A stretch of DNA of 64,000 nucleotides from a bacterium (GTDB lineage Bacteria; Desulfobacterota; DSWW01). The notes beneath the pieces are model-generated. The model saw nothing but the letters and a program-made list of their open reading frames with translations, ran no database searches and was not told where the DNA came from. The position numbers and the translations under genes were made by a program. Positions 1-64,000 of the stretch are shown in pieces; position 1 is the first letter of the stretch; every line of letters starts with the position of its first letter. Location of the stretch: assembly GCA_040756235.1 (NCBI GenBank), contig JBFLZG010000122.1, positions 1 through 64,000 on the forward strand. Reading direction: 5' to 3'.

Positions 1-99
1 AGGTTGCTTCGCTACGCTCGCAATCTCCCATTAACTTCAAGCGGCAGGGGCGGCCGCGAGCCGGGATCTCCCGGGGTGCAGTGGGATTCCCGCTTGCCA

Positions 100-395
100 A
101 GCTGTGTCGCAGCCGGTCAGGCCCTCATGCGACCACGGATTCCGGAGGACTCCGCGGAGGGGCTGCTTGATTCCCGTCATTCCGGCGCAGGAGGGTGTGT
201 CATAAATCCGGTCAGACCCTCGTGCGACCACTCATTCCGGAGGACTCGGAGGCGCGGCCGCATGATTTCCGTCATTCCGGCGAAGGCCGGAATCCGGTCC
301 CTGCACCCAGTTATTGCAGCCGGCCTTGGTGCCCCCTCTGGATCCCGGCTCTTACGCGCTCCGCAGATGGGCCGGGATGACGGAATATGACACAG
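100..395 (+). repeat. Composite ~200-bp intergenic repeat element (family A), copy 1, with an extra half-unit upstream
   Basis: Roughly 168-395 is about 90% identical to the reverse complement of 45797-46010. ORFs 195..380(+) and 45797..46027(-) encode the same peptide (GCVINPVRPSCDHSFRRTRRRGRM...). Nested hairpins such as attccggc-N4-gccggaat and ggatcccggc...gccgggatcc are visible. An internal ~100-bp tandem unit spans 110-200 and 215-300. Confidence 0.7.
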
Positions 396-516
396 CCTCC
401 ATGCGCCGGGTGACGATGCGGCGTTTGCTTTTCCGCCCTTTGCTGTAAAATGTGTGCTGACCTTGCAAACACCGGGTCAGCGGCAAGGCCAACGAAGAAA
501 CGAATCCGGAGGTCTG

Positions 517-1842
517 ATGTCCACCGCAGGTCTGGAGGTGCTGTTCGTATTCCTGCTCATTTTGGCCAATGGCGCCTTCGCCATGGCGGAGATGTCCATC
601 GTATCGGCCCGCAAGGAGCGCCTCCAGCAGTGGGCGGAGGAAGGCAACAGCCGGGCCGGAGCCGCCTTGGAGATCGCCAACGCGCCCACCCGCTTCCTGT
701 CCACCGTGCAGATCGGCATCACCCTGGTCGGCATCCTTTCCGGGGCCTACGGGGGAAAGATCCTCGCCGTGCGCCTGGCAGCCTTCCTGAACCGCTTCCC
801 TCTCTTTGACCCTTACGGGGAGCTGATCGCATTCATAACCGTCGTCGCCGTGATCACCTATTTCTCCCTCGTCCTCGGCGAGATCGTCCCCAAGCGGGTG
901 GCCCTGTACAGCCCCGAAAAAATCGCCGCCGCCGTGGCCTCGCCGATGAGAGGCCTGTCCGTAGTGGCCTCTCCGGCCGTGCGTCTCCTGAGCGCCTCCA
1001 CGGACTTGCTGCTCAGGGCGTTGCGCCTCACGGCACGGACCGAGTCTCCGCCCGTCACCGAGGAAGAGATCAAGCTGCTGATCGAGCAGGGGACGCGGGC
1101 GGGTGTATTCGAGGAAGCGGAGCAGGACCTCGTGGAGAGGGTCTTCCGCCTGGGGGATCTGAGGGTGTCTTCACTCATGACCCCTCGAAACCAGATCGTC
1201 TGGCTCGACATGAACGCGAGCGCGGGGGAGATCCGGCGCCACATCCTCGAGAGCGTTCAGACCCGGTTCCCGGTAGGGCAAGGCAGTCTGGACAACATCA
1301 TGGGCGTGGTGCACATTCAGGACCTCCTGGTGAGATGCCTCCAGGACCTTCCCCTCGACCTCAAAGCCCTGCTCAAGAGCCCGCTGTTCGTTCCCGAGAG
1401 GATGCGGGCTCTGAGGCTGGTCGAGCTGTTCAAACATGCCGGGGTCCACATGGCCCTGGTCGTGGACGAGTACGGCGGCGTCCAGGGATTGGTCACGCTG
1501 AACGATGTCCTGGCGTCCCTGGTCGGAGAAATCGGCGCGCCGGAGAAAGAGGAGCCTCAGCTCGTCCAGAGGGAAGACGGGTCCTGGCTGCTCGACGGAC
1601 TGCTGCCGGTGGAGCGGCTGAAAGGGCTGCTCGGCCTGGGGTCGCTGCCCGGAGAGGAGACGGAGACCTTTCGCACCGTGGGAGGCTTCGTCGTGACCCG
1701 GCTCGGCCGGATTCCTTCTTCTGCGGACGCCTTCGAGTGGGGCGGGTACCGTTTCGAAGTGGTGGACATGGACGGAAAGCGGGTGGACAAGGTCCTGGTT
1801 GCAGGGAGCGGCCCGGCCGACCGCGGGGCGAACGTTGAGTGA
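517..1842 (+). CDS. HlyC/CorC (TlyC) family transporter (DUF21-CBS pair-CorC_HlyC)
   Basis: ORF 454..1842. Probable start is M22 (MSTAGLEVLFVFLLILANGAFAMAEMSIVS, typical DUF21 N-terminus). Four TM helices are followed by a CBS pair and the C-terminal transporter-associated domain. Confidence 0.75.
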   Translation: MSTAGLEVLFVFLLILANGAFAMAEMSIVSARKERLQQWAEEGNSRAGAALEIANAPTRFLSTVQIGITLVGILSGAYGGKILAVRLAAFLNRFPLFDPYGELIAFITVVAVITYFSLVLGEIVPKRVALYSPEKIAAAVASPMRGLSVVASPAVRLLSASTDLLLRALRLTARTESPPVTEEEIKLLIEQGTRAGVFEEAEQDLVERVFRLGDLRVSSLMTPRNQIVWLDMNASAGEIRRHILESVQTRFPVGQGSLDNIMGVVHIQDLLVRCLQDLPLDLKALLKSPLFVPERMRALRLVELFKHAGVHMALVVDEYGGVQGLVTLNDVLASLVGEIGAPEKEEPQLVQREDGSWLLDGLLPVERLKGLLGLGSLPGEETETFRTVGGFVVTRLGRIPSSADAFEWGGYRFEVVDMDGKRVDKVLVAGSGPADRGANVE

Positions 1843-2716
1843 AGCATCTGCCGGAAGCGGCGGCCGGCCGGGGACAGGGGGCGGCGTGCCCGGGCCGCAG
1901 AGCGCTCTGCGCCGGCGGAACGGCGCCGCGAGGAACGCGACCTCGGGCGCGAGCGCGCGGGAGCGCTGGCAGAGGCTTGCGCCCGAGTACCTGGAAGCCC
2001 TGGGGAAGAAGGAAAAGGGGGACTTCCTGCGCTTCCGGCTGCTGACGCCCCGCCTGATGGGAATCCTCGGTCCTCTGGAGGGTCGCCGTGTCCTGGACGT
2101 CGGATGCGGCGACGGCTATCTGGCCCGGAGAATGGCCCGCAAGGGTGCCTCTGTCCGGGCGTTCGACTGGGTGGAGGCCTTGATCGCCTACGCCGCCGCC
2201 CGGGAGAAGAAGGAGGGGCTCGGCATCCTCTACAGAGTGGCCGACGCTTCCCGAGCTTTCTCGTACGGCTCCGAGACGTTCGACCTCGTGGTGTGCAGCA
2301 TGGTCCTCAAGGACATGCCCAGGATCCGGACGACCGTGGCCGAGATCTCCAGGGTGGCGCGGAAAGGAGGCCGGTTCGTCCTCACCGTGCTCCACCCCTG
2401 CTTTTGCATGAACGCCTCCCAGTGGGAGGCAAGAAAGGCCCTGGTGCGGGAAGGCGCCCGCTCCCTGTCCTTCCGGGTGGAGAGCCCTTACCCGGCGGTG
2501 CGCGGCTTCGCCAAGACCGTGTCCGGCAGCCGTGCCGAGATCCTTCACTTTCACCGGCCCGTCTCGTACTACGCCCGTCTCCTGCGCAGACACGGATTCC
2601 TCATCTCGGGCATCTGGGAGCCGGTGCTGAGGGCGGGTCCCTCGGTCCCGGCCCGATACAACTATGCGACGCTGCTGCCTCCTTTTCTGCTGATGGAAGG
2701 ATTGAAGAGCACTTGA
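1799..2716 (+). CDS. Class I SAM-dependent methyltransferase (start uncertain, probably GTG/ATG downstream of 1842)
   Basis: Motif I is VLDVGCGDGYLA, followed by a post-I acidic residue and DLVVCSMVL (motif II/III). The ORF as called overlaps the hemolysin-family gene end by 44 nt, so the true start is probably internal. Confidence 0.65.
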   Translation: MQGAARPTAGRTLSEASAGSGGRPGTGGGVPGPQSALRRRNGAARNATSGASARERWQRLAPEYLEALGKKEKGDFLRFRLLTPRLMGILGPLEGRRVLDVGCGDGYLARRMARKGASVRAFDWVEALIAYAAAREKKEGLGILYRVADASRAFSYGSETFDLVVCSMVLKDMPRIRTTVAEISRVARKGGRFVLTVLHPCFCMNASQWEARKALVREGARSLSFRVESPYPAVRGFAKTVSGSRAEILHFHRPVSYYARLLRRHGFLISGIWEPVLRAGPSVPARYNYATLLPPFLLMEGLKST

Positions 2717-2775
2717 GGTTCTTCGGGTGCGAGTCCGGGGCGCAAGACGCGGGACGGCGCAAGGGAGCTGAGCGC

Positions 2776-4851
2776 ATGAAGCGAATCCCTCCCGAGCTGG
2801 TCGCGCCGGCCGGGTCCTTTGCCGCCTTCTCCGCCGGACTCGAGTCCGGCGCCGACGCCTTCTATTTCGGTGTGGGCGGGCTGAACGCCCGTGCCCGGGC
2901 GCAAAATTTTTCCGTAGACGAGATGGAGACGCTCGCCTGCGCGGCCCGGGAGGCTGGCCGCAAGTTGTACCTGGCGCTCAATGTCCTCATCCGGGACCGC
3001 GAGATAGAAGAAGTCCTTCGCACCCTCGAGCGCGCCGAAGAGCTGCAACTGGATGCGGTGATCCTGCAGGACCTCGGGCTGCTCGATCTCCTGCGGCGGC
3101 ACTTCCCCTCTCTGGCGCTGCACGCCTCGACCCAGATGTTCCTTCACAACTCCCTTCATGTCGAGGCGCTGGCCAGGCGGGGGATCCGCAGAGTGGTCCT
3201 GCCGCGGGAGCTCCGGCTGCGGGAAATCCGTGCGATCCGGCGCAACTGTCCGGTGCAGACGGAAGTGTTCGTTCACGGCGCGCTCTGCTTTTCATTCTCC
3301 GGAGCCTGTCTGGCTTCTTCGTATCTCCTTGGGGCCTCCGGGAACCGCGGGGTGTGCAAGCAGGTCTGCCGGTTCGCCTTCGAGGGAAGCCGGGCCCGGT
3401 ACCCCTTTTCCCTCAAAGACCTGGAAGGCAGGACCCATCTGGAAGCCTTGCTGCGGACCGGGGTCGATGCCCTCAAGATCGAAGGCAGGCTGCGCAACGC
3501 GGACTACGTCCGAGAAGCCGTAGGCTACTACCGGCAGTGCCTGGACGCATGGACCGCAGGCAGCTCCCTGCCCGAGCCGCCCCGCCTCTGGCGCCACGGT
3601 CGACCCACCACCTCCGGCCACGTCAGGGTCCTCCCCTACGAGAGCATGGTCCTTGCGGAACAGGATCCGTGGATCGGCGAGCACGTGGGCGACGTCAAGA
3701 GGGTCCACCGGGGCAAGGCCTCCGTCACGTTCCACAAGAAGGTCTTTCCGGGGGACCGCCTGCGCGTCCTGCGGGAGGACGGCACCAAAGTCCTGGAGTG
3801 GACGCTTCTGGGCGAGATGCGGAGCCCCAAGGAGATCGAAGTTGGGGACCGCTCCCGGGCCCGGGTGGCATGGAAGGTCTACCGGCTCGGGACCAGCCGG
3901 GCGCCTTCCGGACGCTCATCCGGCGTGAGAGGCGGGCCGCTGAAGGTCTGTCCCGTGGCCGTCTCGGTCCGCTACTCGGGCGCCGAGCTGACGGTCGAGG
4001 CGATTCTGTTGAACCGCAAGCCGTTCTCGGCCACGTTCGTGCTGCCGGCCCGCAAGGGAGTGCCTCCTCTTCCCCCGAGCCGGGTCCACGAGTGCTTCTG
4101 CAAGACCGACCGCACGCCTTTTCGGACGGAGCGGATCTCGGTGGCCTTGCAGGGCCCCCTGGCGGTGTCGATCCGGGACATCAACGCCCTGCGACGCGAG
4201 TTCTTCGAAAGCCTCGAAACGTTCTACGCCCGGGAGAACGAAGAAACGAAGGCGCGCAGGCGGCAGCTCATCCTGCGCGCCTGGAGTTCGATAGGCGGCG
4301 AGGCGGAGGACCAGGACCGAGCCGAGAACGGCCGGCCCGGGCCGCCGTCCTTCCCGGAGGCGGTGGCATACGAGGACTTCCGGGCGGCCCGGTCCTGCGC
4401 GGATCTGGAAGGAGAACAGGAGGTCTGGGTCGAGCTGCCCCTTTTCGTGAGCGAGGAACGGCTCGCGGGGCTGCGCGTGGAGCTGGACGGTCTGGCCGCT
4501 GACAGAAGGGTGCGGTTCGTGTGCCACTCCCTGGGCTGGATCGACTTCCTCAGGGGCCGCGTGGAGGCGGATCGGATCGCATCCGGCGGCTATCTCTACT
4601 GCCTGAACCGGTTCGCCTACCGCTTGCTGCGCGAAGCCGGCGCCTCGCGGATCCTTCTTTCCAACGATTTGCCGGAGGAGGACAGACGAGCGCTGCTCAG
4701 GCTGCCCGCTACGGCCGTTCCGCGGGAAAGCCGCCTCCGCTTCTTCGTGACCCGCCTGCGCCTGCCGGAACCGCGCTACCGCTTCGGGGGCAGGCAGCTC
4801 CGGCTCATCCAGCGCACGGAATACGCGGAGGTGGTGCTCGCCGCTCCTTGA
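2776..4851 (+). CDS. Peptidase U32 family protein (collagenase-like, PrtC/YhbU type) with a long C-terminal extension
   Basis: ATG at 2776 is aa 225 of ORF 2104..4851. The N-terminus MKRIPPELVAPAGSFAAFSAGLESGADAFYFG, and then HASTQM...GALCFSFSGACLASS...NRGVCKQVCR, are U32 signatures. The upstream 224 codons of the ORF are an out-of-frame overlap with the methyltransferase. Confidence 0.8.
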   Translation: MKRIPPELVAPAGSFAAFSAGLESGADAFYFGVGGLNARARAQNFSVDEMETLACAAREAGRKLYLALNVLIRDREIEEVLRTLERAEELQLDAVILQDLGLLDLLRRHFPSLALHASTQMFLHNSLHVEALARRGIRRVVLPRELRLREIRAIRRNCPVQTEVFVHGALCFSFSGACLASSYLLGASGNRGVCKQVCRFAFEGSRARYPFSLKDLEGRTHLEALLRTGVDALKIEGRLRNADYVREAVGYYRQCLDAWTAGSSLPEPPRLWRHGRPTTSGHVRVLPYESMVLAEQDPWIGEHVGDVKRVHRGKASVTFHKKVFPGDRLRVLREDGTKVLEWTLLGEMRSPKEIEVGDRSRARVAWKVYRLGTSRAPSGRSSGVRGGPLKVCPVAVSVRYSGAELTVEAILLNRKPFSATFVLPARKGVPPLPPSRVHECFCKTDRTPFRTERISVALQGPLAVSIRDINALRREFFESLETFYARENEETKARRRQLILRAWSSIGGEAEDQDRAENGRPGPPSFPEAVAYEDFRAARSCADLEGEQEVWVELPLFVSEERLAGLRVELDGLAADRRVRFVCHSLGWIDFLRGRVEADRIASGGYLYCLNRFAYRLLREAGASRILLSNDLPEEDRRALLRLPATAVPRESRLRFFVTRLRLPEPRYRFGGRQLRLIQRTEYAEVVLAAP

Positions 4852-4991
4852 CCTGCGATACCGCTGTGCCTATACTGAGCCACCCGAATCGTCACGATTT
4901 GAGCAGTGTGCGATTTTTTTATTGAGAGGAATACCATCCCACTCCGGCATGCCGGTCCGGCTTGAGCGCAGTCGGGCCCTGGAGGTGATTC

Positions 4992-5930
4992 ATGAGGACG
5001 ATCGCCATCGCCAACCAGAAGGGAGGATGCGGCAAGACCACGACCGCTATCAACCTTTCCGCCTCCCTCTCACGCAAGGGGAAAAGGGTCCTGCTGGTGG
5101 ACTCGGACCCCCAGGCGCACGCCACCATGGGATTGAACGTAGATCCTGCCGGGCTCGAAAAGAGCTTGTATAACGTCCTGAGCCCGGGCGAGCGGGGCGG
5201 CTCCTCTCTGGAGGAGGTCTTGAAACCGATCAACGACGGCTTGGACCTCGTCCCTTCCAGCGTGATCCTGAGCGCCATCGAACAGGAGCTCTCCGGAAGG
5301 GAAGGCCGGGAGAGCCGGCTGATGGAGGCCGTCGGCTCCCTGCAGAGCCCCTATGATTTTCTCATCGTCGACTGCCCGCCGAGCATCGGGCTCCTGAGCA
5401 TCAACGCCCTGCGCGCTTGCCAGGAGGTGATCATCCCGATCGAGATGAGTCTCTTCTCCCTCCGGGGCGTAGCCAAGCTGATGGAGATCGTCCTTCTTTT
5501 CAAGGAACACATCGGGCATGAGATCCGGCCGCGGGCCCTGATCACGATGTACGACTTCAGGACCCGATACGCCCAGCGCGTCCTGGAGAAGGTCAAGGAG
5601 AGCTTCGGCCCCGACGCCTTCGAGAGCGTGATCCGATACAATATCCGGCTGCGGGAGACCGTCGATCACGGTCTGCCCATCATGGACTACGACAAGCATT
5701 CCATCGGGAACAAAGATTACCAGATGCTGGCCGAGGAGATCCTCAAGGCCGACGCGTCCCGGCCCGAGGCCGGCGCCGTCCTGGAGGAGATGCTTGCCAA
5801 GACGCACGGGTGCTTCGACGGCATGACCGATGCAGGGGAGGAGCCGCGCGGCAGCGGGACAGCGGCGGAAAGCGGGATGCCGGCCGAAAGCGCGTCCGGA
5901 GCCCCGGCCTCCTGCTCGTCGCTCAAGTAG
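4992..5930 (+). CDS. ParA/MinD-family P-loop ATPase (orphan ParA, no adjacent parB)
   Basis: IAIANQKGGCGKTTTAINLS is the deviant Walker A (KGGxGKT). LLVDSDPQ and DCPPS motifs are present. The 50-aa acidic Ser/Ala-rich C-terminal tail is unusual. Confidence 0.75.
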   Translation: MRTIAIANQKGGCGKTTTAINLSASLSRKGKRVLLVDSDPQAHATMGLNVDPAGLEKSLYNVLSPGERGGSSLEEVLKPINDGLDLVPSSVILSAIEQELSGREGRESRLMEAVGSLQSPYDFLIVDCPPSIGLLSINALRACQEVIIPIEMSLFSLRGVAKLMEIVLLFKEHIGHEIRPRALITMYDFRTRYAQRVLEKVKESFGPDAFESVIRYNIRLRETVDHGLPIMDYDKHSIGNKDYQMLAEEILKADASRPEAGAVLEEMLAKTHGCFDGMTDAGEEPRGSGTAAESGMPAESASGAPASCSSLK

Positions 5931-5975
5931 GCAGGCGGCCGGAGCCGGCCCGCTTTCTCTGGTTCACTCTCTTCC

Positions 5976-7211
5976 ATGCTTGCCATGCAGCCCTGGGAAG
6001 TCGCGGCCGGAATCTTCCTCGTCACCTACACGGGCGTGGCGCTCGGCAGCATTCCGGGGCTCGCTCTCGACCGGACCGGGATCGCCCTGCTGGGCGCGAT
6101 CGCCATGGTCGCCTTGGGCGTCCTGGATACCCGAGAATCCTTCAGCGCGATCCACACACCGACGATTCTTCTTCTCTATTCCCTGATGGTCCTCTCCGCA
6201 CAGTTCCGCCTGGGCGGTTTCTACACGCACACGGTCCTGGGGATCGTCGGTTTTCTGAAAAAGCCCAAGCTGTTCCTCCTGGTGCTCATGGCCGTATCGG
6301 CTCTGCTCTCTTCCGTTCTTGCGAACGATATCGTCTGCCTGGCGTTCACTCCCGTGGTTTGCGTTGCCGTGCTCAGGGCCTCTCTCAATCCCATTCCGTT
6401 CCTGATCGGCATGGCATGCGCGAGCAACCTGGGCTCGGCGGCAACCATCATCGGCAATCCGCAGAACATGCTCATCGGCCAGCTCGGGCAGCTCGATTTC
6501 GGGCCGTTCGTGGTGTGGTGCGCGCCTCCTTCGATCGTCTCCGTTCTGATGGCCTATCTCGTCCTTCTGGGGTTGTACCGCGGGAAGTGGACGCAAGAGG
6601 CCCCCGCGGCGATCCCGCAGGACGGATGGCCGAGCTATGACAGGCACCAGTCCAGGAAGGGGCTCCTTCTGACCCTCATCCTGGTGGCCATGTTCTTCAC
6701 TCCGGTGCCCCGGGAGCTCACGGCCATTTCCGTGGCGGGCGTGGTCCTGCTCAGCCGCAGGTTCAAGACGCGCGCCATCCTGGGGCTCGTGGACTGGCAC
6801 CTGATCACGCTCTTCTGCGCGCTCTTCATCGTCGTGGAAGGGGTGATTCGATACGGGATCGCGCAGAAGGCCGTGCTCCTGCTGGCCGCGCGCGGGTTCG
6901 ACCTCGACGACCCATGGGTCCTGACCGCCGTCACGGCCGGGCTCAGCAACATCGTGAGCAACGTCCCGGCAGTGATGCTTCTGCTCAGGAACGTCGACCT
7001 CCACGATACGGTCAACCTCTATCTGCTGGCCCTGATCAGCACGTACGCGGGCAACCTGATCACGATCGGCAGCATCGCCAACCTGATCACGATCGAAGGG
7101 GCAAGGGCCTATCACGTGGAGATCGGCTTTCGGGAGCACGCAAGAGTTGGCGTCCCGGTGACGGCCCTGTCCATTCTGGTCGCACTGTGCTGGATGACGA
7201 TGGTGGCCTGA
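5976..7211 (+). CDS. ArsB/NhaD-superfamily anion permease (CitMHS/SLC13-like)
   Basis: 411 aa with 10-12 TM helices. The two-repeat topology has NIVSNVPAVMLL and GNLITIGSIANLI hairpin-like motifs characteristic of ArsB/NhaD permeases. Confidence 0.6.
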   Translation: MLAMQPWEVAAGIFLVTYTGVALGSIPGLALDRTGIALLGAIAMVALGVLDTRESFSAIHTPTILLLYSLMVLSAQFRLGGFYTHTVLGIVGFLKKPKLFLLVLMAVSALLSSVLANDIVCLAFTPVVCVAVLRASLNPIPFLIGMACASNLGSAATIIGNPQNMLIGQLGQLDFGPFVVWCAPPSIVSVLMAYLVLLGLYRGKWTQEAPAAIPQDGWPSYDRHQSRKGLLLTLILVAMFFTPVPRELTAISVAGVVLLSRRFKTRAILGLVDWHLITLFCALFIVVEGVIRYGIAQKAVLLLAARGFDLDDPWVLTAVTAGLSNIVSNVPAVMLLLRNVDLHDTVNLYLLALISTYAGNLITIGSIANLITIEGARAYHVEIGFREHARVGVPVTALSILVALCWMTMVA

Positions 7212-7216
7212 CCCGG

Positions 7217-8023
7217 CTATTCGACGTGGTAGCCAGAGAGGAAGGATATGTAAAGGTCCCAGTGAACCGTCCCTTCCGACTCGATCTCGAACATCTTCGA
7301 GTAGATCAGGCCCACGTCCGGAGCGTAAACCATGAGACCCTTTCCGTAATAGAAGTACCCCGGTTCGGAATAGGTGGTCTCGAACAGGAAAATGGGACAG
7401 CCCAGGAAATCCCCCATGCCCGGGATGCTCACGTCAGCTACTCCGAGGAGCGTGTGGGACAGGGCGCGGTTTCCCGTGTCCCAGAACGTGTGGCTCGGCT
7501 CATTGAAGATGTCCACGATGGTGCTGCCCGAGCAGGCGCTTCCGACGGCCATGGAATTATACATGTAGTACAGAGGGAGCCTGTGGGTGGAGGACCAGTC
7601 TTCCCCCTCCTCGCCGAAGAACAGGAGTCCCAGCGAGGACCAGCCCAGCCATTTGGTTTCGCCGTCGGGCGACAAGAGCCCGGAGGCGATGACGCCTCCG
7701 CCCATGTCCTGGGTCCCGGAGATCGAGTATTGGGCCGGGAGGTAGATCCAGCCCGTGCCGGTGAACAGCAAGACGTGATGGTTCCACCACGAGCCTTCAG
7801 TGAGAGGAAGCGACCTGGTCAGGTCCACCGGGTCCGCGCCGCGGCCGACCGGAACGAAGGTTTTCACCTCCAGGCCCGGGCAGGCTCCGAGCAGAGTGGC
7901 CGCCGCAGGAGGCCACCCGGCCGCCTGCCCTGCAAGCCCCTGCCCAGGCGCAAGGCAGAGAAGGATGAGGAGCAATGGGATACCACGGGTGAACGGAGCG
8001 GACTGCACGCTTCCTCGCTTCAT
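7217..8023 (-). CDS. Secreted hypothetical protein (signal peptide, aromatic-rich)
   Basis: The N-terminus MKRGSVQSAPFTRGIPLLLILLCLAPGQGLAG is a Sec signal. The stop abuts the permease stop (convergent). No recognisable domain. Confidence 0.45.
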   Translation of the reverse strand: MKRGSVQSAPFTRGIPLLLILLCLAPGQGLAGQAAGWPPAAATLLGACPGLEVKTFVPVGRGADPVDLTRSLPLTEGSWWNHHVLLFTGTGWIYLPAQYSISGTQDMGGGVIASGLLSPDGETKWLGWSSLGLLFFGEEGEDWSSTHRLPLYYMYNSMAVGSACSGSTIVDIFNEPSHTFWDTGNRALSHTLLGVADVSIPGMGDFLGCPIFLFETTYSEPGYFYYGKGLMVYAPDVGLIYSKMFEIESEGTVHWDLYISFLSGYHVE

Positions 8024-8443
8024 GGGCGCTTCCCCTTTCTCTGTCGTCTCCTCAGCCCCCGCTGTTTCACGGCTCCGGAGCGCGAGACAGAAAGACAGTA
8101 AAAAAATGTTTTTTACATTAGATACAATCTCCGGCAGCTGAAGTCAAGATGCGAGCATTCCAGGCAGAAGGCGCTTACATCATAGAGTTTTTCAATTGAC
8201 ACCCTTTTGTCCATCTTCCTATACTTCCCCGTGTCCGGGCCGCGCTGCAGCCTGGCCTCTCCGCGTCGCTCGGACGCATGGCCTGCAGAGGGCCCTGACC
8301 CGCGCGAACGCACCCACGGCTTGCCATCGGGCCCACCCGAAGCCGTACTGGACGAATTCCTGCACCGCGCGTGGAACCTGGATCCAGAGGCTGTCGAAAA
8401 GCACTCTCTTGAGAGGCTCAGCCTCTCCCAAGGAGGAGCGGAA

Positions 8444-9277
8444 ATGTTCCAATGGCTCGGCCTGACCTTCAGGCGCCTGGGCGCCTGGCTCACCGGCTCC
8501 GTGGACGAGGTCATCCCCGATTCGGCGAAGCTGGAAGTCGAGGCCCAAAGAATGGTTTCTCAGCTCCAGGTGCAACGTGACGCCGTTACGATGGCCATGG
8601 CCCAGGCATTGAACGGAAAAGAGAAGCTCCAGCAGAGGGTGGAGGCCATGGCGCGCGGGGACGGGATGGCCAAGGACTATATCCGACAGGGGCGAGAGGA
8701 CCTGGCAGCGCGGGTCATCGAGAACCAGGAGGCGATGAAGCAGGAAATCGAGATGCTCACCTCCCAGTACGAGCAGCTGCAGGCGGCGGCGGAATCCGCG
8801 GTCCTCCAGTATCGCGAGAACGAACGGAGGGTCAAGGAGGCCCTGCGGAAGCTCGACAACCTGAAGCTTCAATCCAGGCTCAACGAAATCCGGGAATCGG
8901 TTCAGAAGAGTCTCAGCTCTTTCGATCTCAACGCACCCCTGAAATCCTTCGAGCGCATCGAGGAGAAGATCGAGCTGAAGACCACCCAGCTCCAGGCGGA
9001 CTCCATGCTCGCGGCGGGAGGCCTGGAGGGCATGAAGAAGGATGCGGAGATCGCTGCAACGGAGCGTTCCCGGGTGATCGAGAAGCGGATCCTCGAGCTG
9101 AAGAGGCAGATGGAAGAATCGGGTGGAGTCGTCCAGTCGGAGGCTGCGGATGAAACGATGGATCGGGCGCGGAAGGCCCTGAGCGCGCCCGCCTTCGGGT
9201 TCTTGCTCACTCCCGGCACCCGGGAACCCGAGCCCGCGGCCGTCTTCGAGGAGGGGCCGGAGAAACGGAAGGGCTGA
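8444..9277 (+). CDS. pspA: PspA/IM30 family protein (phage-shock protein A-like)
   Basis: ATG 8444 is aa 80 of ORF 8207..9277 and is preceded by AAGGAGGAG. The protein is an all-coiled-coil of ~277 aa. QGREDLAARVIENQEAMKQEIEMLTSQYEQLQAAAESAV and the C-terminal SFERIEEKIE match the PspA/LiaH pattern. Confidence 0.6.
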   Translation: MFQWLGLTFRRLGAWLTGSVDEVIPDSAKLEVEAQRMVSQLQVQRDAVTMAMAQALNGKEKLQQRVEAMARGDGMAKDYIRQGREDLAARVIENQEAMKQEIEMLTSQYEQLQAAAESAVLQYRENERRVKEALRKLDNLKLQSRLNEIRESVQKSLSSFDLNAPLKSFERIEEKIELKTTQLQADSMLAAGGLEGMKKDAEIAATERSRVIEKRILELKRQMEESGGVVQSEAADETMDRARKALSAPAFGFLLTPGTREPEPAAVFEEGPEKRKG

Positions 9278-9282
9278 GACCG

Positions 9283-10074
9283 ATGGATTACCTCTTCTCC
9301 TGGCCTTACCTCCTTTTCGAGCTGCCCTTCGTCGCGGGGGTCCTGTACCTCTTCGGCAACGCCCTCGGGCTGGGGGCGGTGGCGACGGAGCATGGAGTGG
9401 ATGGGGATGCGGGCGACGCGGATCAGGAGATCGACCAGGATCTGGAGCACGAGCTGGACCAGGGCGTGGAACACGATACCGACCACGGCGGGGTGTCCGG
9501 CCTCCACCACCATGACCTCGATCTCGGGACGGATAGGGCCGGCCACCACGGCCGCGAGCTGTCAGGCCATGCCGGCCGCGGCGAAAGCCTCTCCAGAGAA
9601 GTTCTGAACTTTCTGGGGATCGGCAGGGTGCCCCTTTCCATCCTGCTGCAGGTCTTCCTCCTGACGTTCGGATTCGCCGGGTTCTTCGGCAACCGGCTCC
9701 TGGAACCGCTCCTGTCCTCGCCGGCTGCTTACGTCTGGATCAGCAGCTCGGGCGCGTTCGTGCTGGGTGTGCTCGCCTGCAGAACGCTCGGCGGGGCCCT
9801 CGCACGGCGCATGCCCATGACCGAGACGTACGTGCGGAGCAAGAGCCAGCTGGTGGGCCGGAGGGGCGAGGTCACGCTCGCTCACGGCGATGCGGGAACG
9901 GCCCTGGTCCGGGACGAGAGCGGGACCCTGCAGAGCGTCAGCGTCCGGAGCCGCCGATCGCCCCTGCCCGTGGGTGCATCCGTACTGCTCGTTGCGTACG
10001 ACCGCGACGCAGAGACTTTTCTCGTTGAGGCGGATCCTCTGGCGACGACGGATCGTTCGATGGACGGGAAGTAG
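9283..10074 (+). CDS. yqiJ: NfeD-like membrane protein (YqiJ-type, C-terminal OB-fold) with an acidic His-rich loop
   Basis: Begins 6 nt after pspA. N-terminal TM helix, a D/E/H-rich segment (DGDAGDADQEIDQDLEHELDQGVEHDTDHGG...HHHDLDLG), two further TM helices, then a C-terminal beta-rich RRGEVTLAHGDAGTALVRDESGTLQSVSVRS (NfeD OB-fold). It precedes a flotillin gene as in E. coli yqiJK. Confidence 0.55.
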   Translation: MDYLFSWPYLLFELPFVAGVLYLFGNALGLGAVATEHGVDGDAGDADQEIDQDLEHELDQGVEHDTDHGGVSGLHHHDLDLGTDRAGHHGRELSGHAGRGESLSREVLNFLGIGRVPLSILLQVFLLTFGFAGFFGNRLLEPLLSSPAAYVWISSSGAFVLGVLACRTLGGALARRMPMTETYVRSKSQLVGRRGEVTLAHGDAGTALVRDESGTLQSVSVRSRRSPLPVGASVLLVAYDRDAETFLVEADPLATTDRSMDGK

Positions 10075-10390
10075 AGAGTTTGCGACCGAGCCTGTCAGGA
10101 CCCCGATGAAGGACCGACAGCGCCCCTACGGGGGCAGGCAGAAGGACCCGGCCGAAGGTGCACGCTCCCGCAGGCCGGCCCGGTGGGTGGGCCGCTCGAG
10201 CGATGCCCCGCCGCCTCCCTGGGAACAGGAAGCGCGGGAAGTCCGCCCCCGGGACGAAGAGGAACGGAGGCAGCCGGATCCGAAGCCGGGCGCCAAGGAC
10301 CCCGGTCTGGCGGGCGGCGGGCGCACGGGGCCTTCTGCGGGCAGGTTCATGCAACCTCGGGGTCGGAGGGAAAGCAAAGGGAGGAGCGAC

Positions 10391-12214
10391 ATGCAAGGGT
10401 TGCTGATCATTCTGCTGGCCATCGGCTGCATCGTGATCCCCATCGTCTACCAGGCTTCGGTCATGGTGCAGATCGTCTGCGCGACTTTCGGCATCATGGT
10501 CCTGATCGTCGCGGGCATCGTCGTGACGATCACCAAGCTCTATCGCAAGACGAGCGCGAACGAAGCCTTCGTGCGCACCGGCATGGGCGGGATGAAGGTC
10601 ATCATGGACGGCGGGGCGCTCTACATTCCGGTCATCCACAAGATCGTGCCGGTTTCACTCGAGTCGATGAAGCTGGCCGTGAACCGCACGAACGAAGAAG
10701 CCATGATCACCCGGGACAGCCTCCGGGTCGACATCGAGGCCGAGTTCTACATCAAGGTGAACGCCAACAAGGAGGACGTCGTCAACGCGGCCCGGGCCCT
10801 GGGCGACAAGGCCGTGAGCGCGGAGAACGTCTCGAGCCTGGTCTTCGAGAAGCTGGTCTCGGCCCTGCGCTCCGTGGCCGCGACCAAGGACCTGATCGAG
10901 CTCCAGTCCAAGCGCATCGAGTTCGCCGATTCGGTCCTCGAGGCGTGCAAGCACGACCTCGCGCAGAACGGGCTGACCCTCGAGACCGTGACCATCTCCA
11001 AGCTGGACCAGACGGACCCGACCAATCTGTCGGACAGCAACATCTTCGACGCTCAAGGAAAGCGCAAGATCGCCGAGATCACCCAGGAGGCCAACGTCCG
11101 GAGAAACGAGATCGAGAAGGCGGCCCAGCAGGCCATCGAGAACAAGAACGTCGAGACCACCAAGGCGATCCTGAACCTCCAGCTCGATCAGAAGCGGGCC
11201 GAGGCCGAGCAGCAGCGGGATGTCAAGGTGGCACAGGCCGAGGCGAACAAGGCCTCCGAGATCTTCCGCATCCAACAGGAGCAGGAAGTGCAGATGCGGG
11301 ACATCGAGCGGAACCGGACCATCCAGGAGGGCGCGGTCGCTCAGCAGAAAGTGGTGGAGACGGCCACGGTCGAGAAGGAGAAGACGGTCGAGGTGACCCA
11401 ACGGAACAAGGAGATCGCGGTGGCCAACGCCGAGCAGCAGAAGGCCGAGGCCGAGAAGAACAAGCTCCTCGCCCGGGTCGAGCAGGAAAAGGCGAACCAG
11501 GAGGTCATGAACGTAGAGAAGATCCGCAACGCTCAGCGCGAAGCCGACATGCGGCTCGTCGACGCCAAGATGGAGATCGAGAAGCAGAAGCTCAACCAGC
11601 AGATGCACGCGGACGTGGAGGCCTACAAGCAGGTGAAGATCGCAGAAGGCCAGAAGCTCGCCGCCCAGAACGAGGCCGAGGCGATCATCCGGAAAGCGGA
11701 GGCCGAGAAGCAGGCCAAGGTCCTGGCGGCCGAGGGCGAACGGGCCAGGCAGATCGTGCCGGTGGACGTGTCCCGGGAGCAGGTGAGCGTGAACGCCGCT
11801 CAGGTCGAGGTGGACCGCAAGGCCATGGAGTACAAGGCCACCTACGAGCGGGTCTCGGTGGAGTTCGAGCTGTCCAAGAAGCGGATCGATGTGGAAGGGG
11901 GCGTGAAGAAGGCCTTTGCCGAGGCGCTGGGCACGATGTTCTCCCATGGACGGATGAACATCTTCGGCGACCCCACCACCCTTTCGAAGATGACCTCCAT
12001 GTTCATGCAGGCGGCAGGTTTCGGCATGGCCATGCAGGGCCTGAGCGAGGCCGTCCCCGAGGAAGTGAAGGCGGCAGCAGGCAAAGCCGCGGACGGGGCG
12101 GGGGCGGTCCTCAAAGACCTGGCGGAGAAACTGGCAGCCACCAAGGCCGAGAGCGTGCCCCCGGTTCCCGGGACCCAGGAGGGCGGCGGCACGGGCGGAC
12201 CCGCGGTCGCCTGA
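10391..12214 (+). CDS. yqiK: Flotillin-like SPFH/Band 7 protein (YqiK family)
   Basis: ATG 10391 is aa 168 of ORF 9890..12214. N-terminal TM segment, then the SPFH domain (ALYIPVIHKIVPVSLESMKLAV...), a long EA/KQ-rich coiled-coil 'flotillin' region, and a Gly/Ala C-terminal tail. Confidence 0.8.
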   Translation: MQGLLIILLAIGCIVIPIVYQASVMVQIVCATFGIMVLIVAGIVVTITKLYRKTSANEAFVRTGMGGMKVIMDGGALYIPVIHKIVPVSLESMKLAVNRTNEEAMITRDSLRVDIEAEFYIKVNANKEDVVNAARALGDKAVSAENVSSLVFEKLVSALRSVAATKDLIELQSKRIEFADSVLEACKHDLAQNGLTLETVTISKLDQTDPTNLSDSNIFDAQGKRKIAEITQEANVRRNEIEKAAQQAIENKNVETTKAILNLQLDQKRAEAEQQRDVKVAQAEANKASEIFRIQQEQEVQMRDIERNRTIQEGAVAQQKVVETATVEKEKTVEVTQRNKEIAVANAEQQKAEAEKNKLLARVEQEKANQEVMNVEKIRNAQREADMRLVDAKMEIEKQKLNQQMHADVEAYKQVKIAEGQKLAAQNEAEAIIRKAEAEKQAKVLAAEGERARQIVPVDVSREQVSVNAAQVEVDRKAMEYKATYERVSVEFELSKKRIDVEGGVKKAFAEALGTMFSHGRMNIFGDPTTLSKMTSMFMQAAGFGMAMQGLSEAVPEEVKAAAGKAADGAGAVLKDLAEKLAATKAESVPPVPGTQEGGGTGGPAVA

Positions 12215-12885
12215 CCCACCCGCCGCTCTCGAGGCTTTTGAAATCCGAGCGCAAATGTCGAGGGCATGCCTCGGCGAGTTCATGCACGGGGAGGGCTGTT
12301 ACTCGGAAGTAGTCCGTGAAGCCCAGGAGTGGTCGAGCTTCTCCTGAGAGGCGTGTTGCGCTTTCTGGGCATTGAAGTGCCTTAGTACATGTCTGCGTAA
12401 ATACGCTAACGTATTTGTGTGCGGGAGCGAGCTGGCGATGATGCTGCCAATGCCCGATTTTGCGAGGAGGCTTTGCGACGTGGCAACCCCCCTGTTTCGG
12501 GGGATCGCCACGCTCGCGACTCTGAATCCGCGGTAATCCCGAGGCGCCGGGGCTCGCTCGCGACATCTGGCTCTTGCAGGCCGTCCGTTGCCACGTCTCC
12601 TCTCGCAGACCGGCCGCACCGGTCGGCGGAGTATGTTACCGAACTTATGAACCAGTGTACTTAGCACTCCGTTTCGCAAGGCGCCGCATTTATCAAACTG
12701 ATAGGACACCGTCGAAAAATAGAATCATTTCGAGAATTCCGCACCAGAGGTCAACAGGTAAGCTCCCGATACTCCTGGATTTCGCCCCTGGCACAGCTCT
12801 TGAGTACTACCTTCGACCAGGCATTCTCCGGCCGCCCTCCTCAGGTCGGCCAGAGCTTCGTTCATACCGTCATCGGGACGCCGAA

Positions 12886-13065
12886 ATGAAAGCACACGAG
12901 CTCTACTTGAGGTCCAAGCAGGTCGCCCACATCCTGGACTGCAGCCCTGATGACGTGATCGATCTCGCCCGCAAGGGTAAGCTGCGAGCCGTCAAGGTGG
13001 GCAGGTTTTGGAGATTCAACCGGAACGACGTGATGACGTACCAGAAGGGCATGACCAAGAAATAG
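12886..13065 (+). CDS. Excisionase-family (HTH_17/MerR-like) DNA-binding protein, 59 aa
   Basis: MKAHELYLRSKQVAHILDCSPDDVIDLARKGKLRAVKVGRFWRFNRNDV matches the excisionase/AlpA-type HTH (...VKVGRxWRF...). It follows a 670-bp lower-GC non-coding stretch. Confidence 0.6.
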   Translation: MKAHELYLRSKQVAHILDCSPDDVIDLARKGKLRAVKVGRFWRFNRNDVMTYQKGMTKK

Positions 13066-13239
13066 ATCGCTTCCGCTCATTCCCGGTTTCGCTGTGGAGG
13101 CGGGTCCTTCGGCCGCAGGCTCGGTTGCTCGGCCGGCAGGGCGCGCCCCGCGGAAGTCTTGGAGGGAAAGGCCCTGGGGAGTGGCTTGTTGGTGGGTGCG
13201 GGGGCAACGTAGAGCTTTGATCAACCCGGGATCGCGGCC

Positions 13240-13446
13240 ATGGGGATCCTGATCGCCGTTGCCGGAGCGTTGCTCACCTCGTTGAGCGTTCTCCTGATTG
13301 GAGCCTGCCTCAAGAAGGCGGCCGCGAGGGATGCCGGCATCCGCAGCGCCCGGAGTCTCGTTCCCAGGTGGATGGTCGCAGCGGGTCTTCTCGGGCTCGC
13401 CACCTTCCTGGCCGGCTTGATCATTACATTTGGCAATCTCGTCTGA
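13240..13446 (+). CDS. Small membrane protein, 68 aa, two TM helices (hypothetical)
   Basis: MGILIAVAGALLTSLSVLLIGACLKK...VAAGLLGLATFLAGLIITFGNLV. Clean hydrophobic spans; no homology recognised. Confidence 0.3.
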   Translation: MGILIAVAGALLTSLSVLLIGACLKKAAARDAGIRSARSLVPRWMVAAGLLGLATFLAGLIITFGNLV

Positions 13447-13593
13447 CGGCGCGGGTTCCGCCAGAGGCAGATTTTCTTCCCGGGGCATGCGAAGCGACAC
13501 TACTTCCCGTTGTGCTCGAGACCGGCGAGCACGCCTTCTCCAGCCGTCGGCCGCGAGCCGGCTCGCTCGGTCGCGGGTCCATTTCTCGCTCCG

Positions 13594-13818
13594 GAGCCCC
13601 GACCTCATGGGGCTGTGGACGATCACGCCGGTCGCGTGCTCCAGGCGCCAGGGGATTTCGGAAGCAGCGACTTCGCGGTGAATGAGCGAGAACGGAGGCT
13701 GGAGCGAATCCACGTGGCGCGCCTTCTCGCAGCGTTCGAGCAGCGGCACGTCGAAGTTGGAGACTCCGGCCCACCGCACCTTGCCTTCATCCACGAGCCG
13801 CGCCATCTCCCCAATGCC
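13594..13818 (-). pseudogene. Aldo/keto reductase family remnant (internal ~75-aa fragment only)
   Basis: Within minus ORF 12862..14238, aa 141-215 read GIGEMARLVDEGKVRWAGVSNFDVPLLERCEKARHVDSLQPPFSLIHREVAASEIPWRLEHATGVIVHSPMRSGLL. This matches the AKR core (…GKIRxIGVSNF…, …YSPLxxGLL). Flanking sequence in all frames is non-AKR, and the BatD-like gene occupies the expected N-terminal region. Confidence 0.6.
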
Positions 13819-14055
13819 CCGTGAAAGCGGAGGCCGGCACGGACTGCCCCGGCGTTCCCGCGCAATCTGACATTCGTTGGGATGAGACCGGCCGTGCCGA
13901 AGTTGCCTCACCGCCAGGCAGCCATGGCTCGTCGGCTGATCCCTTCGGAGGGGCCCTTCATCTAACAGAGGGTCCGCTGGCGTTGCCTGCGGGCGGAGCC
14001 GATGAGGCTTGCGCTTTTGCGCGAACCCTCCTGAGGTCGGCGAAGGGCAGACGGA

Positions 14056-15888
14056 TTGCGTGAAAGACACTTGAATCTCTCTGTGGCGGGTCTTCTCGCG
14101 GGGCTCCTGCTCGCGTTTTTCGCGGCACCGCCGGCCGGGGCGCTGGAGGTCCGATCCTTTGTGGACAAGACCGAGGCCACGCTTCGAGATCAGATCGTCC
14201 TGACCGTATCGATCATCGCGGACCGCGAGGCGTCCCACCGGCCGGAGCTGCCTGCGATTCGCGATTTCCAGGTCCTCGAGAAAGGAAGCTTCCCCCGCAC
14301 CGAGATGGTGAAGGGCGAGATCCGCACCTCCACGGATTTCGTCTATCTGCTCCTGCCCCGGCGCGCCGGCACCTTCGTGATCGGTCCGGTCCGGGTCCGG
14401 GACAAGGACGAGGTCCAGCAGACCGCCTCGATACGGGTCAGGATCTCCCCATCAGCCTCCCCCGCGACCGAAAAGCCGGAGGCGTTCATCCGGCAGGAGG
14501 TGGACATCAGCCGGCCGTACGTGAACGAGCAGGTCGTTTACAAACTGCAGTTCTTCCACAAGGTCCACGTCATGGACGTTCAGTGGGATCCTCCGTCATT
14601 CGAAGGGTTCTGGGTCGAGGACCTGGGCGAGGAGAGCCGGCACGACCAGGTCGTGGGCGGAGAAATGTACGTGGTCACGGAGCTCAGGAAGGCCCTTTTC
14701 CCGCTGTCCCCCGGCGCCCTCGAGATCGACGGCAGCTCTCTGACCTGCAGACTCTCTCTTCGGAGAAGGGCGGGTCTGGGGCCCGAGAGCCTTTTCGGCA
14801 ACCGTCCCTTCAGGACCTATGCTCCGGATGCGCGAGACGCGGTGACGCAGCGCCTGCACGCGGATCGGATCCGGCTCGAGGTTCGCCCCCTGCCGGAATC
14901 CGGGCGGCCCGCCCACTTTTCCGGGCTGGTCGGGGTCTTCGGAATCCGGGCGGAGATCGGGCACGAGCGCCTGCGGGTGGGCGACTCCACCACGCTCACC
15001 GTCACGGTTGCAGGCCACGGAAACTTGTGGGACCTTGCGGCCGTTGCACCCGAGACGCTCGACGGCTTCAAGATCTACCCCGAGAAACCGGAGCTGGCGC
15101 TCGAGCATCGGCAAGACGACATCGAAGGGTTCAGGGTCTTCAAGCAATCCCTGGTGCCTCTGAGCAAGGGATCTCGCGAGGTCCCGGCAATCGAGCTCCA
15201 TTACTTCGACCCGGCGGCCGGGAGCTATCGCGTCGCCAGCACCCGGCCCATCCGCATCGCTGTCGACGCCCCCCTGGAAGCCGCCGAAGACCTTGGGCAT
15301 TCAGGAGCTCGATCCGCAGACGCCCGCGGAACGGCCGTCCGCCAGGTGGGCAAGGACATCCTGCCCATTCATACCGGCCTGCCCGGAGGCGGAACGCAGA
15401 TCCTTTCCTCCGGCCTGTTGCGAAGCTGCATGGCGGGCTTCCTCGTCCCGCCTGCGGCCGTCCTGACCTGCTATGGGCTGAAAGTCAGGAGGACACGCCA
15501 GGAGGTCAGCCGCAATCTGGCGCGCAGGAGGGGCGCCCGCAAGAGAGCGCAGGAGAGACTGAAGCAGGCCGGAAGAGGGCTGGATGGCTCGGGGGGCGGC
15601 CGGTTTCTGTGGCAGGTCTCGCAGAGCCTGAAGGGTTTCCTCGCCGACAGGCTCGACGTCGCCGCCTTTTCCTGGACCCCGGCGGAAGTCTGCGCGTGCC
15701 TCATGTCCCAGGGAGTCGACCCGAATACGGCCGGCTCCGTGCGGGAGCTGCTGGAAGTGATCGAGGGGCTCGAGTTCGGTGCCGTCGACCAGGGCGCATT
15801 GGAGCGGGGAGCGATGTACGGGCTGTACAGAAAGGCGGCGGAGATGCTCGAGCGGATGGACCGGAGCCTGCGAAGCGCGGGACGATGA
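14056..15888 (+). CDS. BatD-like exported protein (oxygen-tolerance/BatD family candidate)
   Basis: Signal peptide (LLAGLLLAFFAAPPAGALE), ~420 aa of beta-rich repeats, then a C-terminal TM segment (GFLVPPAAVLTCYGL) followed by a basic RRR/KR-rich cytoplasmic tail. This is the BatD architecture. No batA/B/C genes are nearby. Confidence 0.4.
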   Translation: MRERHLNLSVAGLLAGLLLAFFAAPPAGALEVRSFVDKTEATLRDQIVLTVSIIADREASHRPELPAIRDFQVLEKGSFPRTEMVKGEIRTSTDFVYLLLPRRAGTFVIGPVRVRDKDEVQQTASIRVRISPSASPATEKPEAFIRQEVDISRPYVNEQVVYKLQFFHKVHVMDVQWDPPSFEGFWVEDLGEESRHDQVVGGEMYVVTELRKALFPLSPGALEIDGSSLTCRLSLRRRAGLGPESLFGNRPFRTYAPDARDAVTQRLHADRIRLEVRPLPESGRPAHFSGLVGVFGIRAEIGHERLRVGDSTTLTVTVAGHGNLWDLAAVAPETLDGFKIYPEKPELALEHRQDDIEGFRVFKQSLVPLSKGSREVPAIELHYFDPAAGSYRVASTRPIRIAVDAPLEAAEDLGHSGARSADARGTAVRQVGKDILPIHTGLPGGGTQILSSGLLRSCMAGFLVPPAAVLTCYGLKVRRTRQEVSRNLARRRGARKRAQERLKQAGRGLDGSGGGRFLWQVSQSLKGFLADRLDVAAFSWTPAEVCACLMSQGVDPNTAGSVRELLEVIEGLEFGAVDQGALERGAMYGLYRKAAEMLERMDRSLRSAGR

Positions 15889-16008
15889 TCCCTGCCGGGC
15901 GCTGCCCGCGCCCGGCTGCCCGGCCCTCGGGACCCTTCTCCCTGCAACTTCGGGATGGTTCGGGACTCAAACTTTCGAGTGCAACGGAAATCGAAAGGAG
16001 CCGAAATC

Positions 16009-16263
16009 GTGGAGCAGAAGACAGGAACGGCCGCGACGCTCGCCCTTGCCGCCGCCGTATCGAGCTATCTGGTCACCTTCTCGGGCCACCCGGGATGGGG
16101 ACTTCTGGCCTCACTTGTCGCGGTGCCGCTGGGGGCCTTCGGCTTTGCCATGGCCGCCTCGCCGCGCGTCAGCGGAGGGGTGCTGAGCATCGTCTCGATC
16201 GTTCTGGGGATCGGCGCCTTCGGCATTTCCGTCCTGGGGATGATCGGGGCCATCGTCCTTTGA
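16009..16263 (+). CDS. Small membrane protein, 84 aa (hypothetical)
   Basis: GTG at 16009 is preceded by AAAGGAG. Three hydrophobic helices rich in Gly/Ala. Confidence 0.4.
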   Translation: MEQKTGTAATLALAAAVSSYLVTFSGHPGWGLLASLVAVPLGAFGFAMAASPRVSGGVLSIVSIVLGIGAFGISVLGMIGAIVL

Positions 16264-16404
16264 ACGGGCCGCCCCAGTCCCGTTGTGACCGAATGTAGGC
16301 CTTCCGTGGCGGATTCGGCCCTCGGCCCGGAATCCGGCGTATCCGGAACTTGCGAATTGCTGTACGAATACGAAGGCATGAACAAATGCTGCATCCGGCT
16401 GCAG

Positions 16405-16510
16405 CCCCCTCACCCTGGCCCTGTCCCCCAAAAGGGGGCGAGGGGATTGCTCGGTCGCCTCTCTCCTCTCCCCTCCGAGGGGAGAGGATCAAGGTGAGGG
16501 GTGGCCATTG
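16405..16510. repeat. Palindromic repeat family B copy (ccctcaccc...ctctcccctcNgaggggagag...gggtgaggg)
   Basis: Nested inverted repeats. Related copies are at 28681-28800 and 29757-29856. It lies downstream of astB. Confidence 0.65.
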
Positions 16511-16579
16511 GTCTCGCCACCCCATGCGTTTGCATCAAGAGCGTTGAAAACTCGCTCCAGGCAGGCTGTAGAAAACCTG

Positions 16580-17959
16580 CTACCCCGCCTCCCGTTGAAA
16601 TCGGTAAATCGAGCCGAGTCCCAGTATCCCGCTCAGCTCGTCCAGAGCCCGGCGGCTCTCTTCGATGAGGGAAGGGTCGAGGAGGTCCTCGATCCCGAGC
16701 GATTCGCGGTAGTGGGTCTCCACCCAGCGCGCGAGTCGGCGGCAAAGAGCATCGGTGACGCGGACTCCGGGCAGACATCCGTCGAGCTCTTCGGCCGTGA
16801 GCACCACCCGCAGCCTGAGACAGGCGGGCCCTCCGCCGTTGCGCATGCTTTCGCCCAGATCCACGAACCGGACCGAAGAGATCGGATTGGGATCCGACAC
16901 GAGGCGCTCGATGCAGGCCAGGGCCCGAGGCGTTGCGCGGCACTCGCTCGGCGCGACCAGACACCGCGACCCGTCCGGCAGGGTGACCAGCTGGCTGTTG
17001 AAAAGGTAGGAGCGGACCGCCTCTTCGAGGGAGAGCTCGCCGGCGCCGACCTTCACGGAGACGAGCTCTCGCCCGCAGCAATCGGCCAGCGCCCCGGCCA
17101 TGTCCTCCATGGCTCTGCCGTTGTCATCGAAGGCGAGCTCATGGTGCAGGATGAGGTCGCGGTCAGCCACGGCGACGACGTCGTTGTGGAAGGCTCCGGC
17201 GTCGATCGCGTCGGCATTCTGGCGCACGAACAGCGCGCATCGGCCCTCGAGCCCGTGAAGGCGCCCCACCGCGCGGGAGGCCTCCAGGGTCTGGCGTGCC
17301 GGGAAGCGCCGGGGGAGCCGGCCGGGCCGCAGGGCGCTCGAGCCGTAGACGAACACCTCGACGCCCCGGCCGCCGTGCTCGGCTGAGAGCCGCATCTGGT
17401 TGGCGGCGCCTTCGTCCGCAAGCTCGAGGCTCGCCGGAAGAGGATCGTGGACCACGAAGCGGGCGGGGTCGGCAAAGATCAGCCTGAGAACCCGGGCCGT
17501 GAAGCCGGCCTCCAGCGCTCGATGAAACTGGCCGACGAGGTTGGCCGGGGTGATGTGGACCCGGCCGTCCGAGGTGTCCGAGCCGGGCGAGACGGTCGCG
17601 GCGTTGGCTGCCCACATGCTCGAGGAGCTGAAGCAGGCCGCCAGCAGGTGCGGTGCGTCCCGGCCGGCCGCGCCGAGGACCCGCTCGTCGCTCCCGGAAA
17701 AACCCAGCCGCCGGAGCGCCTCCAGGTCCGGGCGCTCGTGAGGAGGCAGAACGGCCTGCTCCAGGCCGAGGCTGCGGAGCAAACGGACGTTCTCCAATAT
17801 CTGCAGGGCCGCCTCCCTGGGGCTGGAGATCCGGCCCCGGTGGAGCATGGAGGCCAGGTTGCCGAAAGCCAGCCCTGCGTGCGTGTGCGTCGGCCCCGGC
17901 AGTCCCTGGAGGTGGACCTCCTCGGCTCGAGCGGCCTCCGCTTTCACTTCCCCGTTCAC
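16580..17959 (-). CDS. astB: N-succinylarginine dihydrolase
   Basis: N-terminus EVHLQGLPGPTHTHAGLAFGNLAS matches AstB (…[20 protein letters not shown]…). It is ~459 aa and shares a 4-nt overlap with the astD stop. Confidence 0.8.
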   Translation of the reverse strand: MNGEVKAEAARAEEVHLQGLPGPTHTHAGLAFGNLASMLHRGRISSPREAALQILENVRLLRSLGLEQAVLPPHERPDLEALRRLGFSGSDERVLGAAGRDAPHLLAACFSSSSMWAANAATVSPGSDTSDGRVHITPANLVGQFHRALEAGFTARVLRLIFADPARFVVHDPLPASLELADEGAANQMRLSAEHGGRGVEVFVYGSSALRPGRLPRRFPARQTLEASRAVGRLHGLEGRCALFVRQNADAIDAGAFHNDVVAVADRDLILHHELAFDDNGRAMEDMAGALADCCGRELVSVKVGAGELSLEEAVRSYLFNSQLVTLPDGSRCLVAPSECRATPRALACIERLVSDPNPISSVRFVDLGESMRNGGGPACLRLRVVLTAEELDGCLPGVRVTDALCRRLARWVETHYRESLGIEDLLDPSLIEESRRALDELSGILGLGSIYRFQREAG

Positions 17960-19422
17960 AGCGCGATCCCCGGCACGGGCCGAACCGGCGCCTCGAGGGC
18001 ATCGACCTCCACGGAGGCGACCGGATAGGAGCAGTAGTCTGCGGCGAAGTAGCCGCTCGGCCGGTGGTTGCCGCTCCGGCCCACGCCTCCGAAGGGAAGG
18101 CTCCCGCTCGGCCCTGTGGTCGGCCGGTTCCAGCTCAAGACGCCGGCCCGCACCCGGCGGCAGAACGCATCGTAAAGCTCTCTGCGCTCCGACAGCAGGC
18201 CCGCGGTCAGACCGTACGCGGTATGGTTGGCTTCCTCGATCAGCGCATCGAAGTCCCGCACGCGCACGACCTGCAGCAGAGGACCGAAGATCTCCTCGTC
18301 GGGCCGTTCGCGAGCTTCGGTCACGTCCAGGATTCCGGGGGCCAGCAGGCCGCCTTTCTTTCGCAGGAGGCGCATGGGGAGCAGAGGCCGGCCGCCCTGG
18401 CGGAGCAGCCGGTCCTGGGCTGCCAGGAGGTCGAAAGCCGCCTCCGGTGTGATCACCGGCCCCATGAAAGGCTCGGGATCATCCTGCCATGGACCCACGC
18501 GAACGGATTGCGTCATGTCCAGTAGGCGCTCCAGGAAGCGGTCGCCTGCGGCGTCGTCCGCCACGATCAGCCGCCGCGCGCAACTGCACCGCTGGCCGGA
18601 AGTGATGAAGGCGGACAGAATCGTCGCGTAGGCCGCCGCCCCGGGGTCGTCGGGCGCCCAGACCGCAAGGGGGTTGTTCCCGCCCATCTCGAGAGCCAGC
18701 ATTCGCCCCGGCGTCTGCGCGACGAGCCGCGAGAGGGCCTGGCCCGCGGCAAAGCTGCCGGTGAACAGGAGACCGTCGATCCCGGAGTGCGCGGCCAGGA
18801 GGCCGCCGGTCGCCCGGCCTCCCTGCACCATGTTGAAGACGCCGGCCGGAAGCCCGGCGCGCTCCCAGATCCGGGCCAGCTCTTCGCCTGCCAGGGGAGT
18901 CTTCTCGCTCGGTTTGAAGACCACGGCGTTTCCCGCGAGCAGGGCGGGAACGATGTGGGCGTTGGGCAGGTGCCCCGGCAGGTTGAAAGGGCCGAGCACG
19001 GCCAGGACGCCGTGCGGCTTGTAGCGTGTGGCCAGGGTGGTCGTTCCGGCCTGCGTGCACCGAGGAGACCGGCGCTCCCGGATCGCGCGGATCGAGCTCC
19101 CGATCTTGCCCGCCATGGCCTCGATCTCGGTCCGCGACTCCCACAGGGGCTTGCCCGCGTCACGGCAGAGAACCCGGGCGAAGGCATCCGACTGGTCGGC
19201 GAGGGCTTGGCCGAAACGCTCGATCCGCTCGACCCTCGCCTCGAGGGAGAGGGCCGCCCAGTTCTCCGACGCCCGGCGTGCGGCCCGGACAGCGGCATCC
19301 ACGTCCCGGGAGTCGGCCGCAGCACCCTGCCAGAGGGTCTCGCCGGAAGCCGGGTCTTCGGAGGACAGCTCGGGGCCCCGCCCGGGCACCCAGGACCCGC
19401 CGATGTAATGAACCGCGTCCAT
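17956..19422 (-). CDS. astD: Succinylglutamate-semialdehyde dehydrogenase
   Basis: Aldehyde dehydrogenase fold (FTGSFAAGQAL, catalytic ...GQRCSCARRL..., EEIFGPLL). 488 aa. Position and size match AstD. Confidence 0.75.
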   Translation of the reverse strand: MDAVHYIGGSWVPGRGPELSSEDPASGETLWQGAAADSRDVDAAVRAARRASENWAALSLEARVERIERFGQALADQSDAFARVLCRDAGKPLWESRTEIEAMAGKIGSSIRAIRERRSPRCTQAGTTTLATRYKPHGVLAVLGPFNLPGHLPNAHIVPALLAGNAVVFKPSEKTPLAGEELARIWERAGLPAGVFNMVQGGRATGGLLAAHSGIDGLLFTGSFAAGQALSRLVAQTPGRMLALEMGGNNPLAVWAPDDPGAAAYATILSAFITSGQRCSCARRLIVADDAAGDRFLERLLDMTQSVRVGPWQDDPEPFMGPVITPEAAFDLLAAQDRLLRQGGRPLLPMRLLRKKGGLLAPGILDVTEARERPDEEIFGPLLQVVRVRDFDALIEEANHTAYGLTAGLLSERRELYDAFCRRVRAGVLSWNRPTTGPSGSLPFGGVGRSGNHRPSGYFAADYCSYPVASVEVDALEAPVRPVPGIAL

Positions 19423-19453
19423 GTGTTCCGTGTCTCCGTTCGCCTTGCGTCAG

Positions 19454-19489
19454 GCGCAACGCCGCAGATGGCCGTTTATCGACAGCCTC
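19454..19489. repeat. 36-bp repeat family C copy (gcgcaacgccgcagatggccgtttatcgacagcctc) in the astA-astD spacer
   Basis: Near-identical copies at 25221-25256, 29685-29720 and a diverged one at 28624-28657. Confidence 0.7.
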
Positions 19490-20504
19490 TCAAGGGGGCG
19501 TGGCGGATCCAGTCCCCTCCCGCGACTTTCAAGCGATAGGCCGTGCGGCCGTCGATGCCTACGGTCCTGTCCGGAAGCTCGCGGAGCCGGCCGATGGCGG
19601 CCAGGCAGCAGAGGCTGGAATTGCAGATCAGGTGTTCCGTCGCGCCGCCGCGGGCATCGTCCGTCTGTTCCGCGATCTCGCTCACGACCGCCCTGCGCGA
19701 GGCCCGTACGGTCCGGATCCGCTCCCTGCGGCAGCGCACGACCGGTCCGGCCTCGAAGATATCCACGAGGTCCGTGACCGCAAACCCCTCGTCCTGGAGC
19801 AGCTTGAGCGCCGGCCGGGTCTGCTCGTGCACCTTGCCGACGACCGCCTGGGCTTCCTCGGGGAGCAGGTTGACGTAGATCGGGTGCCGGGGCATGAGAT
19901 CGGCGATGAAGGTCTTGTTCTTCATGCTGAGGTAATCCGCTTTGGGATAGTCGATGTCGAAGAAGTGCCGGCCCAGGGCTTCCCAGAAAGGGGAGCGCCC
20001 CTTCTCGTCGACCACGCCCCTCATCTCGGCGATCACCGTTTCCTCGAAATGGGCAGGGTGCTCGGCCATGAAAAGAAAGCGGCCGAGGGAAAGGAGACGG
20101 CCGACTCCCCGGCGCTGGTGCTCCGGGTGCAGGAACAGGCTGCAGATCTCGGTGGGACCGTTGTGCTCCTGGAAGAGGTGGAGCACCAGGATCTCCTTGT
20201 GCACGCCCAGTTCCGGCGAGCACTGGATCGATGTTTCCAGGCGGTACGCGTAAAAGGGATCGAACCCGCCGACCTTGGAGAGGATGCCGCTCGTACCGAC
20301 GACCTGGCCGGTGGCCGCGTCCTCGAGTACGAACAGGTAGTTTTCCCCCTGCGGTTTGGAGCGGATGGAGGCGAACGCCCGCAGGGAGTCCCGGATCTTC
20401 TCCTGCAGGTATTCCCGATCGGCCGGCAGACTGCTCAGACCGAACCCGGCCAGGTGCGCGAGGGCCTCCAGGGCAGCGAGGTCGTCCTCTCGGACCGGCC
20501 GCAT
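19476..20504 (-). CDS. astA: Arginine N-succinyltransferase
   Basis: Start chosen at M14 (MRPVREDDLAALEALA...), matching the AstA N-terminus (M.IRPVE..DL..L..LA). ~342 aa, acyl-CoA N-acyltransferase fold. Confidence 0.75.
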   Translation of the reverse strand: MRPVREDDLAALEALAHLAGFGLSSLPADREYLQEKIRDSLRAFASIRSKPQGENYLFVLEDAATGQVVGTSGILSKVGGFDPFYAYRLETSIQCSPELGVHKEILVLHLFQEHNGPTEICSLFLHPEHQRRGVGRLLSLGRFLFMAEHPAHFEETVIAEMRGVVDEKGRSPFWEALGRHFFDIDYPKADYLSMKNKTFIADLMPRHPIYVNLLPEEAQAVVGKVHEQTRPALKLLQDEGFAVTDLVDIFEAGPVVRCRRERIRTVRASRRAVVSEIAEQTDDARGGATEHLICNSSLCCLAAIGRLRELPDRTVGIDGRTAYRLKVAGGDWIRHAPLRGCR

Positions 20505-20529
20505 GACGTACGAGCCCGGCGTTCCCCGA

Positions 20530-21978
20530 TCAGGCTTCTGCATGAGGTTCCTCTGCGGCGGCTTCGTTGTTCCCGGCGACTGTCACGAGCGTGCTCTCCA
20601 GTATTCCGAGGACGGCCCTCACGTCGTCCGGGTCCATGCATCCGAAGGGCGGCAGAAAGCGCACCCGCCCTGCAGGTGCGCCCGCCGAGTAAGCGATGAC
20701 GCCCGCCTGATAGAGCTTCTGCAAAAACGCCTTCACCCTGCCGGCATCTCCTCCGAGCGGCGTGCAGGCGATCATGGCCCCGGTTCCGTAGGGACCGGTC
20801 AGCAGGTCCGGATGGCGCCTCTCGATCGCCCGGAGCCCTTCGGCGAACAGAGCGCCCAGGCGCGCGACCTTGCCGTCCGGGCCGTAGTAACCGCCTTCGG
20901 TGAGCTCGGCCAGGATGGCGATGGCCGCATGGAAGGCCGCCGTGCTCGAGGTGAAGGTCTGGCTGAGCAAGCCCGGCCCGGGATTGAGCTCCGCCCGGAA
21001 CAGGGTGGCGCAGACGTGGGAGAGCTTGCCCAGCGTGACGATGTCGACGTATTCGTCCAGGCCGAAATGGGAATAGGCGAAAAGCTCCGTGGTCCGGCCG
21101 AAGGTCTGGATCTCGTCGACGATGACGATCACCCCTCGCTTTTTGAGGATTTCCATGAGGGCCCGGAAGAAGACTCGGCTCCCCGGATAGAAGCCGCCTT
21201 CTCCCTGGACCAGCTCGAAGAACATGGCGGCGTGCTCGCCGGGATGCCGGGCCAAGTGGCGTGAGAGCGCGCTTGCGGCCGCCCGGGTGCCCTCGTCCGG
21301 CCGGGCCGGATCGTAGAACGGGATGCGGTCCACCCGGACCGTCTCCGGCAGCCCCTGGCGGTACTCCGGTCGGTCGGTCACCTGGGAGAGCGCCAGAGAG
21401 CGTCCCGCAAAGCTTCCGGCGAAAGCGAGGAGGCGCGAGGCCGGGTGCTTCTTCTGGAACGCGATCTTGAGCGCGTTCTCGTTGGCCATGGCGCCGCTCG
21501 TGGTGGGGAAGCCGTGACTCAGCCGGGCCCCGCGGCGGTTGGCCGCCTCCAGCAGCCGGCTCAGGAAGGCGGGGACGACCCGGCTCTGCATCAGGTTGCC
21601 CTGCACGACCGTGTCTTCGAGGGCAGCGTCGACGCAGGCGGAGAGCATCGCCGGGTGGCTGTGCCCGAGCACGTGCACCCCGATGCCGCTGATCATGTCG
21701 TACTTCACGCTCCCGTCGGCCAACTCCACCAGGGGACCCCTCCCGATCCCGCTTGCCAGGTACGGGAAAAAGAGCTCCCTGCCGCGCAGCCGGCCCAGCT
21801 CCTCGACCGCGCGCGCGTAGTCGGTCGCGCGGCCGGGGCAGGCCGGTCGAGGACCGTTCAGGAGGGAGCGGATCTCGGACCAAGCCGCCAGGAGAAGATC
21901 CTTGGCCTGCTGCACCCGGCGATCCCTCCTGAGCACGTCGGCCGCCAGCGGCTCCGGGCCGATTTCAGGCTCTCTCAT
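20530..21978 (-). CDS. astC: Class III PLP-dependent aminotransferase (succinylornithine transaminase AstC-like, divergent, 482 aa)
   Basis: DEIQTFGRTTELFAYSHFG carries the class-III DEIQTGxGRTG motif, and LGKLSH... the PLP-lysine context. It sits first in the astC-A-D-B order. It is longer than canonical AstC (~406 aa). Confidence 0.5.
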   Translation of the reverse strand: MREPEIGPEPLAADVLRRDRRVQQAKDLLLAAWSEIRSLLNGPRPACPGRATDYARAVEELGRLRGRELFFPYLASGIGRGPLVELADGSVKYDMISGIGVHVLGHSHPAMLSACVDAALEDTVVQGNLMQSRVVPAFLSRLLEAANRRGARLSHGFPTTSGAMANENALKIAFQKKHPASRLLAFAGSFAGRSLALSQVTDRPEYRQGLPETVRVDRIPFYDPARPDEGTRAAASALSRHLARHPGEHAAMFFELVQGEGGFYPGSRVFFRALMEILKKRGVIVIVDEIQTFGRTTELFAYSHFGLDEYVDIVTLGKLSHVCATLFRAELNPGPGLLSQTFTSSTAAFHAAIAILAELTEGGYYGPDGKVARLGALFAEGLRAIERRHPDLLTGPYGTGAMIACTPLGGDAGRVKAFLQKLYQAGVIAYSAGAPAGRVRFLPPFGCMDPDDVRAVLGILESTLVTVAGNNEAAAEEPHAEA

Positions 21979-23239
21979 GTTTCCCTCCCGCCCCGTCCTC
22001 CTGTTCGGCGCGGTCGTCCGAGACCGCCCCATGCAGGTCGCCGCTGGCAAGCCGCATGAGCAGGAGCGCCGTCAGGCGGATGCGCTCCACCAGGCTTTCC
22101 AGATCCGCGTATTCGTCCGGCGTGTGAATGCCGCCGCCGCGCACGCCGAGGCTGTCGACCGTGGCGAGCCCTTCAGCGGCCAGCAGGTTGCCGTCGCTCG
22201 CTCCCCGTGAAGAGCGCCAGCGGATCGGCTGGCCCAGGGCCTGCGCGCAATCCTCCACCCACGCCATCAGGCGCCTGGAGCCCCGGTCGAGCTGTCGCGG
22301 AGGCCTTTGGAACCTGCCTTCCAGAACGGCCGAGAAGCCTTCCCGCCCGTTCACGGATGCAACGATCGAGGCGAGCGCCGACTCCACCCGGCCCTGGGCT
22401 TCCGGGCTGGTCACACGGACATTGAAGAAGGCTGCCCCGCGATCCGGCACGACGTTGACCGGCCCGCCGCCTTCCACCCGTCCCACGTTGATCAGAATCC
22501 CCGCATCCGGGTCCTGGAGCCGGCTCACCTCGAGCATGGACCCGGCCAGAGCGACCAGGGCGTTGCGTCCCTTTTCGGGCTCCCGGCCCGCGTGAGCGGC
22601 CCTCCCCCGGACGCGCAGCACGAAGTTCCCGGAGCCCGCGCGCTCGTGCACCAGGCAGCCGTCCTGGAAGCAGGGCTCGAACAGGAGCCCGAGATCGTGC
22701 GAGGCGGCCAGGGCCCGGATGGGCGCGCCCGAGCCCGGCGAGCCGATCTCCTCGTCCGGGTTGACGAATACGGTCCAGGCCAGGCCGTTGCGGAACGGGC
22801 TCTGCTCGAGCCTCTCGAGCGCCTTGAGCAGGATCAGGAGTCCGCCCTTGGCGTCCGCGACCCCGGGCCCGACGACGCGGTCCGAGCCGCTCCTCCTGGA
22901 CTTTCGGAACGGATGGCCGGGCGGGAACACGGTGTCCATGTGGATTCCGAGCAGCGCCCGGACGCGCGGCCGCGGCCTGGCCTTGCGCACGAGCAGCATG
23001 GGGCCGAGCGGGCCGTCCCCGCGGGGGGCCGTCGGGTCCGCCCCCGGGGCCGGCCGGAGCGGGATCTTCCGCACCTTTGCGCCGAGCCCGGAGAAGTCGG
23101 TCTCGAGCAGGCCCGCCATCCGCTCCAACCCCTCCCTGTTGTAACTGTAGGAGTTGACGTCGGACCAGAGCATCAGGGTCCTGCGGAGCCCGTTCCGCTC
23201 CTTCTCGATCCCTTTGAGCCAGGCAGCATATCGGTCCAT
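21965..23239 (-). CDS. M20 family metallohydrolase (ArgE/DapE/CPG2-like). Candidate desuccinylase replacing astE
   Basis: Start at M63 of ORF 21965..23425 (MDRYAAWLKGIEKER). HMDTVFPPG (metal-binding His-x-Asp), GVADAKGG (catalytic Asp) and NPDEEIGSPGS (Glu-Glu) are M20 signatures. It overlaps the astC-like start by 14 nt. Confidence 0.65.
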   Translation of the reverse strand: MDRYAAWLKGIEKERNGLRRTLMLWSDVNSYSYNREGLERMAGLLETDFSGLGAKVRKIPLRPAPGADPTAPRGDGPLGPMLLVRKARPRPRVRALLGIHMDTVFPPGHPFRKSRRSGSDRVVGPGVADAKGGLLILLKALERLEQSPFRNGLAWTVFVNPDEEIGSPGSGAPIRALAASHDLGLLFEPCFQDGCLVHERAGSGNFVLRVRGRAAHAGREPEKGRNALVALAGSMLEVSRLQDPDAGILINVGRVEGGGPVNVVPDRGAAFFNVRVTSPEAQGRVESALASIVASVNGREGFSAVLEGRFQRPPRQLDRGSRRLMAWVEDCAQALGQPIRWRSSRGASDGNLLAAEGLATVDSLGVRGGGIHTPDEYADLESLVERIRLTALLLMRLASGDLHGAVSDDRAEQEDGAGGKHERA

Positions 23240-23475
23240 GGGAAGCGCTCGTCCGCTGGAACTTTCGGCCCATCTTTTGGATTCCGGAGGCCGTCTTTTC
23301 GGTGCCAGGAGACGGTATTGGAGATTGCCATGGCAAATCGGCTTCTTCTGGAGCCAGGTCAAGGTGCCGCTGAAAATCTCGGGCATTCCGGGGGAACATC
23401 TAAGAGGCAGAGAAATGAACACCAACAGGCAGGGAAATGAGCACGGGAACCGGTCGAGAACAGCAGGAGAGAACC

Positions 23476-23814
23476 ATGGCGGACATAGCCAAGATGTTCG
23501 AAGGGGTCAACGTGGCGATCGTGGCGGCCGATGCCGACTTCAAGGTCGTCTACGAGAACGAGAAGTGCAGGAAGCTGTTCCAGGAGGTCTTCGGCAGGGA
23601 AGACTACGTGGGCAGCAACCTGAGCGAATGCCACAAGCCGGAGACAACGGAGAAGATGAAGGCCCACTACCAGGATTTCAAGGAGAGGAAGAAAGGCCTC
23701 TACTTCTTCACCATGGACCTTCCGAACCGCAAGGGGATCCTGGTGAATGTCCCCTACTACGAGGGCGGCCGGTTCGCCGGCGTGGTCGAGCTCGTGTTCG
23801 AGATCCCCGGCTGA
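23476..23814 (+). CDS. Small PAS-like protein (112 aa, hypothetical sensor module)
   Basis: ATG 23476 is preceded by GGAGAG. MADIAKMFEGVNVAIVAADADFKVVYENEKCRKLFQEVFGREDYVGSNLSECHKPET...RFAGVVELVFEI shows a PAS-like alpha/beta pattern with a CHK motif. No output domain. Confidence 0.4.
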   Translation: MADIAKMFEGVNVAIVAADADFKVVYENEKCRKLFQEVFGREDYVGSNLSECHKPETTEKMKAHYQDFKERKKGLYFFTMDLPNRKGILVNVPYYEGGRFAGVVELVFEIPG

Positions 23815-24144
23815 ACGGCTCTCTCTGAGTCTTGCGGGGGTGGTGCGGCGGGCCGGTCGCAATTGCCGGCGACCGCCCCCGCCAAAGTCCGTCGCCTCCA
23901 AGGAAGGGCAGCTCGGCGGCCAGCTTCGGATCGCCGCCGGAGCCCCCCCGGCCGCAAGGTTCTCGCCAGACGCCGGGCGAGTCCCTGGAGACGCTCGTCC
24001 CTGCTGGTTTTTGCCCCTTTGGCGGCAGATTCTTGTCTTTTCGAGTGATATACTGCTTCGGAGAAATGGCGTGAACATTAAGAATTTCTGTCTGCAGCGT
24101 CACCGCGGCCTATCCATCGAATCAGGCCGGATTAGAGGATAACC

Positions 24145-25200
24145 ATGAACGACTTTTTCTTTCAGCTTACGCCAGACGTTGTGCTGAAGGCACTTGAAAT
24201 GAGCGGGTTCGAACCGACGGGACACTGCATGGCCTTGAACAGTTACGAGAACAGGGTGTACGACCTCCGGTTGAGGGGGGGCTCCCATGTGGTCTCGAAA
24301 TTCTACCGTCCAGGGAGGTGGAGCAGGGAGCAGATCATGGAGGAGCACGAATTCCTCCTCGAGCTCCAGGCGGATGAAGTACCCGTATGTGCGCCGCTCA
24401 GGTTTTCCGACGGGGAAACCATTCACGAGATTGAAGGAATCTATTACGCGGTCTGGAACCGCACGGGGGGGAGGATCCCCGATGAGCTAACCGAAAATGT
24501 CGTCCAGATGCTGGGCAGGCTCCTCGCGAGGATCCACAACGTGGGAGCGGTGAAAAGAACCACTCACAGGATTTCCCTGACCGGCGAGCAGTACGGGCTG
24601 AAGCCCCTCGCGTTTCTCGTCGAGCGGGATTTCCTGCCTTCTCATTGCACGGAAAGATATGCGCGCGCCGTAAGGGAGATTGTCGAGATTTACGAGACCC
24701 TGCGAAACGACATTCCCTTCCACCGTATCCACGGGGACTGCCACCTGGGGAACCTCCTGAACGGCGCCGCGGGATGGTTCTTTCTTGATTTCGACGATTT
24801 CCTGAGCGGACCGGCCGTCCAGGACTTCTGGATGATTGTTCCTGAGCGTGATGACACGGGGCTCCGGCAGAGACGGCTTTTCCTGGATGCGTACCGGGTC
24901 TTCAGGGACTTTGATGATGCATGGCTCCGACTGATTGAGCCCCTCAGGTCGCTGCGCTATATCCATTACGCGGCATGGATAGCGAAGAGGTGGGACGACC
25001 CCGCATTCCCCGCGGCATTCCCCCATTTCGGGACGGTCCAATACTGGGAGGAGCAGACCGCCGACCTGGAAGACCAGCTCGAATATATTCATGCCAGGAA
25101 AGGTGACCTCCCGCAACACCTGAGGCGTGCCGAGACGCCCCAAGAGGATACGAAGGAGCTCACCAACAAGGATTACTTCTGGGACTACGAGGACAGGTGA
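24145..25200 (+). CDS. srkA: Stress response kinase A (SrkA/RdoA/YihE-type Ser/Thr kinase)
   Basis: FQLTPDVVLKALEMSGFEPTGHCMALNSYENRVYDL matches the YihE N-terminus. The catalytic motif is IHGDCHLGNLL and the DFDD metal site is present. Visibly lower GC than its neighbours. Confidence 0.75.
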   Translation: MNDFFFQLTPDVVLKALEMSGFEPTGHCMALNSYENRVYDLRLRGGSHVVSKFYRPGRWSREQIMEEHEFLLELQADEVPVCAPLRFSDGETIHEIEGIYYAVWNRTGGRIPDELTENVVQMLGRLLARIHNVGAVKRTTHRISLTGEQYGLKPLAFLVERDFLPSHCTERYARAVREIVEIYETLRNDIPFHRIHGDCHLGNLLNGAAGWFFLDFDDFLSGPAVQDFWMIVPERDDTGLRQRRLFLDAYRVFRDFDDAWLRLIEPLRSLRYIHYAAWIAKRWDDPAFPAAFPHFGTVQYWEEQTADLEDQLEYIHARKGDLPQHLRRAETPQEDTKELTNKDYFWDYEDR

Positions 25201-25256
25201 GCTTCAGTGCCGCTCGGGGGGCGCAACGCCGCAGATGGCCGTTTATCGACAGCCTC

Positions 25257-25688
25257 CTATCTCCAGCCGATCGGCTGATAGCCTTTGTCCCGGAGGCACT
25301 GGTCGACATAGCCTTGCTCTACCGGATCCGGCTCCCGGGACCTGAACAGCCCGTGCAGAAGTCCGCTCGTCCCGCCGGCACCCGCGCCCACGGCTGCGCC
25401 TCGGCCGGCGTGGCCCGTGATGGCGCCCGCCACGGCGCCCACCGCCGCACCGGCCCCGGCCCCCAAAGCCGTCTGGCCGGCGACCTTCCCGGCGGCGCCG
25501 GACTTCAGCCCGGCCTCGGATGCGAGCTGCCTGCACGCCTCGATGTCCTGCTTCGCCTGTGCCTCGCCGACCTCCTGCAGCTTCGCATTGGGGTAGAGGA
25601 CCGGGCGCTTGGCTCCGCAGCCGGCGGCCAGGGCGAGCATGGCGACACATGCGGTCACGATGTAACCGGAGTTCCTCTTCATCAGCAT
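25257..25688 (-). CDS. Glycine-zipper lipoprotein (YMGG-like / Gly-zipper_Omp family)
   Basis: Lipobox LALAAGC, then a GAGAGAAVGAVAGAITGHAGRGAAVGAGAGG glycine zipper. Confidence 0.6.
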   Translation of the reverse strand: MLMKRNSGYIVTACVAMLALAAGCGAKRPVLYPNAKLQEVGEAQAKQDIEACRQLASEAGLKSGAAGKVAGQTALGAGAGAAVGAVAGAITGHAGRGAAVGAGAGGTSGLLHGLFRSREPDPVEQGYVDQCLRDKGYQPIGWR

Positions 25689-25758
25689 CTGTATGCCTCC
25701 GTGGCAGTCCGTGCGACCTGTAAGTAAGAAAGCGTCGTCCTGCGCGCGGCCGGAATCG

Positions 25759-26262
25759 TCAGAAGCCGGCCCCCACGCCGATCCCGATCGAGACCCCGCC
25801 GGGCCATCTGCCGTTCGACTCCACCAGATGGATCTCCCTCGGCGCGATCAGGGGCAAGGTGTATTCGCGCTGGTCGATGACCGCCTTCGTCGTGCCCAGC
25901 ACGCGGCCGGCTACCGTCACCTCTCTTCCCGGCTTGTAGATCGCGGTTTCCAGGTAGCCGGGGTATTCCACCAGGAACCTTCCGAAGGTCGTGTCCGTTT
26001 CCTTGGGCCGGTCTCTGGAGTCGAGGGGTTTGGAGAGAACTTCGATGAAGGTCGCTTCCCGGGTATTGCGGCCGCTCAGGATTTCGCCCCCCAGGATCAC
26101 GAGCCGGCCTTGGTAAGCGTCCGGAGTCTGGAACAGGGCCTCCGGTGCCACGGCCGGCTCCGCTTCTTTACGGAATTCGCGGCTCACGACGGAACCGCAT
26201 GCGCCGAGAGCGCACGCCAGAACGACGGCAAGACCGGCATTCAACAGAGCTTTGCAGCGCAC
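25759..26262 (-). CDS. slp: Slp/YeaY family outer-membrane lipoprotein
   Basis: Lipobox LACALGAC; QGRLVILGGEIL...ATFIEVL...GRFLV matches the Slp family. Confidence 0.6.
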   Translation of the reverse strand: MRCKALLNAGLAVVLACALGACGSVVSREFRKEAEPAVAPEALFQTPDAYQGRLVILGGEILSGRNTREATFIEVLSKPLDSRDRPKETDTTFGRFLVEYPGYLETAIYKPGREVTVAGRVLGTTKAVIDQREYTLPLIAPREIHLVESNGRWPGGVSIGIGVGAGF

Positions 26263-26364
26263 TGCGATTCCTTCCGCTGGCCCGGTGGAGGAAACGGCTA
26301 TCCATCTGTTTGGATGCGCGACCGCCCGGACCGGGGTTGCGCGCCGGCAGCCTGCAGCCGGACC

Positions 26365-28509
26365 TCAGTCGCAGGCAGCCTCCGGCGTGCCGGCCGGCTC
26401 GAGCAGGATCGGCATGCCGGTGTCGAGGAGCGTCCTCAAGAAGCAGCCGTACTGGTACTTGAGCCCGTCGAGCTGGAAGTTGATGTTGTGGCCGTCCAGG
26501 ATGCCGTCTTCGAACTCCTCCACGACCACGGCCGTCACCCGGCCGCCGTCGCCGGAAGCGAGATTCCCGGAGACCGGGTAGTCGGCCACGTCGAGGCCCA
26601 GGTAGTCCATGGTCTCCAGCGTGGATTCGGAACAGGGCCGCTCGATCCCGCAGCGCGGAGATGCGTACTCCCGCTCCAGCGCGATCTGATCAAAGGTGTC
26701 CACCGCGAAAGGCCGGCCCGAGAGCTGAAGCCCTGCGGAGGCGATGAACGCGTTCTGCGAGGGCGGCGGGAAGAAGGAGTCGAAAAAGCCCTGGCTCATG
26801 TACACGTGCTTCGCGCTTCTGCCCGGCAGGGGATCCCGGAAGAAGTGCTTGGCAAAGTTGACCGGGTCCGCCGGTCCCCAGGCCAGGGTGATGAGATTGA
26901 GGAAAGGATGGAAGAGATCGAGCTCCTGGTCCTCGGGGGTCCCCAGCAGGAGCCGAAGGATTTCGGGAAACGGGATCTCCCGCATCTCGAGCCCGATCGT
27001 GCCGAAATGGGCCGCGGTGCCGGACGGGATGAGGGCGACCAGGTTTTCCTCCAGGGCGCCCCATTGATCGAGCACCAGGCTGCCCAGAGACTGGCCCATG
27101 CTGAAGAGGTGTGCGGCATCGAAGCCGATCCTCCCGTCCGCTGACAGAGCAGCGTCCGTTTCCGGGCAGAGCGAGGGATCGATCCTCAGCTGCCGGAGCA
27201 TCCTGAGGAACAGCGCCTGCTCCGCCATGCCCTGCCGCAGGTTGTCGGGCAACGCGGCCGCCTGCAGCACGTTGTAGAAAGTCATTCCCCCGGGCACTCC
27301 CCCTCTCTGCGGATGGACCGGCAGGGCGCATCCGGCGGTCGCGATGGCGCGCGCCGCAAAGGTGAGGGCCGGGCCGGTGCCTTCCGGGGCCGGCACGTTC
27401 GGGTCCGGTTGCCTGCCGCGATCGGTCAACTGCGTCGAGACTCCGCCGGTGCCGTGGATGTAGATCACCAGGGGCCAACCGGCCGCAGGCATCGGCCCCT
27501 TGGGGATCGCCAGCGCAAACGGGATCTCCTCGTCGCGCTGCCTCACCGGATAGCCCTCCGCATCCAGGACGATCTCGCCGCCTTCCAGCAGGTACGGAGG
27601 CGTGCCCCTCTGGAACTGGGGCGCGGAGAAGGCGCCCTCGAGCAGGTAATAGGCTTCGTATTCGCGCGTGCGGACGAGGGGCGCGGCCGGCGCCGGAGGC
27701 GGCAGGGAAGCCGCGTAGTCGTAGATGCGCTCGGTCTCGCCGACCGGGTCGCCGGTCGTGAAAGCGTTCGCGGCAGCGACCGCCGAAGGCGGAATCCCCC
27801 GATCCTCCAGATAGGCGACAAGGGCTGCATAGGCCTGCCTGGCACGCTCGCCCGCAGGCCCTCCTCCCGGGCTCGACCCATGGAGAAGCTGCTGCAGGGC
27901 AAGAGGGCTTCCGAGCGGCTCGCCGGCCGCGTCCCCCAGGGCGCGCAGGACGACGGCGGCATAGCGCGTATTCGGGCTGAGGACGAAGCCCGGCAGGGGA
28001 GCCAGCGCCAGCACGTTGTCGGGGTGAGCGGCGTCCGCCCCGGTATAGAAGCGCATGACCAGCGGGAATCGCCTGCCGTATTCCGCTGAGGAGGGGTCCA
28101 CGTCCGCCAGAAAGACCGGGGACTCTTCCGCGAGGGTCTCCGGGGTCGACGGGAAGTCGGACGCGTTCAGGCCGGCTTCGAACCGGAAGTAGCTGACCGT
28201 GGAGAGGCCGAACCCGTCGTGCTCGGCCGCCAGCCGCACGTAGCGGTCGAGCAGGGCGATGAATAGCCCGCTCCCTCCGTGAGGGTAGCGCGAGAGGTCG
28301 AGGCCTCCCTCGTCTTTCCGGAGAAGGTCCGTGGGGAAGGGGAAGTCGTAGAAGCCGCCTTCTTGAGAGAGATCGAAGAGCACGCGGGTCCCCGGGATCT
28401 CCTCGGCGACCTCGCCCTGGGAGCGGGAGGCCCCGTCGTCGTCGCTGTCCCCGCAGGCGAAAAAGGCCAAAGAGGACGCCAGGAACCAGAAAAAAGCCGC
28501 GAACCTCAT
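26365..28509 (-). CDS. Exported lipoprotein, alpha/beta-hydrolase-like (GxSxG), ~714 aa
   Basis: Start taken at M15 (MRFAAFFWFLASSLAFFACGDSDDD, lipobox FFAC). YIHGTGG (oxyanion-type HGGG) and FSMGQSLG (GxSxG nucleophile elbow) are present. Confidence 0.5.
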   Translation of the reverse strand: MRFAAFFWFLASSLAFFACGDSDDDGASRSQGEVAEEIPGTRVLFDLSQEGGFYDFPFPTDLLRKDEGGLDLSRYPHGGSGLFIALLDRYVRLAAEHDGFGLSTVSYFRFEAGLNASDFPSTPETLAEESPVFLADVDPSSAEYGRRFPLVMRFYTGADAAHPDNVLALAPLPGFVLSPNTRYAAVVLRALGDAAGEPLGSPLALQQLLHGSSPGGGPAGERARQAYAALVAYLEDRGIPPSAVAAANAFTTGDPVGETERIYDYAASLPPPAPAAPLVRTREYEAYYLLEGAFSAPQFQRGTPPYLLEGGEIVLDAEGYPVRQRDEEIPFALAIPKGPMPAAGWPLVIYIHGTGGVSTQLTDRGRQPDPNVPAPEGTGPALTFAARAIATAGCALPVHPQRGGVPGGMTFYNVLQAAALPDNLRQGMAEQALFLRMLRQLRIDPSLCPETDAALSADGRIGFDAAHLFSMGQSLGSLVLDQWGALEENLVALIPSGTAAHFGTIGLEMREIPFPEILRLLLGTPEDQELDLFHPFLNLITLAWGPADPVNFAKHFFRDPLPGRSAKHVYMSQGFFDSFFPPPSQNAFIASAGLQLSGRPFAVDTFDQIALEREYASPRCGIERPCSESTLETMDYLGLDVADYPVSGNLASGDGGRVTAVVVEEFEDGILDGHNINFQLDGLKYQYGCFLRTLLDTGMPILLEPAGTPEAACD

Positions 28510-28680
28510 CGCTCTGTTCGGCATGCCCCAGCCCTCCTTCGAGCCATTCATGAACGGTCCCTGATGCGGAATGTAGCACAGCCGCGGGCCGTCGCAAAAC
28601 GGATTTATTCACATGGGCGCGCCAGCTGCAGGTGGGGCTTTTATCGGCAGCCTCTCGATCGAAAGGGTGTCGAAAAATGA

Positions 28681-28800
28681 CTCCCTCTCCCCGGACCCGG
28701 GGGAGAGGGTCGGGGTGAGGGGGGAACCAGAAGCAGATCCACCCCTCATCCTGACCTTCTCCCCTCGGCGAGGGGAGAAGGTATAAGAGGGCCAGGGCCG
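28681..28800. repeat. Palindromic repeat family B copy
   Basis: ctccctctccccggacccgggggagagggtcggggtgagggg...acccctcatcctgaccttctcccctcggcgaggggagaagg. Nested inverted repeats related to 16405-16510. Confidence 0.6.
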
Positions 28801-28825
28801 GCCTGGTCGGCGGAGATGAAGGACT

Positions 28826-29548
28826 TCAGAGCAATCCGCGGTTTGTCAGGAATCCTCTCAGCAAGCCGCGCAGGAAGTCACGATCCTCTGCTTGCGCGAG
28901 AGTATCCAGGCTCGCTCCGGCCTGCTTCGCATCGAGCCGGCCTGCCGCACAGAGAGCCTCGATGCCTTCCCTGACCACCTGGGAGTCGAATTCCGGGTGT
29001 CCCTGGAGGCACAGAATGAAAGGCCCGACGGAGAACATCTCGTACGCGGTCTTTTCCCCCCGCCCGAGAGGGACCGCGTCCGGAGGCAGGCGTGTGACCG
29101 CATCCTGGTGGAATTCCAGGATGCGGACCGGATCGGGCGCGGCGCGGAGCTCGGGCAGAGCTTTCGCCTGGTCGGTGAGACGGACGGCCCGGACGCCGAT
29201 CTCCCATCCCAGCGCGTTGCGCGCGACCCTGCCGCCGAGCGCTTCGGCCACGAGCTGGTGCCCGAAGCAGATGCCGATGAGCGGCTGACCGCGGTCACGG
29301 ATCCGGCGCACGCAGTCCATCAGCCGCCGGATCCAGGGCAGAGGGTCGCCGACCGAGTGCCGGCTGCCGGTGATGACAAACCCGTCGTACTCCGCAAGAT
29401 CGTCCGGGAACCTGCCGTGCTCCACGTCGTGGACATGCCATGTTTCTCCGTCTCCCGAGAGGAGATCGATCATCATCCTGCCGTAATCGCCCTTGCGCCG
29501 GCGCGTGGCCGGGTTCGCCCTGCCGGCCTGAAATATGGAAAAGCGCAT
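28826..29548 (-). CDS. Class I glutamine amidotransferase-like protein (GATase1, GMP-synthase-type)
   Basis: GICFGHQLVAEALGG is the catalytic Cys in the G-x-C-x-G context. The His-Glu pair lies near LQGHPEF. Confidence 0.7.
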   Translation of the reverse strand: MRFSIFQAGRANPATRRRKGDYGRMMIDLLSGDGETWHVHDVEHGRFPDDLAEYDGFVITGSRHSVGDPLPWIRRLMDCVRRIRDRGQPLIGICFGHQLVAEALGGRVARNALGWEIGVRAVRLTDQAKALPELRAAPDPVRILEFHQDAVTRLPPDAVPLGRGEKTAYEMFSVGPFILCLQGHPEFDSQVVREGIEALCAAGRLDAKQAGASLDTLAQAEDRDFLRGLLRGFLTNRGLL

Positions 29549-29756
29549 GCGCTCACCCTCTCAATGTAGAGCCTGTCCCAACAGGCTCGATTTCAGAGGC
29601 TGTTCAAAAATGCCCAGATGCAAGGCGCACGAAGTCCTGAAGAACGAGGCGTACATGGAAGTACGCCGCAGTGACGAAGGACGAGTGCAACGCCGCAGAT
29701 GGGCGTTTTGGGACAGCCTCTAATGTAAACCCCAATTTGATGGTGAGACAGATTGT

Positions 29757-29856
29757 CACCCCTCACCTTGGTCCTCTCCCCTCGGAGGGGAGAGGAAAGA
29801 GCCGACCCAGCAATACCCTCGCCCCCCTTAGGGGGAGAGGGCCAGGGTGAGGGGGC
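29757..29856. repeat. Palindromic repeat family B copy
   Basis: cacccctcaccttggtcctctcccctcggaggggagagg...agggccagggtgaggggg. It sits immediately after a family C copy at 29685-29720. Confidence 0.6.
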
Positions 29857-29891
29857 CGCAGCCCGCATGCAAATTCATTCATGCGTCCGTA

Positions 29892-30557
29892 TTAGAAGGA
29901 TGATCCGGGCTCCCGCAGAAAGGCGATCTCCTCGGGCGTGGACGGCCTGCCGAGAATTGCGTTTCTGTGAGGAAAACGGTGGAACCGCTCGACGATGGCC
30001 GCGTGCCTCTCGGCATAGTCCGCGCTCATGGCGAGGAAGCTCGTGAAGGGAGACCGGTCGATGCGGGCGAGCCGGGCCAGGCTCTCGAAGAGACCTCGAG
30101 ACTGCCGCTGCACTTCCACCGACTCCGCGTGCATGAGCGGCATGTACAGGAACATGCGCTCCATGAGGGAAAGCGCGTGGTCCTGACCGCCCCGGATCGC
30201 CTGTAGAGAAGTTTCCAGGGCCAGGGGGTCTGTCGCGAAAGCCTTGGGCGTGCCCCGGTACATGTTGCGCGGGAACTGGTCCGTGAGGATCACGAGGGCC
30301 AGGCTGCCGTCCGAGCTGTTCGCCCAGTGCCTGTACTCCCCTCGAACCGCCCGCTCGAGGTGCTCTTCGAACCGCTCGCGGATCTCTCGGTCCGTGGATT
30401 CGTCCTTGCCGAACCAGCGGCGAGCGACCGCCGAATCCGCTTCGAGCGGGCTCTTTTCGCTCAGCCCTTCGAACCAGTAATCCAGGATAGACTCCGGGAT
30501 GGCCTCGGCTCCCGGGACGGCCTTTGGAGAGTCCTTGAGCTTCCCTTGCCTCATCAT
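29892..30557 (-). CDS. DUF924 family protein
   Basis: ILDYWF..., LALVILTDQFPRNMYRGTP, FLYMPLMHAES and the C-terminal RFHRFPHRNAILGRPSTPEEIAFL are the conserved DUF924 blocks. Start at M20/M21 of ORF 29892..30614. Confidence 0.7.
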   Translation of the reverse strand: MMRQGKLKDSPKAVPGAEAIPESILDYWFEGLSEKSPLEADSAVARRWFGKDESTDREIRERFEEHLERAVRGEYRHWANSSDGSLALVILTDQFPRNMYRGTPKAFATDPLALETSLQAIRGGQDHALSLMERMFLYMPLMHAESVEVQRQSRGLFESLARLARIDRSPFTSFLAMSADYAERHAAIVERFHRFPHRNAILGRPSTPEEIAFLREPGSSF

Positions 30558-30823
30558 CCGGCAGATCCTCCTCCATGGGTGTTCTATTGGATGGATGCAG
30601 CGGCTTGCGGACACGCTTCCGTATGCGTTGCGATGTTTCCTTGACGCAGCGGCCGCGGCTTTTCTATACTGCTCTTTCCTTTCATCTCCTTTTGTTTTCT
30701 ATTCTTTCTCTTGTTGCTATTCCCCAGTACTGGCGCGCCCGCCGCAAGGGAAACGCTCCGCGAGCGCGCTCCGATCACAGGGAGCTTTTTTGTCTTTTCC
30801 CCCAATCAGGAGCCGAACGGACG

Positions 30824-33800
30824 ATGGCAAACCGGCAGGACCCTTCTGGCAGAGGAGAGCGATCTGCGCGGGAAGGTAAGGTCAAGAAGAGAGCGCAGGG
30901 GCAGAATAAGGAAATGTTCGCCCTGCCCATGGAGCAAGGGCGGACGGCGCTGCTGGCATCGATCGTCGATTCCTCCGACGACGCCATCTTCGGCAAGACG
31001 CTCGAAGGGGTGATTACGAGCTGGAACCGCGCCGCTGAATCGATGTACGGGTACCTGGCGGAGGAAATGATCGGCAGACCGGCCTCGGTCCTCCTCCCTC
31101 CGGACCGGCCGCGCGAGATGGAAGAAATCCTGGATCAGATCCGCAAGGGCGCGCGCGTCGAGCATTACGAGACGCTGCGCCGGCGCAAGGACGGCACCCT
31201 GATCCATGTCTCGCTCACCGTTTCGCCGATCCACGACACGACAGACGGGCTCATTGGCGCCTCCTCGATTGCCAGGGACATCTCGGAAAGGAAACGCATC
31301 GATGAGCAGCTGCAGGCGACCTCCAAGTATGCCCGGAGCCTGATCGAGGCCAGTCTCGACCCGCTGGTCACGATCAGCCCGGAAGGGAAGATCACGGACG
31401 TCAACGAGGCCACGATCAAGGTCACGGGCAGAGACCGGGAACGGCTCATCGGCACGGACTTCTCCGACTACTTCACCGAGCCGGAAAATGCCCGTCGAGG
31501 CTATGAGCAGGTTTTCGCCAAGGGGTTTGTCACCGACTATCCGCTCACCATCCGCCACAGCGACGGGCGGCTCACGGAAGTGCTCTACAACGCCTCGGTG
31601 TACCGGGACGTGCAGGGCAACGTGCTGGGCGTGTTCGCCGCGGCGCGCGACGTGACGGCCCAGCGCCAGGCCGCGCAGTATGCCCGGAGCCTGATCGAGG
31701 CCAGTCTCGATCCGCTGCTCACCATCAACCCGGAAGGAAAGATCACGGACGTCAACGAGGCGACCGTGAAGGTGACCGGGGTGCCTCCCGACCAACTCAT
31801 CGGCACGGATTTTTCCGACTATTTCACCGAGCCCGACAGGGCCGGAGAGGGATACCGGCAAGTCTTCGAGAAAGGGTTTGTCACCGACTATCCGCTCACC
31901 ATCCGCCACCGTGACGGGCGGCTCACGGACGTGCTCTACAACGCCTCGGTGTACCGGGACGTGCAGGACGACGTGCTGGGGGTGTTTGCCGCGGCGCGCG
32001 ACGTGACGGCCCAGCGCCAGGCCGCGCAATATGCCCGGAGCCTGATCGAGGCGAGTCTCGATCCGCTGGTCACGATCAGCCCGGAAGGGAAGATCACGGA
32101 CGTGAACGAGGCCACCGTGAAGGTGACCGGGGTGCCTCGCGACAAGCTCATCGGGACCGACTTTTCCGACTATTTCACCGAGCCCGACAGGGCCGGAGAG
32201 GGGTACCGGCAAGTCTTCGAGAAAGGGTTTGTCACCGACTATCCGCTCACCATCCGCCACCGTGACGGGCGGCTCACGGACGTGCTCTACAACGCCTCGG
32301 TGTACCGGGACGTGCAGGACGACGTGCTGGGGGTGTTTGCCGCGGCGCGCGACGTGACGGCCCAGCGCCAGGCCGCGCAATATGCCCGGAGCCTGATCGA
32401 GGCGAGTCTCGATCCGCTGGTCACGATCAGCCCGGAAGGGAAGATCACGGACGTGAACGAGGCCACCGTGAAGGTGACCGGGGTGCCTCGTGACCCGCTG
32501 ATCGGCACCGACTTCTCCGACTATTTCACCGAGCCCGAGAAGGCCCGGGAAGGATACCGGCAGGTCTTCGAAAAAGGCTTTGTCACGGACTATGCCCTCA
32601 CCATCCGGCACCGGGACGGCAAGCTGGTCGACGTCCTCTACAACGCTTCGGTTTACAAGGATATCCGCGGCAACGTCCTGGGCGTCTTTGCCGCAGCCCG
32701 AGACGTGACCGAATCCAACCGCGTCATGCGCGAGTTCGCCGAGACCAAGAACTTCCTCGACAACATTCTGCAGAGCTCGACCAAGTACTCCATCATCGGC
32801 AAAGATCTCAACCGCCGCATCCTCTCCTGGAACGAGGGGGCACGGCGCAACTACGGCTACGAGGCGGAAGAGATTCTGGGCATCGACTCGAGCGTTCTGC
32901 ACACGCCGGAAGACATCCGCTCGGGAGCCGTGGATGCCATGCTCGCGATGGCCCACGAGAAGGGCCTGGCCGAGGCCGAGTTCACGCGCGTGCGCAAGGA
33001 CGGCTCGCGTTTTACCGCCAGCGTCGTGGTCACGCGCCGCAACCACGCTTCGGGCCGCCCCATCGGCTATCTGCTCATGAGCAACGACATCTCCGAGAAG
33101 AAACAAGCGGAGGAACAGCTCCGCCAGGCGTCGCAATACGCCCGCAGCCTGATCGAGGCGAGCCTCGACCCGCTGGTGACGATCAGCCCGCAAGGGAAGA
33201 TCACGGACGTCAACGAGGCCACCGTGAAGGTGACCGGGGTCCTGCGCGACAAGCTCATCGGCACGGACTTCTCCGACTACTTCACCGAGCCGGAAGAAGC
33301 GCGCGGCGGATACGAACAGGTCTTTGCCAGGGGGTTCGTCACCGATTATCCGCTCACCATCCGGCACAGGGACGGGCGGCTCCTGGATGTTCTGTACAAC
33401 GCCTCGGTGTACCGGGACATGCAAGACAATGTGCTGGGCGTATTCGCCGCGGCGCGCGACGTCACGGCCCAACGCCAGGCCGCACAGTATGCCCGCAGCC
33501 TGATCGAGGCGAGCCTCGATCCGCTGGTCACCATCAGCCCGCAAGGGAAGATCACGGACGTCAACGAGGCCACCGTGAAAGTGACCGGGGTGCCTCGCGA
33601 CCGGCTCATCGGCACCGATTTTTCCGACTACTTCACCGAGCCGGAAAACGCGCGCCGGGGATACGAGCAGGTTTTCGCCAAGGGGTTCGTCACCGACTAT
33701 CCCCTCACGATTCGCCATAAGGATGGGCGGCTCATGCCGGTGCTGTACAACGCCTCGGTGTACCGGGACGTGCAGGGCAATGTGCTGGGTGTCTTTGCCG

Positions 33801-34033
33801 CGGCGCGCGACGTCACGGCGCAGAAGGAGGCCGAGGCGAAGATCGCCGAGCAGCGCGCGCGCGAGGAGCAGCGCGCGCGCGAGCTCGAGCGCCTGGCGGA
33901 GCTGGAGAGGTTCCAAAAGCTGACCGTCGGACGCGAGCTCAAGATGATCGAGCTGAAGAAGGAGATCGAGGAGCTCAAGAGGGAGAACGAGCGGCTCCGC
34001 GATCCGAAATCCAACGGGAGGACGGAACCGTGA
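30824..34033 (+). CDS. Multi-PAS sensor protein (8 PAS domains, C-terminal coiled coil, no kinase domain), 1069 aa
   Basis: ATG 30824 is aa 84 of ORF 30575..34033 and is preceded by AGGAG. One divergent N-terminal PAS is followed by four tandem 117-aa PAS units, one divergent PAS and two more units. The C-terminus is EQRAREEQRARELERLAELERFQKLTVGRELKMIELKKEIEELKRENERLR. The TGA stop overlaps the GTG of the next gene (GTGA). Confidence 0.8.
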   Translation: MANRQDPSGRGERSAREGKVKKRAQGQNKEMFALPMEQGRTALLASIVDSSDDAIFGKTLEGVITSWNRAAESMYGYLAEEMIGRPASVLLPPDRPREMEEILDQIRKGARVEHYETLRRRKDGTLIHVSLTVSPIHDTTDGLIGASSIARDISERKRIDEQLQATSKYARSLIEASLDPLVTISPEGKITDVNEATIKVTGRDRERLIGTDFSDYFTEPENARRGYEQVFAKGFVTDYPLTIRHSDGRLTEVLYNASVYRDVQGNVLGVFAAARDVTAQRQAAQYARSLIEASLDPLLTINPEGKITDVNEATVKVTGVPPDQLIGTDFSDYFTEPDRAGEGYRQVFEKGFVTDYPLTIRHRDGRLTDVLYNASVYRDVQDDVLGVFAAARDVTAQRQAAQYARSLIEASLDPLVTISPEGKITDVNEATVKVTGVPRDKLIGTDFSDYFTEPDRAGEGYRQVFEKGFVTDYPLTIRHRDGRLTDVLYNASVYRDVQDDVLGVFAAARDVTAQRQAAQYARSLIEASLDPLVTISPEGKITDVNEATVKVTGVPRDPLIGTDFSDYFTEPEKAREGYRQVFEKGFVTDYALTIRHRDGKLVDVLYNASVYKDIRGNVLGVFAAARDVTESNRVMREFAETKNFLDNILQSSTKYSIIGKDLNRRILSWNEGARRNYGYEAEEILGIDSSVLHTPEDIRSGAVDAMLAMAHEKGLAEAEFTRVRKDGSRFTASVVVTRRNHASGRPIGYLLMSNDISEKKQAEEQLRQASQYARSLIEASLDPLVTISPQGKITDVNEATVKVTGVLRDKLIGTDFSDYFTEPEEARGGYEQVFARGFVTDYPLTIRHRDGRLLDVLYNASVYRDMQDNVLGVFAAARDVTAQRQAAQYARSLIEASLDPLVTISPQGKITDVNEATVKVTGVPRDRLIGTDFSDYFTEPENARRGYEQVFAKGFVTDYPLTIRHKDGRLMPVLYNASVYRDVQGNVLGVFAAARDVTAQKEAEAKIAEQRAREEQRARELERLAELERFQKLTVGRELKMIELKKEIEELKRENERLRDPKSNGRTEP
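31325..32728 (+). repeat. Intragenic tandem array: 4 x 351-bp near-identical PAS-coding units
   Basis: Units start near 31325, 31676, 32027 and 32378, each (A/S)QYARSLIEASLDPLVTISPEGKITDVNEAT...AAARDVTAQRQA. Long stretches of 100-250 bp are identical between neighbouring units in a mosaic pattern. The minus-strand shadow ORFs repeat at 351-bp spacing, confirming the period. Confidence 0.85.
33134..33835 (+). repeat. Intragenic tandem array: 2 further 351-bp PAS units of the same family
   Basis: Units begin near 33134 and 33485 (SQYARSLIEASLDPLVTISPQGKITDVNEAT...). They are separated from the first array by one divergent PAS (32729-33110). Confidence 0.8.
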
Positions 34034-34995
34034 CCTCGCGCACGGTCCAGGCGCGGAAGCGCATCGATCCCGAGGACTACACAAAGGCCGTTCTCAACAT
34101 CCTCGAGGACTTTGCCGGGGAGAAGGGGCGCTTCGAGGAGACGCAACGCGCGGTGCTCAACATTCTGGAAGACCTCGCCTCGGAAAAGGCCATGTTCGAA
34201 CAGACGCAGCGGGCCATGCTGAACCTGCTCGACGACTTCGGCATGGAGAGGGAGAAGACCCAAGCCGTAAACCTCGAGCTCAGGGACGCGATCGAATCGC
34301 TGCGCCGGGCGAAGGAGGCGGCCGACACGGCCAATCGCGAGCTCGAAGCGTTCGCCTATTCCGTTTCCCACGACCTGCGGGCGCCGCTGCGGAGCATCGC
34401 AGGCTTCGGACACATCCTGTATGAAGACTACTTCGATCGGCTCGACGAAGAGGCAAGAGACGGGCTCAGGCGGATCTTCGCCGCAACCGAAAAGATGGGG
34501 CGTCTGATCGATGATCTGCTGAACCTGTCGCGTGTCACGCGCGCCGAGATGAAGCGCGAACGCCTGAACCTGAGCGTCATGGTGCGCAAGATCGCCGAAG
34601 CCAAAAGGAGCGCCCAGCCGGAGCGCGCGGTCGAGCTCGTCATCGAAGACGGCCTGTTTGCCGAGGGCGACGATCATCTGCTGAATATCGTGCTCGAGAA
34701 CCTGCTGGAAAACGCCTGGAAATTCACCGGCCGGTGCCCGTGCGCGAAGATCCAGTTCGGATCCGCACAGAAGGACGGGGCGCTCGTGTTCTTCATCGAG
34801 GACAACGGCACCGGCTTCGACATGGCTTACTCGGAGAAGCTGTTCCAGCCGTTCCAGCGCCTCCATGCGATGAACGAGTTTCCGGGCACCGGCATCGGGC
34901 TGGCCACGGTCAAACGCATCATCGAACGCCATGGCGGCCGGGTGTGGATCGAAGGAGAGCTGGGAAAGGGAGCAACCGTGTACTTCGTACTATGA
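34030..34995 (+). CDS. Histidine kinase (HisKA + HATPase_c) with an N-terminal 3 x 21-aa repeat. No sensor or TM domain
   Basis: H-box is AYSVSHDLRAPLRSIAGF, N-box LENLLENAWKF, G1 IEDNGTGFD, G2 GTGIGLATVKRII. The GTG start overlaps the upstream stop. The N-terminus reads AVLNILEDFAGEKGRFEETQR / AVLNILEDLASEKAMFEQTQR / AMLNLLDDFGMEREKTQ. Confidence 0.8.
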   Translation: MTSRTVQARKRIDPEDYTKAVLNILEDFAGEKGRFEETQRAVLNILEDLASEKAMFEQTQRAMLNLLDDFGMEREKTQAVNLELRDAIESLRRAKEAADTANRELEAFAYSVSHDLRAPLRSIAGFGHILYEDYFDRLDEEARDGLRRIFAATEKMGRLIDDLLNLSRVTRAEMKRERLNLSVMVRKIAEAKRSAQPERAVELVIEDGLFAEGDDHLLNIVLENLLENAWKFTGRCPCAKIQFGSAQKDGALVFFIEDNGTGFDMAYSEKLFQPFQRLHAMNEFPGTGIGLATVKRIIERHGGRVWIEGELGKGATVYFVL

Positions 34996-35064
34996 TCCTC
35001 TCCGGGGGCATGTTTCAGGACGGCGAACAACGCCGGCGACCGCATACAGGGAGGCGGGAGAGAG

Positions 35065-35496
35065 ATGACGACCAAGCACATTCTTCTGGTAGAGGACAAC
35101 CCGGACGACGTGAAGCTGACCCTGAGGGCGCTCGAGAAGAGCCGCGTCGCCAACAGGGTGGACGTCGCCTCGGACGGCGTCGAGGCGCTGGATTATCTCT
35201 ACGGCACGGGCAAATTCGAAGGCCGCGACACGAGCGTCATGCCGCAGGTGATCCTGCTCGATCTCAAGATGCCGCGCATGGACGGGCTCGAGGTGCTGCG
35301 CCGCATACGTTCGGACGAGAGGACGAGGATCCTGCCCGTGGTCGTCCTGACCACGTCGAGCGAAGAGCGGGACCGGGTCGAGAGCTACAAGCTCGGCGCG
35401 AACAGCTACATCCGGAAGCCGGTGGACTTCAAGCAGTTTGCGGACTCGGTGCAGCAGCTGGGGCTCTACTGGCTGGTGTTGAACGAATCGCCTTGA
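35065..35496 (+). CDS. Single-domain response regulator (CheY-like receiver)
   Basis: ILLVEDNPDD carries the acidic pair. ILLDLKMPRMDG holds the phospho-acceptor Asp, and the YIRKP region has the conserved Lys. Confidence 0.8.
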   Translation: MTTKHILLVEDNPDDVKLTLRALEKSRVANRVDVASDGVEALDYLYGTGKFEGRDTSVMPQVILLDLKMPRMDGLEVLRRIRSDERTRILPVVVLTTSSEERDRVESYKLGANSYIRKPVDFKQFADSVQQLGLYWLVLNESP

Positions 35497-35555
35497 CAGC
35501 CCGGGCGCAGCGGCGGAGAGGAATCGGTTCATCGGGACGCGGAAGGCGAGAGATC

Positions 35556-36638
35556 ATGAGCAAGCAGCTTCGAGTACTCATCGTCGAAGATTCCGAGGAC
35601 GACACCCTGCTGCTCCTTCGCGAGCTGCGGCAAGGCGGGTATGACCCCGTATTCGAGCGCGTCGAGAGGGCCTCGTCGATGAAGGAGGCGCTCGAGAGGA
35701 AGAGATGGGACATCATCGTATCGGACTACGTCCTTCCGAGCTTCAGCGGTCTCGCGGCGCTGGTTATTCTCAAGGAGAGCGGCCTCGACCTGCCCTTCAT
35801 CATGATATCGGGCAAGATCGGCGAGGAAATCGCGGTCGGCGCCATGAAGGCAGGGGCGCACGACTACCTCGCGAAAAGCAATCTGAAGAGACTGGTCCCC
35901 GCAGTGGAGCGTGAGCTGCGCGAGGCCGAAGTGCGGCGCGAGCGCAAGCGCGCCCGGGAGCAATTGAGGGAATCCGAGAAAAGGCTGAGAGACCTCTCGT
36001 CCAAGCTCCTGGTCGCTCAGGAGATCGAAAGGAGAAGAATCGCAAGGGCGCTGCATGACAGCATCACGGCCTCCCTGAGCGCCCTCAAGTTTCGCATCGA
36101 AAGGATGATGCGCGAGTGGCCAGGGCCCGCTCAGGCGCAGCTCCGCGACCTTGTTTCGAGCGTCAAGGACATGGTTGAAGAGACGCGCAGGATCATGTCG
36201 GACCTGCGTCCCTCCATCCTGGATGACCTGGGAATCGTGCCTGCCCTGAACTGGTTCTGCCGGGAATTCGAGAAGACCTATTCGGGCATTGCGATCCTGA
36301 AGCAGATCGATGTAGAGGAGACGGACGTTCCCGATCCCTTGAGGACCCCCATCTTTCGGATTATCCAGGAGGCATTGAACAACGTCGCCAAGCACAGCAA
36401 AGCCGTTTCGGTGAGGCTCTCCCTTTCGAAATCCGACAGAGGGATCGATTTGAGCATCCGGGACGACGGCCAGGGTTTTCATCTCGATCCGAAAGCCCCT
36501 CCGAAAGAGTCGAGGACCGGTCTGGGGCTGGTCGGCATGAAAGAGCGGGCCGAGCTTTCCGGAGGCTCGATGGTCATTCAGTCTGCGATCGGCGCCGGAA
36601 CGGCGGTCCTCGTTTCCTGGCCCGATCTCGCGAAGTAG
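35556..36638 (+). CDS. Receiver-domain-fused HisKA_3-type sensor kinase (NarX/DesK/LiaS class)
   Basis: ATG 35556 is aa 275 of ORF 34734..36638. The N-terminal receiver is VLIVEDSEDD...IIVSDYVLP...LAKS. The H-box ARALHDSITASLSAL is HisKA_3. The ATPase domain includes QEALNNVAKHS and GLGLVGMKERAEL. Confidence 0.75.
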   Translation: MSKQLRVLIVEDSEDDTLLLLRELRQGGYDPVFERVERASSMKEALERKRWDIIVSDYVLPSFSGLAALVILKESGLDLPFIMISGKIGEEIAVGAMKAGAHDYLAKSNLKRLVPAVERELREAEVRRERKRAREQLRESEKRLRDLSSKLLVAQEIERRRIARALHDSITASLSALKFRIERMMREWPGPAQAQLRDLVSSVKDMVEETRRIMSDLRPSILDDLGIVPALNWFCREFEKTYSGIAILKQIDVEETDVPDPLRTPIFRIIQEALNNVAKHSKAVSVRLSLSKSDRGIDLSIRDDGQGFHLDPKAPPKESRTGLGLVGMKERAELSGGSMVIQSAIGAGTAVLVSWPDLAK

Positions 36639-36708
36639 GGGCGCTGCTTGCTGGGCCCTTGCGCTGAATCTCCTCACTCAGAGGCGAGAGGGGACATGAG
36701 ATGGACTT

Positions 36709-36747
36709 GGTAGGGTGGACAAAGCCGAAGGCCTGTCCACCAACCCC
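36709..36747. repeat. Palindromic REP-like element family D (ggtagggtggacaaagc...gtgtccaccaacc)
   Basis: Inverted repeat GGTGGACA...TGTCCACC. Other copies are at 38818-38856, 44732-44767, 44893-44928 and 45048-45084. Confidence 0.7.
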
Positions 36748-36913
36748 TGCTGAGCCCCCCGTAGGCGGACAAACCCGCAGGCGTATCCGCCAGGCATGGC
36801 TGATACGTCATTCCCGCCCAAAGCCGCCGCGGCGGCCGCGAGCCGCCGTCCCGAGCACAGCGAGGGACCTCACGAGGCGCAACGGGATTCCCGGTGCAGG
36901 GAGATCCCTCGCT

Positions 36914-38632
36914 GTGCTCGGGAGGGCGGGCGTTCTGGGGCTTCTTGCAGCTCTGATCGGCATGGCCGGATGCTCCTCCTCCGACGACGATGCCGCGTCG
37001 CAAGAAGATGCGGTCCGCTTCTTCGAGCCTCTCCTGCTGGAGCAGGGCATCGACGACGCGGAGCTTCCGGTCTTCGAGCAGGCCCTGGAGGCGTTGCTCG
37101 CGGATGTCTCGCTCGACTTCGTCGCCACCCGCTACGGCTCGACCTATCGGGTCGATGCCGCGCGCGGATCGGTCTTTTTCCGCCGCGACCGGTCGGTCTC
37201 GGGCACCACCTACGCTGTCGACGAGGTGATCGGGGAGAACCCCATCGGCCGCCAGGACCCCGGATGGATTCCCGCTTATGAGGAAGAGCTCGAGGCCGGC
37301 TCGAACCCGAACGGCGTCGCCCTGCCGCTCGAGGGTTATCTCGCCGGCGATCCCAGGTTGTCCTTCATCGAGCCGGAAGACGACTCCTACCCGTTCGGGT
37401 ACGAGCGCGTCGCCGCCTACTTCGATCATCCCGACAGCGCGGATTTCCTGGTCGGCCTGAAGAGCTATGCCCACGCCGGCGGAGCGCTCGGGGGCCACGG
37501 CGCCCTGGGGATCGTGCAGAGCCGCTGTCCGCTGGTGTTCTGGGGCGCCGGGATCCGTCCCGGACGGTACCAGGGCTTCCCGCGCCAGGTCGACGTCGCG
37601 CCCACGGTAGCCAAGCTCATGGGTCTGCCGCAGACAGAGGGCGTGGACGAACGGGGTGCCTGGAGCCGCACGACCTATCTCACCTGGCAGGACGGCCACG
37701 TGCTGGAGGAGGTCCTGGACGGAGAGGTCTCCCGGCACGTGCTGGTCGTCGTCAGCGACGGCCTGGCCCACACCGAGCTGCTGCACCAGATCGAGACGCG
37801 ACAGGATGCTCTGCCAACCTTGAGAAGGCTGGTGGAGGAGGGCGCCTGGTTTGCCGCAGGGAGCACGGCCAACTGGCCGAGCGTGACCTATCCGGGCCAC
37901 AACACCATCGGCTCGGGGCTGTACGGCGGGCACCACGGGGTGGTGGACAACAGCTATTTCTTGCGGGACGAGGGGAAGATCGCCGCTCCCATCGACCAGC
38001 TCATCCTCACCGAGGCGTTCTTCGACCCCAGCGGGCCCGGAGAGTCGCTCCACATGGCCGTTCACCGCGCCTTCGGGGCCTGGGAGCTTGCGAGCCGGGC
38101 GGGCGCCTTCACCGCGAGCCTGTTCGATCCGAGTGTGAAGGATGCAGACAAGGCGGACCTCGAGCTTCGGGACCGGTTCTATCCCGAGGTGCCACTGCCT
38201 CCGCTGTTCGTGCAGAAGCGGCCGGAAGTGCCGGAAGCGGATCCCACGCTGAAGCACCTCGAGTCGTTCGCGGAACAGCTCGGCGAAGAGATCGTCATGA
38301 ACGAGCTGTACGATCTCTTCACGCGGGACGCGGGCGCCGTGCCCGCGTACGTGATCCTGAACTTCTCCACCACCGACGGCACCGGGCACGCCAACGGCCC
38401 GCACGGTGACGAGATGCGGAAGGTGCTGGACCACATCGACGCGAACCTGGGGGTCCTGTGCGGGTGGCTGGAAGAATGGGGCATTCTGGCCCGGACCACG
38501 ATCGTCCTGACCTCCGATCACGGGCTGCAGATCGGGGACCCGAGCCGGTCCGGCTCGCCTTTGGGCCGCCTGGACGAAGCCGGCATCCCCTACCGGCACG
38601 GTACCGGGCTCGGGGTCTACCTCGACATGTGA
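36914..38632 (+). CDS. Alkaline-phosphatase-superfamily lipoprotein (type I phosphodiesterase/nucleotide pyrophosphatase-like)
   Basis: Probable GTG start at aa 72 of ORF 36701..38632, giving signal plus lipobox ...AALIGMAGCSSSDDD. VLVVVSDGLAHTEL (metal-ligand Asp/Thr region), TYPGHNTIGSG and LTSDHGL are AP-superfamily motifs. The start is uncertain. Confidence 0.55.
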   Translation: MLGRAGVLGLLAALIGMAGCSSSDDDAASQEDAVRFFEPLLLEQGIDDAELPVFEQALEALLADVSLDFVATRYGSTYRVDAARGSVFFRRDRSVSGTTYAVDEVIGENPIGRQDPGWIPAYEEELEAGSNPNGVALPLEGYLAGDPRLSFIEPEDDSYPFGYERVAAYFDHPDSADFLVGLKSYAHAGGALGGHGALGIVQSRCPLVFWGAGIRPGRYQGFPRQVDVAPTVAKLMGLPQTEGVDERGAWSRTTYLTWQDGHVLEEVLDGEVSRHVLVVVSDGLAHTELLHQIETRQDALPTLRRLVEEGAWFAAGSTANWPSVTYPGHNTIGSGLYGGHHGVVDNSYFLRDEGKIAAPIDQLILTEAFFDPSGPGESLHMAVHRAFGAWELASRAGAFTASLFDPSVKDADKADLELRDRFYPEVPLPPLFVQKRPEVPEADPTLKHLESFAEQLGEEIVMNELYDLFTRDAGAVPAYVILNFSTTDGTGHANGPHGDEMRKVLDHIDANLGVLCGWLEEWGILARTTIVLTSDHGLQIGDPSRSGSPLGRLDEAGIPYRHGTGLGVYLDM

Positions 38633-39057
38633 GCCGGCCCCGGGCTCCGGCCTTGGACGAGGGACGAAATCGGCGACCCGCCCGAAGGGCCGTAGTCTCC
38701 GACCCTCGGGGGGGAGAACAGGCCGGAGCGCTGTAGGGGCGCTGCTTGCCGCGCCCGCTCCGGGATTATCGCAGTTTCCAGCGCAAGAGGATCGCGACGT
38801 TCGCGATCTGGACCCCTGGTTGGTGGACACGCCTGCGGCTTTGTCCACCCTACCGGTGCTCACGCAACTCGCTCCCGCCCCCGTCCGGCTCCCGTCCCGC
38901 CATCGCCTCCGCGCGGCCAAAGTCCATGAGCGGCAGCCCAGGCGCCGGATCGTGGGGAGCGACCGTATCACAGGTGCCCGAATCTAAAATTGTATTACTG
39001 CTCATCGAGAGGCTGGCTCGACGGCCGTTTTCGGCTGCCTCTCCAGCGGGAGGTCCC

Positions 39058-42000
39058 ATGCCCGTGCGCACCCCCTTCGGCAATCTCCGCTACCTGAAGG
39101 CCCTTACCGGACTCGACCGGACCCTGATGGAGAAAGTCTCCGGAGGATGGGCGGAGGTCCGGTCCGGTCAGCGGGAATGGGAGGACTTCTACCGGCGGCG
39201 CTGGCAGCACGACCACGTGGTGCGCTCGACCCATGGGGTGAACTGCACCGGGTCGTGCTCGTGGAACGTCTACGTGAAGGACGGCATCGTGGTCTGGGAG
39301 ACGCAGAAGGTCGACTACCCGAGCTGCGGCAGCGAGATGCCCGACCACGAGCCGCGGGGATGCCCGCGCGGCGCGACCTACTCCTGGTACATTTACAGCC
39401 CGGCCCGCGTCCGCTACCCGTACATGCGCTCGGCGCTGTACGGGCTGTGGCAGGATGCGCTGCGGGCCCACCAGGATCCGATCGCCGCCTGGGAGTCGAT
39501 CGTCTCCGACCCGGAGAAGGCAGGCTGCTACAAGAGCGCCAGGGGGCAGGGCGGCCTGGTCCGCGTCTCCTGGGACGAGGCCCTGGATCTGGTCGCGGCC
39601 TCCCTGGTCTACACCATCAAGAAGCACGGCCCGGACCGCGTCTTCGGGTTCACCCCGATCCCGGCCATGTCCATGGTCTCCTACGCCTCGGGCGCCCGGT
39701 TTCTGTCGCTCATCGGCGCCTCGGTCGTCAGTTTCTACGACTGGTACTGCGATCTCCCGCCCGCGTCCCCGCAGGTCTGGGGGGACCAGACCGACGTGCC
39801 GGAAAGCGCCGACTGGTACGAATCCACCTACATGATCGTCTGGGGAACGAACCTCCCCATGACGCGCTCTCCGGATGCCCACTTCTACACCGAGGCGAGA
39901 TACCGGGGAGCCAAGGTCGTGGCCGTGGCCCCGGATTACGCGGAGTACGTCAAGTTCGCCGACGCCTGGCTGCCCGCCAAGGCCGGGACGGACGGCGCGC
40001 TGGCCATGGCCATGACGCACGTGATCCTCAAGGAATTCTACCTCGAGCGGAGCTGCGAAGCCTTCGTCGCGTACGCAAAGCGGTACACCGACCTGCCGTT
40101 CCTGGTGACGCTCGAGAGACGCGGGGGAAGGCTCGCCCCGGACCGGTTCCTCCGGGCATCGGACATCGGTCCGGACGAGAAGGACGGGGAATGGAAGACT
40201 GTGCTCCTGGACGCGCTCACCGGCGCTCCGGCGGTCCCCAACGGCAGCATCGGATTCCGCTGGAACGAAAAGGGGCTCTGGAACCTGGAGCTGCGCGACG
40301 CCTCCACCGGCAAGGCCGTGGACCCGCTCCTCAGCCTCGCCGGCACGAACGACGGCTGGGAGCTGGTCACCTTTCCGCTGTTCGAGACCGGCGGGCCGAC
40401 GACCCGGACCGGCGCGGTACCGGTGAAGAGGATCGCTGCGGGCGGCCGGACCGTGCTGGCGGCCACGGTCTTCGACCTGATGGTCGCCCACGTCGGCATC
40501 GACCGAGGCAGAGGAGGAGAGGCGGCCTCGAGCTACGACGACCCGGTGCCTTACACCCCGGCCTGGCAGGAGGCGATCACGGGCGTAGCGCGCGAGGCGG
40601 CGCTCAGGGTGGCCCGGGAGTTCGCCGACAACGCGGAGAAGACCGGCGGCAAATCGATGATCTTTCTGGGCGCCGGTACGAACCACTGGTACCACAGCGA
40701 CATGATCTACCGCACCATCCTCAACCTGACCACCCTGTGCGGCTGCCAGGGCGTGAACGGCGGCGGCTGGGCCCATTACGTGGGCCAGGAGAAGGTCAGG
40801 CCCCTGGCGGGCTGGACGACGGTCGCCTTCGGCCTCGACTGGTCCCGGCCCCCGCGCTTCCAGAACGGGACTTCCTTCTTCTACTTCGTCACCGACCAGT
40901 GGCGTTACGACACCTTCGGCGGCAGGGAGATCGCCTCCCCCCTGGCCGGGCCCGAGGCGCACCGCCACAACGCCGATTTCAACGTGATTGCGGCCCGTCT
41001 GGGCTGGCTCCCGGCCTACCCTCAGTTCGACCGGAACCCGCTCGAGATCTGCAGGGAGGCCGTAAAGAGCGGGGCGGCCTCGGACGAGGAGATCGTCCGC
41101 TGGGTCGTGGCGAAGCTGAAGAGCGGCGAGATCCGCTTCGCCTACGAAGATCCGGACGCACCGGGGAGCTTTCCCAGGGTCCTCTTCCTCTGGCGGGCCA
41201 ACCTGCTGGGCGCGAGCGGCAAGGGTCACGAGTATTTCCTGAAGCACCTCCTCGGGTGCCGCAACGCCGTGTTCAACACGGATGAAGGAAAGATGCGCCC
41301 CCGGGAGATCGTCTGGCGCGACCCGGCGCCCGAGGGAAAGCTCGATCTGCTCGTCACCCTCGAGATGCGCATGTCCACGAGCGCGCTCTATGCCGACGTG
41401 GTCCTGCCCTCGGGCGGCTGGTACGAGATGCACGACCTGAGCAGCACCGACCTCCATCCGTTCCTGCACCCGTTCAATCCGGCCGTCGACCCTCCCTGGG
41501 AGGCGAGGACCAACTGGGACCAGTTCCGGGCCGTGGCCGAGCGGTTCTCCAGGCTCGCGGCCGGACACCTGGGAATCGAGAAGGACCTCGTTGCCACGGC
41601 GCTGATGCACGACACGCCGGACGAGCTCGCGCAGCCTCTGGGCCGGGTCAGAGACTGGAAGAACGGCGAGGTCGAGCCGGTGCCCGGTAAGACCCTGCCG
41701 AACCTGGCCGTCCTTTCCCGCGATTACCCGAACACGTACAAGAAGATGACCGCCCTCGGACCGCTGGTGCGCGAAAAAGGGGTCGGGGCCAAAGGGGTCT
41801 CGTGGAAGGCCGATGCGGAGTACGAAGAGCTCAAGGGGAAGCTCGGTGCCGTGGCGGAGCCCGGGATCTCGCAGGGGATGCCGGAGCTGCGCTCCGGCAA
41901 GCAGGTGGCCGAGACCATCCTCGCCCTGTCCCCGGAGTCGAACGGCAGGACCGCGGTCAAGGCCTGGAAGGCGCTGGAAGGGCGGACCGGCCGGAGCCTG

Positions 42001-42759
42001 ACGCACCTCGCGGGCGAGCGGGAATTCGACCGCATGACCTTCGCGGACCTGACCGCTCAGCCGCGGACGGTCATCACCAGCCCCACCTGGAGCGGCTCGG
42101 AGACCGCAGGCCGCAGGTACTCGCCCTTCACCATCAACATCGAGGAGAAGATCCCGTTTCGCACCTTGACCGGGCGCGCCCAGCTCTACCAGGACCACGA
42201 ATGGATGTTGAGCTTCGGCGAGGCCCTGCCCCTGTACCGGCCTCCGCTGGACATGCGCGCCCTCGGCTCCACCGACGTGCGCCGCGACGACGCCCGGGAG
42301 CTGGTCCTGAACTACCTGACCCCTCACTCCAAGTGGTCGATCCACAGCACCTACTCGGAGACGCCGATCATGCTGACCCTGTTCCGGGGCGGCGAGGCGA
42401 TCTGGATCAACCGGCAGGACGCAGAGGCGCTCGAGGTCGCGGACGGCGAGTGGCTCGAGTGCTTCAACGTGAACGGCCTCGTCATGGCCAAGGCGGTGGT
42501 GAGCCACAGGATTCCCAGGGGCAAGGCCTTCATGTACCACGCCCAGGAGAGGCTCATCAACATCCCGGGTTCCAGAAGGTCTGGCCAGAGGGGAGGGACC
42601 CACAACAGCGTGACCCGCATCCTGGTCAAGCCGACCCAGATGATCGGCGGCTACGCGCACCTGAGCTACGGGTTCAACTACTACGGTCCGACGGGCGCCC
42701 AGCGGGACGAGGTCATCGTGGTCCGAAAGGCCGGGGAGGTCGACTGGTATGAAGATTAA
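39058..42759 (+). CDS. narG: Respiratory nitrate reductase alpha subunit
   Basis: ATG 39058 is aa 105 of ORF 38746..42759 and is preceded by GGGAGG. HDHVVRSTHGVNCTGSCSWNVYVKDGIVVWETQKVDYP...HEPRGCPRGATYSWY is nearly identical to E. coli NarG. 1233 aa. Confidence 0.95.
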   Translation: MPVRTPFGNLRYLKALTGLDRTLMEKVSGGWAEVRSGQREWEDFYRRRWQHDHVVRSTHGVNCTGSCSWNVYVKDGIVVWETQKVDYPSCGSEMPDHEPRGCPRGATYSWYIYSPARVRYPYMRSALYGLWQDALRAHQDPIAAWESIVSDPEKAGCYKSARGQGGLVRVSWDEALDLVAASLVYTIKKHGPDRVFGFTPIPAMSMVSYASGARFLSLIGASVVSFYDWYCDLPPASPQVWGDQTDVPESADWYESTYMIVWGTNLPMTRSPDAHFYTEARYRGAKVVAVAPDYAEYVKFADAWLPAKAGTDGALAMAMTHVILKEFYLERSCEAFVAYAKRYTDLPFLVTLERRGGRLAPDRFLRASDIGPDEKDGEWKTVLLDALTGAPAVPNGSIGFRWNEKGLWNLELRDASTGKAVDPLLSLAGTNDGWELVTFPLFETGGPTTRTGAVPVKRIAAGGRTVLAATVFDLMVAHVGIDRGRGGEAASSYDDPVPYTPAWQEAITGVAREAALRVAREFADNAEKTGGKSMIFLGAGTNHWYHSDMIYRTILNLTTLCGCQGVNGGGWAHYVGQEKVRPLAGWTTVAFGLDWSRPPRFQNGTSFFYFVTDQWRYDTFGGREIASPLAGPEAHRHNADFNVIAARLGWLPAYPQFDRNPLEICREAVKSGAASDEEIVRWVVAKLKSGEIRFAYEDPDAPGSFPRVLFLWRANLLGASGKGHEYFLKHLLGCRNAVFNTDEGKMRPREIVWRDPAPEGKLDLLVTLEMRMSTSALYADVVLPSGGWYEMHDLSSTDLHPFLHPFNPAVDPPWEARTNWDQFRAVAERFSRLAAGHLGIEKDLVATALMHDTPDELAQPLGRVRDWKNGEVEPVPGKTLPNLAVLSRDYPNTYKKMTALGPLVREKGVGAKGVSWKADAEYEELKGKLGAVAEPGISQGMPELRSGKQVAETILALSPESNGRTAVKAWKALEGRTGRSLTHLAGEREFDRMTFADLTAQPRTVITSPTWSGSETAGRRYSPFTINIEEKIPFRTLTGRAQLYQDHEWMLSFGEALPLYRPPLDMRALGSTDVRRDDARELVLNYLTPHSKWSIHSTYSETPIMLTLFRGGEAIWINRQDAEALEVADGEWLECFNVNGLVMAKAVVSHRIPRGKAFMYHAQERLINIPGSRRSGQRGGTHNSVTRILVKPTQMIGGYAHLSYGFNYYGPTGAQRDEVIVVRKAGEVDWYED

Positions 42760-44173
42760 GGCCCAGCTCGCCATGGTCATGAACCTGGACAAATGCATCG
42801 GGTGCCACACATGCAGCATTCCCTGCAAGAACGTGTGGACCAGCCGGCCCGGCGCCGAGTACATCTGGTTCAACAACGTGGAGACCAAGCCGGGGATCGG
42901 CTACCCGAAGCACTGGGAGGACCAGGAGCGTTACCGGGGCGGATGGGCGATGAAGGACGGGAAGCTGGATCTCGCCGCCGGCGGCAGGCTCCGGAAGCTG
43001 GCGGGCATCTTCTACAACCCCGACCTGCCCACGATCGACGACTACTATGAGCCGTGGACCTACGACTACGAGAAGCTCACGTCGAGCCCGGCCAGCAAGC
43101 AGCAGCCGGCCATCCGTCCCAAGTCGCTCATCACCGGCAGGAAGATGGAGCTCGACTGGGGGCCGAACTGGGAAGACGATCTTGCGGGCGCGCCCGCGAC
43201 CGGCGGCCAGGACGTCAACTTCCGCTCTCTGGAAGCGGCGAGATACCTCCAGTTCGAGGAGGTCTTCATGTTCTACCTGCCCCGGATCTGCGAGCACTGC
43301 CTGAATCCCTCGTGCGTCGCCTCCTGCCCGTCCGCCGCGCTCTACAAGCGGGACGAGGACGGGATCGTGCTGGTCGATCAGGTCCGGTGCCGCGGCTGGC
43401 GGTTCTGCGTCTCGGGCTGCCCTTACAAGAAGGTCTATTTCCAATGGGCCAGCGGAACGTCGGTCAAGTGCCTCTTCTGCTACCCCCGGATCGAGGCCGG
43501 CCTGACCACGCTCTGCGCCGAGACGTGCGTGGGGCGGATCCGCTCGGTCGGCGCGCTGCTGTATGACGCGGACCGGGTGCGCGAGGCGGCGTCGGTCGCA
43601 GAGGATACCCGGGTCTATCCGGCTCACCTGTCCGTCATCCTCGACCCCGACGACCCGGAGGTGGCGCGCAGGGCCGCGGCCGACGGCATCCCGGAGGCCA
43701 CGCTGGCCGCGGCGCGCAACTCGCCGGTCTACCAGCTCGCCGTGCGGTGGAGGCTCGCCCTGCCGCCGCACCCGGAGTTCCGCACGCTGCCCATGGTCTG
43801 GTACATCCCGCCGTTGAGCCCGATCGCCCGCGTCGAGGATCCCGGGGCGACCGAAGGCGGCATCGACGACATGCGCATCCCGGTGCGCTATCTGGCGAAC
43901 CTGCTCGCCGCGGGCGACGAGGAGCCGGTGCGGCTCGCGCTGAATCGCCTGCTCGCCATCCGCCGCTACATGCGTTCGGTGCGGGTGGAAAAGAAGCCGG
44001 ACAAAACGGTGCTCGAGGAGGCCGGCCTGGACCCGTCCCAGGCCGAAGAGATGGTCCGGCTTCTGGCGATCGCCAAGTTCGCGGACCGTTACGTGATACC
44101 GACGGCGCGCCGGGAGGCGGACACGGACCCGGGCCGGCTTCAGGGGCGGGCCGGTTACCCGGAGGATGCATGA
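42749..44173 (+). CDS. narH: Respiratory nitrate reductase beta subunit
   Basis: MKIKAQLAMVMNLDKCIGCHTCSIPCKNVWTSR...YIWFNNVETKPG matches NarH ferredoxin-type Cys clusters. The start overlaps the narG stop. Confidence 0.95.
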   Translation: MKIKAQLAMVMNLDKCIGCHTCSIPCKNVWTSRPGAEYIWFNNVETKPGIGYPKHWEDQERYRGGWAMKDGKLDLAAGGRLRKLAGIFYNPDLPTIDDYYEPWTYDYEKLTSSPASKQQPAIRPKSLITGRKMELDWGPNWEDDLAGAPATGGQDVNFRSLEAARYLQFEEVFMFYLPRICEHCLNPSCVASCPSAALYKRDEDGIVLVDQVRCRGWRFCVSGCPYKKVYFQWASGTSVKCLFCYPRIEAGLTTLCAETCVGRIRSVGALLYDADRVREAASVAEDTRVYPAHLSVILDPDDPEVARRAAADGIPEATLAAARNSPVYQLAVRWRLALPPHPEFRTLPMVWYIPPLSPIARVEDPGATEGGIDDMRIPVRYLANLLAAGDEEPVRLALNRLLAIRRYMRSVRVEKKPDKTVLEEAGLDPSQAEEMVRLLAIAKFADRYVIPTARREADTDPGRLQGRAGYPEDA

Positions 44174-44703
44174 ACGAGGAATCGCGTCTCCTGCTGCGGC
44201 TCCTTGCGCGCCTCGCGGCGTACCCGGATGAAGGGTGGGCCGAGCTCCTGGAAGGCCGAGACTCCTGGCCGAAGGGGCCCTTGCACGCCGCGGAATGGGA
44301 GCGGTGCGGCGATTTCCTGGCCCGGCGCTCCGCGGAGCCTCTCCTGCGGCAGATGGAGGAATACACGCAGACCTTTTACCTCTCGGCGCCGTCCTGCCTG
44401 GACCTGACCTGGCACCGCTGGGACGACGAAAGAGTCCGACGGAACGCGCTCGCTCATCTGGTCGGCTTGTACAGGCAGGCCGGGTACGCATGCACCGCGC
44501 GGGAGATGCCGGACCACCTGCCGGTGGTGCTCGAATTCCTGTCGCTGGCGAGAGAAGAGACCGGCCGGTGGATCGTGGAGACGTACGCGGAGGCCGTCTC
44601 CATCATCGCCTCGAGCCTCAGGGAGCGCGCGAGTCCGTACGTGCCGCTGTTCGATGCGATCCTGAGCGTGTTCGAGGCTTTGCGGAATGGAGGTCCGCGG
44701 TGA
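44170..44703 (+). CDS. narJ: Nitrate reductase molybdenum cofactor assembly chaperone
   Basis: 177 aa. ATGA overlap with narH. LAAYPDEGW...QTFYLS...HLPVVLEFLS matches the NarJ/TorD family. Confidence 0.85.
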   Translation: MNEESRLLLRLLARLAAYPDEGWAELLEGRDSWPKGPLHAAEWERCGDFLARRSAEPLLRQMEEYTQTFYLSAPSCLDLTWHRWDDERVRRNALAHLVGLYRQAGYACTAREMPDHLPVVLEFLSLAREETGRWIVETYAEAVSIIASSLRERASPYVPLFDAILSVFEALRNGGPR

Positions 44704-44954
44704 AAGTCGCGTGCGAGCGTTGTGAACACTCGGTAGGGTGGACCAAGCGCCAGCGTGTCCGCCAACCCGGGAAGAAAAGCGCGAGCGCGGCAGTCCGTAT
44801 GTGCCGCTGTTCGATGTGATCCTGAGCGTGTTCGGAGACATTGCGGAATGGAGGTCCGCGGTGAAAGTCGCGTGCGAGCGTTGTGAACACTCGGTAGGGT
44901 GGACAAAGCGCCAGCGTGTCCACCAACCCCGGAAGAAAAGCGCGAGCGCGGCAG
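44632..44954 (+). repeat. Tandem duplication, 2 x ~160 bp (44632-44791, 44792-44954), spanning the narJ 3' end plus a family D palindrome
   Basis: Both units start agtccgta(c/t)gtgccgctgttcgatg(c/t)gatcctgagcgtgttcg and end gaagaaaagcgcgagcgcggcag. The second unit encodes a partial repeat of the NarJ C-terminus (PYVPLFDVILSVF...) out of context. Confidence 0.85.
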
Positions 44955-45116
44955 CCGAGCGCAGTGAGGCCGGCCGGCTCCGTGAGGTCCCGCAACCTGT
45001 CACGGGCGCTCTGCCCCCCTCTGGAGGTCGACCACGTGTCGCCTCCTGTGGTGGACACGCCTTCGGCTTTGTCCACCCTACCGGGATGCTGCGCATCTGA
45101 GGATGGAGAACAATCC

Positions 45117-45782
45117 ATGAAGGACGGATACACCCTGGCCTTTGTGATCTTTCCGTACATCGCCTTGACCACCTTCGTGGTGGGCCACCTCTACCGGTAC
45201 ATGACGGACGCCTACCGCTGGAACGCACGCTCGAGCGAGCTGCTGGCCAAAGAGAGCCTGAGGGCCGGGAGCTGGCTCTTTCACTGGGGGATGATTCTCG
45301 TCCTCATCGGGCACTCCGGGGGCCTCCTGATCCCGCAGAGCGTCTACGACGCGGTCGGCATCAGCGACACCGGGCACATGCGCATCGCCTACCTCTCCGG
45401 CATGCTGATCGGTTTCATCACCCTGGCCGGGGTGGTCCTTCTGATCTTCAGGCGTCTGCTGAGCGTGCGCCTCCTGGCCGTGACGAGCCTGAATGACTGG
45501 GTCACGCTGGCCCTCCTGTTCCTGGTCATCACAATCGGCACCTACGCCGTCTTCGGCCACTATAACGTGCTGTACTCCGTTGCCCCCTGGATCCGCAGCA
45601 TCGTGGCGCTGCACCCCAACCCGGAGCTCATGCGGTCCGTGCCGTTGGTATACAAGATCCACATCCTGGCGGCTTTCGCCCTGTTCGGGTTCTCTCCGTT
45701 CAGCCGGCTGGTCCACATCTGGAGCGTGCCCGTGACCTATCCTTTGAGAAGCTACATCGTGTTCCGCAAGCGCCAGGCGTGA
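45117..45782 (+). CDS. narI: Respiratory nitrate reductase gamma subunit (di-heme b)
   Basis: ATG 45117 is aa 68 of ORF 44916..45782. Five TM helices with heme-ligand His positions (YRYMT..., HWGMILVLIGHSGG, ...HILAAF...). 221 aa. Confidence 0.9.
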   Translation: MKDGYTLAFVIFPYIALTTFVVGHLYRYMTDAYRWNARSSELLAKESLRAGSWLFHWGMILVLIGHSGGLLIPQSVYDAVGISDTGHMRIAYLSGMLIGFITLAGVVLLIFRRLLSVRLLAVTSLNDWVTLALLFLVITIGTYAVFGHYNVLYSVAPWIRSIVALHPNPELMRSVPLVYKIHILAAFALFGFSPFSRLVHIWSVPVTYPLRSYIVFRKRQA

Positions 45783-45796
45783 TGTAGTATTTTTCG

Positions 45797-46010
45797 TCAT
45801 CCCGGCCCATGTGCGAAGCGTGTGTGAGCCGGGATCCAGAAGGGTGCACCAAGGCCAGCTGTGGTAACTGGGCGCAGGGACTGGATTCCGGCCTGCGCCG
45901 GAATGACGGAAAGCATGCGGCCGCGCCTCCGAGTCCTCCGGAATGAGTGGTCGCACGAGGGTCTGACCGGATTTATGACACACCCTCTTGCGACGGAATG
46001 ACAGAAGAGG
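45797..46010 (-). repeat. Composite repeat element family A, copy 2 (inverted relative to copy 1)
   Basis: gtcatcccggcccatgtgcgaagcgtgtgtgagccgggatcc...ggattccggcctgcgccggaatgac... It lies directly after narI, and its reverse complement matches 168-395. Confidence 0.75.
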
Positions 46011-46077
46011 AGTTTACAGCCTGTCACGCTTTCCCCTCATCAAACCAGGAAAGAGTGGGTATCGCAGAAAGGACAAA

Positions 46078-47412
46078 GTGAGAGCTCGCGAAGAAAAAAG
46101 GCGCGACCTGGCCGCGATCAGGGGCACGCCCGCGCAGGGTCTTGCCGGGGCCACGCTGGGGTTCTTCTTCGGGTTTGCCGCGGTCGCCCTGTTCGGTCCC
46201 ACGGCCGAGCGTCTCCGGCAGATCATGGATCTGCCTCCGATCCTGCTCGGCTTCCTCGTGGCTGCGCCCACCTTGAGCGGTTCGCTGCTGCGCATCCCCT
46301 TTTCCGCCTGGGTGGATACGACCGGCGGCCGCAAGCCGTTCCTCGTGCTCCTCTCCCTCTCCATTGCGGGGATGGCGGGCCTGTCACTCGTCCTCGCGTT
46401 GCTCTATCCGGACAAGCTCACCGCGACCTACTATCCGCTCCTGTTTGCGCTTGGGGCCCTCTGCGGTTGCGGCATCGCAACCTTCTCCGTCGGGATCAGC
46501 CAGGTGGCCTACTGGTACCAGCCGGCACGGCACGGCACAGCGCTGGGCGCCTACGCCGGGATCGGAAACCTGGCCCCCGGTCTGTTCTCGTTCATCCTGC
46601 CGATCGCGCTGGCCTCGATCGGGCTGGTCGGGGCCTATCTCGCCTGGCTGGCTTTTCTCGTGCTCGGCACGGTCCTGTACGCCCTGCTCGGCAGGAACGC
46701 CTGGTACTTCCAATATCTTGGCAGGGGTCTGCCCGCCAATGAGGCGCGGGGCCTCGCCACGCACGACGGGCAGCGGGTCTTCCCATCCGGAAAGGTGATG
46801 GAGGGGCTCAGGGCCTCGGCCCGGATCTGGCAGACCTGGGTGCTGGTCGCCCTCTACTTCACGACTTTCGGGGGCTTCCTGGCGCTCACGGCCTGGCTGC
46901 CCACGTACTGGAGCCTGTACTACGATTTCGGCTTGAGGAAGGCAGGCGCGCTCACCGCGGCCTTCTCGCTGCTTGCCTCGGTGGTTCGGGTCTACGGCGG
47001 GTCCTGGGCCGACCGCTGGGGGGGCGAGAACACATCGGCCGGCTCGGCGATCGTGCTCCTGGCCGGTTCGGGCATCCTGACGTTCACCTCGAATTTCACG
47101 CTGGCGCTCGCGGGCACGCTGCTCATCGCGATCGGCATGGGCGTGAACAATGCGGCGGTCTTCAAGATGGTGCCGCAGTACGCACGCAAGGCGATCGGCG
47201 GAGCTTCGGGTTGGGTGGGCGGCCTGGGTGCCTTCGGCGGGTTCGCCATTCCGCCGCTCCTGGGCCTGTTCGTCAACCTCCAGGGGAAGAAAGGATATGC
47301 AACCGGGTTCGTGACCTTCATCGGTCTTGCGCTGGCGGCCCTCGGGTTGGCCGTTCTGCTCCGGGTCGCCGGGCGCAAACCGCCGATCATCGTGTACATC
47401 CGGCCGAGATAG
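46078..47412 (+). CDS. narK: MFS nitrate/nitrite transporter (NarK/NNP family). Start uncertain
   Basis: ORF 45988..47412. The first 30 codons lie in the repeat element, so a GTG at 46078 is proposed. 12 TM helices, Gly-rich MFS signature loops, and it is located downstream of narGHJI. Confidence 0.6.
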   Translation: MRAREEKRRDLAAIRGTPAQGLAGATLGFFFGFAAVALFGPTAERLRQIMDLPPILLGFLVAAPTLSGSLLRIPFSAWVDTTGGRKPFLVLLSLSIAGMAGLSLVLALLYPDKLTATYYPLLFALGALCGCGIATFSVGISQVAYWYQPARHGTALGAYAGIGNLAPGLFSFILPIALASIGLVGAYLAWLAFLVLGTVLYALLGRNAWYFQYLGRGLPANEARGLATHDGQRVFPSGKVMEGLRASARIWQTWVLVALYFTTFGGFLALTAWLPTYWSLYYDFGLRKAGALTAAFSLLASVVRVYGGSWADRWGGENTSAGSAIVLLAGSGILTFTSNFTLALAGTLLIAIGMGVNNAAVFKMVPQYARKAIGGASGWVGGLGAFGGFAIPPLLGLFVNLQGKKGYATGFVTFIGLALAALGLAVLLRVAGRKPPIIVYIRPR

Positions 47413-47588
47413 CCCGGCACGTGTGGTTCCGCAGGGGGGTCTCGCGCCATGGCTTGGTCCCGGATTTTGGCACCGATTGAAGTCTACCCGATCGAGCTGT
47501 ATTTTTTAGGACAACTGATTATATTAGTCTGCATCTAAGTCTTTGACCCTCGTTCCCAAGTCACCTTCCTGCCTCCGGGGAAAAACCG

Positions 47589-48302
47589 ATGCCGTTGCTG
47601 AACCGCCGAGGCCTTTTGAGGGCCGCCGCCGCAGCCGCGTTTGCGGGCGCCCTCCCACGCTGGCCCGCGGCGGCAGCCGAACGGCAAGAGGAGAGTACCA
47701 TGGCATTCGATCTGCCCCCCCTGCCGTACCCGAAAGAAGCCCTGGAACCGTACATCTCGGCAAGGACCCTGGAGTTCCATCACGGGAAGCACCACCAGGC
47801 CTATGTCACCAACCTGAACAACCTGGTGAAGGATAAGGACCTTGCCCAGAAGCCGCTCGAGGAAGTGGTCCGGGCCTCCTGGGGGGACCCGTCCAAGGCC
47901 GGAATCTTCAACAACAGCGCCCAGGTTTGGAACCACACCTTCTTCTGGAACTGCATGAAGAAGGGCGGAGGGCAGCCTTCCGGAAAGGCGGCTGACCGGA
48001 TTCAGGCCGACTTCGGGAGTGTCGATGCGTTCAAGAACGAGCTCAAGAACGCGGCTGTCACCCAGTTCGGCAGCGGGTGGGCATGGCTCGTCCTCGACAA
48101 GGGCAAGCTCAAGGTCACCAAGACGCCCAACGCGGAGAACCCGCTGGTGCACGGGCAGGCCGCGCTCCTCACGGTGGACGTGTGGGAGCACGCCTACTAT
48201 CTGGATTATCAGAACCGCCGTCCCGACTTCGTCCAGGCCTTCATGGACCACCTCATCAACTGGGACTTCGTCAACCAGAACCTGGCGAAGGCGGGGGGGT
48301 GA
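47589..48302 (+). CDS. sodB: Fe/Mn superoxide dismutase with twin-arginine (Tat) signal peptide
   Basis: The N-terminus MPLLNRRGLLRAAAAAAFAGALPRWPAAAA is a Tat motif (RRGLL). The mature domain has HHGKHHQAYV, WNHTFFW and DVWEHAYY, the SOD metal ligands. Confidence 0.9.
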   Translation: MPLLNRRGLLRAAAAAAFAGALPRWPAAAAERQEESTMAFDLPPLPYPKEALEPYISARTLEFHHGKHHQAYVTNLNNLVKDKDLAQKPLEEVVRASWGDPSKAGIFNNSAQVWNHTFFWNCMKKGGGQPSGKAADRIQADFGSVDAFKNELKNAAVTQFGSGWAWLVLDKGKLKVTKTPNAENPLVHGQAALLTVDVWEHAYYLDYQNRRPDFVQAFMDHLINWDFVNQNLAKAGG

Positions 48303-48354
48303 GCCTAGCACTGCGCATTACCCACAAGTCAATCTGAAAGATCACACTGACTCT

Positions 48355-48565
48355 GTCGGTCATCCCGGCCCCGCCGCGTAGCGCGTGCGAGCCGGGATCC
48401 AGAAGTCTGCACAAGGGAACGGAGGTGTCATCACGCGGAGCAGGGACTGGACCCCGGCCTGCGCCGGGGTGACGGAACTGAGGAAACCGCGGCGGTCCGC
48501 TGCCCGGTCCTCCCGAATGGCGGTTTCGAGCTGGATTTCGCGTTGCGTCCCTGATGGGCCGACTT
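48355..48565 (-). repeat. Composite repeat element family A, copy 3 (diverged)
   Basis: gtcatcccggccccgccgcgtagcgcgtgcgagccgggatccagaag...gactggaccccggcctgcgccggggtgac. It sits between the sod stop and the IS4 left end. Confidence 0.6.
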
Positions 48566-48585
48566 GTGGGTAAAGGGCAGGCCTA

Positions 48586-50997
48586 GCTAGGCCTGCCCGT
48601 TCCCCACATCTAGGTACTGGACAAAATTCTCCACGCTGTGTATTCTCGCGGCATGGAACCTCAGAACCAAATCAAGCGGGCCTTGTGCAGCCCTGATGGG
48701 CTCGGGCAGGTCCGCCGGCTGCTTGGCGGGCGTGAGAGGCTGAACCGAACACAAGTGGCCGATCGGCTCTGTGAGCGATTCGGTTTCTTTGATCCCGGGG
48801 GGAGCAAGCAGCGCAGCGGATGCCTGAAGGCCCTGCGAGAGATGGAGCGGCAGGGGCAATTCACGCTGCCTGCGCCCCAATGGCAGCCTGGCCCGAAGAG
48901 TCCGAGGCGCCTTTCGAGACCGGTGCCCGCACCGCAGGACGTTCCCGAGGATGCCGGAAGGATCGGGCAATTGAGTCTGGTTCGGGTCGAAACCCAAGCA
49001 CAGATGCGGCTTTGGAACGAGATGATGATCCGGGAACATCCGCGAGGAGCCGGACCGCTGGTCGGACGCCAACTGCGTTACCTGGTGAGCTCCGAGCACG
49101 GCTGGCTCGGAGCGATCGGGTTCGGGGCGGCCGCTCTGCAGCTTCAAGCCCGAGACCGGTGGATCGGTTGGGACGCTCAGACCCGCAGGGCTCATCTCCA
49201 CCAAGTCGTATGCCTGAGCCGACTGCTGATCCGCACCGATGGGAAATGTCGGAATCTGGCCTCGCGCGTGCTCGGGATGTCTCTTCGAGCCCTTCCCGGA
49301 GACTTTCAGAGCCGGTACGGCTACCGCCCGCTGCTCGTGGAAAGCTTTGTGGACGGTCTTGCCGGCACTTGCTATCGGGCGGCCAACTGGGTATGGGTGG
49401 GTCGGACGCAGGGCCGGGGCCGTCAGGACCGGTTCACCCGCAGGGCAGAGACGATCAAAGACATTTACCTTTACGCCCTGGACAAGGATTTTCGTAGCCG
49501 CCTGGGGCTGCCGGAACCTCTGGGGATGCGGGTTTTGGGACCGGCCGACGGGGCCGATGCCGACGGCTGGGCGGAGCAGGAGTTTGGCGACGCTCCCTTG
49601 GGGGATAAGCGGCTCAGCCGCAGGCTGGTGGAGGTAGCCCGGCAGAAAGCAGAGAAACCCGACCACGCCTTTTGCAGCGTGGTGGGAGGAGAGTGGCCCA
49701 AAGTGAAGGCTTATTACCGCTTGATCGACCGGCCGGACGACTCGGCCGTGACGATGGCCAACATCCTGGCTCCGCACCGCGAACGGACGATGGAGCGGAT
49801 GCAGGGGCAAGAGGTGGTGCTTTGCATTCAAGACGGCACCGATCTGGATTACTCCAGCCTGGACCAATGTGAAGGGCTGGGGGTCATCGGCACGAATCAG
49901 ACGGGCGCCCAGAGCCGGGGGCTGCACCTTCACTCGACCCTGGCTGTAACCACCGAGGGGCTCCCCCTGGGAATCGTGCGTGCTCAGTGTACGGCTCCTG
50001 AACCCAAATCCGAGGATCGCAAGCCTTCCGGCGCGACAGCGAAGAAGACCTTCTGCTGGATCGAAGGTTTGCGCGACTCCATGGAGTTGGCCGGGAGAAT
50101 GCCGCACACCCGATTGGTTTGTGTCATGGATCGGGAAGCGGATTTCTTCGAGCTCTTCGATGCGCATCAGGGCAATCCCTGCGTGGACTTGCTGGTTCGA
50201 GCCAAACACGACCGCCGGACGCCGGCAGGCCTCAACCTATTCGATACGGTCTGGGAGAGCCCAGTTCAGAGCCGCCTGAGCATCCAGGTCCCGCGACAGA
50301 GCGCCAGAGCCAAGAAGAGCAAACAGAAGGCCAGGACCAAACGGCCCGCGCGAACCGCGGAGCTGGCCCTGCGCTATACGCAGGTGCAACTGTCGCCCAC
50401 GCCCTCCTGCAAACAAGCTCGGCCGATTACGGTCTGGGTCGTCCATGTGGTTGAAGAGAATCCCCCAGAAGAGGCCGGACCCGTCGAGTGGTATTTGATC
50501 ACCACCGTCGACCTCAAGTCGCCAGAGGATGCGATCCGGTGCGTGAGATGGTACTGCCTCCGCTGGCGCATCGAAGACTGGCATCGCGTCCTCAAATCCG
50601 GCTGCCGCATTGAAGAGATCGGCCACCACAGCGGGGACCGTCTCCAGAGGGCCATCGCAATCAATCTGGTCATCGCCTGGCGGGTTATGCTCATGACCCT
50701 GCTCGGCCGAGAGACCCCGGAGCTGCCCGCTGACGTCCTCTTCTCGGATTTGGAAGTCCAGGTCCTCCAAGCCTATGCGAAAAAAAGACGACTGAGCGTT
50801 CCCGCACTTCTCGGCGACGCGGTCCGGCTGGTGGCGAGGATCGGCGGCTACCTCGCCCGCGCTTCCGATCCGCCTCCCGGCCATCAACTCATGTGGCAAG
50901 GGTACACACAGTTGCACCTCATGTGCGAAGGGTTCGCGCTCAGAGATGACCGCGGATCTTCCCCATGAAGAACTTACGGGTAATGGGCAGGGCTAGC
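48586..50997 (+). mobile_element. IS4-family insertion sequence (~2.4 kb) with ~20-bp imperfect terminal inverted repeats
   Basis: IRL is gctaggcctgcccgttcccc at 48586-48605. IRR is ggtaatgggcagggctagc at 50979-50997, whose reverse complement is gctagccctgcccattacc. A single long transposase ORF fills the interior. Confidence 0.7.
48638..50968 (+). CDS. IS4-family DDE transposase (Tn5/IS50-like, 776 aa as called; ATG at 48653 more likely)
   Basis: WYCLRWRIEDWHRVLKSGCRIEE is the IS4 Y-(2)-R-(3)-E-(6)-K signature. DDE residues fall in the CIQDGTDLDY and VMDREADF regions. Confidence 0.8.
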   Translation: MYSRGMEPQNQIKRALCSPDGLGQVRRLLGGRERLNRTQVADRLCERFGFFDPGGSKQRSGCLKALREMERQGQFTLPAPQWQPGPKSPRRLSRPVPAPQDVPEDAGRIGQLSLVRVETQAQMRLWNEMMIREHPRGAGPLVGRQLRYLVSSEHGWLGAIGFGAAALQLQARDRWIGWDAQTRRAHLHQVVCLSRLLIRTDGKCRNLASRVLGMSLRALPGDFQSRYGYRPLLVESFVDGLAGTCYRAANWVWVGRTQGRGRQDRFTRRAETIKDIYLYALDKDFRSRLGLPEPLGMRVLGPADGADADGWAEQEFGDAPLGDKRLSRRLVEVARQKAEKPDHAFCSVVGGEWPKVKAYYRLIDRPDDSAVTMANILAPHRERTMERMQGQEVVLCIQDGTDLDYSSLDQCEGLGVIGTNQTGAQSRGLHLHSTLAVTTEGLPLGIVRAQCTAPEPKSEDRKPSGATAKKTFCWIEGLRDSMELAGRMPHTRLVCVMDREADFFELFDAHQGNPCVDLLVRAKHDRRTPAGLNLFDTVWESPVQSRLSIQVPRQSARAKKSKQKARTKRPARTAELALRYTQVQLSPTPSCKQARPITVWVVHVVEENPPEEAGPVEWYLITTVDLKSPEDAIRCVRWYCLRWRIEDWHRVLKSGCRIEEIGHHSGDRLQRAIAINLVIAWRVMLMTLLGRETPELPADVLFSDLEVQVLQAYAKKRRLSVPALLGDAVRLVARIGGYLARASDPPPGHQLMWQGYTQLHLMCEGFALRDDRGSSP

Positions 50998-51048
50998 GTC
51001 GCCATATACCTGGGTTCCCCCGCGATAGCCGCCGCCAGGACCTCGAGA

Positions 51049-51399
51049 ATGACACTAACCGGCACCATTATGACGTCGGCTCAAGAGAAAGGCCCTTACG
51101 ATTACATCTTGGAGTACAATGGACAAGAACGGATTCTCCATATCACGGACGGTTACCTGCTTAACAGCGCTGGAGGAAACAGCGGAGTTACCTCCGGATG
51201 GGAGGTCCTTGAATGGATAGGCAGACATAAGATTTTTCTGCTCAGTGGACCACCCCATTCGATAGAAGCGCTCATGGGCCTCGAAGTCCCTCACGGGGAA
51301 GTTCGCATCAGGGCAACGATGTACGCATCCAGCGGTGCAATCTTCCTCGATTCGGTCGATACTGCCAGTGATGAGAACAGACGGAAAACCTCGAGATGA
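51049..51399 (+). CDS. Hypothetical protein (~116 aa), low-GC
   Basis: ORF 50965..51399 starts inside the IS right end, so an internal start (MTLTG/MTSAQEK) is proposed. No recognisable domain. Confidence 0.3.
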   Translation: MTLTGTIMTSAQEKGPYDYILEYNGQERILHITDGYLLNSAGGNSGVTSGWEVLEWIGRHKIFLLSGPPHSIEALMGLEVPHGEVRIRATMYASSGAIFLDSVDTASDENRRKTSR

Positions 51400-51508
51400 C
51401 CTCCTCAACTTAGCAAGAGGGAGAATCCCCACATCCCCCCAGATGGATCAAAACCCAGGAGTCGAACCGGGCCGGAGCGAATATCGTCACCGACGAAGAG
51501 CTTCGCGG

Positions 51509-51760
51509 CTGGACCGGATGAAGGACCTGGCCTTGAAGAGCATCGCCTCGCACGTTTACCGCGGGATCCTGATCGGCCAGGCACAAGTCAGGGTGCAGCA
51601 GACGATCGACAATATCGACGCGCACGGCCGTTGCGTCGTCACGTTCGACGAGATCGAGAAGGGCTATCCAGCGCTTACAGTGGCTACCAGAGGGACCCAT
51701 GCGAAGCCCGGCATCCAGGCGGATGCACTCTTCATTCAGACATCCGTTCTCCACGATATG
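51509..51760 (+). pseudogene. Degraded partial copy of the downstream AAA+ ATPase gene (Walker-A segment deleted, frameshifted)
   Basis: ORF 51335..51853 encodes DRMKDLALKSIASHVYRGILIGQAQVRVQQTIDNIDAHGRCVVTFDEIEKGYPALTVATRG. This parallels DRMKDFSLKSIASHMYRGILVLGPAGTGKT...GQAEAKAQQTVDIIDAQGRCVVMFDEIEKGLSSAYSGYQG of the intact gene at about 53190-53520. Confidence 0.7.
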
Positions 51761-52469
51761 GCGGACCCGTCTTGCGAATTCGGACGCAGCGCCCATGCGC
51801 CTGGGAAAAACAATCATGTCCCGAAGAATCGAGGCGGAAACCTTCGCAGGTAGTCCCGTAGCCATTTCCGTATAATTTCCAAGTGCACTCCTTGATCCCG
51901 AAGACCGCCACCAGCTTCGCAGTTTCCACCAGCTCCCGCACTCTGGCCAGAAAGAGATCTGCACTCAGCCCATGCATGGCCGTGTGACCGAATGTCAGAC
52001 GGTAGGTCAGGATCAGCACAACCACGACTTCTCCGTTCCTGGCGGCCCGGTCTCCGCACCCTTCGGTTGGTTGAACATGGGCGTGCTGTAGCTGCTCATG
52101 CCTTTTCCGGCGACACTACTCATAGTGAAGGTCCCGCCGGAGACGTCTTCCGGCTTGAGGGTGCCGAATCTTGCCTTTTCAGCCACCACCTTCACATTTT
52201 TGGACACCTGCAGGAGCGACTTCTGGTTCGCTACCTTTATAACCAGCACAATGAGACCTTTCTTCCCCACCGCGACGGCAACTCCGTTGATGTCCTGCCA
52301 AACTGACTCAAGTCCGCCCCCGGTCGAACCTTTGTTTGGGCTTCCCACCTGGACCCTGCTCTTCCCTTGCCGTATCCCTGTGGGCGGCAAGGGAAGAGCG
52401 TTCCCTACCCTCCTTCCCGAGCTCACACCTGCCAGTCCAGCAATTCGCCACCCAAGCTCCGGAGGCGCC

Positions 52470-53969
52470 ATGAACGTCCCGAAGAGGATCAAGGTCCTGC
52501 ACTATCTCAACGCCGGCTACCCGGCCCTGTGGGTCAAGACGCAGGAGCCGGAACGGGCCGAAGCGAATATCCTCGCTGAGATCAGGCAGTGGGACGACCA
52601 CCGAAAAACCCGGACCGCGGTCTACCGATGGGACTGCCTGCGCGGGCTCGAGGGCGTTCACCCGGACAGGGAAGAACGGCAGATGATCCAGGACCCGGCA
52701 GAGCTCGTGACGCATCTGGCCGAAATGCCCGGGCCGGCGGTCGCATTCCTCGAGAACTTCCACCGGTTCATCGAGGGGGCTGAAACCGTCCAGGCCCTCC
52801 AGAACGCGAGACAGGCTCTCGCCGCAGACGGCGTGACCCTGATCGCGGTCTCGCCGATCGTGACCATCCCGACCGAGCTCTCGAAGCTCTTCAAGGTCGT
52901 TTCTTTCGAGCTTCCAACCCGGGAGGAACTGAAAGAGGTCTTCGTCGAGATCGCCGCGGCCGCAAATCTTGGGGAACAGGCACCTGAACTCTTGGACCAG
53001 CTTGCCGAGGCGGCTGTGGGCCTGACGCGCTTCGAGGCGGAGAACGCAGCCGCGCTCTGTTCCGTAGTCTCCTCCGGCAAGTTCTCCCCGGAGATCGTCG
53101 CGCACATGAAGGCGGACATGATCCGGCAGTCCTCCACCCTCGAGATCGGCGTCTTCGAGGAGACCTTCGAGGAGCTTCGCGGCGTTGACCGGATGAAGGA
53201 TTTTTCACTCAAGAGCATCGCCTCGCACATGTACCGCGGGATCCTGGTCCTGGGTCCCGCAGGGACCGGGAAGACCCACTTTGCCAAGGCCCTGGGGAAC
53301 GCCGTCAGGCTTCCCACGATCATCGCGGACGTGAACCGGGTCATGGCGGCCGGACAGGCCCTCGTGGGGCAGGCCGAGGCCAAGGCGCAGCAGACGGTCG
53401 ACATCATCGACGCCCAGGGGCGCTGTGTGGTCATGTTCGACGAAATCGAGAAGGGACTATCGAGCGCTTACAGCGGTTACCAGGGGGATGGGGGCGCGAA
53501 GGCCGGGGTGGGGTCGATACTTCTGCGCTGGATGTCGGACCGCCCCCAAGGGACCGCGTATGTCGTCGCCACCTGCAACGATCTCTCTCAGCTTCCGCCG
53601 GAGTGGATGCGCGCGGAGCGCTGGGACGCGATCTTCTTCGTCGATCTTCCAGACGAAGAGACCCGCAGCGCGATCCTCGGGATCTACAGCGCGAAATTTG
53701 AGGTTGACCCGGAGACGATTCCCGCCTCCCAGCTTACCGACTGGACCGGCGCCGAGATCAAGACCCTCTGCAGGGTGGCGAAGATGCTCGGGACGACTCT
53801 GGAAGAGGCCTCCCAGTTCGTGGTCCCCGTCTGCCGTACTGCCAGGGAGAAAATCCAGTCCCTTCGCGAGTGGGCCCAGGGCAGGGCGGTTCCGGCACAC
53901 AGAAGGGAGCAGGGCAGCGCGAGACTTCAAGAGAGCGCGTCCGTGAGAAGGATCGTCTGCGGGAACTGA
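52470..53969 (+). CDS. AAA+ ATPase (classical AAA clade, Ycf46-like architecture: ~270-aa N-domain plus AAA module), 499 aa
   Basis: ATG 52470 is aa 125 of ORF 52098..53969 and is preceded by GGAGG. Walker A is LGPAGTGKTHFAKAL and Walker B VVMFDEIEK. Sensor-1 and second region of homology are in VVATCNDLSQLPPEWMRAERWDAIFFVDLP. The C-terminal helical lid is GAEIKTLCRVA. Confidence 0.8.
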   Translation: MNVPKRIKVLHYLNAGYPALWVKTQEPERAEANILAEIRQWDDHRKTRTAVYRWDCLRGLEGVHPDREERQMIQDPAELVTHLAEMPGPAVAFLENFHRFIEGAETVQALQNARQALAADGVTLIAVSPIVTIPTELSKLFKVVSFELPTREELKEVFVEIAAAANLGEQAPELLDQLAEAAVGLTRFEAENAAALCSVVSSGKFSPEIVAHMKADMIRQSSTLEIGVFEETFEELRGVDRMKDFSLKSIASHMYRGILVLGPAGTGKTHFAKALGNAVRLPTIIADVNRVMAAGQALVGQAEAKAQQTVDIIDAQGRCVVMFDEIEKGLSSAYSGYQGDGGAKAGVGSILLRWMSDRPQGTAYVVATCNDLSQLPPEWMRAERWDAIFFVDLPDEETRSAILGIYSAKFEVDPETIPASQLTDWTGAEIKTLCRVAKMLGTTLEEASQFVVPVCRTAREKIQSLREWAQGRAVPAHRREQGSARLQESASVRRIVCGN

Positions 53970-54016
53970 CACCAGCAGACCGGCCCGACAGCCTCTGGGC
54001 AGAAGGAGACGAGACC

Positions 54017-54448
54017 ATGAGCCATGTGGCAATCATCGAGATCGAGATCACGGACCTGGCGGCACTCACGGCCGCATGCAAGCGCCTGGGGTTCTCCTTC
54101 CAAGAGAACCAGAAGACTTATGAGTGGTACGGCCGCTGGGAAGGGGACTATCCCCTGCCCGAAGGGTTCTCGCAAGAAGATCTGGGCAAATGCGACCACG
54201 CGATCCGCGTGCCCGGCGCCGGCTACGAGGTGGGGGTCGTGAAGGCGAGGAAGAAGTCCGGGTACCAGCTCCTCTGGGACTTCTGGAGCCAGGGGGGGCT
54301 CAGCGAAGAGCTCGGCCCGAAGGCCGAGAAGCTCGTCCAGGCCTACGGCGTGGAGAAGGCCAAACGGGAGGCCAGAAAACAGGGGTTCTCGGTCTACGAG
54401 ACGACCCGGGAAGACGGAACCGTGAGACTCACCCTTACCAGGAGATAA
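54017..54448 (+). CDS. DUF1257 domain protein (Ycf35-like), 143 aa
   Basis: MSHVAIIEIEITDLAALTAACKRLGF...YEWYGRW matches the DUF1257 N-terminal pattern. The gene begins 48 nt after the AAA gene. Family assignment is from recollection of Pfam PF06868. Confidence 0.6.
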   Translation: MSHVAIIEIEITDLAALTAACKRLGFSFQENQKTYEWYGRWEGDYPLPEGFSQEDLGKCDHAIRVPGAGYEVGVVKARKKSGYQLLWDFWSQGGLSEELGPKAEKLVQAYGVEKAKREARKQGFSVYETTREDGTVRLTLTRR

Positions 54449-54453
54449 CGCCG

Positions 54454-54648
54454 ATGAGCCAGACCATCCAGATCACGTTCAACCCGGACGGGACCACGGA
54501 AGTGAAGACGACCGGATTCCGGGGAAAATCGTGCATGAAGGCGACCGAGTTCCTGAAGAAGGCCCTGGGGAGCGTCACCAAGACCGGGAAGACCCCCGAG
54601 TACTTTCAGGGCGCGGCAGAACAAACCTCGAAGGCTCGCGGCGAGTGA
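54454..54648 (+). CDS. DUF2997 domain protein, 64 aa
   Basis: MSQTIQITFNPDGTTEVKTTGFRGKSCMKATEFLKKALG fits the small DUF2997 family (…I.I..dG...ve..Gf.G..C...T..l..aLG). It starts 6 nt after DUF1257. Family assignment is from recollection of Pfam PF11211. Confidence 0.6.
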   Translation: MSQTIQITFNPDGTTEVKTTGFRGKSCMKATEFLKKALGSVTKTGKTPEYFQGAAEQTSKARGE

Positions 54649-54674
54649 CCAGAACCGTAAGCGGAGGCCTGCCC

Positions 54675-54836
54675 ATGGAAACCATCGAGATTGAGCTCAC
54701 TACCGACGCCGTCTGGGCGGAGTGGTGGACCCCCGAGATCGCCCCCGTGCTCTGCGCCCTCTGCGGCAAGTGCCCGGGCTGGGAAAGCACCGAAAAGCCC
54801 CTGGAGTGCGTGAACGGGAACCCGTGGTGCGGCTGA
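54675..54836 (+). CDS. Small Cys-rich protein, 53 aa (CxxC...C...C, possible zinc ribbon)
   Basis: METIEIELTTDAVWAEWWTPEIAPVLCALCGKCPGWESTEKPLECVNGNPWCG. It lies 27 nt after DUF2997 in the same orientation. Confidence 0.4.
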   Translation: METIEIELTTDAVWAEWWTPEIAPVLCALCGKCPGWESTEKPLECVNGNPWCG

Positions 54837-54938
54837 CGGATCCACACAAGTCCGCCGTTGCCCTCTGCCCCCTGCCGTCCGGAGGCAGAGGGCAACTCCC
54901 TCGAAGCGAACCTTCCCAACGCTGGAGGAAAGATTCCC

Positions 54939-55856
54939 ATGGAGAACGGAAGCATCTATCACGACGGCGTGGTCCTGATTCTCGAGACGAGCTGCTGGGG
55001 GGCAAGGAAAAAGCTCCCCCAGGACAGAATCAACGTCTCGGCGGACCCGAAGTTCGTCTCCGGCACCAAGCGCCTCGTCGACCACGAGAAGTATCTCAAG
55101 CCCATCCGCCGGAACCAGCAGCAGGCTTTCGAGCGGATCCGGGACCGGTGGGCCGTGCCCGGTTTTCCCTTGACCGGGGCAAGCTTCATCCCCAAGGCCA
55201 ATATCGAGACCGTGGATTCGATTCTCCAGGAGCACCTCCGCGCTCACGAGGAGCTGGTGCGTGAGTTCCTGCCCCTTTACCCCCGGATGAAGGAGGAGGC
55301 GCGGGCCCAGCTCGAGCCGGACGGTCTCTTCGACGAGGAGGAGTACCCCAAGGACGTGCTCTCCAGGTTCAGCTTCACCTGGAAGTACGTGATCCTCGAG
55401 GCCCCGGATGCGGGAGCGAACGTCATGACCGCGCCCATGCTCGAGCGGGAGAAGGAGAAGATCGGGCTCATGATCGAGGAGTTCAGAGCGAACGCCGTCG
55501 CGATCCTCAGGAAGGAGTTCGCGCGAACGGTGGCGGGTCTTGCCGAGTGTTTGAAGAGCGGCAACAAACGCCGGATCAGGCAGGAGTCTCTGGAGAGCTT
55601 GAACGAGTGGATAGAGCGCTTCGAGCGGGTAAACATCAACAACGACCGAGAGCTCGCCGGGATCGTGGAGACCATGCGCTCCCTCGTCGTGGGGACCGAC
55701 GCAAAGGAGCTCCGGAACAACGACCTCTTCCGGAGGACGATCTCGAACCAGATGGCCGAAATCTCGGTGACCCTCGCGAGTCTCGCCGAAGAAGTCCCCA
55801 AAAGACGTATCGTCCCCGTGAACCCCGACTGCATGAACGCCTCGCAGGCAGGATAG
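54939..55856 (+). CDS. Hypothetical protein, 305 aa (mixed alpha/beta N-terminus, helical acidic C-terminal half)
   Basis: ATG at aa 28 of ORF 54858..55856. No family recognised from sequence alone. Confidence 0.5.
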   Translation: MENGSIYHDGVVLILETSCWGARKKLPQDRINVSADPKFVSGTKRLVDHEKYLKPIRRNQQQAFERIRDRWAVPGFPLTGASFIPKANIETVDSILQEHLRAHEELVREFLPLYPRMKEEARAQLEPDGLFDEEEYPKDVLSRFSFTWKYVILEAPDAGANVMTAPMLEREKEKIGLMIEEFRANAVAILRKEFARTVAGLAECLKSGNKRRIRQESLESLNEWIERFERVNINNDRELAGIVETMRSLVVGTDAKELRNNDLFRRTISNQMAEISVTLASLAEEVPKRRIVPVNPDCMNASQAG

Positions 55857-55941
55857 CTGCTCCCGGTCCCCCTCCCCTGCCCTTTCCCTCATCCCTCCTT
55901 TCCCCACACACCAGATCTCCGCTTTCACAAGGAGACCAAAG

Positions 55942-56733
55942 ATGATCGACCACATCAGCCCCTCCATGCTCGGGACCTGGCTCCGCTGCGGGGAGCAGTT
56001 CCGGCGCCGGTACATCGAGGACGAACGGATCCCGCCGGGGGTCTCGGCCCGCCGGGGGAGTGCGGTCCACAAGGTGGCCGAGCTCAACTACACCCACAAG
56101 AAGCTCACAGGTGAAGATATGCCGCTCGCCGATCTCAAAGACGCCTGCCGGGACGAGTACGTGCGCCTCATCCGGGACGAAGGCGTGTACTTTCCTCCGC
56201 AGCTGCTTCCGGAGAAAGCCGGGCTCCTCAACCGCTCGCTCGACGAGGCCCTGAAGGCGACCGCACTCTTCAGGAGCGAGATCGCGCCCCGAGTCACGCC
56301 ACTGGAAACCGAGCTTCCGGTGGAAGAGGACCTGGGCTTCGGTCTTCCGGTCGTAGGGATCCTCGATCTCGTAGAGCCCGAAGGGCGCCTGAGCGATCTC
56401 AAAGTCATGGACAGAAAAGGCCAGGAGTGGGCCGACCGCGAGCTCCAGCCCACCTTCTACTGCGCGCTCTGGCACGCAAAGACCGGCCAGTGGCCGGCCG
56501 CCTTCCGCTTCGACCTCATCGTCCCCAACAAGACCCCTGTCCACGTGGAGCTCACGACCCAGCGGACTCCGAAAGACCTCGAGGTCCTCGCCCGCTACGT
56601 CCGCAATTTTCTCAAGGACCTAGAAGCAGGGGTCTTCAGGCCCGCGGACCCGGGGCACTGGGTCTGCCGGCCGCTCTACTGCGGGTACTACATGACCTGC
56701 CCGTACACCACGGGCGGAAACGGAAACGCCTAA
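55942..56733 (+). CDS. PD-(D/E)XK nuclease, Cas4/RecB-like with 4-Cys Fe-S cluster
   Basis: N-terminal Cys (WLRCGEQF). Catalytic motifs are GILDLVEPEGRLSDLKV (D...E-x-K). The C-terminus has a Q/Y motif and the triad WVCRPLYCGYYMTCPY (C-x5-C-x5-C). Confidence 0.7.
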   Translation: MIDHISPSMLGTWLRCGEQFRRRYIEDERIPPGVSARRGSAVHKVAELNYTHKKLTGEDMPLADLKDACRDEYVRLIRDEGVYFPPQLLPEKAGLLNRSLDEALKATALFRSEIAPRVTPLETELPVEEDLGFGLPVVGILDLVEPEGRLSDLKVMDRKGQEWADRELQPTFYCALWHAKTGQWPAAFRFDLIVPNKTPVHVELTTQRTPKDLEVLARYVRNFLKDLEAGVFRPADPGHWVCRPLYCGYYMTCPYTTGGNGNA

Positions 56734-56769
56734 GGAGCGAACCCTATGACCACAGGGAGGTGAAATAAC

Positions 56770-57807
56770 ATGGCAAGGAAGACTGTCAATGCACAGGAGC
56801 ACCCTCTCGCGCTGATCGATCCCGCGATCCTGGACCAGATCCGGGTCTTCTCCGGTCTCCCGGAGGAGAGGGCTCTCCCCGCCCCCGCGGCAGCGGTCCT
56901 GCCGGAAGCGTCCCACGAGGGGCTCCTTCGGACCCAGACCCGCTACACCACGGCGATCGCGGTCCAGAAGCCGCGCGCCATTTCGCGGGTCGTCTCCAAG
57001 GTGCTCGAAGAGGCCCGGCTTGCCGGCGAGAGCTTCTACTACTACTGGGAGGTGGAGGACCGGCAGAAGGGCCGCAAGGTCCCGGTCGAAGGCCCGTCGA
57101 TCGATCTCGCCATGAGCCTCGCCAGGAACTACGAGAACTGCGCGGTGGACGTGGATGTGACCGAGACCCCCACCCACTACAACTTCAAGGGGGTATTCAT
57201 CGATCTCCAGACCGGGTTCACCTACACCCGGCTCTTCCGGCAGAGAAAGAGCCAGAAGCTCTCCTCCCGGATGGACGGCGAGCGCCAGGAGGACATCGTC
57301 TTCCAGATCGGCCAGTCCAAGACCCAGAGAAACGCCATCACGCGCGCCATGCCGGGCTGGCTCGTGGAGAAGGCGATCGAGACCGCCAAGCAGGCCGTGC
57401 TTTCGGGGATCAGCCCGGAGACCATTCACCTGGCGCGCATCAAGGTCATCGAATTCTTCTCGAAGTACGGGGTCACCCAGGCCCAGATCGAGGCCGAACG
57501 CGGCCGACCCATCGACCGGTGGACCCCCAGAGACATCGTGGACCTGCGCGGCATGGCGACGGCCCTCAAGGAAGGAAGGGTTTCGGCGGCGGAAATCTTC
57601 CCGCCGGTGCAACCGGCCCCCGCGAGCGGCCCGCCCGAAAGTAATGACACGACCTCCGAGGGAGCTTCCAGCCCTACTTCCCCTTCGGGAGAAGAGGCTC
57701 TCCAGGAGCCCACCAAACCCTGCCCGAACTGGGAGGGGCAGCCCAAGCCGGTCGCTTACTGCAACACCATCTGCACCGACCGGGAAGGCTGCCCGGCATG
57801 GGATTGA
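56770..57807 (+). CDS. Hypothetical protein, 345 aa. Possible RecT/Redbeta-like single-strand annealing protein, low confidence
   Basis: The central region (ESFYYYWEVEDRQKGRKVPVEGPSIDLAMSLARNYENCAVDVDVTE...FQIGQSKTQRNAITRAMPGW) loosely resembles the RecT core. The tail is Ser/Pro-rich and ends C-x-N-x-C-x5-C. It sits directly downstream of the nuclease, as in phage exo-SSAP pairs. Confidence 0.35.
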   Translation: MARKTVNAQEHPLALIDPAILDQIRVFSGLPEERALPAPAAAVLPEASHEGLLRTQTRYTTAIAVQKPRAISRVVSKVLEEARLAGESFYYYWEVEDRQKGRKVPVEGPSIDLAMSLARNYENCAVDVDVTETPTHYNFKGVFIDLQTGFTYTRLFRQRKSQKLSSRMDGERQEDIVFQIGQSKTQRNAITRAMPGWLVEKAIETAKQAVLSGISPETIHLARIKVIEFFSKYGVTQAQIEAERGRPIDRWTPRDIVDLRGMATALKEGRVSAAEIFPPVQPAPASGPPESNDTTSEGASSPTSPSGEEALQEPTKPCPNWEGQPKPVAYCNTICTDREGCPAWD

Positions 57808-58049
57808 GGGGAGAGAGGGGGGCGAGCGCTACCGAGCGCGCCTCCCAGGCATTCCAACCCCCGCCGCCCCTTCACATCGCAGGGGAGCCAGTATCCTGTT
57901 CCACGGGGCTGCTTCGCCTGCGTCAGTCTCGAGGAATCCGCACCGACCCACCTTCTGCACAATTGCTCACTGGATGTATCATGATCCATGAAAAGGTGAG
58001 GTTGAATTCGCCGAGAGACGTACCTGGTTTGCCAGAAAGGGCAGTAGCA

Positions 58050-58265
58050 ATGTTCGACCGGATCACATTCGACCCGCAGATAATGGGAGGGCGAGCCTGC
58101 GTCCGCGGAATGCGCATCCCGGTTTCAGTCATCGTCGGTCAGATTGCCCACGGCGCCACTTTCGACGAGATTCTTGAAGGGTATCCGGACCTGGAGCGGG
58201 AGGACATTCAACAGGCGATTGAATACGCCGCATGGCTCACACAAGAAGAAGTCCATTCACTATAG
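58050..58265 (+). CDS. DUF433 family antitoxin-like protein, 71 aa
   Basis: MFDRITFDPQIMGGRACVRGMRIPVSVIVGQIAHGATFDEILEGYPDLEREDIQQAIEYAA is the canonical DUF433 pattern. Confidence 0.75.
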   Translation: MFDRITFDPQIMGGRACVRGMRIPVSVIVGQIAHGATFDEILEGYPDLEREDIQQAIEYAAWLTQEEVHSL

Positions 58266-58268
58266 GTA

Positions 58269-58648
58269 ATGGCCATGCGATTCCTCGCGGACATGGGCGT
58301 AAGCATCCGAGTGGTCGACTGGCTGAGAGAACAGGGCCACGAGGTCAATGATCTTCGGGAGGAAGGACTCCAGAGATTGCACAACGGAGACATATTCGCG
58401 AAGGCACTCTCAGAGAAGCGAATCATTCTCACCTTCGACTTGGATTTTGGGGAAATTGCCGCGTTCGCGAAGGACAGAACGCAGCAGTCGTGGTTTTCAG
58501 ACTTCGCAACGCCCGTGCGTCACACGTAATCAAGCGACACTCCACTGTTCTCGCGGAATCGATCGAGGCGCTCGAGAAAGGATCCATCATCACGGTGGAG
58601 GAGTCGCGCCACCGGGTTCGCTATCTTCCCATCGGGGGTCGCAAGTAG
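58269..58648 (+). pseudogene. DUF5615 (PIN-like/Mut7-C) toxin partner of DUF433, disrupted by a +1 frameshift near 58475
   Basis: Frame 1 gives MAMRFLADMGVSIRVVDWLREQGHEVNDLREEGL...ILTFDLDFGEIAAFAKDR and then stops at 58529. A shifted frame continues QNAAVVVFRLRNARASHVIKRHSTVLAESIEALEKGSIITVEESRHRVRYLPIGGRK and ends with TAG at 58646-58648. Together they reconstruct a full-length DUF5615 protein. Confidence 0.7.
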
Positions 58649-58701
58649 ATTCCACCTGAGACGCTCGGCGCCCTTTCAAGCGCGTGTCCGACGATCCCGC
58701 T

Positions 58702-58965
58702 TCAGACCCGTTCTTCCGCAATCAATCGTTTGACTCGAAGCTCACGCACACTCAGTTCGTCTATCTCCACCCTCTTGAACCTGGCCGTATCCATGGCTAA
58801 CTTCTTCACGGCCAGCCGTCCGATGGCAAGACTCCCTATGGCCAAAGCTCCGACTGCCAGGGCACCCAGGCTCACGACCGCCAGGGCCGTTGCCGCCCTG
58901 GCAAATGCCAGCTGAGACCCTGCCCTTGGATAGATCAGCTCATCCCTCTTTCGAGCCATCTTCAT
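58702..58965 (-). CDS. Small hydrophobic protein, 87 aa (hypothetical)
   Basis: AGGAGG RBS. MKMARKRDELIYPRAGSQLAFARAATALAVVSLGALAVGALAIGSLAIGRLAVKKL... has one or two TM helices with an AxxxG zipper-like pattern. Confidence 0.45.
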   Translation of the reverse strand: MKMARKRDELIYPRAGSQLAFARAATALAVVSLGALAVGALAIGSLAIGRLAVKKLAMDTARFKRVEIDELSVRELRVKRLIAEERV

Positions 58966-59314
58966 GAATCCTCCTGATCCTGTGCATGGGGAATATCGGG
59001 ACAGGCGGCCTTGTCCCCCCTTTCTTGGATTGCCGGCGGGGGCCGGACAGTTCGATGATGCACCGGAAACTTCCTCCTTTGACCCCAACCTCCGTCGCGT
59101 GTCCTGGGCCTGATCGGCAACCTTGTTGGCACACTGCCCGGCGCCTGTACCCCTCCCTCGGGTCCAGCGGGAGTTGGCAGGCGGGAGCCCTGGAAAGTTC
59201 GTCAGGATCAGCGCCCGGACTTCCCCCTCTGGCACGGCCGTTGCTATAGCCAAATGCATCGAGAGACCACCTTGAAATGCAAGCGTTTTCAGTACCCCAA
59301 CAAGGAGACACTCG

Positions 59315-59983
59315 ATGGGACTGCTCACAAGAAGCCTTTTCTGCCAGGGCCTGAATGCTCTCGACACCCCTGAAGAATTCGAGGAGGTCCGGCCCGTCTT
59401 CGAGTTTCAGAGAAGGCGCCTCTCCGAAGACCCGGAAAAGAGAGCCAGCGCCAAGGATCTCTTCCCGTTCCGGCGGGTGCCGGCCCCGGTCAAGTTCGCG
59501 ATCCTTGCGGCCAAGGACCCTGCCCAGCTCAAGGCGCTCGAGCTCCTCTGGCAGGAGGCGTACACGGAACGGATTGGGGCGAAGAAGGGCGACCCGCGCG
59601 ATCCCCGAAATCTACAAGCCACCGGTATCGGGAAAGAACTCGACTTGGGAAGGGTGGACCTTTTCAAGCGGCTTTCCCGGGAAGTCGAAAAGCTTAAGAC
59701 CTTGAAGCAGTGTGCCGCCGCCCGCCGGCTCGTTGCAGCGCACCGCGAGGCGCTCTCGAGGAACGACCCGGACGTGGGTACGGAGGTGGAGGTCGAGGTC
59801 CTCGAGCTCGCCACCAACCTCCCCAGGGAGCTTGTGCGCCTCTTCACAGACCTTGCCGCACCGGAAGAGATACAGGGGTTCGTAAACCTTCTGTCCCGTA
59901 GAGACGCGGCCATTCGCGAGGAGATGAGAAAGGATGTCTGGGTATCGATTCACCCGGACAATTTCAACCACCAGCTGCCCTGA
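59315..59983 (+). CDS. Hypothetical protein, 222 aa
   Basis: Clean ORF with coding-like composition, mostly helical. No family recognised. Confidence 0.45.
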   Translation: MGLLTRSLFCQGLNALDTPEEFEEVRPVFEFQRRRLSEDPEKRASAKDLFPFRRVPAPVKFAILAAKDPAQLKALELLWQEAYTERIGAKKGDPRDPRNLQATGIGKELDLGRVDLFKRLSREVEKLKTLKQCAAARRLVAAHREALSRNDPDVGTEVEVEVLELATNLPRELVRLFTDLAAPEEIQGFVNLLSRRDAAIREEMRKDVWVSIHPDNFNHQLP

Positions 59984-60089
59984 TAGACCAAACGTGAGGT
60001 TTTCCTCACAGCAAAGCCCGCCGCCCGAATAACAGTGTCAGGAGACGATTCACCGTCCCCTCTCTAAAGTATCGGAAAGGAGCGCTCCC

Positions 60090-63053
60090 ATGGATGCGGC
60101 GGCAAAGGAGATCATGACTAAAGGCGGCTCGGCAGACTCACGTTTAAGGAAAGACTTGGACCTATCATCGCCAGAGCATTCCCTCTCCGGACCTGTGCCC
60201 GCGGGTCGCCCGGGCTTCGAGAACGTTGCCCCCCGGCCGGAGCCCGGGACGATCGCGATCCAGGGCTTCGTCGCACCGGCCAGATCGTTCAGCGGGGTCC
60301 GGGATCTGAGAACCCTCACGCTCGACAAACCCTCAGGAGAGATGACCCGCCCGGAAACAGCCGTCTTCCGGGTCGCCCGCTCAGCAATTCTCGACCCGGG
60401 CGGCGCAATCAAGGGGACCGACACCGCGAGGGCCCAAAGCCTCATCTGGGAAGCGGCGGAAATCCAGAGCCCGCCGGAGAGGCTGGCCTTCTTCCGCGAG
60501 AAGGGAATTAAGATTATCGCGGACTACTCGACAGCCGATTCCGGAAACCGCCATCTGCTCCTCATCGATCGGGAGCTCGAGATCGAGAGTGCGCCTTACG
60601 ACGGGAGAGGCATCGAGGGCACGCCGCAGGGAAAGGGCCACGCCGACTTTCTGAAGAGGGCGTCTCTTTCAAACGAATACGAGTCCGCGGTCACCGGATT
60701 CCACAGGGGCGACGGCAGCCGGGCGATCGCGCTTCGAAACTCGGATCTCACGCTGAGAGACCGTGCCCATTCGGAGCTTTTGGAGCGGGAGCGCGCGCCT
60801 CTGGTACTCGTCGCAGAGTCCCTGAACGGCCGCCCGGAAGACATTACCCTTGTCCACATAGCGGATCTCAAGGGCCGCACGCAGTACAGCACCTATGTGC
60901 ACCCCGAAAGATCCTTTCCCGTCCGGGACGAGGCCCGCGGGGGCTTTACCCCCGAATACCTCGGGAGACCCGGCTGGGACATCCTCGCCGCAGCACCTTC
61001 CAGAAACGAGATTCTGCCCGAGATCAAGGCATTTCTCGATTCCGGCTCAACGGTTCTGATCCCGACCCGAAGCGGCCCGGAAGCGAGCCTCATCCAGGCG
61101 GTCCGGCAGAGAGAGCACGCGCCAGCTGCGGTTCCCGAGTTCAGGAACACGCCCTTGGAGCGCGCGGCGAGCGAGTACGCCAGGGAAATGGTTCGGGCCC
61201 GGACCCGGGACACAGTTGTGGTGCTCGATCACCCGGAACGTCTAGGAAGCCTCACGGAAAACGCCCGCAGGCAGATACGGAACGCAGAATTTCTTTCCGT
61301 CCACGAGCGGGCCGCGGTTTACGGAGAGATCTATACAGAGATGCAAGCCCAGGCCCTGAGATCAGGCCCAAACCACGAACTGCTGAACTCCGGACCCGAA
61401 CGGCACGCGCTCCTCCCCTACCCGGAGCCCCAGACTGAGAAAGCACCGAGACCCCTTCACACGCTCCGCGTCTTCCAACGCCTCCCGGAGGCGGCAAACG
61501 GGCCGATCGACCTCGCCAGGTTCGGCGAGCAGTACCGGGAGACTCTGACTGCCAGAGGACACATGGATCACGACATGCTCCTCAACCTCACGCGATACGA
61601 GGCATGGTGGGAGAAGATCGTTCCCGAGACGGGGGTCGCCCTCGCGGACGGCTCCCTCCCACGGACCGCCCAGGCTGGGGACATCATCGTCGAGGTAGGC
61701 CAGGAAAAGAGCGCGAACCGGGCGTTCGTCGTGGACCGCCTGGGACGGCCAAGAGAGGTCGAGACCGTCCCCATAACCAAGGGGACCATACCCAATCTGA
61801 GCTACAACCCGACTGAAGGCGCCCCGAACTGGGTCGCCGCAGTGAGACCCCACCCCGAGCAGCCCGGCCTCCTCATGCGAACCCCGGAAGTCGTAACCCG
61901 CTCCGGCAACCGGGTTACGGCCGACGCATTCTTTCTGGATACCGCAGAAGGGGGGAGGTTTGCTTCTGCCGAGAAGATCCGGCCCGGACATATCCTGGAA
62001 TTCGGTGGGGACGAGCTTGCAGGCGGTGAAAGCTTCAAGAACCGCACCTACCGGCTCGTACTCGGGAATACCCAGGATCGACTCCTCGTGGCGGAGATCA
62101 GTAGAGACGAAGCCGCGAGCCCCCTCCAAGCCTTCGAGCACGTGAACCCGCGCCACGTCTTCGAGGCGTACCTGGTCTCGGCCGACGGCAGCCGGAGATA
62201 CCCCGGGCGCGAGAGCGAGCCGGAGAAAAGGATCCCGGATAGAATCCCCCCAAGCTTCCGGCCCACGGCGGAGGTCACCTTGGCCCTGGACCGGAAGGTC
62301 CACGTGAACGACAAGGCCGTGCTCGTCCTCATGGATACGGATAAGATCCTTGACCCCCACAACCAGATCGGCGGCGAGGCTCCGGAGAGACTCCGCATCC
62401 ATCGGGTACACGCGAGCGAAATCGCCGCAAGTTTGAAGACCGCACGCGAGCAAGGGGCCCCGGATTCCGCCCTCTCCTCCCTGCGGGCCCAGGCGCTCAA
62501 AGAGCGGGGTTACGTTGGAGAGATAGGCTTTGCCGTGACCAAGAACGCGGAAGTCGCGACCGTCCTACACGTGCCGGACGCAAGCCGGGTGAGGATCATC
62601 CAGACGGGGAAGGCTCTCGCCGAGGATAGAATCCCGAAGAATATCTCGGCCGAGGCCTCCAGGGACAACTTCCTCGCTTCCTTCTACTCGCTGGAAGAGA
62701 GGACGGCTCTGGGAGCCGGCCTCAACGCCATGGCACAGGCCGGCCGGGTCGCGGGAGCAGTGCGGGACCAGCGGGCCCAAGAACTATCCACCGTGCCCGA
62801 GGCACGCACCGCCGAGCCGCCTCCTCTCACCCGTCTCGAGAGGACCGTCCTCGAGTACAAGAGCCTCCCCGAAACACGCGCCGGCGCCATGGCCCCGGAG
62901 GCCGCCAAGCTCATCCTCGATCAAGTCCGGGACGCAAAGGCCGAGGAAGCTCGGTCCGTCGTGAACAAAGAGATCCAGTGGCGAGAGGACAGACAGGCCG
63001 AACGCGTCCAGGACAAACAGATCTCAAGGCGGCAGTGGGAGCTGGGGCTATAG
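60090..63053 (+). CDS. Large hypothetical protein, 987 aa (orphan, no recognisable domains)
   Basis: A single uninterrupted ORF with an AAAGGAG RBS upstream. Composition is balanced and non-repetitive, with no TM segments. I cannot assign a family. Confidence 0.5.
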   Translation: MDAAAKEIMTKGGSADSRLRKDLDLSSPEHSLSGPVPAGRPGFENVAPRPEPGTIAIQGFVAPARSFSGVRDLRTLTLDKPSGEMTRPETAVFRVARSAILDPGGAIKGTDTARAQSLIWEAAEIQSPPERLAFFREKGIKIIADYSTADSGNRHLLLIDRELEIESAPYDGRGIEGTPQGKGHADFLKRASLSNEYESAVTGFHRGDGSRAIALRNSDLTLRDRAHSELLERERAPLVLVAESLNGRPEDITLVHIADLKGRTQYSTYVHPERSFPVRDEARGGFTPEYLGRPGWDILAAAPSRNEILPEIKAFLDSGSTVLIPTRSGPEASLIQAVRQREHAPAAVPEFRNTPLERAASEYAREMVRARTRDTVVVLDHPERLGSLTENARRQIRNAEFLSVHERAAVYGEIYTEMQAQALRSGPNHELLNSGPERHALLPYPEPQTEKAPRPLHTLRVFQRLPEAANGPIDLARFGEQYRETLTARGHMDHDMLLNLTRYEAWWEKIVPETGVALADGSLPRTAQAGDIIVEVGQEKSANRAFVVDRLGRPREVETVPITKGTIPNLSYNPTEGAPNWVAAVRPHPEQPGLLMRTPEVVTRSGNRVTADAFFLDTAEGGRFASAEKIRPGHILEFGGDELAGGESFKNRTYRLVLGNTQDRLLVAEISRDEAASPLQAFEHVNPRHVFEAYLVSADGSRRYPGRESEPEKRIPDRIPPSFRPTAEVTLALDRKVHVNDKAVLVLMDTDKILDPHNQIGGEAPERLRIHRVHASEIAASLKTAREQGAPDSALSSLRAQALKERGYVGEIGFAVTKNAEVATVLHVPDASRVRIIQTGKALAEDRIPKNISAEASRDNFLASFYSLEERTALGAGLNAMAQAGRVAGAVRDQRAQELSTVPEARTAEPPPLTRLERTVLEYKSLPETRAGAMAPEAAKLILDQVRDAKAEEARSVVNKEIQWREDRQAERVQDKQISRRQWELGL

Positions 63054-63126
63054 GAGAGGACACCCAGTATCTGGAAACTGGCTTTTCGTATACTTCTAAG
63101 TTCTTCATGACATGCCCACTCACAAC

Positions 63127-64000
63127 CTAGTGTGGTGTCCCGATGACGGCTTTACAATGAGCGATCTTTTCCAGAATGGCGTCCACTTTTTTCGTCCAGA
63201 CGAAGGGCTTGGGGTTCTCGTTGTTAACGCGGATGAAATCCTCGATCGCCGCGACCGGTTCGGGAACGCTGCGGAAGACGCCCCGACGGATGCGCTTTCG
63301 CGTGATCTCCCCGAACCACCTCTCCACCAGGTTCAGCCACGACGAGCTGGTCGGCGTAAAATGAAGATGATACCGAGGGTGTTTCTCCAGCCACGCTTTG
63401 ACGTTGGGGTGGTTGTGCGTGCCGTAGTTGTCGAGGATCATGTGAATGTCCAAACCCGCAGGCACGGAGCGGTCAATCTGCCGCAGGAACTTGCGAAACT
63501 CGATGTTCCGATGCCGAGGGTAGCAGGAGCCGATGACTTTGCCTTCGAGCACGTTGAGCGCCGCGAACAGACAGGTGGTGCCGTTGCGCTTGTAGTCGTG
63601 GGTCATGGTGCCGCAACGACCCTTCTTCATCGGCAGTCCCGGCTGCGTGCGGTCCAGTGCCTGCACCTGCGATTTCTCGTCCACGCAGAGCACGACGGCC
63701 TTGTCGGGCGGATTGAGATAGACGCCCACCACGTCGGTCAGCTTCTCAACGAAGCGCTTGTCCTTGGAGAGTTTGAAGGTTTCCACCCGATGCGGCTGCA
63801 GACCGTGCGCGTCCCAGATTCGCTGCACCGTGGATTTGCTCACGCTCTGGGCTTTGGCCATCGAACGGACGGACCATTGCGTCGCGTCCGGCGGGGTGGT
63901 CTGCAACGTCGCTTCCACGATCATCTTCACGCGGTCCAACGGCAAAGCCCGCGGGCTCGGGCCGTGGGGGGCATCTTCGGACAGACCTGTCGGCCCATCC
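63127..64000 (-). CDS. IS630-family (Tc1/mariner-type) DDE transposase. 5' end of gene runs off the window
   Basis: HNHPNVKAWLEKHPRYHLHFTPTSSSWLNLVERWFGEITRKRIRRGVF is the IS630 C-terminal DDE region (D...D...E with NLVE). The reading frame stays open to position 64000. Confidence 0.8.
   Translation of the reverse strand, partial: DGPTGLSEDAPHGPSPRALPLDRVKMIVEATLQTTPPDATQWSVRSMAKAQSVSKSTVQRIWDAHGLQPHRVETFKLSKDKRFVEKLTDVVGVYLNPPDKAVVLCVDEKSQVQALDRTQPGLPMKKGRCGTMTHDYKRNGTTCLFAALNVLEGKVIGSCYPRHRNIEFRKFLRQIDRSVPAGLDIHMILDNYGTHNHPNVKAWLEKHPRYHLHFTPTSSSWLNLVERWFGEITRKRIRRGVFRSVPEPVAAIEDFIRVNNENPKPFVWTKKVDAILEKIAHCKAVIGTPH

Follow-up and report, generated by a model that had tools for sequence, protein, structure and literature searches.

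Does a bacterial gene with six tandem copies of one PAS unit mark a freshly amplified, hypervariable locus whose product has no output, or is it an inherited sensor whose output is encoded elsewhere? The question is raised by an open reading frame in the window (the whole 64,000-nucleotide stretch of DNA that was analysed), which runs from 30824 (or 30575) to 34033 on the forward strand and carries eight PAS domains. A preliminary description, made from the letters of the DNA and their translations, favoured the first answer. The comparisons presented here correct that picture toward an inherited multi-PAS array containing one recent crossover product, with the kinase encoded by the next gene as the putative output of the array. 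Taken together, they make it probable that the product of this locus is a cytoplasmic sensor kinase in two pieces, in which the PAS array is old and inherited and a single unit, U3, derives from a recent crossover.

Organisation of the PAS gene

The multi-PAS protein consists, in order, of an N-terminal PAS domain, units U1 to U4, a middle PAS domain, units U5 and U6, and a coiled-coil tail (Table 1). PF00989, PF13426 and PF08448 each match eight stretches of the protein, well above their cut-offs, and TIGR00229 likewise gives eight matches, bearing out the earlier count of eight PAS domains in one reading frame. At curated cut-offs, no Pfam family besides PAS is matched. In particular, Pfam detects neither HisKA nor HATPase_c in this protein, setting it apart from single-polypeptide sensor histidine kinases, and the C-terminal tail has no significant family match in Pfam. 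The N-terminal PAS type is found at the equivalent position in P0025, P0026, P0037, P0013, P0030 and P0009, and the position of the middle PAS is kept in orthologues. As for the two candidate start codons, the location of the sigma-70-like promoter match favours the ATG at 30824, or a later start, over the ATG at 30575.

Table 1. Features of the multi-PAS locus, with positions in the window.
Feature	Positions	Strand	Basis or remark
Sigma-70-like promoter match (TTGACG, 18-nt spacer, TATACT)	30641..30670	+	10/12 hexamer positions; consensus match only
Multi-PAS gene, ~1069 aa	30824..34033	+	Eight PAS stretches; candidate starts 30575 ATG, 30824 ATG
N-terminal PAS, type differing from the repeat units (LLASIVDSSDDAI...)	30944..31306	+	PF00989 over residues 44-153
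U1, 117 aa	31307..31657	+	Positional orthologue of first unit in related genes; best cross-genome match L007_u1, 0.81
U2	31658..32008	+	Putative donor of U3 3' part
287-bp exact direct repeat, copy 1 (U2 3' part + U3 5' part)	31853..32139	+	Sequence identity
U3, chimera	32009..32359	+	U4-like 5' part, U2-like 3' part
287-bp exact direct repeat, copy 2 (U3 3' part + U4 5' part)	32204..32490	+	Sequence identity
U4, most diverged unit	32360..32710	+	Putative donor of U3 5' part; positional orthologue of pre-middle-PAS unit in related genes
Middle PAS, third type (NFLDNILQSSTKYSIIGKDL...), between U4 and U5, 135 aa	32711..33115	+	PAS_9, PAS and PAS_4 matches
U5	33116..33466	+	Repeat unit
U6	33467..33817	+	Positional orthologue of last unit in related genes
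C-terminal tail, ~70 aa, charged, heptad-like repeats (...ELERFQKLTVGRELKMIELKKEIEEL...)	33818..34033	+	Kept in kinase-less family members
Stand-alone histidine kinase core, 321 aa, HisKA + HATPase_c	34030..34995	+	Pfam; = NCBI MEW6443169.1
Three 21-aa (three-heptad) repeats RAxLNILEDFxxEKxxFExTQ, kinase N-terminus	34084..34272	+	Homologue comparison
Single-domain response regulator, receiver only	35065..35496	+	Pfam; kept at this position in orthologous loci
Fourth gene, hybrid: receiver + HisKA_3 + HATPase_c	35556..36638	+	Pfam

Unit identity, inheritance and the origin of U3

Six units of 351 bp (117 aa) lie in frame within the gene, the first four at 31307-32710 and the last two at 33116-33817, and the TRF scores for the repeat (2060 and 1093) lie far beyond chance. 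To this extent the earlier account of six near-identical 351-bp units stands, but the near-identity does not: DNA identity is 77.2-86.9% in 14 of the 15 unit pairs and reaches 95.7% in U2/U3 only, with amino-acid identity across the units ranging from 79 to 97%. Exact tracts of at least 100 bp occur in just two pairs: in U2/U3 the tract spans 156 bp, or 198 bp if one mismatch is allowed, and in U3/U4 it spans 131 bp. These pairs also hold the only globally significant tracts in a Sawyer-type permutation test (p = 0.0014 and p = 0.021), and the longest exact tract in the remaining pairs is 47 bp. As both long tracts involve U3, the pattern previously described for the array, identical stretches of 100-250 bp shared by differing pairs, is limited to the U2-U3-U4 trio. 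Of the six units, U3 alone is mosaic.

Elsewhere in the array, the similarity of 77-87% between units is largely attributable to very strong purifying selection on PAS units of this type together with high GC3. The GC3 of the window gene is 0.86 in comparison to about 0.72 in orthologues, which inflates the identity of units within this genome. Randomising codons gave an expected identity of 71-76%, as against the 77-87% observed, and every unit pair lies above the codon-usage baseline by 3-6 SD; low-level homogenisation may extend across the whole array, beyond U2-U3-U4.

Within the trio, nt 1-131 of U3 match U4 exactly, and the last 198 nt (nt 154-351) match U2 except at nt 195. In the junction zone, at about nt 131-153, U2-like and U4-like sites alternate, and at unit nt 136, 147 and 195 U3 differs from both U2 and U4. 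U3 thus combines the 5' part of its downstream neighbour, U4, with the 3' part of its upstream neighbour, U2, a polarity that points to the duplication product of an unequal crossover. One such crossover between neighbouring units would account for the hybrid, for a gain of one unit and for the 287-bp exact direct repeat. This repeat offers a substrate for renewed unequal recombination and makes assembly from short reads hazardous.

Alternatively, U3 could have become mosaic through two gene conversions in an existing four-unit array, U4 converting its 5' part and U2 its 3' part, with no unit added. The alternating sites of the junction zone would suit this origin, as would the presence of four units before the middle PAS and two after it (4+2) in the orthologous loci L001, L002 and L009 as well, and non-adjacent conversion is known in the family, L002_u2 and L002_u5 being 95% identical across the middle PAS. 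However, two events with abutting ends would be needed where one crossover suffices, and the polarity of U3 is exactly that of a duplication product. Furthermore, L007, which has 3+2 units, is among the closest relatives of the window gene in the unique regions (best for the middle PAS and the tail, third for the N-terminal segment). Two conversions are therefore rather unlikely as the source of U3.

The trio could also be an error of assembly, either because U3-like copies were collapsed or because a chimeric unit was built from strain variants. The window belongs to a metagenome-assembled genome (MAG), and the U2-U4 copy number rests on the MAG assembly across the 287-bp exact repeat, whose two copies lie at 351-bp spacing and are longer than typical k-mers and many reads. 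Damage of this kind is seen in public homologues: P0014 carries an Illumina-adapter translation inside a unit, and P0395 and P0394 contain frameshifted stretches. Here, though, the reading frame of the array is intact throughout, the 4+2 layout matches that of L001, L002 and L009, and the same kind of array is present in the closed genome of Geomonas sp. RF6. In addition, the private variants of U3 at nt 136, 147 and 195 mean that U3-specific reads must exist. Given these points, mis-assembly of the trio has little probability, and the preferred reading of U3 is that of a crossover product.

The age of the array as a whole was addressed by comparison with orthologues. In a neighbour-joining tree of the units, built from p-distances without support values, the first, last and pre-middle units form groups that span genomes, and interior units group within their genome. 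Recognisable same-position orthologues are found for U1, U4 and U6 only among the window units. In the closer orthologues, DNA identity is 0.84-0.93 for same-position units versus 0.71-0.85 for other unit pairs. Since same-position counterparts exist elsewhere for the edge units and for the one preceding the middle PAS, the array is, on the evidence of these comparisons, old, inherited and shared with related bacteria, with U3 alone a recent recombination product. The claim of a recent intragenic amplification therefore survives for a single recombination event with crossover polarity, but not for the array as a whole. Interior units turn over by unequal recombination and gene conversion.

Orthologues hold 5 to 8 units, and among clusters of at least 90% identity, 4+2 occurs with 4+1, 3+2 with 4+2 and 5+2, and 5+1 with 4+1, these copy-number variants coming from short-read metagenome assemblies. 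Close relatives thus differ by one or two whole units, as is expected of unequal crossing-over, and the proposal that the number of domains is variable is upheld by relatives at least 90% identical. Its description as contingency-like is not. Contingency loci are recognised by a hypermutable simple-sequence repeat with units of about 1-9 bp, whereas a unit here measures 351 bp and most units share 77-87% identity, and the short tandem repeats reported by TRF in the region are two-copy repeats of 16-21 bp in the tail. Moreover, identical arrays recur in 9, 12 and 24 independent metagenome contigs from different samples, which counts against the frequent, reversible variation within a population that contingency-like switching implies.

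These results bear on the view that the entire six-unit array was recently amplified within the gene, is kept near-identical by ongoing gene conversion and switches its domain number in a contingency-like manner. In DNA sequence, each window unit does have its nearest counterpart within the window gene and not among the orthologue units, a finding that fits this view together with the 95.7% identity of U2/U3, the exact tracts of 131-156 bp in different pairs, the excess of all pairs over the codon-usage baseline and the copy-number variants within clusters. The closeness of units within the genome is, however, inflated by GC3, and the pairs outside the trio have neither long nor significant tracts at their 77-87% identity. 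Unit-by-unit inheritance in the closer orthologues, the same-position orthologues of U1, U4 and U6 and the recurrence of identical arrays across samples argue further against it. Recent amplification of the whole array is thus very unlikely, and the reading of an inherited array with one recent crossover unit is retained below.

The adjoining kinase gene and a probable two-piece sensor kinase

The PAS polypeptide had been described as having no output domain at all. This is true of the polypeptide itself, but the overlapping next gene encodes HisKA and HATPase_c, an arrangement kept in all eight loci examined. The GTG start of the kinase gene overlaps the TGA stop of the PAS gene by 4 bp (GTGA). 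The kinase core itself lacks a sensor domain. Its 120 best homologues range from 259 to 502 aa, and each of them is a stand-alone protein. Among kinase homologues, the 21-aa repeats are present in 1-10 copies, with a spacing of exactly 21 aa in 320 of 360 cases.

Loci L001, L002-L004, L005 and L007 share the multi-PAS gene, a 4-bp ATGA overlap, a kinase with 21-aa repeats, a receiver gene and a receiver-kinase gene. In L006, whose contig ends inside the kinase gene, the overlap and the head of the kinase are all that is seen, and L009 (Syntrophobacter sp. SbD1) has the array, the overlap and the kinase in the region examined. In L008 (Geomonas sp. RF6, complete genome) the gene order is the same and the annotated overlap is 40 bp. 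The 4-bp overlap is accordingly found in seven of eight loci, namely the window and six orthologous loci; a motif scan of the more distant members L090 and L091 did not find it. The order of PAS array, kinase and first receiver gene is kept in Syntrophobacter-like MAGs and in Geomonas. A receiver-kinase hybrid always occupies the fourth position, though its type varies, being receiver-HisKA-HATPase in the orthologous loci versus the HisKA_3 type here. Among NCBIfam models, those of Leptospira LvrA and LvrB (NF047465, NF047466) score best, LvrA with the kinase core (211.7 bits) and LvrB with the receiver part of the fourth gene (99.5 bits). Membership of these families was rejected, as the scores fall far below the respective cut-offs of 1200 and 500 and the alignments cover no more than the generic kinase and receiver portions.

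Arrays of the same PAS unit from other lineages are joined in one protein to a kinase module with 41-42% identity to the window core (E about 1e-55). These fused multi-PAS kinases (P0105, P0112 of Aliikangiella sp., P0022, P0050) resemble the window in their tandem 117-aa unit, there in 5-10 copies, and in a common H-box, E(A/S)F(S/A)YSVSHDLRAPLR. In the fused proteins, the last unit joins the DHp directly within one polypeptide, whereas the window has two genes, and each half of the window system, unlike the fused kinases, bears a helical extension: the ~70-aa tail on the sensor and the 21-aa repeats on the kinase. Both genomic signs of a split kinase, conserved adjacency with coupling and fusions elsewhere, are thus present. 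From gene order, overlap and fusions, we infer that the PAS protein and the kinase are functionally paired.

The PAS-only protein (gene 1) and the stand-alone HisKA/HATPase kinase (gene 2) would together make up a two-piece cytoplasmic sensor kinase. The 4-bp overlap may couple their translation, and the tail of the PAS protein is predicted to assemble with the heptad repeats of the kinase into a coiled-coil complex, in which the kinase would dock on the ~70-aa tail helix. Through the coiled coil, what the PAS array senses could then govern autophosphorylation of the kinase and phosphotransfer to the two receiver domains.

The PAS protein might instead act independently of its neighbour, for instance by buffering a ligand, serving as a scaffold or regulating other partners, which would accord with its lack of an output domain and with the large number of PAS-only proteins. 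Such independence would leave several observations unaccounted for: the gene pair is kept across distant taxa, with the 4-bp overlap in seven loci and the 40-bp annotated one in L008, the kinase core lacks a sensor and its 120 best homologues are without exception stand-alone, and the same arrays are fused to the same type of kinase elsewhere. A role apart from the kinase is consequently unlikely, and pairing of the two proteins remains the preferred reading.

More speculatively, there is some possibility, which we rate as well short of even, that the kinase-less members with coiled-coil tails make up a class of modular, two-piece sensor kinase that has gone unrecognised. In such a class, a near-invariant PAS rod would dock on a sensor-less kinase, and unequal recombination in frame would adjust how long each arm is, in 117-aa PAS units on one side and in 21-aa, register-preserving heptads on the other, with copy number setting sensitivity, cooperativity or geometry. 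With its two independently length-variable arms, the split form would be a convenient natural system for relating PAS copy number and linker length to kinase control. It offers a useful lead for signal-transduction biochemists and does not challenge current understanding.

Fold, cofactors and breadth of the PAS-unit family

A single unit scores 50.1 bits against the PAS profile, for which the cut-off is 22.6. The PAS fold is defined by an N-cap helix, a five-stranded antiparallel sheet and helices between strands 2 and 3. An AlphaFold2 model of a di-unit supports this fold: pLDDT is about 85 in each domain, and the secondary-structure elements follow in the expected order. When the predicted U3-U4 di-unit was searched with Foldseek, tandem-PAS structures were matched at E down to 7e-16; by sequence, the best PDB match had E = 0.029, and the unit has no solved structure. 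The best Foldseek matches (E 1e-16 to 1e-11), E. coli DosP, Rhodobacter PpsR, Brucella LOV-PAS-HK and Methylococcus MmoS, have the fold and the PAS-helix-PAS arrangement in common with the window units, at a sequence identity of 20% or less. Each of these proteins combines two or three PAS domains that differ from one another and have known partners or cofactors (haem, FMN, FAD), in contrast to the six copies of one unit in the window.

A cofactor pocket had also been suspected from conserved motifs in the units, and a check for the relevant residues gave no support to the types considered. The six units contain no cysteine, and thus neither the adduct Cys of FMN-binding LOV domains (GXNCRFLQ) nor the CXXCH of c-type haem PAS domains (Geobacter GSU0582/GSU0935 type). 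No unit has a His on F-alpha (unit residues 59-72 in the model), the feature of FixL/DosP-type haem-b binding; the sole His of the units sits in the TIRH strand.

Tandem-repeat genes that change copy number by unequal recombination include those for the alpha C protein of group B Streptococcus and for M proteins. Like the window gene, they have in-frame units of a few hundred bp, a hybrid unit of crossover polarity and copy-number differences among close relatives. Their repeats are nearly 100% identical in DNA, and they encode surface antigens and vary at an observable frequency. In the window, unlike in these arrays, most units are 77-87% identical, inheritance is position by position and the product is a cytoplasmic signalling protein.

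The locus is an ordinary member of a very large uncharacterised family. The cluster representatives that match a unit at E <= 1e-30 number at least 3,469, and this family of PAS units is, as far as could be found, undescribed. Across the family, arrays contain 2 to about 10 unit copies. The unit itself is unusually conserved across phyla: 69 of its 117 positions are at least 90% conserved among 592 unique units from many phyla.

A multi-PAS sensor locus and its conserved PAS unit

The locus belongs, as a new member, to a large, conserved and uncharacterised family of multi-PAS sensors that would work with a separately encoded kinase. Taken alone, it is of moderate-to-low significance. The family-level lead, in which a kinase that may be made in two pieces is combined with two length-variable arms and an unusually conserved PAS unit, is worth a note. 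The observation made in the preliminary description was partly confirmed, and its interpretation partly supported.

The forward strand carries a single long ORF, open from 30575 and ending with a stop at 34033. A start at the ATG at 30824 or later is likelier than one at the 30575 ATG, given a promoter-like match at 30641-30670. Pfam assigns eight PAS domains to this ORF and no other family above the curated cut-off. The N-terminus is a third type of PAS domain, and the last of the repeat units (U6) is followed by a charged helical tail of ~70 aa. Within this coiled-coil tail, an 18-bp perfect tandem duplication (GAGCAGCGCGCGCGCGAG, x2) at 33848-33883 encodes two copies of EQRARE; the doubled segment is missing from some homologous proteins, such as P0071 and P0108. 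A minus-strand ORF of 1092 aa (30806-34084), antisense to the entire PAS gene, is regarded as a shadow ORF, the PAS gene being rich in both GC and repeats.

Repeated features of the PAS gene and the adjoining kinase gene
Feature	Position	Strand	Description
U1	start 31307	+	in-frame 351-bp (117-aa) unit
U2	start 31658	+	in-frame 351-bp (117-aa) unit
U3	start 32009	+	in-frame 351-bp (117-aa) unit
U4	start 32360	+	in-frame 351-bp (117-aa) unit
Middle PAS	32711-33115	+	other PAS type, 135 aa, between U4 and U5
U5	start 33116	+	in-frame 351-bp (117-aa) unit
U6	start 33467	+	in-frame 351-bp (117-aa) unit
Kinase repeats	34084-34272		three 21-aa repeats (RAxLNILEDFxxEKxxFExTQ) at the kinase N-terminus

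Queried with U3, phmmer found at least 3,469 proteins at E <= 1e-30 among 1.84 billion cluster representatives, many with 2-10 matched stretches; hits to the unit span many phyla. The best 120 proteins contain 592 unique units, in which 69 of the 117 positions are conserved at 90% or more; variation is focused in the linker, the F-alpha helix, the two hairpins and the loop that follows the TG motif. AlphaFold2 predicts a canonical PAS fold for each half of U3-U4 (pLDDT ~85), with a connecting helix that is low in confidence (pTM 0.49), and Foldseek matched this model to generic tandem-PAS proteins only, at no more than 20% identity. The best match in a PDB sequence search had E = 0.029, NCBIfam has no closer entry than the generic 'PAS domain S-box protein', and a full-text search of the literature on tandem or repeated PAS domains and their recombination found no description of the family.

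The signatures of LOV, FixL-type and c-haem cofactors are absent from the units. U1-U6 have no cysteine and are thus neither LOV-type nor c-haem PAS domains; by model and sequence, their F-alpha helix has no histidine, which excludes a FixL- or DosP-like type. A cofactor pocket had been proposed from the FVTDY and YNASVYRD motifs. In the model, FVTDY and YNASVY map to the G and H strands, and the sequence, fold and signature searches single out no cofactor.

One mosaic unit in an old array

The six units had been described as near-identical, yet 14 of the 15 pairs share only 77.2-86.9% of their DNA sequence, and U2/U3 alone reaches 95.7%; amino-acid identity among units is 79-97%. Only two pairs have an exact tract of at least 100 bp: U3/U4 (131 bp) and U2/U3 (156 bp, extending to 198 bp if one mismatch is allowed); in all other pairs the longest is 47 bp or less. 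A Sawyer-type permutation on the 123 polymorphic sites likewise found globally significant tracts only for U2/U3 (p = 0.0014) and U3/U4 (p = 0.021). The unit-by-unit comparison of DNA identity thus confines long shared tracts to U2-U3-U4, and the reported mosaic identity is real but limited to one unit.

That unit, U3, equals U4 over nt 1-131 without a difference and U2 over nt 154-351 except at nt 195; the 22 nt between are a mixture of both. When a unit A is misaligned with the next unit B, unequal exchange would yield A, a hybrid with the 5' part of B and the 3' part of A, and B. As the polarity of U3 matches this product, U3 is most simply read as the recent product of one unequal crossover, and the exact 287-bp direct repeat (31853-32139 = 32204-32490) as what this exchange probably left behind. 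A double gene conversion of an existing unit, without duplication, would account for the same two tracts but is an unlikely alternative, needing two events where one suffices; the nearest relatives found, at ~70-86% protein identity, are too distant to date the event or to separate the two. The window is from a metagenome-assembled genome, and an exact 287-bp repeat is a classic spot for copy-number collapse. The number of U3-like copies is provisional; that U3 exists as a unit is argued by its private variants, unlike either parent, at nt 136, 147 and 195.

The array as a whole is older. When codons were redrawn from local codon usage with the protein sequences held fixed, the expected DNA identity was 71-76%; the observed 77-87% lies 3-6 SD higher, which indicates that silent sites are incompletely randomised, though well diverged. 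The array GC3 of 0.86 in itself pushes unit DNA identity up. Among orthologues, the GC3 of the repeat units (0.86 at 31307-33817 in the window) is 0.89 in Geomonas and 0.66-0.73 in the rest, and the unit amino-acid sequence is maintained over this wide range of base composition.

The orthologues compared were five metagenome contigs (L001, L002, L005, L006 and L007), the complete genome of Geomonas sp. RF6 (L008) and the MAG of Syntrophobacter sp. SbD1 (L009). A neighbour-joining tree of all units places the first, the last and the pre-middle-PAS units each in a cross-genome cluster, with U1, U6 and U4 of the window inside these groups; interior units cluster by genome. Between L001 and both L009 and L005, DNA identity is 0.84-0.93 for same-position units and 0.71-0.85 for other unit pairs. 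Together, the cross-genome grouping and the same-position peak indicate that the array predates the lineages compared and that its units are as a rule passed on position by position, with turnover focused on interior units. A recent amplification of the whole array, as first proposed, conflicts with this position-by-position orthology.

Variation in unit number

With units counted before and after the middle PAS domain, the window, L001, L002 and L009 share a 4+2 layout; L005 has 4+1, L006 5+2, L007 3+2 and Geomonas 7+1. Single clusters of at least 90% identity hold complete proteins of 4+2 and 4+1, of 3+2, 4+2 and 5+2, or of 5+1 and 4+1 units. Identical arrays were also found repeatedly, in 9, 12 and 24 independent contigs. 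Unit number is thus variable among relatives, as had been expected, and the variants point to whole-unit gain and loss that recur on an evolutionary time scale; the repeated identical arrays give no sign of rapid, contingency-like switching.

These copy-number variants come from short-read assemblies, some visibly damaged, so that part of the apparent variation could be artefact. In the homologue P0014, the peptide FFFLMIRRPPRSTLFPYTTLFRS at residues ~424-444, within a PAS unit, was read as a translated Illumina adapter, an artefact of assembly that also serves as a caution for short-read assemblies of arrays like these.

Other exchanges are visible in single arrays. Units 2 and 5 of L002 (protein P0026), which lie on either side of the middle PAS domain, share 95% DNA identity against 72-84% for their neighbours, which looks like gene conversion over this interruption. 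Units 1-5 of L006 (P0013) alternate in identity (u1/u3 0.85, u2/u4 0.91, u3/u5 0.89), a pattern that suggests unequal exchange two units out of register, duplicating a two-unit block. The N-terminal PAS type (LLASIVNS.DDAI...) occurs once in P0424 (782 aa) and three times in tandem in P0426 (1033 aa), two proteins of one cluster of at least 90% identity; other PAS types of the family thus duplicate in tandem too.

The partner kinase and gene module

That the PAS protein has no output domain, as reported, is true of this polypeptide, but the next gene encodes a kinase. In the sequence GTGA, the PAS gene's TGA stop shares bases with the GTG start of a gene at 34030-34995, whose 321-aa product has HisKA and HATPase_c and no sensor domain; a receiver-only gene and a gene for a receiver with HisKA_3 and HATPase_c follow. 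The kinase core has an identical database entry, MEW6443169.1 ('MAG: ATP-binding protein [bacterium]'), whereas look-ups of the window's receiver protein and of both candidate PAS proteins gave no record; the closest genome is that of Syntrophobacter sp. SbD1, with a 70% identical kinase. Orthologous loci repeat this arrangement: the multi-PAS gene, with a ...GRELKMIELKKEIEEL tail, overlaps by 4 bp (ATGA) the gene for a kinase core with 3-5 of the 21-aa repeats, and a receiver and a receiver-kinase hybrid follow. The complete four-gene order is present in L001, L002-L004, L005, L007 and L008; the L006 contig stops within the kinase gene, and for L009 the comparison covered the array, overlap and kinase. 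The annotated overlap in Geomonas is 40 bp, not 4 bp.

The PAS protein and kinase core would form one sensor kinase of two polypeptides, joined via their helical extensions, and translational coupling would hold the two at matching levels. The best 120 PAS-protein homologues are mostly kinase-less with a coiled-coil tail, or have the array fused directly to a kinase module; the latter is 41-42% identical to the window core over the whole DHp and CA region (E ~1e-55), with the same H-box. Fusion by a -1 programmed frameshift was discarded, and ordinary coupling of translation across the 4-bp overlap is the preferred reading. The open stretch of the kinase frame upstream of its start measures 309 nt in the window and 39-162 nt in the other loci compared; in L002 and L005 it is just 12 nt, which makes such a fusion unlikely; no canonical slippery heptamer was seen when the window junction was read by eye. 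Membership in LvrA/LvrB was also rejected, with scores far under the cut-offs.

All of the best 120 kinase-core homologues are stand-alone proteins (259-502 aa) with 1-10 repeats each, spaced by exactly 21 residues in 320 of 360 cases. From coiled-coil geometry, 21 residues equal three heptads, and gain or loss of a repeat would preserve the register. The partner protein thereby has an array of variable copy number as well, the second in this module. Lengths of stand-alone homologues rise by 21 aa (304, 325, 346, 367, 388).

Peptide-pattern scans matched mainly generic HisKA kinases. Of 80 loci in genome contigs, one was a true orthologue; of 80 in metagenome contigs, six had the tail motif and/or 21-aa repeats (L090-L093, L095 and L109), two of them with a complete array and kinase. 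Co-variation of PAS-unit and kinase-repeat numbers was rejected: Spearman's rho was 0.83 (p = 0.011, n = 8 loci) without L090 and L091, and these two from the metagenome scan, with 3 units and 4 repeats and 3 units and 6 repeats, do not fit.

At the fourth position of the module, the window gene (35556-36638) has a HisKA_3 (NarX/UhpB-type) dimerisation domain, L001, L002-L004 and L005 have a receiver with HisKA and HATPase, and larger hybrids occur in L007 and L008. The first three genes have been retained, and their downstream partner has been swapped.
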